From Albugo candida (Eukaryota): 64,000 bases of DNA. The stretch covers positions 310,001-374,000 of the forward strand of contig JBDOQK010000020.1 of the NCBI GenBank assembly GCA_040437565.1, given 5' to 3'. Below are positions 1 to 64,000 of this stretch, one piece after another; within the stretch, counting starts at the first letter, position 1, and the number at the start of each line of letters is the position of its first letter. The notes beneath the pieces were generated by a model that was given only the letters and a program-made list of their open reading frames with translations, did not search any database and was not told the DNA's origin. The translations under genes and the position numbers were made by a program.

Positions 1-1
1 G

Positions 2-1693
2 TATACGGCGACATCCAACCTTCCAGTCGCGATTTTTGACCAGCTCGAATCATTATACGCTCAGATCGTTGACGTTGAGGAGCAATTAGCTCAGCTTTGG
101 AAGCGCTCTCAGGGCACTCAGAGTGTCGATTCAGCGATCAAACTCCATCTCCAGCTATTCATCCGAGCTGAAACGTATCTTCGCGAGACGCTGCATTCCG
201 GTCGAGCCATGTGGACGCAATTCAATCTCATTGAAATGACGTGGGGGATCATTTTACTATTATGGAATCTCTTCATGGTGCTTGCGTCTTTGAGGTCGTA
301 CTCTTCAACTGGAAGCAAATTTCCATTTCTCGGCTGCGTAATGGGAGCCAGCATCCCGCTACTGCTAAAGCTTGATACGATCCCATTCATTCCTGCTCAT
401 AAAACAGGTCAAGTGACTTTCCTTTGTGGACTTCTCGGGATGTGTCAATCATCGTGGTCATGGATCACATCTCGAAAAAATTCGCGCGAGAATTTCCAGC
501 AGCTCAATTTCGTTGTGGTCGCTTCTCTTTCAACGATCCTGCTGCATGTGATGGCTCTGTTCACCAACAGTTATATCGTAGCAGAGCATCAAGTGATGCA
601 GTTTCTTCTAGTGACACTTGGAGCCTCTCACGCAATTCAAAGTATCCAGCAGAAAAATCGATCAAATGTCGTGTACGCAAGCCTGGCGTTGATGCTATTG
701 ACACGTATCGCCACAGGAATCCCGTCACCGAATGTCATCCAGTCACAACTCTCATTTTGGAGATCGCTGTTGCCCATATTCGGGCACGGAAGTGCCATCA
801 CAACGCTTTTCTGGAACTCGAGCAGAAATATAACACATCGGCGCTCTAGGCTTTATTTCAGGATGATCCCGGCGCTGTGCTGGCTTCAGTTTATTTGTGT
901 CTTGTTATACTGGAGCTATTCGCCAATTTCAAGTGCTTTCTGGAGACAATGGCTTCCTCGATTTGTCTTTTTGACCCCTATTTTCCATTTCATCGTCACG
1001 ATCAATCAAAATAAATCATTGTATATCGCGTGGCATCATCGTGACCATATCATCTATCTCCCAGCAGCGATTACATCATCGGCGATTCTGCTTGTTCCAG
1101 CGTACATGTTGATCCTTGGACCTTTATCTCCACTCTCCGTCATGCTTTTGCTCGGTCAAATCATCTGCTTCGCGTTCATCATCCATTGCATGGACCCGTT
1201 TCCAGGCTCAAAAACAAAGCCATTGAGTGTCATCGCATGTGCTTTGTGCTGGTGTACAATGTCGTACCATTCGTTCTTCTTCACTGGTCATGAGAATGCA
1301 TTCTCGAGTCTTCAAAATGCCGCTGGGTTTATCGGTTTCGATGACTTTTGCTTTCATTGGGCCGGGATATTGTTGGCGTTCAATACGTTTGGGAATTACA
1401 TGCTTCAAGCTCTTTTGATGGCGATCGTATTACGTATTCGAGTCGGGTCTTCCACAAGTCCAATAACGAGGGCAACGATACGCACAAAATTGGATAGAAA
1501 CACTGCTTCGACAACCGCTATCGCGTACTTTTCTCTCAACGCGTGTGTGACAACGGTTTTTGTCGCTATGCAGAGACGTCATCTGATGGTTTGGTCGATA
1601 TTCTCGCCCAAATTCGTCTTTGATGCTATCACATCCATCCTTTGGTATCTGTTGGCAGTGTCGCTTTGCGGTTGGCATCGAAACAATTCTTAG
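2..1693 (+). CDS. PIGO: GPI ethanolamine phosphate transferase 3 (PIG-O/Gpi13-like), 3' part; 5' end outside window
   Basis: Frame is open from position 2. Many hydrophobic segments, and C-terminal FFFTGH...AGFIG and RRHLMVWSIFSPKFVF motifs typical of PIG-O. Confidence 0.85.
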   Translation, partial: YTATSNLPVAIFDQLESLYAQIVDVEEQLAQLWKRSQGTQSVDSAIKLHLQLFIRAETYLRETLHSGRAMWTQFNLIEMTWGIILLLWNLFMVLASLRSYSSTGSKFPFLGCVMGASIPLLLKLDTIPFIPAHKTGQVTFLCGLLGMCQSSWSWITSRKNSRENFQQLNFVVVASLSTILLHVMALFTNSYIVAEHQVMQFLLVTLGASHAIQSIQQKNRSNVVYASLALMLLTRIATGIPSPNVIQSQLSFWRSLLPIFGHGSAITTLFWNSSRNITHRRSRLYFRMIPALCWLQFICVLLYWSYSPISSAFWRQWLPRFVFLTPIFHFIVTINQNKSLYIAWHHRDHIIYLPAAITSSAILLVPAYMLILGPLSPLSVMLLLGQIICFAFIIHCMDPFPGSKTKPLSVIACALCWCTMSYHSFFFTGHENAFSSLQNAAGFIGFDDFCFHWAGILLAFNTFGNYMLQALLMAIVLRIRVGSSTSPITRATIRTKLDRNTASTTAIAYFSLNACVTTVFVAMQRRHLMVWSIFSPKFVFDAITSILWYLLAVSLCGWHRNNS

Positions 1694-1765
1694 TGAATAC
1701 GCAGGTAAGAGGTATCGAATTGCATGTCATCCGGTCCATAGACAATTCTTTTCATTCCAACGTCG

Positions 1766-4700
1766 CTAACTCTGGTCCATTGGAGTACGTGAAGGTCTTG
1801 ACTGCTCTTCCAGTCGGACTGCTTGAAATCGCTCATTGCTTGCACGGATCTCATCCTCACTGTCATCGTACTCGATAGTGTCGGCGTCGATATCGACTAC
1901 GGCTGAATTAGTTTCTGCTTCATCGTCTGCGTCAAGGTCATCATCACTCGCAATCATCCCGAGCTCTTCGTTGCTCACATTCCGTCGAAGCAAGTGTTCT
2001 TCTCGACCTGCGTACCCATGCACATATGGAGGCTCCTGAAACGATTCCTTGCATATCGATAGCGATTCCATCTTTGGCAAAACAGGTACAAATGGATGAT
2101 GCGGACGCTGAAGATCTTCCACAGTCGAAGCGTACAATCGGACTGTCGGTGCCGGTGAGAGTGCCTTAGAATTCTTGGCCCATACTCTCCATCCGCACAC
2201 TGGCGGGAATTCATCCTCCACTTGAGAAGGTGCAAAGTAGAAATCCTCATCCGACATCGTTCCAAGCAATTTCTTGTTTGGAGAGTACGAAATGTACCAT
2301 CTTCTCGCTTTGCTGGGCATGCAGCATCGAAATAAAATGTAATCAACGCTTCCCTTGACGCATGTGTACGTGAGACAGCTGTCATGGCTGTCAAAAGTGC
2401 TCTCATAGATCCCATTTAGTACACTCAATCCCGCACCTTCCACCAGATAACTTCGAGATTCCGGGTGATTTGGCAATCCCAATGTACTGCAAAGCCTCGC
2501 GAGCACGTCAGCCTTGAATGGTTCGCGATAAAGTGTCGTCCATCGACCTCCAAGAATCGGTTTTAATGACTCGATACGCAGCCATTCGTACATCCATTTC
2601 AAGAAGCGTATATGCTGTTGTAGCCAAAGTTTGACCGCCGGCACTCTTTCCATCAGCTCGGTCAAAAGGACAATTTGTCGGAAGATGAAAAGCGGCACGT
2701 GGCTCTGATGAGCGTACCGTTGGCGCATACGCTCGCTTTTGAGTGCTGAATACAACAAGCCAAAGTCGGTGAGCATAAACGTCTCATGAACGAGTTCATC
2801 TTGGAATTTTTCTTCGTGTAGGAGAAGCCTCTGAAGCATTTCGCAGCATACATTGATGACACCTTGGCCTTTCCAGCCGACTTCAGTGTTGTGAATGCAA
2901 TGTAAGATCGCACGAAGCAATACGACCGACGTTCGATGATCTCCAACACTGATCCTAAGCAATAAATCGCTGCTGGTTTCTGCATCCTCTTCCAAAGCCG
3001 ACTGGATAAACGCATCACAAAGCAACGCGGTCCGATCCAAGTAGCTGATGCGCTCTAATAACTCTTTTGATGACACGTACTGAGTTGGCATACGCTCAAG
3101 ATCCTCACCGAATCCGATACATCGGAGGTCTTGCATCACTTGCTTGGACGCTGTTGCCGCTAAATCGGTGTAATACGCCAGAAATCCATCGACATCAACA
3201 CTTTGCCCATTCGCATATTTCTCCAACACCATTTGCGCATTTTGCTGGACAAGATCATTCCCACCGCTGGATACCGCGTTTTGGAAGGGACCGTATGCCG
3301 ACGTTGAGTAGTTTAATTGCGATAATGGAGTAATACATCGAGCGAAATATCGTCTTAGAGCCATACCATCCATTACATTATTCTCTTGGAATTCTTCGAA
3401 TGCTTGTATGAGAGCCGCCTTTGCTTTTGCCGACAATACGGGTTGACGGGAAGGATACTGAATGCTCGCTTCTGAAAGTAAAGGCTCCGCCACTTGACGT
3501 TTAAGCCCGAGAATCGCAATAATCGCTTCCAATAAAGATTGATAATCGGAAGCATTCTCTTGGTCGACTCGAGTTCCGCTAGCGACAAGAAACGCATTTT
3601 TCAGTGTTAGAGGTGATCGATCTCCAAGAAAGATGCGAATAAGTCGGGCAATCATATTGCTTTTCTTCATTTGATTTTGTACCTGTACCGATACTTCTGC
3701 AAGATTTCGCAAAAGCATAAAACATTCCTCCAATCGAAACGTCGGCATGCCCAAATGAGCGTCCAGAATACTTGTCACTTGAGCGAGGATCTGGAGTAGA
3801 ATGACCGGAGAGTCCAATGCTTTCTCGTGGGCTCGATACGCGTTTATCGCGCGGGTTGTGAGATGGACAAATGATTGCCGCGCAAAGGCATCTGGGCACT
3901 CGAAAAGGTACGCTTTCAGCCAAATAGCATGCCGCTGACCAATCAATGTTTTAAGGAACCATATGCATGTGTCTCTGTAGTTGATGAATTTATTACCAAG
4001 AATCGTAATCCATCGAGCGACGTCATTTTTCTCGTGAGCGTGGAGGAAGACACTAAGCAGAAACTCCACACCAATCCTTGTCAGGATCAATTGGATGTTC
4101 GAGTCTGTACGACCGGTTTCGGGCGTATCAACCACTTTTGATTCATGACTAATCTCCGGACGTTCCTTGATGTATCTCGATTGCACCATTTCACGAAGAA
4201 ATTCCTGGAATTCGCCATCGTACAAGTATGTGGTCTGTAAAAAAGCTTCGTTCGATTTCCTTACTTCTGTATCGAATGGGCAGCGAATAACGTTCGTTTC
4301 AGCTGTGATGTCGGTCTCCATCGATTGACCGGGCATTTTCTTCTCATAAAACAACATCAACGCGTTACTGAAAACCTCCATATCAACGGGATTCCCGGAC
4401 CCATGCCATGATCGACGTTGTACTCCACCAAAACACTCTTCCTCGATTTTCGATGGATCAAATGGAATCACTTCTTCATCGTCGTAACGAAACCATCGTT
4501 CTGATTCATTGTCATAAATAAACGAGTAGTAGTGTCCACCCTGAGCGACGCCAGAATGCACGAGAATCCCTTTCAGGCCGTATAGAAACTGGGGATCGAG
4601 AGTTCGTTTGTCACGAGGAATACTGTCATTTACACTGGCAGCTTCGTCAAAGTCAAACTCAGTACCAGATCCCGTGTCACTGCTTGTCTCCATTTCTTCA

Positions 4701-7700
4701 CCGTGTCCATCTTCTGCTTGACTCGGCAACTTGGCCACCTCGTGATTTTCCAATCCAACTTTAGTGTATGGTTTCATATCCAAAAGCGTCGGGAAAGAGC
4801 ATCGATTATTCAGCTTTACAGTCTCAAACGTCGTAAAATCCAAATCGAAGCGCTTTAAGTGAAGAATGAGAAGATTTGGAAGCGTTCCGAAACACGTACG
4901 ACGTGTCGCTGCTTTTTTCGTGCCACATAATTCACATTCCACTTTGTTATCGCCATCCATTACTTCTCCTTCCACGAAACTCGCAAGTGATTCCTGAATG
5001 CTTTCTTTGCCTCGAATTTGCAGCTCCAGTCGAATGAATGCTTCCTCGCGTTCATATCGATGACCACAATCTTTCGGGAGTTTTTGAGAGATTAGTTTAC
5101 CGTCCAAAGCTTCCTGGAGACACTTTGGACCAAGTGGGGTCGTTTTCAGTCCTGTTTCCAGTCGATCCAGCAGTTTGTCGCAAAATTCACTCGCGTCATT
5201 TTGCTGATACACGGAGAATTCCAAATTTAGGCATTTGCATGCATCCACAAGCGCTTTTGGATTGAAAAATCGCATTTCGCTGTTGCGTAAATAGCAAAAT
5301 GTACGTTGAAGCTGCCGAACAACTTCTAATGTCGCTTCGGTCCCGGTCAACTCTGGCGGTAGTATTGCGTATCGACCATTCTCGAATCCTGGACGTCCTT
5401 CTCCGAGCACAAAACAAGCTTGACTTGCGTCTTCATATTGAACAGTGTGTCTTCCAGTGGTCGAGTCATAGTTTACTACAGTGGCTTCGAAGACGCGGCC
5501 TCCACCGCATTCCAAAGCAATTCGCGATCCAACGAGTTCATCTGGACATTTTTCAACCATAGCTTTAGTGAGTGTGTGAATCTGTGGCGGTGGAACCTGT
5601 GCTTCCATGAGCCCTTTCCGTAAAGCTGGCTGCATGAATATCTGTTGCAGAAACGAATTCATGTAGCACGAGCACCCTTGATTCTTCAAACCGACGTGTT
5701 CACCGCTTGCTCGTGCTTCGACATGATTTTGTTGATTCCATTTCAGCTGAAGTTCTCCGTTCCGATGAAATAAATGACTCAAACGGTCTTCTAACAACTT
5801 GAGTATGACACTACTATCACCAGCTGTACTATCCGGGCACGTGATCGCAGTGGCAAGAAGCCTGAACGCCAGACGTCGACTTTCGACTGTGCAGCATAAT
5901 GGAGATCGCTTCCCGTAATCCAGATCTTCATCAGACGGAAGTGTAAACAGACAATCGTCAAACACGACCTGTACGACTTGCTGGGCGATACGTTGACCCA
6001 CGCTTTGCTTAGAGACCAAGACTTGCCGAACAAAGTCTAATACGCCCATGAGGATTTGGACATATCGCTCACTGGCGAAAAACTTGATCGAGAACCCAGC
6101 GTCAAGTTTACGCAGTGTCTCCACTGCTATTTTTTGACAATGGGCTTCTAGAGCACAGGTATCATCGTCACCATTCACTTGTACGAGAAACTTGAGCAAT
6201 TGGAAGAATTGGTCGCTAGATGCCGACATACTTTCGATTTGACTCATCGCGTTGCACACTTGTTCGAATACGATAAAGCACGCCTGTTTCGACGCGTGAC
6301 AGAGTGTCTCTAGCGCCTCCAGCCACTGTTCTCGTACGGTTAAACAATCACAATGCATAAGAACGTGTGCGATCATATCTCGTAATTCGGAATGAGTGAA
6401 AAAGTCGTCGGCTGATGCTGTTGACACTGACACGATCGAGCGGACGGTTTTGATTGCGTCGATGAGCATTTGTGGAAAATGTTTGGATTCATTGGTGGTA
6501 AAAATTGCTGCTTTACCGGCGGTAAAGCTGGCTTCTTGTGTATCTTTCTCATCCATGTCGTGATCGCCATCGCCATCGATAATCTCTCCCGCTTGTTTAC
6601 CTTGCTGCCTTCCTGTTTGTGTTCCGTGGTACTCGCTGACAATGAGACTGGCAGTCTTCCGATTCAGATTCAAGTAATCGCTAGAGTCCAAGGAGAGAGT
6701 GCTGAGATCCAGGCACGTGTCCATACACATTGCTGAGCTCTGAGCTGTATCTAGCTGCTTTATTAATCGCGTTGGGGACAATAGAAGCTCACCACTTGTG
6801 CCATCAAACAAACAATACTTGACAATTCGCAACGCAATTGCTAAGCCTTCGTTGAATGAACCCTGGAAGGATTCACCAAAGAGGAAATATCGGAGTACTG
6901 TGTGAAAGCCTCCACCAAACGTAAATCGTTTTTGATATGCTCGAGCAAAGGGAGCGTGATTCAGTTCCGAAGGTAAGAGCAAAGCATCCACAATTTGTAA
7001 TATGTAAATAGACCGATGAAGTGAACGACTTTCTCCCTCCATAAGAGACGTCCAACCTGAAGAAGACACTGTTTCCATCGCATGGTCGTCGTCAGCGGCT
7101 TCGCCAGCACTCGATACCAGCTCTTGTAGCTGTACGTTGGTTGGAATGATTTTCAAGAAATTCCAAAGCGATTTATGGACTGGAAAGCCAATAATTCGGT
7201 CCAGCGTATCAAATAGTATATCGAAATAGCGTTTGTCTCTTGCAATCAAGTTACCTGGAGAGACTACACAGCATTCCTCCATTGCCATCGGAGATTCTGG
7301 CTCATCCAAAAGCTGGGGAAGGCGAGATACAGCCGAACTGAAAAGTAAGACACGTACTGCACTCGCTTCTGTAATGTTGAAATCAGCGATTCGCTTCTCA
7401 TCTCCCGAAATCGCAGCTCCATTGCATAGAATCTTTGTCTGTGTGGAAGGATGCCCAACCTCTTTTTCCAATTGCAGCCGAAGCATACCTAACGGCTGAT
7501 GGGCGTACACCTGCACTTGTATCGACCTTATCCCTGACTTGTCGCCGTTTTGCGCTTGTTTGAGCGTATTGTTCGGTGCTGTCGACACATTTGTATTGGG
7601 AGGATTCATTGGGGTTGGTACACCACCACATGCGACCATTCTCTGAATGAGAACCTTAAGGTCGAAAATAGCTCCTCGACCAGTGAGTCCATGTGGTGTC

Positions 7701-10700
7701 TGTCCATAACCAGCGTTGGCATTGGAAGCGTCTACATCGTACTTCACGATTCCCGATAGAAGACTCGCACAGTGATCGACAATTTTGACGTCGCTTTCTC
7801 CGATCGTTTCTTTCGTTACAGATTCCAATTGTGTGAAGACGTGTTCCAGGAACTCTTTGATAGCGTTCTCAGCTTTAGAAGGTGAGGAATGTTCCATATT
7901 GTGCACATAGTGTTTGTAGACGCAGAGGAGCTCTTGGATGGCTAAATTGGCCACAGCATTTGGAGATTCTAAAGCGATCAACCAAAGTGCATCAAGACCA
8001 CAAAGTTGTAAAGCGTTTTTAGGTTTGTTCTCTTCAGCGCCTTCCAAAACTCTATACGGACTTGAATTCAAACCAGCAAAAAACGTGTGAAAACATTTGT
8101 ATCCCATAGTTCCCAAAGTCGTGAAATCCGTTTGTTTGCAAAGCAGTTGCGTGAAAATATGAACGCACACGTTCAGCTGAAGTGGTGCAACCGCATCGTT
8201 CTCTATCAGAGAATGTATGGTGCCAGTGCGTTGTGAGTCACCATTAATAGAATACGCTCCAGATGGTGCTCCTTCTGGTATGTGTAAGCTGCGTGAGCCA
8301 GCTTGATTAAAAAAGATCAAACAGAATTCTTGCTCGGAAGCTGAGGAGGATAGGATTTGCCATAAGCGCTCGACTTCGGGAATACTTAATTTGAATTTCG
8401 TTGACTTGACGTGAATGTAATGAATCAGCTCGAGACGATGGCCAATGGCTATCCGATAGCAATCAAGCCGTTTCATGACTTCCGGAGTTTGTGTCACAAA
8501 TGCCGCTAATTCATCAAACAAAAGAGAGACGAGACCATGTTTCTCATGGAGAGCTTCCACCACCGCAGGTACTTGATCGGATTCATGAGCGTCAATGAGG
8601 AATTTGAGCATTTCGAGTGACTTGGATGTCGTGATAGGTTCCTCTCGAACAGACATGGAGTTGTCTTCCCTCGTTCCTTCTTTATTAGATGTAAGCTTAA
8701 TTCCAGTAATGCAATCATTGAGAAACTGATTCCGTAAAGCCTCGTTTCTTTCCGCACGTAGTTCTTGCTGGAGGATGTCGCAAAGATTTCGGTGAGGTCC
8801 TAAAATCTCAGTCGAACAGTGCACTTGTATGGTCCACAGCAATCTCAACGTAGAGGAGATCACATTGCTAGAACGCTCACTTAAGAACTCATTTGAGAGC
8901 AATTGCTCGACAAATACGAGCAGACTCCGCAGGTTCTCTCTTGTAGCACGTTTCTCAAAAAAAGCCGTTCGCGTACTATCAAGAAGATGAAGCAACAAAT
9001 CGTCATCCAAATGAGGAGTAATTGCTACGAGTAACTGATGAATTTCACTCGCAATGATCGAATCTTTTCGTGACCCTGCTTCCCAAATCAGATCCATGAG
9101 AGCAATACTCAATCGATTGGATTCAGCTAGAAACGTGACTAGTACAGTGCTGCGAGAAACAACTTCGCGATGAACACGATCTCCAAAAATTTCGACGAGA
9201 ATCTCCTTTTCTTCAACCCAATCACATAATCGCTGATCGAGTCGAGGTATGTGTCCCTTTTGATTGCTGCCAGTGCCACAATCATGCTTCAACAAATCTG
9301 AATAATTCCCTGATTTTTCCAACATCTCTGTATCAGCTGCAGAATCTGCCTCACCCCCACTTTCTTCAGCCATGACAGGCAATGCAACTTCTGGAGTCGG
9401 CTTTGCTCCCCTTGGTGCAGCTTCCCACTGCCCGGTAGGTGGCACGTCGGCCTCAACGTGTGACCGCTGCTGGTAATAATCGATGTCACGTTCCGAGCCG
9501 GTGTACTCTGCATCAACTTCCGAGATAGACCACCACTTTTCGCCGTGTTTGGTGGTGCATGAGGACAGCGTAAACGATTGTAGTGAGTCGTCTTGACGCA
9601 TCACATATGTCGCTGACATGTTTTCATCTCTTTCACTCATCCGCAAATTGTACACTCCATTGACCATCTCAGACCCAGCATTTCGTACAATATAATGCTG
9701 CGGAAATGAGCGAGTAGTACGAGCAGCAGACACGAGATGATGGATCTGTTCCAGGCCGAATAAACGCAGCGGAAGTGATTGCGATCGGAGATACTTGCAT
9801 GTCAAATCTAGCCAAAGCTCATTCACGGTGTTGATCGAGCGTACGGCACCAGCATCTACCAAGCGACGAACTAACACGATCACTCCTCCGATAGCCTCAT
9901 TTGTCTCCTTTCGAAGCATTGTGTCATTTTTCTTGGATAGATAACCCAAGATCTGCACGCACAATTGCGTTATCACAGACGTAGGAACTACGTGATAATA
10001 TTCCATCAAAGCTTGTAGTATGAGCTTCAAATCGTCACCGCTCATTTTGAGTTTTGGAGTGCATTTCACAGATTCGAGTGATTCTCGTACATTCGTTGGC
10101 ATTCTATCGTCTGCCATCAAGTGACTATCCGTTTCCACAGATTCCTCAACCTCTTCTTCACATAGTACGTTTCGAAAAACATCAACTAATAAATCGAATC
10201 CTTTCAACTCGCAAAACACATTGATACATTGAGCTCGAACTTCAGGCGCGCCTGCAGTCTTGTTCCAGTACGATCCGACTCCGGTGGTACGCAAGTCTTT
10301 ATAAAGCGTTCTTTTCTTGTTGAATATCAAAACCAGGCTCTGCAAAACATAAATCTTTCCGGCCTGGAGCTGATGCAAAATGATTGGAATTGATACGGAG
10401 AGGCATTGGTTGACACACTGCTTTTCGATGCCGCCTATTTTGCTCAGACTAGATGCAAAGCAAGAAAAATAGATTTCGTTTGATTCAGTGCTACTTCAAG
10501 TGCATTTCAATCGACGTACTGTTGGTCTAGCATGATACTGACAATTTTGTTGAAGCATTCTGAAAGAAACGATTGGCTCTCCTGATGGTGGATAAAAGCT
10601 GATGCAGCATTGAGTGATTCCACAGCATTTTGCCATCCAACTGTCGACTTTGTCTTCAGATCATGTGCGACGAGTTGATACAGCTCCAGAGTTTCTTCCC

Positions 10701-10956
10701 CAATTTCAGCTACAATAATACAAAACCTATCAGTTTCATGTTCTCTTTTTCTTTGATACGAGGAAACAGTACCAGCACTGTACAGTAAATTGTGATTCGA
10801 GGAGTTCATTGAAGCGATCGCATCGGATTCTTCATCTTGAGACTTTTTTCGTCGTTTTTGCTTCTCATTATTCCATCCAGCTGTTGGAGTTGGAGGTGGA
10901 GAATTGTGTGAATAAGGTGAGGGTTTCGGGGTCGGGTTGCTTGGAGTGCGTCCCAT
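1766..10956 (-). CDS. Giant ubiquitin-specific protease (peptidase C19, USP9/24/34-like), 2 exons (10520-10956, 1766-10448)
   Basis: Cys box GLKNQGCSCYMNSFLQQ, QQNDASEF, His box GILVHSGVAQGGHYYSFI. Ubiquitin-like segment IQVQVYAHQ...VRVLL. A GT-AG intron at 10449-10519 joins the 149-aa ORF in frame (MLDQ|HLSKIGG). Confidence 0.93.
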
Positions 10957-13900
10957 TTCTGCTAAGGCTTTCCAATGCTTTTTCGTTTCGTTATTTCTTT
11001 CTTCGGTTCTTCCTCAACTTTTCACTGGCAGATAATTTCACCCAATACAAAGCTTGCATAAAGATCTTTCTTTTGATTCGATAAAAACTACAGATTTCAT
11101 TTGAAGCTGATGATCCCGAAAATGTGGACTGAAAAACAGGAATTATTGATGGACTCTATGCGATTGTTATTGTATCCTTTCTTTACAATTCCTTAATGGA
11201 ACATTCAAAGTAACCTTCAATGCCGCTTGTTAATCGAGGGATGAGGAAGCAGATAAAAAATTCGAATTCCACCAGAACAGAACGACAAAGAAACACTACG
11301 TGTCGTGGGAACTTTTTAGAGAAAATTCAGGATTTTATACTGAAGAAGGGAGTTTTTAATTACATACGGTCTGGCAGGCAAAGTGGAGATTAAACGCTCT
11401 ATTCATAGACATGTCTACCATGCACATGTCCAGAAGTTGCGCTATATTTATCGATCATGTTTTCACCTCCTCGTCTTCGAGGTATCTGTTTGCATGAAAC
11501 GTTCGAAAAAGTAAAGAGTTGACGTATACATGCTTGACTGCTCTTTGCTTGCACACACACAAATTGCTCGCATACGGTATTTTATGCCTGGATCATAGTT
11601 GATCGGAGAGTCTTCGATTCCCTGCTAAGGATTCGCCAAATTTGTGAAATTACGACTCTCTTCAAATAAAACATGCATTCTTTGCGGACCGGTACCTCTA
11701 TTCGGCCACGACCACATCATGCAACCGAAGTTACCATGCTCACAGCACTCGTTGAGCTTCCGAATTCGATTGAAAAACACTGCTCACTTGTCGAACGCTT
11801 CTCAGGATTTTATTTTTGCTTTGAATTCACCTGAATTTAATCACAATCAAGAGACTGGCAGAATTCAAACAGGTGAAGGCAAGCAGAGTTAGAAGCTCTA
11901 CTTCCTTATTTGCTTCAGTTTTGAAATTGAGTTTTGAACACTCTTCAGACTAAAGAGCAAAAAGGAAAGCATTTACAACTAGAGAAGACTCGTTCTAAGT
12001 GGGCTTTGTTTATGTGATGCTTGATGGAAGAGCTAGATTTTTAAAAGGAGCTTCTCGAATCAACGAATGTCCAGCTATCATCAGCTTCATCCTCAGCAGC
12101 ATTTGCCATGGCCTCAAGATGAAATGGAGATGGGTCTGCATTAGAAGTCGAAAGTGTGCCAGTTAGTCGTGGTTGTAGTAAGGTAGCTCTCGAAAGCGCA
12201 TTTGCTTGCAATTACTTAGGAGATGCAGCATGCCTTGATAGACTTCCCGAAGCACTTAGGTCCATAGACGTGGTCAGATCAAGATATACAGAAGCATACC
12301 CAGCATAAAAATAGGATCTTCGAAGAAATGCAATCTTAAGGAGATGCTCTCATAAACTCTATGAAGTGTGTAGATTCTTCGCAAGAATACTCGTTCTCTG
12401 GTGCAGACACTTGCCAGAATTGCTGTGACGCTTTTCATAGCGTCCGTAGCGTGCCTCTGGTACAGACTAAGTAATGTTTCTGTATGTCTAGGGCATCTTG
12501 GACAAGCAAACATGCATACAACAAGGTTTATGAGAATACTGTGGGGCAATATGTCTGACAGTTTTCCTATCTGAATTGCAAGCCATGAACCAACAAATCC
12601 GTATGTAGTCCTTACATTCCGTTCGTATCATCGGCACTTGAGCACATGCAATATTTGTTAAATATCTGGTCCGAAGCTGAGAAAGGTTCGATCATAGGTG
12701 CCGTGTGTTCGCATTCGAAAGAGATACTAAAAGCTGTGTCCCGATAGTAGTGTGCTGGAATGAAAGCCTATTTTGCATCGTACTTTTCGCATCATCCGGC
12801 TATCCAGGTTTGCCAAGATTTAGCCAATAGTGGCTAACAAACTTTCATCGACAGTTTTCCCAGGCGCGCTGCATCTAATACATCGCAATTCTTAAATGAT
12901 CTATCGTAGTCAAAGACAAGATGCAGCAATTCAACAATTATCTGAAGCCGCTCTATACTGTAGACTTCTAGATGACAGAGTGAATGAGCTGGTCTAGTAC
13001 CTTTTTACACCAGATTGAAGACGATGAAGCGAATTGATAGCAAGTATCGTGAAGCTAGTGATCGCTCTCAAAATATGGGATAGCACGAATTTAGCTCACC
13101 TTTTGATCGCAAAGACAAGGACACGACAAGCATTACTACGTGCTTGTGATTGACTCTGGAAGTCTCCATTGACTTTCAAGTAGCAATCGTACGATATGTT
13201 TCGAGCAATTCAACCAATAGTCTATAGGGCTAGCCGGAGCAACACAAGACGTGTACAAAAGCTACCTTTACAAGCTAAAGCGCGTTGTCGCGCGTCTAGA
13301 GTTAGTCCATGACGCATACAACCAATTCCTATGACCAAAAAGCACGCAGACACTTTTTCCAATATAAAGATCGCGTGCGTAAGCGCATGTTGGTTGAAGA
13401 GATGGTTTGAATCGAGTCAACATGGTATAACAGGTGCCCAGCACGTTACCCTTTCATGCCCACACGGAAACTATGGCCCGGAGCCGGCCAGATAGTGGCC
13501 GAGAATTTCTGCGTAGAATGTATGGCTTGCAGAACGTCATCAATTCAAGTGACGTATTGAAATCCACCTGCATTGATATCCTTCCATGCCTCTCTATCGC
13601 ACTGTTCAGCTACCATATGAGGCTCTTGTCGATATGAGTAAATGGCCGATTACTACATGTCATTGTCTGCTTACTTTCAGCAAATCTAAGGAGCAAGTTT
13701 ATTGTGCACTCATCATATCAAACATGCGAATACTCTGGTAACCACCTAGCAGTATCAATACCAATCCCAACGCATGATATCGAGTGCGCATAGCGTATGA
13801 TCAAGAACCTGGTTAATATGGTGAATCAACGACTTATGACCCACGCACCAACGTTACAGATATTGCCAATCAGGTGTTTATCACTTCATTCTTTCCAAAA

Positions 13901-14525
13901 CACGAGTTGAAACAACCTTGTGAACTATGGTTTATTTGACGTGAGCTCATTTGTCTAGCTCGTTACTTGCTTGCCGAGAAAGAGATTACTTGAAGCATTT
14001 ATTGGTAGTTTCATCGCTTTATCTCCGAAAGCCAATCTTCTATTGCTTCTATCCTTCTCTTCATTTTCTGCTAGAAAACTCCTCCTTCTCGTATCCATTC
14101 CTCCAGATCTTCATTAAAGAAGTAGATCAGTCAGCTCGTTTGATTTTGTGAGTGATGTGACTATTTATGTATGTCGCTGCTTTAAAGCTTTTGCGCAATC
14201 GATTCCATGTACAGATATTGCAACTTGTGTCAATGGTGGTCTTGATATAGGGATCTCAATGTATTTGATTGGGATATGTACAATATCGTGAATTAGCATT
14301 TCAATTGCCGGATAAGAATAAGCGCAAGGTTTGAGTCGAAAGAGAAAGTGAATAATGGGTGAGAGATCAGAAGAAAGCACTGTTTCAATCTCGCTTAGAA
14401 GATTTATACGTCGACAAAATATGCTAGTGCCATATCTGCCTTTGCATTATATTTTCATGTACAAATCTGAGAGTTAAAGTGGATGTTGAAAATTGCTGAA
14501 GGATTGTTCACTTGATCTCCTGATT

Positions 14526-14892
14526 CTAACTGCTCTTTGCGTTTGTTGCACAGTGCAATTGGATGCGACTCTGATATCCTTTCCAAATAGCGCATTTCTC
14601 CGCAACTTGCATCTGATACATTTCGCTTTTCTACTCAGTTCACATGAGCATCGTACATCGTATAGTGCTCAATAATACCTCAAAACTTGAATTGATTTCC
14701 TTCATAACTTCATTCAGGCGAGCTACCGAGCCAGAAATTCGCTGTAGTAAAGCCTAATGTGCGTTCGTGAGATGAGCGCTTCCAAATCTAAAAAGCTCAC
14801 TTTTTGTTTCTCGTCGTGAGGATCTAACAAGAAATTGTTGCCGCTTAGTGAACGCGTGGGCTCGATCTGAACCGCAATAACTCACTCTGCAT
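14526..14892 (-). CDS. DAD4: DASH/Dam1 complex subunit Dad4, 69 aa, 4 exons (14886-14892, 14801-14823, 14679-14753, 14526-14630); not in ORF track
   Basis: Three GT-AG introns give MQNPHDEKQKALLQRISGSVARLNEVMKEINSSFEKSEMYQMQVAEKCAIWKGYQSRIQLHCATNAKSS. This fits the remembered Dad4 pattern MxNPHE..Q..LL.RI...V.+LNE....N......Y.S.V.F.L.AT. Confidence 0.85.
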
Positions 14893-14966
14893 GCTTCCAA
14901 GCAAATACAAAAATACTGCATTCAACCGGTATATTACTGCTGCAAAACGATACAAAATGCATGAAG

Positions 14967-15906
14967 TTACTTGCTAAGTAGAATTTGCTGTGAATGAAAA
15001 TGTTGGACGAGTTCGCGCTCGAGCCATGCAACAAACTCGATGTTTCTCACTAGTTGACGTAGGTTTTTATCGCGAATAGCTTTCCGAAACTCTTTAAAAG
15101 TCATTTTCGTAAAAAATGGCTGCTTTACAAGTAGTAAAATCATCTCACTCAAATGCTTTCGTCGTTCTACCGATTGGAAATTACTTTCGCGTTGAATCAC
15201 AAGTAGAAAGATAGAATCCCAAATAAACCTCGCATATTCTCTGGACCCCTGATCAATTACGAACAAACGCAACATGTCGGATATAATTACCGAATCTGGA
15301 GGAATGTTGCTTTCCAAATTAGCCTTTGCATTTGCCTGATGCCATACTTGTTCCCACTCATCTTTTGATAAATATCTCCATAGATGCTGCTGCTTTTCAT
15401 TGGCCGCTTTCGGATCAAAGAAATGGATGACAGCGACTGAGATAGTCTCCTGTGAAGTCGGACTTTTTACTTTTGGCTCATATTTCTCTGACTCCTTATC
15501 GTTCTGTGCGGTATCCTGCCCGTGAGTACTGGAGAGGATGTCTTCAATTGAATATCTTAGCTCTGGAATCACGTCACTCCAGGTGATAGACGGTCTCGGT
15601 ACGATGAATTTGTGCGTTGGCTCGACTTTTGGACTTAGCGGCGGTGGCTACGAATCAAACAAGTGGATCAAAAAATGAAATATACAGCAGGGATTACAGG
15701 CTTACCTTTCGTCTGATATATGATAGCTGTAGAACTCGGTCTGGTCGGATCCCTTCCTGATATAATTCAGCAATGAGATCTCTCTGCTTGTCGGAGCGCG
15801 TGTGACATACTTTAGCATTATCTGAGGCGCTTTTATTATCGGCGTTCGACGATGGAAATGCTGATGAAAGCAATGAAAACTTCGGAGGATCATTCTGCTT
15901 GCTCAT
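14967..15906 (-). CDS. Hypothetical protein, 2 exons (15706-15906, 14967-15647)
   Basis: Intron GTAAGC...TTCGTAG at 15648-15705 joins the 70-aa and 201-aa ORFs in frame. No family recognised. Confidence 0.7.
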
Positions 15907-16172
15907 GTGAGCGAGCCGATTCGCAGTATTTCATCAAATAACTTGCCTTTTAATGGCTTTGTATCTCATACAACTACCAGTTATTCTTCACAATTCTAAT
16001 CGCTTGATTCAGCACGTATTTCGCGACAAGATTATAAGTTTGAATCGGCTGCTCAGGAACCTTGCAGTGAATTCAATACGTTTAATAGCAGTCTAATGGT
16101 GCGCTGACCATACGGTAGATAAACAAAGCATTGAAATGAAACATTATAAGACTCGGGTCATTGCTGTGATGG

Positions 16173-17057
16173 TCAAATGGGGTCACTACGCCTGACAATG
16201 ACCACTCGCAGCTTTGATTTTCCAATCTCAACGATTGTTGCTTCTGTCATTGACAAAACCACTCCCTCTTGAGGCATTGCTACTTTCCCATTCACAAAAG
16301 AGCCATTGGTACTATCGAGATCTGTAAAATAAATCTTGCCAAATGGGTCTAGACGAAACTTGGTACCGCTTTATCGATCTGAAAGAATCAATGAGGTAGA
16401 CACTTACCTCTGCATGTGTTGTGGATATCTCCGAATCTTTTGGAAGACTGATACCCAAAGGAGGCTTGAACTTCTTCCCTGTGGAACGTCCTATCAGGCA
16501 AACAGCTGATTCTTGTGACTGATTTGCGCTCTAGTTATATCGAATGATAGTTTGTTCAGTGCATCAAAAATTGAGCCTCTAGCGTCATACTCGACCTGAT
16601 GCAATTTTAGATGAAAGTCTTTCCCACGGTAAGGGCCGCTCTGGCAGTGCACCATTAAGTCATATCCATCGGAAACTAGAACGAAGGGATGAGTAAGCGG
16701 TAAAGAATAGCATATATAATCAACTCCTCACCGCTTTGTTCGTTTTCTTTATCTGCTTCACTCGCATGTAAGATTTTTTGCTTGGAATCGAGGAAGACTT
16801 GACGTAATTCTCTGCATTTTCCTTCTACTTCCTTCTCTATAACCTACAAAGATCTTAGCATTAGCGAGTGCTTGAGACAAATGCTCGTGCCTTGCATTGT
16901 TTCGCGCATTCCGCTTGAATATATTCTTCCACAGTTTGAGTCTTCATTTCAGCTTCATTCTCTACAATCGAAGCATTTCGGCACAGCGGTAGGCACACTT
17001 CAGGCACGATCAAACGCGGGAGTGAGTTATCGCACAAATACCTAATTCATCGCGCAT
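16173..17057 (-). CDS. Multi-exon FHA-domain protein; not in ORF track
   Basis: Spliced translation MRDELENEAEMKTQ...HCQSGPYRGKDFHL...LIGRSTGKK...DSEISTTHAE...IYFTDLDSTNGSFVNGK...VEIGKSKLRV carries the FHA signatures GR, SxxH and STNG. Exons are bounded by GT-AG. Confidence 0.85.
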
Positions 17058-17156
17058 TGTGATGTCATTTTGCATCGGTATTGCCTGTCCAATCATTATA
17101 GCGCTTGAAGGAAGTGGGTAAGGACCAACACTGCGTATACATTGCAAATATATGCA

Positions 17157-20100
17157 TTAAGTCTTAAGTGATACATGGACGAGCAACGCATCCTGCGCAT
17201 AGAAAATACTTGTTGTATAGCTTCCGATGCTAACATTAACAGTCCCATTCACACGCATTAATAAACCAGACGTTGCCGATCGAATTAACGCCCATAATGC
17301 CTCGATTGAGAAAACTGTCGTGAGATTTGCTTTCATACAAATTCCTTCAAGAGCGTTGGGACACAACACATCTCGTTTTACCGTACACTGTTCACCCAAG
17401 CAGCATGAGAAACAGCTCGACGTCGTTGCTGGAATTCGAATCGGGTGAAACGGAATGGGTGAAAAGTGAGCCAATGCTTCCTTGTAATACTTCAGACAGA
17501 CGATTGGCTCAGTGCCTTGCTGCCATTTACAGGGATATAGCTCAAGATCTGCTCCAGTGATCGTTATTGTTTCTTGGAATGGATTACGCAGCTCCAGTGA
17601 GGTGTCTACTTGAGATGGTTGTAAGAGATCCAAGTAGATCATCGACGAGGAAACCAAAGTAGGGGCGTGTGGGTAAAAGCTTGCGAATGTCTCGAGTTTT
17701 GTATGCATGAGCAATGAAGAAAGTGCTGGCTTTAATAGCTCCAAGTCGGAACTTGATGATGAGCCCCGTATCGAAATCTACAAAGCACAATTTCAATGGG
17801 GAATATATAATAGAATCGGAGAAGTCTATTACCTCTTGAGCTTTTCCGTTCGTGAAATACCCAGAGACAAAATTGGACAAGAACGAACGTGGTATGAAGT
17901 CTGCGGGAAATACAGGCTCGAAAATAAACGTACCATTCAAGAGAGTTGGTACTCGACAACAACGAAGCGAGAAATTTGAAATCTTCGCGGTTCCAAGCCA
18001 TGTATTTTGGTAATAAACATCCAGGACAAGCGCTCCTAGCTTAATCGATAGAAAAGAAGGATTCTCGATCACAAAATGCAGCTGTATACGTAATGAGGAG
18101 ACATGACCAGCTGTAATGTCTAAGCCAGAAATACGAATTGGTGGTGACGAGAATTGATCTAAAGCTGTTATGTTGCTGAAAACTTTGATAGGAATCTGAA
18201 AGAGACGCAAGAGACCCATTTGTGTTTTGGCGAATGGGAAGGCCCCTTCATCGAGAGATGAAACTTTTGTTTGCATTCCAATTGGAATTGCTCCCCGTCC
18301 ATTCAAGACTCGATTGATAAACTGGGCCATCAAGACGACCTGGCTCTTTTCATGAAATTGGACTGGGTAGAATCGAGTCATATTGAGTGACAACGACGCG
18401 CTTTTTCTAAATACAAATTTGCAGACCTCTTCACTGCTTTGCAATTTGCCCATACTCAATCGTTCTGCGTTGATCAGTTCCAAACCAACTCGAAGGCGTG
18501 ATATGTTGAGAGCTATATGAATGGAAGAAGGCAATAGTATCCTAGCTGACAGATTGATGCGAATCGACATTGCTGTCTTCCCATCAGCTGATGCATCATG
18601 ACTTGGCTCGAGATGAATATCCAGCTCACGAAATAATATTTCCTGAATCATTGTATAATTCGGTGGAACACCAACAAATTGAGTTTCAATGCCTAATTTC
18701 AACAGCGCCGTGTTCATCCATTGACATCGTTGAAATTCTCCCTCAACGATGACGGCTGTAAGTCGATTGGAAAGACCTTGCAAGTATTTAGAAAAGAATG
18801 CATCAACTTCATGGCTAACGGAGCCTGCTCTATCTAATTTGGGCTGAAGCAGCCCATTCAACCGGATAAAAGTAGCATGAGGTCGTAGATCAAATGGCCC
18901 TCGGACACGGCCGAGGAGCTCGTCTTTCGTACTGATTGCTAAACTCATTGATCCAAGCGACACGGAGAAAATGGATGGATTCCAGATTGAGATATTCACG
19001 TTTACAGGCTCAGTATCAGCCGTCGTATTTTGCTGCCCGGGCAGCAAGAAACTCATGATGCTGACATTATTCAGACCACTCATTCCAGGGATTATGGTGA
19101 CAACATTTAGCGAAAGGTTTTGCAGACTCAGAACTCCTGAACAATACAACGTCAATTATAACCGATTGAAATGATCAAGCTCTTCTCACCGAGTGCTCCG
19201 ACCGCTGTTATCTGCATTGATCCGTGTAACCAAAGGCTTGTCTGCTTGCTATTTATTGTACGTCGGACGAAATATCCAAACTTTTTGCCATCATCGATGA
19301 AGACCAGATGTGCTGCTGTATTGATTGTCAGATTCTGGTCACCAATCAGAGTTGCATTGATGAGGGTCAAGTCATATGACCAAAGATTTCCTAAAACGGA
19401 TTTTGGAGAGATTTCGGGCCCATCAAAGAGTGATACATTCAGATCGATTTTCTGTATATGGAGCGGTGAATGCGGTCCAAGCGGATTCGAAATGTCTACT
19501 TGCAAGGTGGCTTCAATTTCGACAGAATCGTTCATAGCAGCAGGATCCGGTCGTCTAAGTAGCATTTGTTCAAAGTTCATTTGTTTGATAAATGGAGTCC
19601 GTCGAGGTGGTACTTGCGTCACAATGCTAAGATTGCGTAAAGGCAAATCAAAAATATCAAGATCAGTTGCATGTGAGGAGCACGTCTTCACGACGAAATC
19701 GGTCGATCGATTACTCAAGTAGTTGGATACCATAGAGCTCAAAGATGATTGATTGCCTGCTAGCATCCTACCTCGGAAACGCATTAAATTGTACCCTTTT
19801 GCCATCACTTCTGGGCTCCTGTCGAGACAAGCTCGAGAGGAAGCTTCAAAGGCGGCTATGGGAAGGGAGCTAGCCGATTCGAATGATTGAAGCCGGCAAA
19901 TCAAAGCTTGCTGATGATATCCTTCCAGACACAGATTTCCAATCGTTTGCAACGACAATATTGATGGATTGTATACACAAGCCTCGACATCGGCCAATAC
20001 TTTGAGCGGCGTCGAATGATTCATTTCTATCGATACAATTTTCAGAAACCTTAGACCTTGCAATCCGTCCAGACTTAATTGCTTTGACAGGACTATATGG

Positions 20101-20726
20101 TCAGTAGACAAGTGAAAAGGTCCAAATGGAACAGATATGCTCAAAAGCGCTTTCAGCTGGAAGTGTATTTGAGCATTGCGGATAATGTCTCGAGCAAACA
20201 AGTTCCATCCTGAGGTATTCTGTCCTTGATTTATGGAATGGATGGCGATATTGAGCGTTTGATTCTCTAGCTTTAGAATGTTCCCACCGTGGCGAATTGT
20301 AATACGTGGTGTCAGAAATGTGCCAACAGACTGCTCGAGGTATAGAATGTGAAAAATGCTTGGCCTAAGAAGCGCCGGAAGAAATTGCGTTGATCGAATT
20401 TCCATCGTAATGTCCATCGAAACATTTGTCTTCGTCGGGTTTTTCAAATTCATGCGTTTTATTGTCATTTCAGTGCTACGGATTGCAGTTGTTGCGATTG
20501 AGTGCATTTGTGACTGCAATACTGCAAATGTTAAGAGAAGCAGACCCAAAATTGCACTCAGGGCAGTAAGGAGCTTAAAGCATCGTGTAGATCGACGAGA
20601 GGATAAATATTCCAACGCGCGCGTTTGGATGCTATCCGCGTGTCTATAAGGAAGCAACGGATCCTCTACGCGTGACATATCAACGCTTTCTTCGTCATCG
20701 TCTGGCAAAGTCATGAGATCTTCCAA
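17157..20726 (-). CDS. Membrane-anchored protein with tandem LEA_2/WHy-like (DUF3712/Tag1-like) beta domains, about 3 exons
   Basis: Three consecutive ORFs. N-terminal TM helix (LLTALSAILGLLLLTFAVL) and repeated NP motifs (VYNPSIL, ISNPLG, IWNPSIFSVSLG, IENPSFLSIKLG, LRNPF). Start codon uncertain. Confidence 0.7.
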
Positions 20727-20791
20727 AGCGATAATGGAGACAAATATAACGGATAGGTATACTCATTGCGTTTCAAAATCTTACGTAACCG

Positions 20792-22413
20792 TTAGACATA
20801 GATGGCAAATGCATGACGGAAGCAATACACGAAAATGAGAGCGCCAAAGCTGTAGACAATGATTCGGCTCATTACCATACAAACCATGTGATCCAGAGGA
20901 TCTATATGTTGGCGTTTTTTTAGTGTAGCCGCGAGATTCAGTCTACTTTGGTCGACTGATTTGCGATTTTCTATTGCATCGGCAACTCGAAGCTTGTGTC
21001 GCCGTACAGCAGCTCGAATAGCGTCATCATGCCACACTGGTGATGGAAAAACATCATTTTCTTCTTTTTTCAACTTTTCATTTTCCTCCTTGAGTTGATT
21101 ATCTTCCAAAGTGCCCAGTTGAGATACTTCGTTTTCGCTTATTTTTGTTCCAAACGCAGGAGAAATCTCCATTTCGTCCGCAATTTCCCCGCTTCCAATT
21201 TTCGTACCATTGACACCATCAGTATCCTTATCCTGATGTAATGATTCCTCACTCAACGTTTGATTCCGTTTGTCCAAAATACTTTGGATATCTGCAATCA
21301 AGTCAGAATCGAGCCCCATTTTCACAAGTACATCTTTTTCAATCTGAGCCGAATGAGTTTCACTTGTTATATCGGACTGAATGCTCACTGGGACTAATTT
21401 TGAATACTGGCGCAAATCGTTCGAAATTAATTCCTTGGCACCAGGCCTTTCACTGTTTTCTGTTGCTTCTTCTTTCCCATGATCGGCCGAGCCAGCCTCT
21501 TGATTTACTGACGTATCTGACTTGTGTCCCAAATTGCTCTGCTGCCTGAGCGCTTCAGTGTCTAATATATGACATATATTCGTGGCCAGCTCCACAAGAA
21601 ATACTGCGGTTTCTTCAGTTGCGGCGACATCAAACAAAGCCTGAGCACAAGCGGACGAAGTTTCAATTATTCGACGTCCTTCTGAGGTAGAAAGAAACTC
21701 AATCATCAGTTGAATAGTCCGGAAGAGTTGATGGCTAGCATTTTTAGACTCTGGTGTGTTTATAGCCTGAGATATTTTGTGTATCAATGCGACACTATCC
21801 AGGACGAGGTCACGACCTTGTTTTGAAACAAGCGCCTGCAAAACTTGATGTTGTAGATGGCTCGAATGCTCGCGTAATATGGCTGTTTTTTCAGAGTTGT
21901 ATATCTTCAAACTATTTGACACTGTTGCAGACGCAATTCTCGCCAGCTCTATCGCCCGTTGTGGTGCCAATCGTTTGGAGTGTGTCCATAATGAGTAAGT
22001 CAACACATAAGGATTCAAAATTGAATTTGCAATTCGATTGGAAAGCGGTGATACGATATGTTCTTCAAGAAGTCTCATGATCCGGCTACGAATGGATACA
22101 ATTATCCTGTTATTACGCACAGTCTTTTCGGGTATGACAGAATTTAAAATTAGCCCTGACTCACTTGTAAGCGCTAGAAATTACTTCCAGCATCAATTTG
22201 GACGACTTTTCAACGGGTCGATCGACGCACGAATGTATGTGTTACGAATGTAGCTGCTCTCACGTAAAAATATTCGTGTGACAGTTATCAATGAGCTCGT
22301 CTCTTTTTTGAGCAGCAATGTATCATCTCGACAAGCGTCGACGGAGTATATCGTAGTATGTGAGCAAAAGTAAGAATTTGATACGCAAAGTAGTGAAGAT
22401 TATAGGCTTCCAT
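20792..22413 (-). CDS. Hypothetical helical protein with C-terminal hydrophobic segment; short 5' exons uncertain
   Basis: 442-aa open last exon ending IIVYSFGALIFVYCF, with upstream GT-AG-bounded fragments. Confidence 0.6.
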
Positions 22414-22902
22414 TGTCAGTAAGAATAACGCAAGAGTGCGGTGATGGCTTGTGAAGCTGAGAAGCACTAGCACTTGCATACACAGCTAGCCTCGCAAGCA
22501 GCTTGTACCAAAATATCGACGCTTAATCGAGCGGTTGGCTTGCAAACGTCAGTTCGAGGTTGTATGCACCTAAAAACATAATATATGAAGAAGCCAGAGA
22601 ATGCACTACAATACGGGCAGTAATGTAGCTAGTGTAAACGGTCTAGCATTCCTTGTAATCACAATTTATAACTATCACAATCACANNNNNNNNNNNNNNN
22701 NNNNNNNNNNNNNNNNNNNNNNNNNNNNNNNNNNNNNNNNNNNNNNNNNNNNNNNNNNNNNNNNNNNNNNNNNNNNNNNNNNNNNATACGGGCAGTAATG
22801 TAGCTATTGTAAACGGTCTAGCATTCCTTGTAATCACAATTTATAACTATCACAATCACAACCTCTAACTTTAATATTAGTCTCATCATCCGTTAATGGA
22901 AG

Positions 22903-23549
22903 ATGGCGAGTCGGGGCGTAAATGGAGCAAGTGAATCAACTTTAAATGATCGTTTTATTAAATGTGAAGGATGTAATGTCAATATACCAAAAGAAGATAT
23001 GATCAAAGCAGGAAACTGCACAGTTTGTAGACGAGTTCCATCGAATATACAGCAGTTGAATATGGTAGAATTCACTGAAGCAACCCCGAAAAAAATCTCA
23101 AAGAGAAAACGATGGACTGTATTGATATCCAAGAAAGGAAGAGAATACTATTATAACACAGAAACAGGTGAGGAATGCTGGGAGAAACCCGCAGATTTTG
23201 AAGCATTTGCTTCCGAGGAAGATCAGTTTGGTAAGTGGAACCTACACTCGCTATTCTGGTCTGAGGTAAACATTTTGATAATTCAGTCCCTTTTCGAAAT
23301 GATGCGGTCAAAAATGCAGTTTTGATGGAACAGGCAAAAAATGAGGCAAACAAACTCGGGATCCCTGTGCAATTGATCGATACAGAAATACAAACGGCTG
23401 ATGCTAACAAGGACAAGTTTGAAAAGCTGGACACGACTGAGTCAGCTGATTCTTCCGCTGTGCAGTGTGAGGATCAATCAGATCACAATGAAGCTTCGCG
23501 GCACACTAATCACAAAGAAAAAGATCGAAGCTCATGTTCTACTATGTGA
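22903..23549 (+). CDS. Small WW-domain protein with CxxC...CxxC motif and C-terminal CaaX-like end, 2 exons
   Basis: WW: WTVLISKKGREYYYNTETGEECWEKP. Intron 23231-23319 joins in frame to an exon ending CSTM*. Confidence 0.8.
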
Positions 23550-23748
23550 ATAATCTAGAGCGAATATTGATCGTTTGGTAAATAGCTGTCTTACATTTAG
23601 TCTGCTCAATTCACAACTTTGTCGAACGCGGAGCTAATTGGTGCGGCTTAGATACATCAACTCGTGGACATTAACATTACGCTTTGCTTAATCATTTCTT
23701 CCGTTGCCAAGGACTTAACTTACAAGCTTTCATAGTTTGCATCTGTAT

Positions 23749-25015
23749 TCAAACAGAACTGATTGTTTGTAGAGCGTCGTATAATGGAGTTGCAGCTTTA
23801 GGTGGGGGTTCTGATCCGGTCAATAACTGCGTGTTTGTAATTTCTCGGCCATAAAATGTGTGATTGATATCAGGACGAGATATAATGACCGCTCCTTCCA
23901 GTGAAATGCCGGCGAAAAGACCTCTTGAATGCGAGTATGAGTAACAAGGCGCAATACCGTCAACGGAAGTGCCAAGAGAGCCAGAAGCCACACGACCAAC
24001 GAGACCAGTAGCGACGCCAAGTTCTGCTCCTAAATTCACTTGTGTTGTAGACGAGAAAGCTTCGACAGCCTCTAAATATCATAATTAGTACCAAATGAGA
24101 TCATTATGCAACGAAAGATACCGAGCTGTACATACGTGGGGTATTGAGAATAATAATGACATCTGTCAGCTCTGCACCAATCTGTGCACCCCAGCCAAGC
24201 CCTGCTGTTCCTATAGCCGATGGTGCTGACCAAATACCACCAGGTAGCTTTGCTATCACCAAACCTGTACCCAACCGAGCAGAAAAAATTATTCCAGCTT
24301 TGAGCACTGTCATAAACTAAATTGATTGGCTTCAGACGCATATTTCGTTAATTAGAATGCTAGTAATTTTACCACGAGGCCTCTCGCTTTGCGAAGAAGC
24401 GGAAGTGGTATGGAATGATCCTTGATGGCGTCTTGATTTTTGATAGCCTGGATGCTGTACGAAGCTTTCCGTATCTCCTCGCGCAAGGTGAACGAATATG
24501 GGGAATTGAAAAGAGCTCTATTTCCATCTAATGGGAGCAAATTCTCTCTGCTCGCGTTGCTGATTGTTCTACCTATAGTCCGGTTTACTTCAAGAAATCA
24601 AAAAGGTAGACAATTGATTTGTACGGAGTTCTTCCTGCTCTGGTAGCATGAGATCGTAGCATCGGTAGCACACACGTTGCGGATTGTGTGGGTTCATTGT
24701 GAGGTATTGCTTTTCCGGGTTGCTCAAAATGTATTCTTTGCGCAAAAGAGATTGTTTCGTACAACTTCCACAGAACACGTGACCTAAGTGCCATTTTAGC
24801 CCTATTCAAGCAACATTTTTCCGTGGGTTAATATTACCACAACGACTTAAAGTATAAGCAGCAAACAACTTTATGAGATAAGATAAGGGCACTGAGAGTT
24901 ACTAGACGTACCGACAATGATGTTTTCGATGAGTCCAGTCAAATAATTGCTGACATCCGTAGCAAGAAATTACTTCTCCATCAGGAATCCATCGCAAAGT
25001 TGTGTTAGAATTCAT
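23749..25015 (-). CDS. FYVE zinc finger + SYLF/Ysc84 domain protein, multi-exon
   Basis: FYVE: WIPD..C..C...F....RKHHCRRCGHVFC..C...RVC..CY. SYLF: KAGIIFSARLGTGLVIA...WSAPSAIGTAGLGWGAQIGAE...YSYSHSRGLFAGISLEG. Confidence 0.9.
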
Positions 25016-25379
25016 CTATGTTGTGTAGATACACTAATGTAAGAGTAGTCCCTACATTGAAGTGGCATCGGACGACTGGAGCACTGATAATGTCGTGCTT
25101 GCGATATGAGGCTAGTAAGCGCAGTTCAAGTTAGCCATTGCCGGCGATATGACTCCAGCTTCGTTACAGATGTGTATGGCAGCTCGCTAGCAGCTACTGA
25201 GCGTTATCGTCCACATAATACGAACAAATCGTGCGATAGTAAAAGACACTTTTGCGTAGATAATTTACAATAAATCTGTGATAAAGGTTCATGTCCGCTA
25301 TATACTAATGTTAAAAATGCATGCAACCACACTAGTGCTAAAGGGAAATGAACGGGATAACTAGGGTCGTAAAATATGT

Positions 25380-25883
25380 TTAACCTTTGAGATTAAATTG
25401 TTTCTTTAGATTGTCAAAGCCCGAAGTCGTCATGGTTTTGAAATTCACCACGTTATTGTTCACGTATCTTGTTCCTCTGGCAAGCAGAACGTTACCCTTC
25501 TTAGCGAGCTTTCCTGGCGAGCTGATAATGGAAGTTGTTTCTCTCCATATATTTTTTAATCTTTGTGTTGGTGACGGTGGGGGTACCCCAAGTAAGTTCG
25601 CGGTGAATTTCTTAGCCTGGTTCACCTTGTCAGTGAAAATAGGTTTTATGCCGACAGAGCGAAGATACTTCAAATTATTTTCTGCTTTTTGATACGTTGG
25701 ACTCGCAGCCACTTCATTCACTTTACTAGTTCCGTAATCACTCAGCTTTTCCAGCCAACCTTTATTATTTCCTTGGGATTGCGTGTCATCAGGAATCCTT
25801 TGTCGACGAAATAGATTGGGAGCCGAGTCCACAGGAGCGAACAGTACCAATGTCAAAAATATCCCATTAATGAATCTTGTCAT
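25380..25883 (-). CDS. Small basic secreted protein (candidate effector), 167 aa
   Basis: Intronless. Signal-peptide-like N-terminus MTRFINGIFLTLVLFAPVDS, then APNLFRRQRIPDD and a Lys-rich body with no recognised domain. Confidence 0.7.
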   Translation of the reverse strand: MTRFINGIFLTLVLFAPVDSAPNLFRRQRIPDDTQSQGNNKGWLEKLSDYGTSKVNEVAASPTYQKAENNLKYLRSVGIKPIFTDKVNQAKKFTANLLGVPPPSPTQRLKNIWRETTSIISSPGKLAKKGNVLLARGTRYVNNNVVNFKTMTTSGFDNLKKQFNLKG

Positions 25884-26054
25884 TTTCCCTTTGACCTTCT
25901 TTTTAATCTATGAGGAAGTGGAGGCCTTCCATTCTTTGTGTGGCATGAGTCACANNNNNNNNNNNNNNNNNNNNNNNNNNNNNNNNNNNNNNNNNNNNNN
26001 NNNNNNNNNNNNNNNNNNNNNNNNNNNNNNNNNNNNNNNNNNNNNNNNNNNNNN

Positions 26055-26323
26055 TGGTTCACCTTGTCAGTGAAAATAGGTTTTATGCCGACAGAGCGGT
26101 AATACTTCAAATTATTTTCTGCTTTCTGAAACGTTGGACTCGCAGCCACTTCGTTCACTTTACTAGTTCCGTAATCACTCAGCCTTTCCAGCCAACCTTT
26201 ATTATTTCCTTGGGATTGCGTGTCATCAGGAATCCTTCGTCGGCGAACTAGATTGGGAGCCGAGTCGACAGGAGCGAACAGTACCAATGTCAAAAATATC
26301 CCATTAATGAATCTTGTTGTCAT
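26055..26323 (-). CDS. Second, gap-truncated copy (allele or paralog) of the 25380-25883 secreted protein
   Basis: MTTRFINGIFLTLVLFAPVDSAPNLVRRRRIPDD... runs into the N gap and is about 95% identical to the first copy. Confidence 0.6.
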
Positions 26324-28150
26324 TTTCGCTTTGACCTTCTTTTTAATCTGTGAAGAAGTGGAGGCCCTCCATTCCCTGTGTGGCATAAGTCACATGTACC
26401 CTCTGTGAAGATCCAAGAGTTGCTAAATTAGTCATCAAGCCCTCCTGCTTTTTTTAAAAGGCTTTCACCTCTGGATCAATTTCGACTCCGGATTGGATGC
26501 TACAACGTTGGTTCTTCGGGAAAGCGAATGCGCTGAGTGCTTAGATGTAATATCATGGTAGGTTAGCTCACCAGAAGCACCTATAAGGCGGACCCGGTCA
26601 AAACACTATGACTTTATTGACCATTGCGATATTGTGTGGGTCACACGACACTTTTCTGAGCCTTATGCCATCTGGCATTGTAAGTTACTTGGACCTCCAA
26701 CCTGCCACGACAGCACGACGCCATACATGACAAAGTCGAAAGTAAAAAGGCTACTCCCCACCTATATCATATCAGTCAAGTAAAGATCTCGGAATCCCTG
26801 TTGAGTAGACTTTATTCGCCCCAGCTTTTATCGACAGCTGTGCATTGGATCCTGGGACAGCTTTCAAGAATCCATTGCCCTCAAATCTAGTCAGCAGTGC
26901 AGTATTTTCTGCAACGAAAGCTCCTGTTATCACAGAGAGAGAGTCATCATTACTCTAATCCCTAAATGAACAGCTGGCGCAATTTCAATCAAGCAACCAT
27001 ATCGCATACACTTTCTTCTCAACCAATTGTCAATCCACACCGACGTTAAGACATCCCTCTTACTCATTACGGATGGATGATAGAACGAGCCCAGAGAAGA
27101 ATTGTCTTCGGAAGTGCTCAAAGAACCTTATCTGATAACATCATCTTCTTTGCAACAAGGCAGTCAACAACTAGGAATTTACCAGCATTTGAAGTCCGTA
27201 GAAAGCTTGATGTTCGACTAAAAATGAACACCTACTGTATATCATCATGAAGCCTGTGTTATTGTTAGAAGTCACACATCTCTCCGACATCTGCTGCTAA
27301 CGACCTTTATTGTCCGCCTCAGATCTTCTGGTATCCGAGCATGCTACGTAAATCACGTTGCAAATTTTGCAAACATTAGGAGATATGATTTTAATATAGA
27401 CCATCGATAGCCACGCTATTGTGCGACTGAATGTCGAGATTGAGGCATCCGCCGAGATGGGGTCTCGGCTATGCGTCCGGAATTCACAACAATAGATTGC
27501 CATTTTTTCGTCTCCTATGATTATACCGATCAACGCTTAGGACCAGGCCTATGCTTCTCAGCGCTGATAAGGTGCAACAACTTGAAACTCGGCTAACGCT
27601 CATGACTGATTGTGCTTATGGGTTATGTACTTGCGGATGCCTGGCCAGTCATGTGATGTATAGAGATAGAAAATTTGTCCGCCAACAATCAATTAAGACC
27701 ATTCTGATAAATGAAGGAGCTAGATTCTTTAAGAAGTCGAGCTGTACCGTTTTGGAACAATTGAAGCAATTCACGCTCTCATAATCCGAAAGCGCGACCG
27801 ACGCACCACCACAACCGACTCTTATGTCCGATTCGCTTATAAGATGGCTGGTCGTGACGTTCCCGCCGTGTGCCGTAGCGGACGGTGAGTCTCATCGATA
27901 CATTTGGACACTAGCGAATTCACGTACAGCGGCAATAGCTGCCCCACGTATGCGGCCGGAGTCCAATATCCACGACATGACACATAACGAGCTAGTCTGA
28001 CTGGAAAATAGGTTTGATAGGGAAGTGCTTCGTGTGAACGCTCGCGTTGTAGATAAGTAAGTGATACAAGACCTCCATGACCGACACACGACCCGATCAC
28101 TTTTACTTGAAACGTATTGTACCGCTTTTCTCGAATCAAGTACGCAAAGT

Positions 28151-29182
28151 ATGCAAAATCTCGAATCAAGTATTCAGAAAATTCTTCAAATGCCACCAAG
28201 ACATTTCGAGATTTCATATAATCGACGTGATTTGATTTTATATGCGCTTGGCATAGGCGAGACAGACCGGCAATTCACACATGAATCCGACCCTTTTTTT
28301 GCAGCCTTTCCGCTTTGTACGTCAGTCAAATACGAGTGTTTCCTAATCAAACACGTGTTTCATGTAGATCCGGTTATGTTCCCTTTTCTTGAAAATGCCC
28401 ACGACATTTCATTCTTTCCGCCTAAATCGCTTTGCTTGGATGAAGGCACCTTCCCACCGATCAAATCAGTGATTCATGTTGAGCAAACTCTGGAAATCCA
28501 TCACCTCATCGCAAATCAAAGTGCTACTTACCATTGTGAAAGCAGGATACTCTCAATTCGCGGTGAAGTAAAAGGAGCTTTCATGGAAAGAGAGACGCTG
28601 ATTAGAGATCAAAACGGCATTCTGCATGCTCGTCTTCTCAGTGGTCTATACATTCCCGGACTGTGTGGGATCTGTAAAAATGAAATCGCAAGTCTTAGGT
28701 CACGTATTGTCATGCCTAGAGACCAAAAACCGGACTGGGAATTCAGTCTCAAGACAACACCAGAGCAAGCGATGCTCTATCGATTGTCAGGGTACGTATC
28801 TTTGTTGACGGACTGTAGGATCAGAAAACTGATATACGGCTTATTCACCAGCGACTATAATCCTCTACACATTGACCCTGACATTGCAATATCGTATGGA
28901 TTCGAGAGCCCGGTCCTTCACGGGCTTTGTACAATGGGAATCACAGCTCGTGTTTTGTATAAAATTTTCTGCTGTCGAGTCCCGAGTCGATTTAAAAAAA
29001 TTCGAGTGCGATTCAGAAAGCCTGTGTACCCGGGAGACTCCCTAAAGATTCAGATATGGCGACACTCAAGCGAGAACGATCAGCAGATAGTCGTTTTTCG
29101 CACAATCGTGCCAGAACGTGATTGTGTAGTTCTTGATGGCGGGGAGTTTACTTATCTTCCTGGACAACGGGCCAGGCTATGA
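28151..29182 (+). CDS. Peroxisomal enoyl-CoA hydratase 2 (double hot-dog/MaoC-like)
   Basis: RDLILYALGIG. Catalytic YRLSGDYNPLHIDP and PVLHGLCTMG appear after removing introns 28317-28367 and 28792-28851. C-terminal ARL is a PTS1 signal. Confidence 0.9.
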   Translation: MQNLESSIQKILQMPPRHFEISYNRRDLILYALGIGETDRQFTHESDPFFAAFPLCTSVKYECFLIKHVFHVDPVMFPFLENAHDISFFPPKSLCLDEGTFPPIKSVIHVEQTLEIHHLIANQSATYHCESRILSIRGEVKGAFMERETLIRDQNGILHARLLSGLYIPGLCGICKNEIASLRSRIVMPRDQKPDWEFSLKTTPEQAMLYRLSGYVSLLTDCRIRKLIYGLFTSDYNPLHIDPDIAISYGFESPVLHGLCTMGITARVLYKIFCCRVPSRFKKIRVRFRKPVYPGDSLKIQIWRHSSENDQQIVVFRTIVPERDCVVLDGGEFTYLPGQRARL

Positions 29183-29245
29183 TTCGCACAAAGCAAAAAA
29201 GTCTATAGAGTGAATAATTTCAGAATTAATGAAGCACGAGACGTC

Positions 29246-30753
29246 TCAGCTTTCATTGCGCGTAATGTACGCCAATAAATCGATCCGTGTGACGACTCCA
29301 AAGATCACCGACTTGATGGCCATACTTCCACCCTTGTGTATACATTTTTGCTCCGTTACGACAAGAGCAAAATGATCGCGGTCAAAAATTCGACTGAGAT
29401 CGTACAGTGATGTCTGTGTGCTGACCTTTTTAAATTGCTTGTACATGGCTTTCTCGACAGGATCAGTTGGCCTCACACGACCGGGCATGAGCTTTGAGAT
29501 AAGATTCCCTTCGGAGACTACACCGACAACCGAGTTGTCCTTATTCATGACTGGAAGATTGTCAAAGCCTTCCTTTCGCAGCAAGTCGATAGCTTCTCGG
29601 CATGTCACATCAGTTGTTATGGTCACTGGAGCTTGAAGCGGAAGATCTGATACTGTCTTAGATGCCCACCATGTGCCACTCAATTGATTCTTGACCACAT
29701 CTTCCACATATCCATGCTCATACATCCAATCATCTGAGAGAAATTTGCTCATATAATTTCGGATTGAATCAGGCAGGATCACAACGCACTTTTGACCCTT
29801 TTGCAAATCTTTGGCCGCCTGAAGTGCTGCCACCATTGCTGATCCACAAGAGCCGCCACAAAGTAAACCTTCCTCTCGAATCAAACGCCGAGCCATACGG
29901 AAGGATTCAGCGTCATCTGTTTTTATCCAGCGATCAACAAGTGATCGATCGAGAACGTCAGGGATGAAATCGTAACCTATGCCTTCAACCTGATACGCTT
30001 GGAGTTTGTTTTCATCATTGAGAGATCCTGGCTGCGCCAGAATGGATCCTTTTGGATCGGCCCCAACCATGATTACATTCGGGCATGTCTCTTTTATTTT
30101 TCTGGCTAGACCTGTGATAGTTCCACCAGTTCCGGCCCCTACCACCACCATATCGATCTCATCATCACAGGCGTCTAAAATTTCTTGTGCCGTTCCTTCA
30201 TAGTGAGCCAATGGATTCGATGGGTTTGTGTACTGATCTAAAATATGCGAGTTTGGTATCTCTTTGTTGAGTCGCTTGGCAACGCCTATATGAGATTCCG
30301 GCGAGTCAAAGGGTGCCTCGGTCGGAGTACGAATAATTTCAGCTCCAAGTGCTTTGAGGACATCTACTTTTTCTTGCGACATCTTCTCGGGCAATGTAAT
30401 GATCATGCGAAATCCATAGATGGCCGCAGCCAATGCAAGTCCGATCCCGGTGTTTCCACTTGTGGGTTCAATCAGTGTGTCACCTGGTTTGATGCGGCCA
30501 CTTGCCATAGCATCCTCAATCATCCGCTTCCCGATACGGTCTTTGACGGAACCCCCAGCATTGAAGAATTCACATTTGGCAAGCAGGTCACACTTCAGTC
30601 CAGCTTTTTTCACAATCTTCCCAGCATTATTTCAGTCAGAAAACTTCAAATATTTGTCGTAAATTGTCTTACCTTGTGTAAGCGCACTAATGGAGTGTTT
30701 CCAATGTGCTCCAACACGGAGTTCAGTACTTTACATTTATTTTCGCTGCACAT
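29246..30753 (-). CDS. CBS: Cystathionine beta-synthase with C-terminal CBS domains, 2 exons
   Basis: Exon 1 has [10 protein letters not shown]. Main exon has [16 protein letters not shown] (PLP Lys), [23 protein letters not shown] and a C-terminal Bateman pair. Confidence 0.95.
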
Positions 30754-31431
30754 GAAGCTTTATCAATTTGCGTCCTGTAACAAGAATAGATACCTTCTTA
30801 CCGAGTGCCATTTGTATGCTGTTCAGCGACGGAACACGATTCTGTATCGGAAGAGGGCATATGCGCACAGCTGTATATGGCAAGTGGATAGTAGAACTAA
30901 TTATGTGCTTGAAAAGGTGGGCAGCATGACAGCTTTTATTGGCAAGGAAAGCACCAATCAATGAAGCATCTAACGAATGTCACTGCCACACACATTTAGG
31001 GATTGCTGACACATGTCTGCTTCGCAATTAATTTCGACGTAGTAGTATGCGTCTACAAGTGATGGTAGTCTGTGAATGACAGTTGCATGGAAGTTCTTCA
31101 GGCCTGCTACATAATGTCAGCGTGTGTCACATCTTTATGGACTAGCGCCGCAAGAGTACGAACCTTGACGTACTGGACCAGCTATGTGTGTGACAGTGAA
31201 CATTTAGAGCTTATGTGACTAGAAAGTTGTTCTGAGCGATTTAGCGACAGCTTTCACTCATTGTGTAGACTCAAATTCCAGTGTGAAAGAAATAGAGTTG
31301 TATTTGTTGACTAACAAAATGCGGTAGTTCTTATATTCCATGCGCTCAGATCATTGCAACATAGCTATTCATTCACACTACAAGTTTATCTCCATATGAT
31401 GTAAGACCTAAAAGTAGGAGAAAGTGCCCAC

Positions 31432-32196
31432 ATGGCTCCCAATCTAAAATTGATTGGCATCACGGGAATCCTCATTGTATCGAGCAAATGGTATTTGGAC
31501 ACCTCCAATCCAGGTAAAAAAACCCAGAACTTGACAATACGATCTCACGTGCATTAGTTCATGTCTGGCTCGTTCGTGGTGGATTTTTCTTCTCGCAATG
31601 CTTTATCTATGCGCTTTTGTTATATTTGTTTTACAAGGCTAAGGTATCTTACCTCGCGGGTTGTCAAATGATTGCTACATGACGCTTTTGTGATCGCCAG
31701 CATACAAAAGAAATCGGTACTGTCAAAGTGGAAAAAGATGAAACATTTGGTCAAACGAACGCCGAAACAAAGCTGCTTTCTGTGTCCGATTACGATCAAA
31801 ATATTTGTCTCGAAGAATTACAAAGAGTATGAGATTCTGATTGGAATTTCTGTCTTAATTGAGTGAGAACCATTGCAGATTGCAATCGGGTCCGCAGTAA
31901 CAGCGTTTTTGCACTGGAAATGGGATTTATATCCCCCACTCATCATACAAGCGGTGAACCAGCCGTACGCTTTGCTGTACTCGCCACTTGCAAAGATACA
32001 TCTATTCCAACAACGAGCATGGGGGAAACTTCGAAGGCCATGGACCGACAATAATGCGCTGACAATGGACTCGCAATGGAAGAGGTGGAATGGAACAATC
32101 AACTCCGCCATTTCCGGGGACGCTTCATCACAGACGCGAAAAGCTTTAAAAGGGAAGGAGAAAGCAAAAAAGGGTTCCACAAAGAAAAAACAGTAA
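31432..32196 (+). CDS. PHO88/SND3-family ER membrane protein, multi-exon
   Basis: Spliced: MAPNLKLIG...LLSVSDYD...FLHWKWDLYPPLIIQAVNQP...PLAKIHLF...KLRRPW, matching the PHO88 pattern (YD, H...PL.IQ, KIH, L.RP). Confidence 0.75.
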
Positions 32197-32820
32197 AGAT
32201 TCTAATCCTGGTAATATAGGTGCTAGGTAGCTGAAACTCCGATTTTACTCAAGTGTGTTTTTCTACGAAAGGTGCTTGAGANNNNNNNNNNNNNNNNNNN
32301 NNNNNNNNNNNNNNNNNNNNNNNNNNNNNNNNNNNNNNNNNNNNNNNNNNNNNNNNNNNNNNNNNNNNNNNNNNNNNNNNNCTGAAACTCCGATTTTACT
32401 CAAGTGTGTTTTTCTACGAAAGGTGCTTGAGAAAATAGCAATTACACCACCACGTAATATCGGTCCCACGGCCCTCCTGATGTGGTGTCGCGACCAAGAT
32501 ACCGTGCACTTCCCAACAATTGTCAAACCAGCGCTTGATGCATCGATGAGAAGCATGGCTTTCTTAGATAACTAGCTTTTGCTCTTAGGTTCTTGATCAA
32601 ACTAAATTTACTCGAGAGTAAGCACTTGATGCTTCTTCAGATTTGCCAAGTTTTAAATCTTGAGCATAACACATATTCATGAAGGTGCCTTGTCAGAACG
32701 CGCCATATCGATTGCGAAAACATTTTTTCGGTATAAGAAGGTCAATAAGAGACACGAGAGGGAACTCAAGGCGAAAAGTGTAATTCGTATTCAATCTATA
32801 TTGAAATCTTGCAAGCTGTT

Positions 32821-35800
32821 CTATTTGGTGAACTCACTGACTGGCTGATGTCCGCCATCCTCAACTAGCTTCTCACGTAATGTCAGCAGCTCCCTGCGCC
32901 ACATTTCTTCTGGCGTCGTCTCTTGTAGTGTATGTAGCTCCGTCAGTCTTTTTTTATGCTCTTCTTCGAGTTTGTTGGCTCTATCGAGCGTGAAGCTCCA
33001 CATCGACATGTTGAGAAGATAATCAAAACCTCCTGAAGAGTTATCATTCGCCGACATGTTACCATATCGAAATTGTTGCTCTGGAGTATATCCTTGGGAG
33101 TCCAGCAAGCATGCAACTTTTCCTTTGGTCATTTTCCTTGTGAGAATGCTCTGAAGATCACCTGTACTCACTTGTGAGATAAACCGGATTCGATTTTGTA
33201 ATTCTAAAACGTCGCATTCGTGTTTTTTCACCAAGTACTCCTTTCGACGTTTGTATAAATCCAATCGCACAGGAAAAAACATTTTGATGATATCATCGGA
33301 GCCCGAAAAGCGCTGCAGAGTAGAGTTAGTGTCGAACGCGTGCATGTTGTTGGTGTTCAATTTTGATTCCAGCTTGAAGAATTGAATTAATTCCACCGGG
33401 GTCATATCGCGGAAGAATGTCGAGTCGGCACGAGATAGCTGGATCCGGAAACATACATGTTCTTCAGAGTGATGTTCTGTAAATGAACGAATCAGCTTTT
33501 TCTGGAGTAAATCCCATAGCGTCTTCTTGTAGTCATCAGTCCACTTTCCAATAGGAAGCTCGGCTATCTCTAGTGTTGTGGCGTTTAAATGTCGAATTGT
33601 TCCCTGGGTTGTGTAGGACTGCAATCCGGCTGCATGAATGGTACCCCGAAAGCCTCGAAACCAGGGCAAGAGAGATTCTGACGGTGGACTTTGATCAAGA
33701 TGATGTTGCGAATTTAGTGAATCGATTCGACAAAGCACGCGATCGATAACTTCGATCGGATTATGATTTGGTATATATGTGGACCAGCCCGTCCCAATTC
33801 CTTCACATCCATTTATCAGTAACATTGGTATGATAGGGACGTAGTACTGGGGCTCAACAGAGATCCCGTCGTCGTCATTGTAGCGCAATAATGCATCGTC
33901 TTCTTCTGGATATATCAGCCGTGTGTATTTACTCAGCTTCGTAAAGATATATCGAGGGCTAGCAGCATCTTTTCCACCTTGAAGGCGGGTTCCGAATTGA
34001 CCTGAAGGATACAGCATATTGATGTTATTGGAACCAACATAGTCCTGCGCCATGTTAACAATAGTAGAGTGCAGCGATGCCTCACCATGATGATACGCTG
34101 TATGCTCACTACAATATCCGGCCAGCTGTGCTACTTTCATTTCCTGTGAAAGTTTTTTCTTGAGACATGCGAACAATACCTTCCGTTGAGATGTTTTCAA
34201 CCCGTCAATAGCGGACGGGATTGACCGCGTGTTATCGGCACGAGAGAATTGGATCAATTCTTGATTGACAAAGTCACTATAGGAAAACACACCTTGCTCT
34301 CTACAGAAAAAGGAATTGACATCGTACTTTTGTAGTAACCAATTCTTCCGGTCATGAGCACGTGCTTTACTGAACACCATTTCGAGTAATTGCCCATCCT
34401 CTTCACCTTCCCATTTCATTTGAATCAGATGCTTCTTCAGATTGGAAAAATACTCGCGGGCTTCTGCACTGGTACTTGTTCCCAGGCCTTTATAATATTT
34501 AATGTAATAGTTTTTTCTCTCGTCTGCAGCAAGATTTTTTCGCCATTCAAGGTAATCTGGTGAGCTGTAGAAGCTCAGAGGACTTTTTACCTGTGAATCT
34601 CTTTTTGGTATTGCTTTGATGATTGGAGTCACAAACACCTGGATAAATTCTTTTGATCGTAGTAAATTCGGCCAGAACGTGTGGAAGATATTGAACAATA
34701 ATCCTTTAATATGCGAGCCATCATGATCTTGATCTGTCATTACGATAACATGACCATATCGAAGTTGCTGACGTTTCTCTATAGTAGCATATGACTCCCC
34801 CATTTGAAGTCCTAGTATCGTGCATAGATTCATAAATTCGGAATTTTTGGATAATTGATTGATTGTTGCGTCCCGTACATTCAGAAGCTTACCCCTTAGT
34901 GGAAAGACGCCAAAACGATCCCTTCCCACGACTGCAAGCCNNNNNNNNNNNNNNNNNNNNNNNNNNNNNNNNNNNNNNNNNNNNNNNNNNNNNNNNNNNN
35001 NNNNNNNNNNNNNNNNNNNNNNNNNNNNNNNNNNNNNNNNAGGCGGGTTCCGAATTGACCTGAAGGATACAGCATATTGATGTTATTGGAACCAACATAG
35101 TCCTGCGCCATGTTAACAATAGTAGAGTGCAGCGATGCCTCACCATGATGATACGCTGTATGCTCACTACAATATCCGGCCAGCTGTGCTACTTTCATTT
35201 CCTGTGAAAGTTTTTTCTTGAGACATGCGAACAATACCTTCCGTTGAGATGTTTTCAACCCGTCAATAGCGGACGGGATTGACCGCGTGTTATCGGCACG
35301 AGAGAATTGGATCAATTCTTGATTGACAAAGTCACTATAGGAAAACACACCTTGCTCTCTACAGAAAAAGGAATTGACATCGTACTTTTGTAGTAACCAA
35401 TTCTTCCGGTCATGAGCACGTGCTTTACTGAACACCATTTCGAGTAATTGCCCATCCTCTTCACCTTCCCATTTCATTTGAATCAGATGCTTCTTCAGAT
35501 TGGAAAAATACTCGCGGGCTTCTGCACTGGTACTTGTTCCCAGGCCTTTATAATATTTAATGTAATAGTTTTTTCTCTCGTCTGCAGCAAGATTTTTTCG
35601 CCATTCAAGGTAATCTGGTGAGCTGTAGAAGCTCAGAGGACTTTTTACCTGTGAATCTCTTTTTGGTATTGCTTTGATGATTGGAGTCACAAACACCTGG
35701 ATAAATTCTTTTGATCGTAGTAAATTCGGCCAGAACGTGTGGAAGATATTGAACAATAATCCTTTAATATGCGAGCCATCATGATCTTGATCTGTCATTA

Positions 35801-37589
35801 CGATAACATGACCATATCGAAGTTGCTGACGTTTCTCTATAGTAGCATATGACTCCCCCATTTGAAGTCCTAGTATCGTGCATAGATTCATAAATTCGGA
35901 ATTTTTGGATAATTGATTGATTGTTGCGTCCCGTACATTCAGAAGCTTACCCCTTAGTGGAAAGACGCCAAAACGATCCCTTCCCACGACTGCAAGCCCA
36001 GCAACGGCTAATGCTTTTGCGGAATCACCCTCGGTGAGTATAAGCGAGCACTCATGCGACTGCGATCCACCAGCAAGATTAGCGTCTTCAAGCTTTGATA
36101 CATTCAGTATTGATTTCGATCGGGCTGTGGATACCTTTTTCATCAATGCTGAGCGCTGTTTTGATCGAATACCTTGCACAGTTTGCTCCACAATACCTGT
36201 ATCACGTATAACTGCTTTCAGGAAACGATCCGGAAGATTACAAAGGGTCCCAAAACTTGCAGGTCGGGATGTTAGATATTCTTTCATTTGAGAGTCGAAT
36301 GTGGGATTCTCAATCATGCAGTTGATGTAAAGTGCAAGATATGGCTTTACTTGAGCTGGGGTGGCATTCAATTCCGAATGTTTTTTTGCAATGTGATCCG
36401 CAACTCGCTTCGTAATTTGTTCGGCGACATGAAGGACATGCGTTCCACCACGAAGCGTTGATATTCCATTCACGAAACTGACTTGAGTAAAGCCTACTTC
36501 TGATGGTAAAACACCAATGTGCCAAAACCTGTTGATGCGTGATATGACCCAGCTGAAATCAGTTTTCGCCGAAGACAATTTCTGATCCCCCTTAAATGCC
36601 TGAATGTATGATTCGAATCCGGAGATAGGAATTATACTTCCATTCAAACTTACTGTAACATCGTCGACACAACCGGCTACGTCATAGACTCGCTTCTTCA
36701 ATAGCCGTAATGTATCTGTACTTAGGGACTCCAATTGGAATAATTTCAAGTCTGGAGAGAACGAGATGCGAGTATAATCTTTATCACCAGCTGGTAATGG
36801 TTCAATCTCTGGTCTCTCTCGTTCCCGCATATTATTTCGCCAAACTTGTCTGTACTTCATACCTGTGATTGTATCTCCGGTCTCCACAACGAATGTTTTG
36901 CTAAAAATATTGGTTAATTTTGCTCCGTAGCCATGCCTGCCGCCCGTGAATCGAGTACTACCATCGTCAAAGTTTGATCCGGTTAAAAGATTCCCGAAAA
37001 CAAGTTCGGGTACGTATATCCCTTCCGTTGGGTGTATTTGGACAGGAATACCGCGACCGTCATTATGGACCATGATGCAGGGTTCGTTTGCAATTGTCGT
37101 GTCAATAACCACATCTAATTTTTGCATGGTACGATCTCTTTTCTTATTATCCAGTGCGTTTACAACGATCTCATCAAATATTTTGTAAAGAGCAGGAACA
37201 TATTCTATGGAATCTAGTGTCATTTCTACTTTATTTTCGATTGCATTTTCATTTACGATCCATACATTTTCCGTTACTTTTTCCATTGAGCCAATATACA
37301 TTTCAGGTCGCAACAAAACATGTTCTAGCGGTGTTTTCCGCTGAAATGTGCATTCGAGCGAGCGGTGAATAGAAAGATCGGAAACGCTAAAAGGCTGACA
37401 TCTGACCAATTTTCTCTGCGGTATTTGTTTGAAAAAACTTACCGTTATCGACCGCTTGCTAGCGAAGCGCAGGTGCGCACGAAGGACACGGTCCAATGAG
37501 TAGTATCGAGCATACGTCCACATAAGAACTATGATTGATCGGATTGGAGGCAACATTCTCCAATCACGAACAGTTGATAGTGGTTTCAT
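32821..37589 (-). CDS. TOP2: Type IIA DNA topoisomerase, single gene of ~1236 aa once the 958-bp overlap across the gap is collapsed
   Basis: EHVLLRPEMYIGS, EIVVNA, GGRHGYGAK, LTEGDSA, PLRGKLLN, MTDQDHDGSHI, YYKGLGTS, YHHGE, and the active-site ASPRY. Confidence 0.95.
33983..35998. repeat. Direct duplication 33983-34940 / 35041-35998 flanking a 100-N gap (assembly overlap)
   Basis: No differences seen by eye, and both copies translate identically. Confidence 0.9.
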
Positions 37590-37816
37590 AGTATCATCAA
37601 ATACAGCTTAGTTGTGGGGCTTATTGGATGAGAAATTCACGACCTCTGAGTCAAAAGAAATACCGAAACTGATAATGGCAATCTGCTAAGGTACATTTTT
37701 GTCGAATAGGTACACTTGGCATAGCTCGATGTTGACAATTAGCCTTTTGTGGAGGGAAGACCTGAAATTGACCTGAAATTGCGGAAATTAAGTCTTGCTA
37801 CTTCTTCAAATTTCTC

Positions 37817-39058
37817 CTATGGGCCTTCGGCGTGTGATTTCCTTCCCACTTCTGTATTTTTCGTGTCAAGGACAATGACTTGAGGTATAGTACCAGGGAA
37901 TCGCTTGATTTCAAATTTTTTTGATTTTAATATGACACGCTCCATCATTTTGATTTCTTGTCCCAGCTTTCCATCTCTCTGATAATAACGTATTCCCGTT
38001 CTTTTGTCACGGATCACAGGCAAGAATTGTTTATCTACACCATACCGTTTCCACGCATCATTGTATTTTGCTGCAAATTGTGTGGGCTTCGTTCTGGCTT
38101 GATAAAGGAGCTTCAGGTACGCAATTTTACTTTCTATCTTTCCACTAGCTTTTTGATAATATTTTGCTACTGCTGATCTAGTATTAGTAGCAGTGATTGT
38201 AGACAATCTTTTCTTGAAGTTTTTGAAAGCAGAAGGCGCCAATTCAGGTTTATTTGTACTTGAATCGTACCGTATATGACTGAAATCGATGGATTTCACG
38301 ATCGGCTTATCCGAAACTTTTTCAACTCGTCTAACTGGTACGATCTTGTCTGAAGTATCACTTTCGCGTGCACCATGCGTATCGTCAAGACGGCTACCCG
38401 ATGCTTCAGCTGATTTACCCTTCACGTAGTTCATGTTCTCACCCACACGATTTGATGCACCATTCGTTTTGTCAGATCCAGAAGCTTTCCATTCAGCTAA
38501 TGCACCGTCGAGTGAATGATCGCGCCTCTGCACGAACTCTGCTTTCAAATTCGCCGATCCAGGCAATAATTGTCCTATTGAGCTCTCTGTTAGAGACGCA
38601 GTCTTTAGATGTATCCCGTGTTGTGTGACAAAAGAACTTGCATCTCGCGGTTCGCTTTTCGTCTCCGCTTCGCCAGTTTTCCGAACATTGAAAGTCGATT
38701 GCGAAAGGATTCCTGGATCAGATGCCGCTTTCTCGTCGTTAGATGTCTCCAAGCTTTTACTTCTTCGCTCGTAGTTCTCACTCAGTTTATTGGTGGAAAG
38801 CGTTCCTGCACGTTGAGAACCTGGCATGCTGATACTCTTAGTGAAGCGAGTCTGGTCCTTTACTGTCTGAAGACTTCTTTGTGCTTGCGGATCGCCTCCT
38901 CGACTAACTTCATAAGCGAGTTCAGATTGTACTTGGTCGTCGTGTGGCACCGGCTGGAAAGACACCGCAATCGTGGAATTTTGATCCTCGATAAATGCTA
39001 CGAAGATGAAAATAGGCAACAGAAGCGCCGTGACGTGCTTCTTTGACCGTGCTACCAT
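37817..39058 (-). CDS. Secreted RxLQ-type candidate effector, family member 1
   Basis: MVARSKKHVTALLLPIFIFVAF signal-like start, QRSLQ near residue 60, intronless, Ser/Thr/Lys-rich. N-terminus homologous to the genes starting at 41087 and 44680. Confidence 0.75.
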   Translation of the reverse strand: MVARSKKHVTALLLPIFIFVAFIEDQNSTIAVSFQPVPHDDQVQSELAYEVSRGGDPQAQRSLQTVKDQTRFTKSISMPGSQRAGTLSTNKLSENYERRSKSLETSNDEKAASDPGILSQSTFNVRKTGEAETKSEPRDASSFVTQHGIHLKTASLTESSIGQLLPGSANLKAEFVQRRDHSLDGALAEWKASGSDKTNGASNRVGENMNYVKGKSAEASGSRLDDTHGARESDTSDKIVPVRRVEKVSDKPIVKSIDFSHIRYDSSTNKPELAPSAFKNFKKRLSTITATNTRSAVAKYYQKASGKIESKIAYLKLLYQARTKPTQFAAKYNDAWKRYGVDKQFLPVIRDKRTGIRYYQRDGKLGQEIKMMERVILKSKKFEIKRFPGTIPQVIVLDTKNTEVGRKSHAEGP

Positions 39059-39180
39059 CGTATACTGCAGCGTCAATTGATAAATGTGTCCTTTTTACAT
39101 TGCCGTGACATCATGACTATTCGTTGACACGTGGCTGAAGGCATGGCTAGATTGTCAGAGCTGGCTGATCCAGTCGACAA

Positions 39181-39203
39181 CTCATGCCACTGCACGAGCA
39201 GGT
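39181..39203. promoter_or_regulatory. Conserved palindromic upstream motif, copy 1 (CTCATGC-cact-GCACGAG-CAGGT)
   Basis: 123 nt upstream of the ATG at 39058; homologous copies at 41256 and 44816. Confidence 0.45.
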
Positions 39204-39959
39204 GTGATGCGTATATTTACTGGATTATGAGTTGTCACAACAAACGTATGGGCTAGGTGGGTCCGGACCGTATTTAATGAGCTGTTCTCATGTGACACGA
39301 AAGGGTCTGGCCTCAACTCAACAGAGGAAGCGCTCATTACAAAGCCATCTGGATCGAGTGCGTTGTCCCAGAGACGTACACAGTAAGCAGGGTGTATCAC
39401 ACTGATTGACAGTATTTCTTTTGTCGTGGTGGTGTAGGCCGACTGCATTAAGCAATGTTGTCTGCATCTTCTGGACAGCCTAGGCAAATCAATTGTTTAG
39501 TTGTAGTGAATAGATAACTCCCAACTGAGAAGTTTTTTTACGATCTGATGATGTCTGATGCCTCAGGAATGCTACAAAAGTCATTGATAGCGCTATTTTT
39601 TTTAATCAGCCATTCAAAGTAAGTTGGGAATCTGCAACTGCTGTGGCTCTGCGCAGGGGTGGTATTGTAGCCAGACGTGCAAAGATGCAACTTGAGCACT
39701 ATTCGTCTACTCGGTCGAAACTTGATGCACCAAAGTATTAGTTGCTTATTTTAGGCTATCAGCGACAGCCATAGGCTCGTACGCTCAACTAACCAGCTCG
39801 TTTTAATTGGCATGACTTGAACGTCGCCTGAATTATTAATTACCAGGAGCTACAGCCGATCCACCATTTACGGTTCTAGGCACACGTTTTGATCCACGAT
39901 ATTTTTAGCTATCAGGCCGCCTACGCCGGTGCTCAACCCGACTCACCAATTTTTGTTGT

Positions 39960-41087
39960 TGTCATTTGTACGCACACGTTTCAAAATACCATTTTCGCTG
40001 TCAAGCTGACTACCCGGTGCTTTAGCCGCCATTGGCGTTGTTCTCATTTGCACGCGCACGTTTTTATCGACCGTTTTTCATGTCAGTATGAAAATAATCA
40101 TCAATGCGCTTGCGCCTGTGCACGGTGGTTGTTCCCAAACTCGCCGAATTAGCATTGGCTTTCCTTTTAGGAATGAAGTATACTTTGGGCCTGTTGGATG
40201 CACGGCATAGCGGGAATGTGCGCCGTGACAGGCCGCTTTCAGTATCTGTTTGGCCAGTTTGCATTCGTGTGTACGTGATGGTTTGCGAAGGATTCTTTTT
40301 AATAGCAGATGTCTTCACGTCACAATGAGGTCTGGCTCCCTTCAAGATAATCCAGCTGATCGAATCTCGCTTATTCTACCGCGTCCGCACCCACCATCTG
40401 TGCCGCCGCCGAGTACCCAGTACTTCAGTCGATTCACTATTCACGTTGTTAGCGTTTCTACGCACATGTTCTGATTCATGATTTTCCTTCATAGGAAAAG
40501 GAAGCGGATGGGCTTTTGACAATCCGCTTTCAGTCACTGTTTGGTTAGTTTGAATTCGTGTGGCGGTAGTCGTTTGCGGAGGTTTTCTCATAGTGGACGG
40601 AGTCTCGCCAGACTCACTACTTATTTTCTGGATTACGGGTATGACTCTCTTCTTTCGGGTTGCTACTAATGAAGTCGCAGTTGCAGTGGATGTCGTGAAA
40701 GCATACATTGAGTGCATTTTCCCTCGTGCTAACTTGAATATTTTCTTGATTGAGGTTCCGGCTGTCTACAACCTAGGTACCACTTCCTCGTCATTAAAAG
40801 TCTTCAAAAGGTATTAATTGCTTCCTTGAATTTAGTACCTGATTTATTGTTGGAGGACTTTCCTGTGCTCCCAATTGAGCAAGTGTGGTCACGATTTGGT
40901 TGGAGACTTCTTTGTGCTTGAGAATGAGCTGATGTAACCTCATCGGGGAGTTCACGTCGTATTTGATTGTATGGTTACAGTGGCTGAGAAGACGCTGCAA
41001 TCGTGGAATAATCCACATGTTGGAATGCTACTATGATGACAATGGTAAGAAAAGTGCCGTGATCTGCTTCTTAGGCCGTGCCATCAT
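39960..41087 (-). pseudogene. Pseudogene of the RxLQ secreted family (member 2)
   Basis: Colinear with the 44680 gene (MMARPKKQITALFLP...QRSLQ). It has a 1-nt deletion in the signal peptide, a TCA>TAA stop and further frameshifts. 3' end approximate. Confidence 0.8.
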
Positions 41088-41255
41088 CGTCTGCGATTAC
41101 GTGATTCCGACTTTACTCACAAATAGTAGTTTAGAAATTTGCTTGACGTGTCTTAATACTATTCTTTGATACGTAGCTGTACTTATGCAAATACCCTCAT
41201 GCACGAAGCTGACAATTCTAGCCAGCAGGTCAAAGCTCAGAGACCCTGGAAATTC

Positions 41256-41278
41256 CTCATGCAACCGCATCAGCAGGT
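41256..41278. promoter_or_regulatory. Conserved palindromic upstream motif, copy 2 (CTCATGC-aacc-GCATCAG-CAGGT)
   Basis: 169 nt upstream of the pseudogene ATG. Confidence 0.45.
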
Positions 41279-41868
41279 ATTTTCTGGTCTATGGTAAATC
41301 GACAGGTGTCGTAGGTGTCGTATTCGACGTGCAGCATCATCAAATACAGTTTGGTTGTGCGGCTTATTACATAGCAGATTCACGACCGATTGCAAAGTTG
41401 CTTGCAAAATATGGTGAACACGCAGTAAATTATCTGCAAGCACTTTTACCTCCTCGGAATCTCGCTGAGCACGCATGGGGACTAAACGCACCTGCATTCT
41501 CTCATTTATATTCCTCTAGATACAAACATCACATGATCAAGCTCGAAGTAGAGTAATGTCGAAATACATAGAGAATTCGGTGGCCACATTCAAAACAGAG
41601 CGTCAAATGTTGAATATGTCGGCTATTTGCTGCTCAGTAGATCGAATAACTCAAGCAAAAAGAAGTATCTTTAAACAGGATATTGTCCATATTCCACTTT
41701 GTGTCGTGATTGTCGAAAGGCGTAGAAACTGATAATGGCAATCCGTTGATTGTAAATTTCTGTCGAATCCAGATTTGTGGTAAGTATGTGTAAAATTGCT
41801 GGGTAGCTTTTCAGATACAGTTGGGATAGCGGTGTTGATAATCAGCAACCCTTCTATTCAAGCAGCAG

Positions 41869-44680
41869 CTATTGTTGCGGAGATAATTTGTTGCTTCTTC
41901 CTGTTGAATCTTCGTCTACGGGCTTAGAATCTGTGATTTCTTCTTTTCTTGATTGATCCGGACGCTCGTATTTGAGCAGTTTTGTGCCACGTGCTGTTTC
42001 AGAAAAAGTAAATCCTCCAACACTATTCGCAATCAGTCCCCTCATCTCCAAGTCGTTTCTTGCGTCGGCATTTAATTTTGCATCTGCTCCCGATGGATCG
42101 GGCCGCCCTTGGAGCCGTTGGTTGATTGCTGCCCGCTCGATATTGTAATCGAGTTCAAATGTTTCAGGATCCTCTGTGGCTTCAGTATGGCGCCTCGCGA
42201 ACATGATTTGAAATCCATTGTACACTGCAGGTGTTTGAGGATCAATATCGTTAGTGGCCGCGGATTTCTTGTCATAATATGTCTCCAAGCGGTCAATTTC
42301 TTCCTTATTTTGCTCTCTTAGTTGTTTGATGATTGGCTCAACTAATTTTAAATCGGCCGGTGTAGGCAACGATTGTCCTGTTAAGCTCCCTGATGGAGAA
42401 GCAGTCTTTGAATTTATCCCACGCTGTGTACCAGAAGAACTTGAACCTGACGCAAGGCTTTGGCCAGTCTTCATTTTGGAATTGGAAGTCGTTTGAGAAG
42501 TAATTCTTTCAGCGGATGTCGTCTCACCGGTGTCGTCACCACGACCCGTGATTTTCTCCATTTCGGATGTGACTCCCTTCTTTGCGATCGTGGATGATTG
42601 CGTTGCAGCAGTATTGGTGGACTGTGAGATCGGTCGCACTTTATCTATGACTGAGGTGCTCGCCTTTAAAGCATTGTCCCTAATTGAAACTCCCACTTTC
42701 TTCAATCCAAAGACCACTTCGTCGTTATAAAATGTCTTCAACTTATCGATGATTGTAACTTTCTTAAATGTGACTTTCTTCTTTTTGGTCGTGCCTGATG
42801 TCGTTGCAGCACTATTGGGGGTCCGCAAAAACGATCGCACTTCGTCTTTGCCTGAAGTGCTTGCCTTTAAAGAATTGTCGTTAATTGAGGCTGAATTCGC
42901 CGATTGAGGCAACGATTGTCCTGTTAAGCTCCCTGATGGAGAAGCAGTCTTTGAATTTATCCCACGCTGTGTACCAGAAGAACTTGAACCTGACGCAAGG
43001 CTTTGGCCACTCTTCATTTGTGAATTGGAAGTTGTTTCATCGGAAGTCGTCTCACCAGTTTCGCCACGACGACCCCTGATTCTCTCCATTCCGGATATGA
43101 CACCCTTCTTTGCGGTCGTGGCTAATGTCGTTGCAGCAGTCTTGGTGGACTGTAAGATCGGTCGCACTTTGTCTTTGACTAAGGTGCTCAACACTCCCGC
43201 TTTCTTCAATCTAGGGACCACTTTCTTTTTATAAAATGTCTTCATCCGATCAATTCCTTCCTTATATTGCTTGCTTAGCTTGGTGGTGATTCCGTTGCCT
43301 GTTCTTGGATTCGCTGATTCAGGCAACGATTGTCCTGTTAAGCTCCCTGATGGAGAAGCAGTCTTTGAATTTATCCCACGCTGTGTACCAGAAGAACTTG
43401 AACCTGACGCAAGGCTTTGGCCACTCTTCATTTGTGAATTGGAAGTTGTTTCATCGGAAGTCGTCTCACCAGTTTCGCCACGACGACCCCTGATTCTCTC
43501 CATTCCGGATATGACACCCTTCTNNNNNNNNNNNNNNNNNNNNNNNNNNNNNNNNNNNNNNNNNNNNNNNNNNNNNNNNNNNNNNNNNNNNNNNNNNNNN
43601 NNNNNNNNNNNNNNNNNNNNNNNGAGCCTCGCTTATTCTACTGCGTTCGCTCCCACGATCTGTGCCGCCAAGCCGAGTAGTCAACACTTCACTCGATCCA
43701 CTGTTACCGTTGTTAGCGTTTGCACGCAAAGGTTCTGATTTAAAATTCTTCTTAGGAGGTTGAGGAAGCGGATGAACGGGATGGGACAAGGAGCCTTTTG
43801 CTATTCCGCTTCCAGTCTTCCCTTGATCAGTTTGCGTTCGTGTGTTGGTAGTCGTTTGCGAAGGGTTTACTTTATCAGATGTCTTCACGGCACCGTGAGT
43901 TTTGGCTCCCTCTTCGGACAATTCAGCAGATCGAGCCTCGCTTATTCTACTGCGTTCGCTCTCACGATATGTGCCGCCAAGCCGAGTAGTCAACACTTTA
44001 CTCGTTTCACTGTTTCCGTAGTTAGCGTTTCTACGCAAAGGTTTTGATTGATAATTCTCCTTAGAAGGTTGAGGAAGCGGATAAACGGGATGGGACAAGG
44101 AGCCTTTTGCCATTCCGCTTCCAGTCTTCGTTTGGTCAGCTTGCGTTCGTGTGTTGGTAGTCGGCTGCGGTGGATTTCTTACATTGGCCGTATTCTCCTT
44201 AGATTCGCTACCACGGCCCCTCATTCTTTGGATTACGGATATTACTCTCTTCTTTCCGGTTGCTGCTAATGAAGTTGCAGTGGATGTCGTGAGAGCATAC
44301 ATTGATTGTATTTTCCCTTTTGCCAACTTGAACATTTTCTTGATTGAGGATCCCGTTGTCTTCAACCTAGGCACCACGTTCTTGTCATTGAAAGTCTTTA
44401 AGGTATTCATTCCTCGGTTGAATTTAGTGCTTAATTTATTGTTGAAGAACTTTCCTGTACTCCTGGTTGAGCGAGTTTGGTCACGACTTGGTTGGAGACC
44501 TCTTTTTTCTTGAAAATGCACTCGTGTAACCTCATTTGCGAGTTCACGTCGTATTTGATTGTATGGTGACACCGACTGAGAAGACGCTGCAATCGTGGAA
44601 TAATGCGCATGTTGGAATTCTACTAAGATGACAAATGGGAATAGAAATGCCGTGATTTGCTTCTTAGACCGTGCCATCAT
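41869..44680 (-). CDS. Large repeat-containing secreted RxLQ-type candidate effector (member 3), spanning a gap; possibly two genes
   Basis: MMARSKKQITAFLFPFVILVEF signal-like start, KRGLQ near residue 60. Both sides of the gap are open frames sharing the LKTF...VVPRLK...KK.VIS...R.RGR module. Confidence 0.7.
42364..44165. repeat. Coding tandem repeats: ~100-bp core at 42364, 42907 and 43321 (414-bp period for the last two); ~300-bp-period repeat at 43624 and 43933
   Basis: Identical aggcaacgattgtcctgttaagctcc...ggctttggcca in three copies; gagcctcgcttattctactgcgttcgctc... in two copies. Confidence 0.9.
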
Positions 44681-44815
44681 CGCTGCTTTTACGTAATTCC
44701 GACTTTACTTTCAATGCTGTTCTTTGACACGTGGTTTTACTTTTACAGATACCCCCTTCACAAAGCTGGCACTTCTTTTTGCCAGCAAGTCAAAGGTCGG
44801 ATACCCTGCAAATTT

Positions 44816-44838
44816 CTCATGCCACCGCATGAGCAGGT
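44816..44838. promoter_or_regulatory. Conserved palindromic upstream motif, copy 3 (perfect CTCATGC-cacc-GCATGAG, then CAGGT)
   Basis: 136 nt upstream of the ATG at 44680; perfect 7-bp inverted repeat. Confidence 0.5.
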
Positions 44839-46443
44839 ATTATCTGGTCATAGTTTGGCAGATCGACGGGTGTCGCTGGTGTTGTGCAGCATGCTGATGT
44901 ATCGACAAGCCACGAATTAGTGAAGAATTCGATGCAGCAACATCTATCAGCAGGTCCAAGCTCGGACTTGGAAAATGGTAGAATTCCGCAGTATAAAAGA
45001 TTGCCCAAATTATACCTCCCATACATTGCGCTGATGGGTCACATAGGCATTGAGCCAAATTTTATCTCACTTTGATCATGAATTTCGCAGCCTGGTGTCT
45101 TGCTCCAGTACTGTCTCCAATAATCAAAAGAGAATACTATCCTATGGAGCTCGTTGCTGGATTCAAACACTTCCTTTTTACTTGCAATTATCAAACACTG
45201 CGCATGCCACAGTCAAGAACAATTGGCATTGACTGCTCTATTATTGATCAATTGTTAGCGAAGCTTCGTCGTACATTGTAGCTCCAGCGAAATCAGCAGG
45301 CCAAATGATTAGAATTTACCCACCAAAATCAGCAACCGGATGTCACTAGAAGTCATGCGGTGCAGTGATATTCTGGTGGAGCCTGAGAGATTCGCTTAAG
45401 CAAGCGTCAACCTAAAGAATCAAACATTAAGTCCGAAGATATCATTAGACAGGAGAACATGTCTTTCAAATTGTGCCACCTTTGACAACCTGACGTTAGG
45501 AGGGTAGATCTGTTGCTACGGATGCTCTTGCTTTAGATTTACCAGCTAGCAAGAAAATATTGGTACGTCTCCACTCAAAGACACCTGAAACATGGTTGCG
45601 AACAATTTGCATCATCATTTCACATCAAGCCCCTCATGATTCTCACCCCAATTGAATGGTTTCTAGCAAGGAAAGGTGCGTATTGCTGCAGATTCAATGA
45701 TTATGGTGATAGGGACACTCTTACTTTGTGAATCAACTGCAGAGGAAGTAGCATCACTTGCAGCTGCAAGAGATTACTAGCTCCGACTAAAGAAAACCTA
45801 CGACAGCTTACAACGAGCACCAGACCAGTAGCAGTCTTATCTGTCAATCGGAAAACCCAAGTACTCCCACAAAGACCGAAAGCGTTACAATGAAGGGCCA
45901 CAATCCAAGGAGAAACCCTGACGGACTTGTAACTATACTTATCTTACTTTGTAGAATTTACATACATACATTTTGCGATGGTACGCGTGCAATTACAAGA
46001 CTTTTCTTTTCTTTCCCATACCACATCCATTAGAATAGCCCACCTTATAACCTTCTCTTTAATTTTAAACAAATAACCAAATCGATTCAGCAGTTCGCGG
46101 CCATCGTTTTCTATATACCTCGTTGTCATCCTACTTTGTAGCTGGAGGTAGGAGAGAAAAGGTTGCTTTCGCATTGCAATCAGGGTATCACTGCAGGTGA
46201 ATGTATTACTTCTAGGAATATGTCTATATTGGCAAGCGTGATGCAAGAAAGACAGAGCTTAGACCAAAATATGGATTGATCCAAAAGACATGAAGTGTTA
46301 TAGAAAACACATGGAAGCCGTTGATGGTGCAACTACTTAACGGTCTGGCCTTTAAGTGACTCCATCTCGAAGCTAGCAACGCATCGAGGGTAGGAGAAAT
46401 TTGATCTGCCTCTCAGTTTGATTTACGAGTCACCGACAGCTAC

Positions 46444-49400
46444 TGTGACTGTAGTCGGTCCTCCCTATTGATCTCCGCTATTATCAATCCAAAAGATCTC
46501 TGTGTTAGGTTTCTTTTTATCCCTACCGTACTTGATCTATTTCACTTCGTACGAGACACAAGGAATTCAGATCCCATCACTTCCCCTTCTTCCGTTGCGC
46601 GTCGTCATAGACTGTCACATCTCTTCAGCTCCGGGATTGTCTTTGACCCACCGTGACAGCAGGACCGGAACATCTTCATGCATTATAACAGCGGGCTCCC
46701 AGCTGTTTTCCGCGCTATCTAGTTCGATCCATTCGACCAAGATTTCCCATGTCTATGTATCGCGATTGATACGGCACTCCAAGAATCGTTTCACAGATGC
46801 CCGCCATTCGCGAACACGATATGATCCTTTAGGTCCTGCGTAACTTCCAAATAACCTTCTTTGTAAAGCCGTAGGCGCGAAGCATGACGCGCGTGAACAT
46901 CGTAGGGTTCCATTAGTTCCTGATACACCCAATCGTTTAATGTAGACACCACACGGTATGGTCCTTTCCACCGTAGGACCAATTTGTTTGCGTGCTTCAT
47001 GACTTGACCGGATAGGACAAAATCACCAATTTCAAAATTAATACATATGACGCCCTTTTTTTCGGCTATGACGGCGTCTTGCTGCCTCATTCTTTTGTTT
47101 TGCAGCCTCAGATAACGCCTGATGCATATGTGCCAATGTATCTTGAAGGGTTTGGATAGAGTCTTGCTGTTTGGTAGTCAACTCTAGCGCGGTCATAGAG
47201 TCCAAATTGTTCCATGCCGCCGGCCGATATAACACGCTGACCGGATCTCCTGCTGGAAGGGCCGTAAACCCCGTAACCGGTGCGTACCCATTCAATCGAG
47301 CCGATGGTAGTTGATTTACAGACGATTGACAGAGCGGCAACAAACTGGGCCACTCTGCAATCCTCAGCTTCCTCTCGCTCAAAAGACATCGCATTATCTT
47401 GAGTAACTGACGGTTTAGTACTTCGAACGACCCATTCGCCCACGGACAATACGCCGTCACGAAATGATGTTTCATGCGTAGGATTTTTGACAATTTCGAT
47501 ATAACTTCATTCTTGAAATCTGACCCTCTATCGGATACCCAGACCGAGACCGCGCCATACCGTTTAAACCAATCCAATATTGCTGCCACGGTGACATCCG
47601 TGTTGGCCACCACACTAGGAATAAACTCACAAAACCCGCTCATTCCATCCTTAAATACGAGCACATAACGATATCCTCCACTGCCTGCAGGCATGGATAG
47701 AGAATCGAAATGTAAGATTTCGTTCGTTTTGGTTGCTCTCAGAGTCTCTCCAAATGGGCGAGGACATCTCCCTCCTCGCGCTGAAAGACAGTGTAGACAT
47801 CGAAGCACGAATTCTTTCACGTCACGATTCATCGAGCTCCATGTGACATGCTTTGACAATATCTGGAATGTCGTCGCGACACCACGATGACCTGCAGAAC
47901 CCGCATGTACCACAATACACAAGCGTTGCTGAATTGTGACGGCACTATCAGGAATCCATATTCGATTTTCCGTATCTACCAAGACACCACGTTCCTTGTC
48001 TGTCGTTAATTTTGGGATTTCTAAACGGCTGCGTTCCTGCGAAGCGGATTGTACCAGCTTAATTTCGTCCAACGACGGCCACTCGAAAGCAGTATCTTCC
48101 AGCGGTGTTACTTTTTGTTCAACAGCCAGAGCATAGCATTTGGTGGTACTCTGTTTCGTTTTTTGATTTGGCGATCCCCAACGGGAAAGCATATCGCCCC
48201 AGACATTTTCATCCCCAGATACATACTCAATCACATAACGAGAAGTTTGCAAGACCATTGCCCATCGTTGAAGCTTGTCTGCTTTATATCTTGCAATGTT
48301 TGTATCCACGCTGTCTGGATCGAAAATGAATTTTAGATTTCGATGATTAGTGAATAGATGGAAACCCCGCTCTCTTAGAGAATATACTCAAATCGTTTAC
48401 ACGTCTCCACAATGACAAAAGCTTCCTTCTCCACTATTGCCCATCGTGCTGCAGCTCCCTTGAACTATCCACTTATAAATGCGAGTGGTACATGTACTTG
48501 CTCGCTGAGGGGATTATCCAACTCACCGGGCCTCACTTGAGTAACAATAGCTCCCCAGTAATCTTGAGAGGCGTCCGTATCGACACAGACCTCCTAGTCC
48601 TCTTTCGGGTGTGCTATCGGTGCCATCGCTCAGAGTGCGTCCTTGATCAATTGAAAACATTGGTCGTGCGATGGCCCCCATTCATGGTCATCTAATCGGA
48701 CTTGCACCAGCTTTCTCTTCTTTCTGCTCCCCGCCGCTTTCATGGTCTTCTCCAACAAATCATGGAGGGTTTGTACCAGCGCCGAGTAGTTTGCTATATT
48801 ATTCCGCATTTGATTTACCGCAGAGAGAAATTGCTGAAGGTCTGCAGCCGTGCCTGGTCGTCCCATTTCGCATTATCCTTGAATCCGCTCGGCACAATGG
48901 CTCACTCCCTTTCCAGAAATTGTCTTTCCGCACACAACGTTTCAAAAGAGAGAAAACAGCATTTTTTTGGATGTAGCTTCACTCCAAATTCTTCACATCG
49001 ACTAAGAACGATTTCCAAAACATCAAGAAGCCTTGTTTCTGATTCAGCATAACCGAAAACGTCGTGCAGCCATACTTGAACACCCTGATTTAAAACGGGT
49101 TTCAACACTCGCTCCGCAACCTGCTGTGCAAAAGCTACAGCATCTGTTGAGCCCATAATAACACGATTTCCCGTATAAAGTCCTTCCGGTGTGACAACAG
49201 TAAAATAATCACGACTGCTTTCATCTAGCGGTAGTTGCAAGTAGAGACGAAAACAATCCAGCGAAAAGTAAAAGCGTGATCCATCGAGACTCGCGATAAC
49301 CACTTCCAAATGTGGCATGGGCCACGCCATCGGTATTGTTAGAGCATTGGCTGCACGCAAGTCCACCGTCATTCGATAGCTTCCGATATCTTTCTTTGCT

Positions 49401-51939
49401 AAACTTCGAGCCACGCTACCCCATCTTGAGTCGGGATTTCAGGTTATGCTCTTCCAGACTGGATATATGCTCCTTTAAGAAATCTCGATGTAAAGGCGTA
49501 AAGCGTCTAGATCTCGCCATCACTGGTTTAGTACCTTCCTTTATCTGTACGTTAAGGGGAGGAACTTTGACTGGGGGATCTGCTGCGACCTCCACCCGAA
49601 AAGATCCTGATACCGATAGAGTAATGATGTCAGTCGTGAAAGTGATTCTTCCTTCGCGCCATTTTCTCTTGCTTCTACGACTTTTGACTCAAGAATTTCT
49701 TTAACAGCATCTCTTTGGGCCTCCGCCTTGACCACCTCCGGTAGCATCATAAAGTTTTCTCTCTCATCAAAGTCGATGCTGTCGTTGGCATAGCACGCTT
49801 CGTCGCATTTCTCCAATACATGACACGAAGGGGTACTGCCTCCCGTACTGTCTTCGATCCCCGAAGCGTCCCAAATTCGTTTTCGCTGTCTTGCTGCTCC
49901 CAGTATAGCCTCGGCGGAATATCCCATCAGCTCCATCATGCCACGATCGATCAATAACGTCAACGATTTGTCGCTTTCGTTTACCATCACCTCCAGATTT
50001 CTCCAGATTAAAGGTCCACTCGACGTGGGAAATTCTACGCAATCCAAAATTACTCGACGCTTTATCCATATCGTCGTGTCTCCGAGCGTATTTATCTTCA
50101 TTGGCGTGGTGTATTGACTCACACGGACAAATGCCTTCGATTCTAACACGTCCACCAATCCCGCGGATACTATTCTTCAATCCGAGCCAGAGTCCAATAG
50201 AGTACATACATTTTGTATTCCATCCACGGTAGCGAAGAACTCCCCCTTTTCTTTCAGTAGAGCAGCTTTCTTCACATTCGGTGCTTTCGCGTAATATTCT
50301 TCACGATTGTTTTGTCGGTTCCTTAAGAGAGCTTCCGCTTCGCCTGGTGCGCACCGCGAGCATCTTCTGACCGAATGATCCGTGCTTTTACACTTCAAAC
50401 ATTGAAATCTGTTCCGCGGCGGACCAGATTGCAACATTCGTTTCCCCTTTTCCTCTTCTTTCGTCCTTTGCTTCTGGACAGGCACACGTCGTTGTTGAGC
50501 AGAAGACAATCGTGTTTTTGTTGCTGCAACATTCCGTATCGACTCCACACGGGTTGCCTCAAGCTCCCATTCCATGAAACTTCTCAATTGTCCTAGACAC
50601 CACTGGTTGAACGCCACCGGATTCTTCTTCAGATCTTTATTCGTGTCCATATTCAGCTTCTCTTAAATTCCCGTGGATTGAAGTACGCACAAGTTGCACT
50701 TCTGCAAATAGACTGCGGTTTATTATATAAATATATTCCATGCATTTATTCCTTGTCATTCTAACCTTGTAACTTGATTTCACTTCCATTACATCTCTAC
50801 ATACTATACACTAATACAACGAGTCCATCCACCTTCAACCATCCAATTCACGATCCTCTTTGCATCCACCTGCTCCACATAATGTTGCAGACCCTCCTCC
50901 TCCAATACGCGATAGCTTTGATTTCGGAGCCGCGACATACGAGATCCAGCATCTATTAATCGCGTGTCCATCTTGAACTTTGTCATCATTTCATCCATCT
51001 TGCCCAGCTCGAAGGAATCTGTTGTAATAGCTTCTGTGAAGTAGTTTATCCAATCCTCTTCGACTACATCTTCCGGTTGTTTACACATTTCGAATTTTAC
51101 GATCTGAGCACGTGTCCAAGCATCCACGCACGCTGACACCGGCATCACAAAGGGCTTGTTCTGACACGTCTCATACGCGAGCAATGTATTGTAGTACGAT
51201 TGGTATTTTTTCACAAATTCCCGCCTATCNNNNNNNNNNNNNNNNNNNNNNNNNNNNNNNNNNNNNNNNNNNNNNNNNNNNNNNNNNNNNNNNNNNNNNN
51301 NNNNNNNNNNNNNNNNNNNNNNNNNNNNNTTGTTTACACATTTCGAATTTTACGATCTGAGCACGTGTCCAAGCATCCACGCACGCTGACACCGGCATCA
51401 CAAAGGGCTTGTTCTGACACGTCTCATACGCGAGCAATGTATTGTAGTACGATTGGTATTTTTTCACAAATTCCCGCCTATCCCGCGACGTCTCTCCGGT
51501 GTAGATCGGATGCTTTGGCAATTGCGGCGCATTTGAGATGCGATTATCTCCCGACAGAACCATCGTATCCACATCCCCTGTCAATCGTCGCACCCGTTCC
51601 TCCGTCAAATTTCCAACTGAACAGGTCCTTCTGGGTCTATTCGTCTTCGTTCCGCACGCACCCTCATCCTCTCTGGATCCGACGCTATAGCTTCGAGCTC
51701 CGCGTACATGGAGTCGTTGCTCATCGTCCAACCTCGAGCACAGTTGAACTAAAGTTAAGTTAGATCTGTCTTTCAGTTCGATCTACAAGTCACAGACGGC
51801 TTCTGTGACTGTAGTCGGTCCTCCGTATTGATCTCCGCTATTATCATTCCAAAAGATCTCTGTATTAGCTTCTTTTTTATCACTACCGTACTTAACCTAT
51901 TTCACTTCGTACGAGACACAAGGGATTCAGATCCCATCA
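46444..51939 (-). mobile_element. Degenerate Ty3/Gypsy LTR retrotransposon with chromodomain (chromovirus)
   Basis: 136-bp TG...CA LTRs at 46444-46579 and 51804-51939 (10 mismatches), PPT at 46580-46593. Order is gag (CLKCKSTDHSVRRC), protease (LLDSGSD), RT (YRMTVDLR; WLHD instead of xxDD), RNase H, integrase (HxxxxxH, CLHC, SDRG, GPY), chromodomain (ILVEW...ENSWEP). Many frameshifts and stops. Confidence 0.92.
50679..50827. mobile_element. AT-rich ~150-bp insertion inside gag (solo-LTR-like, TG...CA)
   Basis: Interrupts ...NWMVEG / PREFKR..., contains TATATAAATA. No clean 5-bp TSD. Confidence 0.5.
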
Positions 51940-52479
51940 AATGTCATGCAGCTATATAGGAAATGTTGCAGATCTTGAGGATTTGTTGCAACAGATCCAT
52001 GGCAAAAAAGGCAATTTGCTTAGCACCAGGAAAGGAAAATATAAACAAAATCTGCTATAGAGAAATGCCTTGGATGGGCGATTTCATGACCAAGCTTGTA
52101 ACAGGGTATCACGATTTGCAGTGAACAATTCTACCGTCTGGTATGCATGAGATAGAAAAACATCAGTTCAGTATGTTTTGGACAAATGTTAGCAATTTCA
52201 TATTTCCATCATGCTGACAAACGTCTGGCAGCAAATGGCACTTGGCACTTGGTTTATTGTATTGCATATTCCTCTCGCCCTATGATCAAGTTGATGGAAA
52301 GATAAACTACTTTTGAATCCATTACTTTCATCAATAGCGTCGCTCACATTCGTTGAGCATTACGCCCATGATAACAAGCTAATTTCGTCTCTCATAGCTT
52401 ACGAGCTCATTTGAGCCTCATATACATCGAACAGTTTTCGGTGGTTAGGGGTGACGCCCTGCCTGGGTCATGCCCACAG

Positions 52480-53680
52480 CTTCTAATTCTGACGGCTCTT
52501 TAATCCGGTTTTTAAGACCCTCCAACTCGGCCCCTTCAATGTTCGCGGACTAACGTCGAACATAAAGCAGACATGCTTGAGGAAAGATCGCGCGCGGTAC
52601 AACTTGGACGTATGTGCTCTGCAGGACACTAAAATGACAGAAGCTCTCGTCGACTTCCGAAGGCCATCCGATCGAATCATACTTCTTCCTTCAGCGACAC
52701 CCTATTACGGTCTTGGATTTATTTTGTCCGATTGAGCTGCTAATCATGTGCATCGGTATTGGATGGTCAGCTACCGCATCGCCGCATTACAGTTGAAACT
52801 CTCTAAGAAAGTCACGGTTTCATTCATCTACGTCTATGCCCCGCATATGGGACGCTCTGCAGACGAATCTGATGCCTTTTATGAGACACTTCAGCAAACA
52901 ATACAGCGCTTTCGTCACCAGCTTTTCTTCATTTTGGGAGACTTTAACGCCNNNNNNNNNNNNNNNNNNNNNNNNNNNNNNNNNNNNNNNNNNNNNNNNN
53001 NNNNNNNNNNNNNNNNNNNNNNNNNNNNNNNNNNNNNNNNNNNNNNNNNNNTTTTGGAAAGTATGGATTCACTCTCACTTACTCCCAGAAACACTACGCG
53101 TTCGCTTATACAATATCCATGTGTTACCTATCCTACTGTACAACTGTGGAACATGGGGTCTCACAGAACGCGACATTGGCAGTCTTGAAGCGTATCACCG
53201 ACGTCACCTTCGCCGCATCCTCCGCATCCACTACCCTCAGCAAATCAGCAACGCGGAACTATAGAAGCGCTGTAACACAAAACCGCTTCGAATCCACCTG
53301 ATGAGGTCTCGCTGGACTCTTTGGTCATATTCTCCGCCGCGCACAGCCTATTCCAGCTTAAATGAACATGCTCCGATATTATGATTCTGCTGGTAATTTG
53401 CCGACTCATCGGGGCCGCACACCTACTTGCCTCCCAACCGTTCTCGACAAGGATCTACGGCTCGACATAACTTCCAGTGTACGTCTCCGCAGTACCGCAG
53501 ATCTGTACGCCCTATCAAATATAGCACAAGACCGCGCATTATGGAAAGAACTTACTCAGCGTGTCTGCAATAGCCAGGAACTAATTTACCGGAATAAAGA
53601 AACAGTCAGGCGTAAGCGAAAGCTAGAGTCTGCTAATACGGACTTGATGCCGCCGCGAAAACGCACATAATAATAATATA
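52480..53680 (+). mobile_element. Non-LTR retrotransposon (RTE-like LINE) remnant, interrupted by a gap
   Basis: APE endonuclease motifs (FNVRGL, DVCALQDT, YVYAP, LGDFNA). RTE-type post-RT region (RLYNIHVLPILLYNCGTW, GHILRR, RGR, AQDRALW), in-frame stops, and a (TAA)n tail near 53668. Confidence 0.85.
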
Positions 53681-54338
53681 TCGAACAGGAGAGCGAACCC
53701 CCAGAACTATGACATGTATTCCAAGTCGATCATCAACTGGAAGAAAGCTGTAGCTGCATGACAACGGGACCTTGGCACATGCTTCCCCTTTCATGCTTGT
53801 TTTGGAAGGGCTTATCGTAGAAATACTCCAAATCAAAACATAGCATTCATTTCATACGACATGTAATATGTCGTAATGGAAGTAATTCATGCGGCACCGA
53901 TTGCCTCCATTACATCAGCGATAATCGTATCAATAAAATATAATCATACAATAAGGAAAATAGCATTCTGAGTCGATCAAGTGACTCCCTCTACTCATCA
54001 ACACTTTTGTATCTATCAAGGTCTATAATGAGACTTTCCAAGCCAGCTTTTGAGACGATGTTGTTGACCGTATAAGTTCGCACATTTCATTTTACATCGC
54101 ATCTGTTCTATCTCGTAAACACGGAGCTAGCACGTCAGGAGTCTCTGTGTTTGAATCCTTTCTCTCAGAGGTTATCCCTTCAACAGAGTACAAGGTGGCA
54201 ATCATTAAGAATACAAGAGCGGCCGTAGCGGACAACAATTTGCATTAGATTCGATTCCTAGGCTCTCAATACCGATTGAGCTCGCTATGGGATAGCTTGC
54301 AACATACACAACACGATGAACGGCATTTAAACAGACGC

Positions 54339-55685
54339 TCAAAACTTCTCGAAAGTGAATGCTCTCAGCAGTTCCAAAGAATTTTCCGGTTGATTTAATG
54401 GTACCATGTGGCCAGCATTGTAAACTTGTACGAACGATAGCGCACCTGCAGTACGAATTTTTCCAGCAGTAGCATTGTTTACTTTCCAGTCAACATCGTG
54501 TGCAGATGCAAATTGACTTTTCAATTTCCAATCCAATGCAAGTGTCCAAGCTTTGCATCCGATCCAATTCACGATGTAGTCCGCATCGCCAGCGTACACT
54601 AGAACTCGGATACCAGACTCCAGCAAGGGCACCAGGAGCTGCTGGAAATTTTTCATCCAGTCAAAAGCGAATCCGGCATACACAACAGGATTGCAAGCAG
54701 TCCATTTCGGACCATGAGGATCCACGTTCAACTTCCTTAAAACTTCATCCATTCTCAAAAATTTCTCCACATTCGAGAAATTATAACACATGGGTGGGTG
54801 CTCGCATTTTTCACGAATATCGTACACATTGAGCCCAGACTGTTGATAAGGAAGAAGGAGAGCCGCATTACAGAAGGACTCGGCAGCCAAACACGCTGAT
54901 TTCATATTTTGACATGCCTTGATCATGGCAACACAAACTTCAGCAGCCATTTTCATGGCAACATACGTCATATGAGATACTGCGGTAACACCGTATGTGT
55001 TATGGTATGCCATTTCTGGATATGAACGATATTGTACTTGAGGATCAGTAAGTCCGTTTCCAATACCCACTCCCTGTAAATTTATATGGATACCAGTTTT
55101 TCGTTGATTTTCGACAAAAATTCGGTTAGCGACCGCAGGGACATAATGTCCTCCATAACTCTCCCCAAAGACATAAAATGGTTGCGTTTTGTACTCTGGA
55201 TGTGCCTGGAAAAATTCCTGAATGAATCTGTACATGTCTTGCCCGATTTCTTTTTCATTCGTGTCATACTCATCAACATTACCATAGCTGAATCCGACTC
55301 CAGCAGGTTGATCGATCCAAACAACGTTGGCATTGGCATTCCAGCCATATGGATTTCTGTGCAAGGAGCCATTTTTGCTCAAAAGACAGGGACCGTTTTC
55401 TATCAGTAGTGCTAGCATAGAGCTACAGCCTGGTCCACCAGTAAGCCATATAACGAGCGGGTCCGTTTTTGGATCGGAACGAGACTCAAAGAACCAGTAA
55501 AAGTAGTGCTTGGATTTCGATCCATCGATTTTCAAGTAACCGCTTAATTGCTTTGGTGTGTCACAGAAGTCCGTTTCTACAAAGGTTTCGATTAGTGCAT
55601 AACTTTCATTTATCTCGGAACTCTCTGTCGCGGCGATACAGACAGAGAAAGAAAGAAGGACTAACGGGATGATTTGAGATCGCAT
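54339..55685 (-). CDS. Secreted serine carboxypeptidase (S10)
   Basis: Signal peptide; [37 protein letters not shown]. Confidence 0.95.
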
Positions 55686-55967
55686 AGCACAATATCTTTT
55701 CCCAGCGATTCTATTTTTTAGCTGCCCTTATTATAGCGCGGTGTACTGACAATGCTTGAGTACAGCGCTCAGGATGGAAGAATGTCTAAGACTATTTTAC
55801 GCCAAGCATAATCCTGGCAATTTGGAAAATGTGTACGTCTTCCTGCAACACAAAGCATCGGCTGAATGATTTGGTGTGATAGAGCTGAAATTACGCGGCG
55901 ATTCCGAGGTCGCGAGTTAGAATTGTGCGCAAAATTGAGAAATAAGTATGGCTGTACACCCACCTTG

Positions 55968-56549
55968 ATGCAACCTTACGAGTCCGTGCCGTACCCAAAT
56001 CCAAAAATCTTCTCGAGACAGTTAGTATACAGATGCTATTCTGAACATGTCAGCTAGACTTACTTAGGATTTCTTCGTAGTGTAGAGAGGCATCACGAGG
56101 CTGCAATAACATTTATACAAAATCGTCCGTCACATGCAGCACCGAGATTATTCAACGCCATCGCAGGTACCATATCAACCGATCACTGCCAATATAGTGT
56201 ATTGACAGACTTCATAGGTACATTCGCACAAGGACCACTAAGCTTTTTGTACAGCTGTCTCCAAAAGCGAAGGTATGTGAGGGTCATTTTGAGGCGTGTC
56301 GACAATATCCGGGGATTTTGTACCGCGTATCTAAAAGCGTTTGATAAGCATTGCAACTTGATTTTACTGGATGTGAAGGAGTGTGTTATACACAGAAACA
56401 TGAAAAAGAGAAACATTCAGTATCGCTATAGCATCTACAAACTGACAACGTACGAGCACGACAAAGCTGGCGGGATGAATATAGAATCACGATACCACGA
56501 GCAACTATTCGTACGTGGGGATAACATTGTGATGATTTACGCGGTTTGA
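55968..56549 (+). CDS. Sm-fold protein, Lsm11-like (alternatively divergent SmD2-like), 3 or more exons
   Basis: Sm1 GPLSFLYSCL...VRVILRRVDNIRGFCTAYLKAFDKHCNLILLDVKE and Sm2 RYHEQLFVRGDNIVMI. Intron 56167-56208, and an upstream exon encoding VPYPNPKIF. Confidence 0.75.
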
Positions 56550-56999
56550 CTATGAGCATATCGCGTTCAACATAGCCTAAGAAAGTAGTCTACACTGATT
56601 ACGAATACGGCGAGGATCTTCATAAATACTTGTTTATCTATGGTAAATGCTTCTTCATTTAGAATCAGCGTGGTGGTACTTTAATATCATCAGATCCAGA
56701 TATGAGATTATTCCATCAGTAAAAAATTAGAGTATGTATATGTCAACATCATTGATTCCATTGGGATCTCAATCTATTGTTACATCTTGTGGAATTTTTG
56801 TGAATGAGTGTTTAGAGGCTCTCAATTTCACTCCATTCGTTGTCAGCCAATCAAAATTGGAGGCACTAGGGAGATGACTGACATTATGTAGGCACCCCAC
56901 ATTGGTCAACCACGTTCTGTTACATAAAAAAAGTCTTCCCTGATGCAGAGAATCCTTTTAATTAACTAACAACTCTTTCAAAATTGAAGAGGTTCTAGT

Positions 57000-59900
57000 A
57001 TGGAAAATAATGCCTCTCTGATACCACCTCCCCCTCCTTCTCCTCCTCCGCTTCCTCCAAGCTCTCCTTGCTCCGCTACACAAACTACAAATGAGACAGA
57101 GAAGAAGAAGGCACTCCTTGTTTACCAAAGCTATCAACCGTCTGCTTCAGAGGACGATGACGATGATGAAAGAGAAGAAGATGAAGATATTGAAGACGAA
57201 CAAAATGAATCTGTAGAAGGAGACAACGAAGGAAAGTGGAAAATCGGCAATCAAGAATCCCACCTGATGAAAGCTTCTGAGTCTGTGGCCGCGGGCCAAG
57301 ACTCTAGAGAATCCAATATGGCAGAGGACGACGAAGATGATGAAGACGTTTCAGCTCATGCGCATTCTGATGAAGATTTGGATTCCCTACCACCAATCGA
57401 GAAAGCAGATCTGTTGTTGATGACCACTAAGCCTCGAAATGATCATAACTCACAAATCTACTCAACAAATCATTCGTTTTACAAGAAAGCCACCATGGAA
57501 GGCAATATATCTTCTATCCCAGATGATATAGGGACAGATAAATTACAATGCAGAGATGCGACAAGTCCTCTGATCGAAGGTAAAGGAGCTTCACGAAATC
57601 TCAAATCGAGCAATCGACGTACCACAAATGTTCGCCGTGAATGTGAGGTCTGTCATGAATGTCGGGGAGGCCGAAGGGCAATGATTTGTACTGTCTGTAA
57701 ATGCATGTATCATTCAAGTTGTTATCGCAAAAATATCTCCAAATCTGTTCATATCACACCAGATAAGCAATGGTATTGCCCGGAATGCGATCCAGGTGCA
57801 AGTGGGCAAGTGGAGAATGAAGATTTTCGAGCCATCGAGTATGGGCTTAATGCAACTCCTCGAACATCTCGTCGTAATGACCCAAGTGGGAGTGGCTCAC
57901 ATATCAAAAACACAATGAAGGAGGGCGCTGCAGGCAATCGAAGTGCATCTAATACTGCAAATTCCCATTGTGACACCGGAATAGTGACACAACTAGAAGA
58001 AAAACTTAAATGGGTCAGTGACGTTGCACTACATGGTGGTAAACAAGCAAACTGGATAATTCTTGAACAAACAAATGACATTCTTGCCATTCTTGTTCCA
58101 GTATTAGCAAGTTTGAAAGAAAAAATGAGCCAACAGGGGAACCTGACGGAAGTATCGAATCAAAGTCCTGTGTCTATCAATACGCTGAGTGAGCATCCAG
58201 ATCTTGGGAAATCATCGTCCGAAAGCACAGCGAAAAATCAAGACTTCNNNNNNNNNNNNNNNNNNNNNNNNNNNNNNNNNNNNNNNNNNNNNNNNNNNNN
58301 NNNNNNNNNNNNNNNNNNNNNNNNNNNNNNNNNNNNNNNNNNNNNNNGGCTTAATGCAACTCCTCGAACATCTCGTCGTAATGACCCAAGTGGGAGTGGC
58401 TCACATATCAAAAACACAATGAAGGAGGGCGCTGCAGGCAATCGAAGTGCATCTAATACTGCAAATTCCCATTGTGACACCGGAATAGTGACACAACTAG
58501 AAGAAAAACTTAAATGGGTCAGTGACGTTGCACTACATGGTGGTAAACAAGCAAACTGGATAATTCTTGAACAAACAAATGACATTCTTGCCATTCTTGT
58601 TCCAGTATTAGCAAGTTTGAAAGAAAAAATGAGCCAACAGGGGAACCTGACGGAAGTATCGAATCAAAGTCCTGTGTCTATCAATACGCTGAGTGAGCAT
58701 CCAGATCTTGGGAAATCATCGTCCGAAAGCACAGCGAAAAATCAAGACTTCCCGGCATTGATGAAGTGGGTGCACGAAGAGCTGACCGCTCTTAAACACG
58801 TCACTCAACAGCTGCAGATGGCCGGAATACAATACGAAATCGATATGATACGGGAAATTCGGATGGTATCCTCTTCTGCTGATGGTAAAAACGGACTTTA
58901 TCCGGGGCCAAATGGCTTCAAGAATTCAAATGGTCGGCTGGGATGTTCATCAGGAACGGGATCTGGTTTGTTTCGAGGGGCTAGCGGAACAGGTGGTGGG
59001 GCTGGAGGCGGTTCTAAAGTCAAAAATGGAGCTAGTCGTCTTTATTCCTCGAAACAGATTCAAAAGCTAGAAGAATGGTATCAAAAGTCCTCAAGGCCAG
59101 AAGCTAGTGAAATACAGGCAATGTATCGTATTATCAATAGTGCGGAATACGCTGACCGTGAATTACAACCGGATGGTATCTCGGTCAAGCAGATTCGAAT
59201 TTGGTTTGACAATCGGCGTGCCAAAGAAAGACTCGACTATATGCGACTGAAAATGAAGGACATTTCCACTGCCGATATGGACGCTGAAAGCGTCAAGAAG
59301 ATGAAAGCGGCATATATCGATGAAGCTAAAGAGGTATTGGAAGCGCGTGTATCGCGTTTACGTGAAAATGGCAAAAGCGCTACGCAGATTGTCGATGAAG
59401 CCGATCTGCTGCTCATAGCTAGTGGAGAACGGCCACTCGCTTCCAAACCTCCACGATCAAGTCAAAATACTTCTAAAGCTTCGTCTGGACAAAATTCCTC
59501 CGTGAGTGGCGCACATAAAAGTAGCTTGATCGATCAAAAACCACCACTAAGCTTGAAAAAGAGAATACGAATGGATTCTGTTGCATCGGTGCGAAAAGCG
59601 GTCAAGGAGGCAAAAGACACAGGAAAGACAGAGGACGAAATCAGATCCATCCGTACCACAGCTATTGAGGTTGCTAAGCAACGCCTGCACATCCCGTACA
59701 AGAATGCCCGCGTTGGACCTTCCAGACCATTGGGGAAAAACGAAGTCACTCACATCAAATTCAAAATGCTAAAGCTCTTGGAAGAAGGTGCACCAGCAGA
59801 AGAAGTGACGGATATAATCGAATTACTCTTATCTGTCGTCATTCCTCGTCAAGTTTTGCTCGATTCTGGGCTAACAAGGCAACTTGAATTGGCGCTAAAA

Positions 59901-61172
59901 GCGCATCGGGAGAACAAAGAGCTAGTCAAGCAAACAAAGAAGCTTTTAGACGAATTCCAAGCAATCATAGATCGAGGCGAAGAAGCTGACGCATTAGAGG
60001 TTGATGACGTCACTGGGCTGAGCAAATCTATTGCAGACTCTGACGTGCTACCCAGTCACCCGATCGCCTCGACTGGTGTTAGCACACAATCGCCTGCAGC
60101 ATCACCAGATCAAAGCAAACGCGCTCGTACTGGAAAGTTCTCAATTGCGCAGCTGAAAAAACTCGAAAAGTATTTCAAAAAGGACGATACGCCGAGTAAG
60201 AAGAAGCTGGAAAAACTTTCTGAGAAGCTTAGTGCGATGGCAACAGAAGAAGGCGGAAAGACTCTGGATTACAAACAATTACGTGGCTGGTTCTATAAAC
60301 GTCGGTCTTCCAATCAACCTCCGCATGCTCTGCTCGTAGCAGGCAGCAAACAACAAGAAGGAAGCGGAAATGCAATGGGTGATGACGTCATGTCCTCCTC
60401 ATCGTCAAGCAGTAGCGAGACAGAATCCGATAGCAATGAGAGCGTCGCGTCTTCAATTGACTCACGGCAAAGCTTAGCCGATAGCAGCAATGGTAGTACA
60501 TTGAAGCGCAAATCACTAGCAGATTTTCCCGTACCATCTTCCAAAAAGCGAAATCGGGTAGGAGCAGCTAGCAAAGATTCAAAGGCAGCGTTGCAATCCA
60601 AGACGTTCAATGTAAAGCAGCTATCAACTCTGATTGAATCGTACGAACGCAATCCGAGTCCTAATTCATCACGCATGGACGAACTTGTTCATATCCTCAA
60701 CCACGACGATCACTCTGGTGAGCAGAACGCGAATACTGTGACAAAGCAACAGATTCAGGCGTGGTTTGGACGTCGGCGTGCCAAAGAGAAGAAGGATATC
60801 TTGAAGCTACAGAGCAAAGAAGCACCAGTTCGAAAAATGTCCACCGGGAGTTCTAGTAGCTCAGAAACTGATGAAGAAGATTCGCAAAAGTATCTGAACC
60901 CGAGCGCGCGAAAAGAGCTGTTTTCGAATGAGAATAAAGGATCAAATGTCGCGATAGCGTCTGATGGTCATATCAAGAGTGAAGATGGTCAGTTTGCCGA
61001 CGAAATTCACCATAAAGAGAATGATGAGGATGCAAGCGATGATGAGCAGGATGATATCGATATTGAGGTTGAGATCGATGAAGACGATGATGACGATGAC
61101 GATGACGATGACGATGATGATGAGCAGGGCGACAAAGAAGATGTGGATTTAGCCGAAACTCCGAAGACGTAA
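57000..61172 (+). CDS. PHD finger + three homeodomain-like repeats + TFIIS-N-like domain protein (~1222 aa after collapsing the overlap)
   Basis: C4HC3 PHD (CEVC...CTVC...HSSC...WYCPEC), helix-3 motifs IRIWFDNRRAK, LRGWFYKRRS, IQAWFGRRRAK, and acidic termini. 57844-58247 is duplicated at 58348-58751 across the gap. Confidence 0.88.
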   Translation: MENNASLIPPPPPSPPPLPPSSPCSATQTTNETEKKKALLVYQSYQPSASEDDDDDEREEDEDIEDEQNESVEGDNEGKWKIGNQESHLMKASESVAAGQDSRESNMAEDDEDDEDVSAHAHSDEDLDSLPPIEKADLLLMTTKPRNDHNSQIYSTNHSFYKKATMEGNISSIPDDIGTDKLQCRDATSPLIEGKGASRNLKSSNRRTTNVRRECEVCHECRGGRRAMICTVCKCMYHSSCYRKNISKSVHITPDKQWYCPECDPGASGQVENEDFRAIEYGLNATPRTSRRNDPSGSGSHIKNTMKEGAAGNRSASNTANSHCDTGIVTQLEEKLKWVSDVALHGGKQANWIILEQTNDILAILVPVLASLKEKMSQQGNLTEVSNQSPVSINTLSEHPDLGKSSSESTAKNQDFXXXXXXXXXXXXXXXXXXXXXXXXXXXXXXXXXXLNATPRTSRRNDPSGSGSHIKNTMKEGAAGNRSASNTANSHCDTGIVTQLEEKLKWVSDVALHGGKQANWIILEQTNDILAILVPVLASLKEKMSQQGNLTEVSNQSPVSINTLSEHPDLGKSSSESTAKNQDFPALMKWVHEELTALKHVTQQLQMAGIQYEIDMIREIRMVSSSADGKNGLYPGPNGFKNSNGRLGCSSGTGSGLFRGASGTGGGAGGGSKVKNGASRLYSSKQIQKLEEWYQKSSRPEASEIQAMYRIINSAEYADRELQPDGISVKQIRIWFDNRRAKERLDYMRLKMKDISTADMDAESVKKMKAAYIDEAKEVLEARVSRLRENGKSATQIVDEADLLLIASGERPLASKPPRSSQNTSKASSGQNSSVSGAHKSSLIDQKPPLSLKKRIRMDSVASVRKAVKEAKDTGKTEDEIRSIRTTAIEVAKQRLHIPYKNARVGPSRPLGKNEVTHIKFKMLKLLEEGAPAEEVTDIIELLLSVVIPRQVLLDSGLTRQLELALKAHRENKELVKQTKKLLDEFQAIIDRGEEADALEVDDVTGLSKSIADSDVLPSHPIASTGVSTQSPAASPDQSKRARTGKFSIAQLKKLEKYFKKDDTPSKKKLEKLSEKLSAMATEEGGKTLDYKQLRGWFYKRRSSNQPPHALLVAGSKQQEGSGNAMGDDVMSSSSSSSSETESDSNESVASSIDSRQSLADSSNGSTLKRKSLADFPVPSSKKRNRVGAASKDSKAALQSKTFNVKQLSTLIESYERNPSPNSSRMDELVHILNHDDHSGEQNANTVTKQQIQAWFGRRRAKEKKDILKLQSKEAPVRKMSTGSSSSSETDEEDSQKYLNPSARKELFSNENKGSNVAIASDGHIKSEDGQFADEIHHKENDEDASDDEQDDIDIEVEIDEDDDDDDDDDDDDDEQGDKEDVDLAETPKT

Positions 61173-61259
61173 GCAATCAAAACCAATAAACTTTTTCTGT
61201 GCCGTTTTGGTCTATTTTTGTATTCGGATGCGCGGCCGCTTGACCACACGAGTTCTGAG

Positions 61260-62878
61260 ATGTCTGCAGGTAAATCACGTTCAAACCAAGGCAATATGAA
61301 TGCTCGATACCGTCGCCTCGCACCCCAAGCGCGGATTGATGAGTCATTGTTCGGGAAAACGAAAAGGAAGAAAACTGTGTCTTTGGCAGGAAGGTGATGC
61401 AAACGCAATGTGATATGAGCTCAAAGAATGCTAATGTCTTGTGGCATGCTAGAGATATTGTCGAGTGTAATCCAGTCGAACGAACGGACAATCAGAAAAT
61501 CGTTAAAACGCTCAAAGGGAACCACAATTGTGTGATGATTTCCGATGGAGAACTTTCGAGATTAAAGTATGAGAGCACTATAATAAGTTTGCAAGATGCA
61601 CAAGCTGCCGAGGCACAACGAGAGCAAGAACAAGAAGAAAAGTTATCAGCTATCAAAAAGAAAAAAGAGAGGATGATCATGTTAGGCCAAGAAGCAGCGA
61701 GAAGGGCACCCAAGTCTGAATTTGAGCAACTCATGGAAGAAGAGAGAAAGGAAACACTCGAACGCGCTCAAGTGCTTAAAGATCACTCACATGATACAAT
61801 CAAACTTTTGAAAACATTGGGTGCACGAGCACAGGCATTCACAATTCGAGACCAACAACGCCTTGTGAAAGAAGAACTAGAAGAAGATAGTAAACGTTAC
61901 GAAGAAAAAATGAATACTTTGATGGAACTCGAACGACTTCAAGGTCTACAACGCGAGGAAGAATTACATTCAGAACAACGGGCAAAGCGCACTGCAGATC
62001 GTTTGGTTCTAGAAGAACAAATTGAGCAGCGTCGGCAGCAACGAGAGGAGCTGAATGCTCGAACGCAGCATGAGGGCCGGGAACTCGTGGCTCAAATGAA
62101 ACGACAACAGGAAGAACAACGTGAGAAGGAATTATCACGGCGACAACACGCTTTGGAAACGTCACATGAGATACGAAAATTCAATGCGCAATCGAAGCAG
62201 TACAAAGAGGAGCTTAAACGAAGACAAAAGGAGGAAGACGATAAAATAGAACGATATCAACGAGAAAAAGATGAGGAAGTAAAAGAACGAGAAATGCAGG
62301 AGGCGAAAAAACGGCATGAAGCTGAAGTCAGAATTGCACGATTACGCGCAAATCAGGAGAAAATGGCGAACGAAAAATCTGAAATGGACGAACTCCGCGC
62401 AAAACGCGCGGCCGAAGCCCGCGAACGTCAAGCTCGCGATCTGGAGCTTCACCTGGCAAAGAAGACACGTGAAGATATGGCAGAATTGCAAAAAGCGAGA
62501 GAACTGCAAGCTTTACATTCACAAGGTGCCCGGGTGCAAGAAGCGATCCTCCAACAGCAGGAATATCAGTCTATCATGACGCAAGTCGAAGCTGATAAAG
62601 CACGAGTTAAACGAGAGAAAGAAGAGACCAAAATCAGTAGAATTGAGCACCGCAGAGCGCTACAACAACAAATCGAAGAAAAAGATCGGAATCAGAAAGA
62701 TGCTTTCCAAACGAAACAAATTGAAGGTCAAACATTAAAGGATGAGTATGCTAAAGAGCTGGCTAAATTAGAAAGACTGAGGCTAGAACAAGTCGAACAA
62801 CTCGAACGTTCAGGTGTCAATCCTCTGTACCTAGTTGAAATGAAAGCCTTGGACATTGCCCGAGCTAGGAATCGATAG
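61260..62878 (+). CDS. CFAP45: Cilia- and flagella-associated protein 45 (CCDC19)-like, 2 exons
   Basis: Exon 1 has RYR...IDESLFG, intron 61394-61452, then an E/R/K/Q coiled coil with IRDQQ, DELRAKR and terminal GV...Y. Confidence 0.8.
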
Positions 62879-63201
62879 GATAGCCTAGCGCCAAGTTATA
62901 ATAATCGTGGATGAATTCGTAGGCGATCATAAAGTTAGAGCTCGAGGAAAGACGATCGATCTCTTCAGTTTGTGCCAATCAGACTCCATCGACATCACAC
63001 CCACAAATTACCTGATACTTATTCGCGAGATTCCATTTTTGCCTCAGAATCCGCTTTGTGCTCAACTACGCTCAAATTGCACTAAACACTTTACTTTTGA
63101 TGAGTGCTGTAACACAAGCTGATTCACCGTCACATACTACAAAGGTAGGAACCTCGCAACAAACCGACTCGAACGCCTCTTCGGTAGGGAGTGGGGCCTT
63201 C

Positions 63202-64000: not shown

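Follow-up and report, generated by a model that had tools for sequence, protein, structure and literature searches.

A shortened Lsm11-like protein with an added three-helix module in the oomycete Albugo candida

Albugo candida has an intact, expressed-looking Lsm11 orthologue alongside a canonical SmD2, and the encoded protein combines a complete Sm fold with a shortened N-terminal extension and an extra helical module. Lsm11 is derived from SmD2 and, together with Lsm10, replaces SmD1 and SmD2 in the seven-membered ring of the U7 snRNP; U7-dependent 3' processing of histone mRNA has long been regarded as an animal speciality. We favor the explanation that the Albugo gene is an Lsm11 orthologue that acts in a U7-like Sm ring and most likely helps in the cleavage of histone pre-mRNA, and we give this explanation as a whole a probability of roughly 0.7. 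Its parts differ in strength. Descent as an Lsm11 orthologue is very probable. By analogy with the animal system, the protein is probably part of a non-spliceosomal Sm ring, and that this ring processes histone pre-mRNA is a plausible step that we hold tentatively.

The gene is larger than the stretch that was first flagged. Within the window (the whole 64-kb stretch of DNA that was analyzed), it has four exons on the forward strand, extends from 55774 to 56549, and encodes 204 amino acids (Table 1). The reading frame of exon 1 opens downstream of a stop at 55750. The original prediction had the gene start at 55968; that ATG is an internal codon (Met49), and the true start lies upstream, beyond an additional exon and a 50-nt intron. 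The spliced translation, P0001, is a letter-for-letter match to the NCBI hypothetical protein ABG067_003523 from A. candida, so the upstream exons that had been described as unannotated were already part of a deposited protein. The motifs quoted from this region were all present in the stated frame: Sm1 (...VRVILRRVDNIRGFCTAYLKAFDK), Sm2 (RYHEQLFVRGDNI), PYPN, and APRLFNAI. The window has a G+C content of about 43%, and the genes next to this one are unremarkable: an S10 serine carboxypeptidase in divergent orientation, a PHD/homeobox-like open reading frame, topoisomerase II, and a USP9X-like hydrolase. The window contained no histone genes, and a search of it with Rfam gave no matches at gathering scores and none at E<=1.

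Table 1. Coordinates in the window of the exons, introns, and Sm1 insertion of the Lsm11-like gene.
Feature	Position	Strand	Description
Exon 1	55774..55832	+	ATG at 55774; residues 1-19 and two bases of codon 20; start of three-helix module
Intron 1	55833..55882	+	50 nt, GT..AG; joined in contigs of 2 of 4 runs (X1, X2)
Exon 2	55883..56020	+	Rest of three-helix module (residue 48 at 55967); Met49 at 55968; PYPN at 55989-56000
Intron 2	56021..56080	+	60 nt, GT..AG; joined in contigs of 3 of 4 runs (X1, X2, X3)
Exon 3	56081..56166	+	Disordered linker and short pre-Sm helix APRLFNAI (56139-56162)
Intron 3	56167..56217	+	51 nt, GT..AG; joined (cut +2) in contigs of 3 of 4 runs
Exon 4	56218..56549	+	Sm domain (about 56232-56546) and stop TGA (56547-56549)
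Lsm11-type Sm1 insertion RGFC, residues 126-129	56310..56321	+	Gapless versus human LSm11

A spliced form of the gene exists. We used Logan contigs of four runs over 55600-56800 and checked the GT..AG ends of the introns. Contigs of X1 and X2 spanned all three introns and contigs of X3 spanned introns 2 and 3; the contig of X5, which is from a second study, covers just 56284-56789, where there is no joint. X1, X2, and X3 are from one study, and the runs were only guessed to be RNA, none of those that contain the gene being recorded as such. The joints in these contigs are most simply explained by mRNA. Two options had been proposed for the intron downstream of PYPN. The preferred one (56025-56057), which was thought to give an "exact register" ending in QLTYLGFLR, was in none of the contigs; the second is the intron 2 used by both the contigs and the NCBI model. 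The contigs that cross intron 2 join the exon with PYPN to exon 3. Intron 3 is in frame, so the reading frame stays open in the unspliced sequence as well.

We find it hardly credible that the locus is a pseudogene or an artefact of annotation rather than a working gene. Such a reading could draw on the shortness of the protein, its long branch in trees (below), and the absence of an RNA label on any of the source runs, and it is opposed by contigs that skip exactly three GT..AG introns, by an open reading frame that equals P0001, and by a Sm fold that is modeled with confidence. An independent annotation from A. candida (CCI44409.1, P0334) has the same protein except for 1 of 204 residues, and the frame is intact in both records.

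Sequence comparisons placed the Sm domain of P0001 closer to Lsm11 than to SmD2. Pfam LSM matched residues 114-201 far above chance (E 2.6e-10, 40.3 bits, with a cut-off of 23.4). In a search of PDB sequences, the best match to P0001 was human LSm11 (E 9.2e-9, 38.8 bits; four LSm11 constructs at E 9.2e-9 to 1.1e-7), followed by SmD2 (best 1.4e-6, 31.7 bits, others weaker) and then LSm3. A profile of 61 relatives, P0001 included, matched human LSm11 at 7.4e-36 (127.5 bits) and the best SmD2 at 4.9e-17 (65.6 bits), and it aligned with human LSm11 from the N-terminal LDVSSDSFDPLLALY motif through the C-terminus. The Sm1 motif of P0001 aligned without gaps to that of human LSm11 and with a four-residue gap to that of Albugo SmD2. 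The extended Sm1 pattern, with a four-residue insertion between the conserved G and the AFDK block, was found in 52 of the 84 Lsm11-like matches listed and in 0 of 29 SmD2s. The Sm1-Sm2 spacer, which had been called long, is indeed longer than that of SmD2 (49 residues, compared to a median of 34, range 28-34, n=28), but it is modest for the Lsm11-like proteins (median 56, range 28-152, n=61).

Scoring against profiles gave the same result. The Lsm11-like scoring profiles were built without P0001. The Sm domain of P0001 scored 123.4 bits on the Lsm11-like profile (75 sequences) versus 49.7 bits on the SmD2 profile (29 sequences), and on a profile of the non-oomycete Lsm11-like subset (55 sequences) it scored 120.0 bits, next to 119.9 bits for the Phytophthora orthologue. 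The pattern was reversed for Albugo SmD2, which scored 203.8 bits on the SmD2 profile versus 65-68 bits on the Lsm11-like profiles. One result points the other way: on the SmD2 profile, the score of P0001 was above those of a spider protein (34.0 bits) and a Phytophthora protein (32.5 bits).

The structural model of P0001 has a complete Sm fold (residues 100-204). In the AF2 model, the fold is made of a helix at residues 103-111 and five strands (pLDDT 94-98) and is preceded by a pre-Sm helix at residues 88-95. In a fold search of this model against the PDB, SmD2 and LSm11 chains ranked together (E 2e-7 to 6e-7), so this search does not discriminate between the two families.

We consider it very unlikely that P0001 is a divergent SmD2 paralogue with no link by descent to animal Lsm11, serving as an alternative spliceosomal Sm subunit. 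The equal ranking of SmD2 and LSm11 chains in the fold search is compatible with such a paralogue, as are the HCN residues and an identical stretch of 17 residues (LKAFDKHCNLILLDVKE) that P0001 has in common with the SmD2-like metagenome proteins P0002 and P0003. The profile margin, however, is more than 70 bits toward Lsm11-like proteins, and the four-residue Sm1 insertion is missing from all 29 SmD2s. Additionally, A. candida has a separate canonical SmD2, the presence of which had been proposed as a check (P0205, 110 amino acids, named "Small nuclear ribonucleoprotein Sm D2"). A protein of the SmD2 type would be expected to have about 100-120 amino acids, no long N-terminal extension, and no Sm1 insertion, and to cluster with SmD2; P0001 departs from this on each count, with 204 amino acids, a 99-residue extension, the insertion, and a place outside the SmD2 group in the bootstrap trees.

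Trees inferred from the Sm domain also separated P0001 from SmD2, and topology tests were less decisive. We made a quick tree of 105 rows (76 Lsm11-like and 29 SmD2) and 114 columns, and a careful tree of 43 rows (32 of the 76 Lsm11-like and 11 of the 29 SmD2); 24 of 100 Lsm11-like sequences were left out because no Sm1 or Sm2 was recognized by pattern, and the sole named animal row was one spider protein. The split between SmD2 and Lsm11-like proteins had an SH-aLRT support of 100 and a branch length of 2.62 in the quick tree, and a support of 100/100 in the careful tree, where it was present in 200 of 200 bootstrap trees. P0001 was on the Lsm11-like side in both trees, and none of the 200 bootstrap trees put it in the SmD2 group, which argues against the SmD2 paralogue. 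Its branch is long (1.14-1.32), and its position inside the Lsm11-like group was not resolved.

The AU tests leave room for a place near SmD2. A position of P0001 beside the SmD2 stem was not rejected with the quick tree (p 0.73, the constrained tree being 14.3 lnL better) or with the careful tree (p 0.19, the constrained tree being 5.46 lnL worse), and so the Sm domain alone does not exclude a basal position. The basal position in these tests may be due to long-branch attraction. The phylogenetic comparison with SmD2 that had been suggested is thus mixed: profiles and free trees put P0001 on the Lsm11 side, but the AU tests leave a placement adjacent to SmD2. We base orthology of P0001 with the oomycete LSM11_N proteins on architecture, because the N-terminal module and the block from the pre-Sm helix through the Sm domain are collinear in the two. 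In the BLASTP alignment of P0001 with P0013 of Phytophthora cinnamomi, the module was 65% identical over 48 amino acids (E 3e-18), and the pre-Sm helix through Sm was 37% identical over 131 amino acids (E 5e-21); the 12-sequence alignment of oomycete orthologues (below) is consistent with this. This collinearity with LSM11_N carriers, in both module and pre-Sm helix, also opposes the SmD2 paralogue. Together, the comparisons of sequence, profile, and architecture and the presence of a canonical SmD2 back the original assignment to Lsm11 rather than SmD2.

The best-matching relatives of P0001 are oomycete proteins that carry little annotation. When 1.84 billion representatives were searched exhaustively with HMMER, 849 matched at E<=1e-3, and we classed the best 150 of the 849. 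Among the 149 non-self matches listed, 84 matched the Sm region and 65 matched residues 1-60 alone. The Sm-region matches listed were mostly 200-450 amino acids long, with the Sm domain at the C-terminus, and 51 of the 84 had a motif of the type LDxxSxxFDPxxAL. The best matches were from the oomycetes Lagenidium, Phytophthora, Saprolegnia, and Aphanomyces and were annotated just as hypothetical or "Sm domain-containing". A profile search of a set of 5.8 billion proteins gave 68 proteins, most with precomputed matches to PF28412 and PF01423; these included proteins from Phytophthora, Pythium, Globisporangium, Peronospora, Aphanomyces, several ferns, a lycophyte, and Chlorokybus. PF28412 is named LSM11_N in the ESM Atlas and is carried by P0013. 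The Atlas cluster nearest to P0001 (score 0.94, 224 of 256 features) is mostly from Oomycota and is named [quoted passage not shown].

The N-terminal extension of the Albugo protein is shortened. A 12-sequence alignment combined the two Albugo proteins, P0001 and P0334, with 10 further orthologues from oomycetes. The Albugo proteins are without about 65 alignment columns that hold PLDFRSxxFDxxxAL and without a further stretch of the linker; in all, Albugo has lost the LDxxSxxFDxxxAL motif along with about 100 residues of the extension, which 10 of 10 other oomycete orthologues keep. What is left is an extension of about 99 residues, in which the linker (approximately residues 49-87) is disordered in the AF2 model (pLDDT about 47-50). 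P0001 has no precomputed match to LSM11_N. The missing region was not found as a hidden exon either, the best score of an HMM run over six frames of 55000-57500 being -0.4 bits and the contigs having no extra exon. The absence of FDPL from the N-terminus, as originally noted, was thus confirmed by motif search, by the alignment of orthologues, and by the hidden-exon scan.

Part of a second LSM11_N motif is still recognizable. The sequence VPYPNPKIFS-RHV of Albugo aligns with AYPLDNIQKCRHL, with P58 and R65 invariant, and in this alignment PYPN is the degenerate trace of that second motif (YP...I..RH). PYPN had been presented as a feature of Lsm11. This stands insofar as the site aligns to that motif, but the identity with PYPN of the human protein (residues 46-49) is partly coincidental: at the aligned site the 10 other oomycete orthologues have (Y/H/Q)PLDN and not PYPN.

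The part that was lost in Albugo aligns to part of a known binding segment in the human protein. By the PDB and profile alignments, the lost motif is equivalent to human residues 24-38. Residues ~20-50 of human Lsm11 are described as binding FLASH (PMC10578488), an interaction of the N-terminal end that is also described together with contacts between helix 107-118 and CPSF73 (PMC12774660), and the N-terminal domain (residues 23-130) is described as forming a 2:1 complex with FLASH (PMC5636114). Albugo is without about half of the region that aligns to the human FLASH-binding segment. As the part aligned to the FLASH-binding core is missing, inference about function is weaker, and with the first LSM11_N motif gone, the recruitment step is the weakest link in Albugo. 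The Albugo protein may act without FLASH, may use the three-helix module instead, or may have drifted to another role.

An unlikely alternative is that the gene is an Lsm11 orthologue that no longer takes part in histone 3' processing, either as a relic that is nearing loss in a reduced obligate biotroph or as a subunit of a Sm ring with some other task. The loss of a motif and about 100 residues that every other aligned oomycete keeps is what such a change might look like, the more so as the human FLASH-binding segment spans the lost motif, and both the missing LSM11_N match and the long branch of P0001 fit it. However, carriage of LSM11_N varies from 28 to 77% of members across Atlas clusters, and the domain is missed in many animal clusters too (46% of arthropod and 37% of nematode members carry it). 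Furthermore, this alternative does not readily account for a frame that is intact in two A. candida records with a single difference, contigs that join all three introns, a Sm domain that scores as high as that of Phytophthora on the non-oomycete profile, or a module that is 65% identical to that of Phytophthora.

Residues 1-48 of P0001 form a three-helix module that is widespread among its relatives. In the AF2 model, the helices are at residues 2-12, 14-26, and 31-42 (pLDDT 95-97). An HMM of the module matched 58 of 107 Lsm11-like proteins, a set with many fragments in it, and more than half of the non-animal relatives that we examined have the module. It was not found in the fern, lycophyte, Chlorokybus, and spider (P0331) proteins. 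Large unnamed metagenome proteins have the module in 3 to 24 tandem copies, and structural likeness also places it at the N-terminus of various stramenopile enzymes and of some proteins of giant viruses. A Pfam scan of P0001 gave no family for the module, and P0085, which matches just the module part of P0001, has no precomputed Pfam domain. Searched against PDB sequences, the N-terminal 52 residues matched nothing but a designed PPR repeat protein (E 0.042, not significant), and an Atlas feature search with residues 1-52 gave no usable match among named clusters.

Albugo keeps the module while losing the part that aligns to the FLASH core. This would fit the idea that the module is a lineage-specific docking platform and that the U7-like particle of Albugo is independent of FLASH and recruits the cleavage factor in a manner not known from animals, an idea that seems to us quite improbable.

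Based on the animal U7 snRNP, Albugo Lsm11 would take the position of SmD2 in a specialized Sm ring, with an Lsm10-like partner and a U7-like RNA. The N-terminal extension would help to bring a CPSF73-type nuclease to the target RNA, which would most likely be histone pre-mRNA.

Homologues of Lsm11 outside animals have been described at the level of major lineages. According to a bioRxiv preprint (16 October 2026, 10.64898/2026.10.14.759114), homologues of LSM10 and LSM11 are widespread outside animals, including stramenopiles, with Ectocarpus as an example, and the histone stem-loops of stramenopiles are further downstream and less conserved. The terms "oomycete", "Phytophthora", and "Albugo" are absent from the main text of that preprint. 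In the literature, no paper naming Lsm11 alongside "oomycete" or "Phytophthora" turned up, nor did anything relevant beyond the preprint on stem-loop binding protein and oomycetes or on U7 snRNA and stramenopiles. Because the point about the lineage is already made by the preprint and by the Pfam family LSM11_N, the new part is small: it is the Albugo gene model, the shortened extension, and the added three-helix module. If oomycetes do have a true Lsm11, then a lineage with important pathogens of plants and animals joins the organisms that possibly have U7 machinery. Albugo would be a natural deletion variant, having lost the first LSM11_N motif that its relatives keep, and might reveal which stretches of the extension Lsm11 can do without.

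The Albugo protein resembles human LSm11 (PDB 6V4X and 9N96 chain D, 8G1U chain D) in several features. The gapless alignment of Sm1 includes the RG-C-T-G/A-x-L insertion, and the two proteins have in common the Sm2 pattern R-x-x-x-Q-[LI]-F-[VI]-RG-[DE]-N. In each, a pre-Sm AP-R-x-[LV] helix is present, the N-terminus is extended, and the Sm1-Sm2 loop is lengthened; APRLFNAI aligns with PSLFEQLA of Phytophthora and, in the profile alignment, with APRNVLTRM of human LSm11. They differ in length (360 amino acids in human versus 204 in Albugo), and the human Sm1-Sm2 loop is far longer. The first motif of human LSm11 is absent from Albugo, and the region of the helix that contacts CPSF73 is not recognizable there. 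Albugo has the added N-terminal three-helix module, a difference for which the comparison with animals covers one protein, spider P0331.

P0001 and SmD2 (P0205 and human 1B34 chain B) share a D2-type Sm fold that includes an N-terminal helix, and they also share GPLS ahead of Sm1 and AFD[KR]HCN. Albugo SmD2 is 27% identical to P0001 over 105 amino acids, with the gap in Sm1, is without a long N-terminal extension or module, and is on the opposite side of the 100/100 branch. P0001 also resembles the oomycete proteins that have both LSM11_N and LSM (KAG6614608.1, which is P0013, and XP_012200698.1 of Saprolegnia parasitica, which is P0016). In these the second motif reads YPLDNIxKCRH, versus YPNPKIFS-RH in Albugo, and the order of parts is the same as in P0001: module, extension, pre-Sm helix, and Sm domain.

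The N-terminus of the stramenopile Lsm11 proteins carries a three-helix module of ~45 residues. The module follows the pattern FYxKHNPxN..N[IV]xEIxRxFxGRExxLCxKLxxKYG and was also found in P0004-P0011 and others, proteins recovered in our database searches; large unnamed proteins hold 3-24 copies of it in tandem. Regions resembling the module in structure were found at the N-termini of oomycete and diatom TBC1D23-like, PPIase, DENR, presenilin and TTL proteins, and also in proteins of giant viruses. The module corresponded to no family in the copy of Pfam searched and had no match among PDB sequences.

Two oomycete-like Lsm11 sequences appeared to be fused to unrelated parts: a long N-terminal region in P0017 (744 aa), and a C-terminal protein kinase in P0036 from Peronosclerospora (533 aa). 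Both are probably merged gene models.

Features of the window discussed here
Feature	Position	Strand	Remark
Three-helix module of the Albugo Lsm11 gene	55774-55967	+	residues 1-48
Topoisomerase II gene	32824-37607	-	divided between two overlapping ORFs
Gap in topoisomerase II gene	34941-35040
Retroelement integrase remnant	47041-48387	-	Integrase_H2C2 and rve
Acidic ORF	56988-61172	+	1394 aa
N run within acidic ORF	58248-58347		100 N

There are eight runs of 100 N in the window. One lies within the long, acidic, serine-rich ORF, and a protein stretch of ~150 residues (LNATPRTSRRNDPSG...NQDF) is present on both sides of it; this run and its flanking repeat have the appearance of an artefact introduced during assembly at a scaffold gap. 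In the topoisomerase II gene, TOPRIM_C and the start of DNA_topoisoIV were found in both ORFs, indicating that sequence is duplicated on each side of the N run there, as it is in the acidic ORF. The translation of the acidic ORF contains a cysteine cluster that we take to be PHD-like and three WFxxRRxKE motifs, presumably homeodomain-like. A remnant of a retroelement integrase is also present in the window.

Two SmD2-like metagenome proteins of 98 aa, P0002 and P0003, share an identical stretch of 17 residues (LKAFDKHCNLILLDVKE) with the Albugo Lsm11-like protein. In the tree, they form a long branch of their own (0.89) within SmD2.
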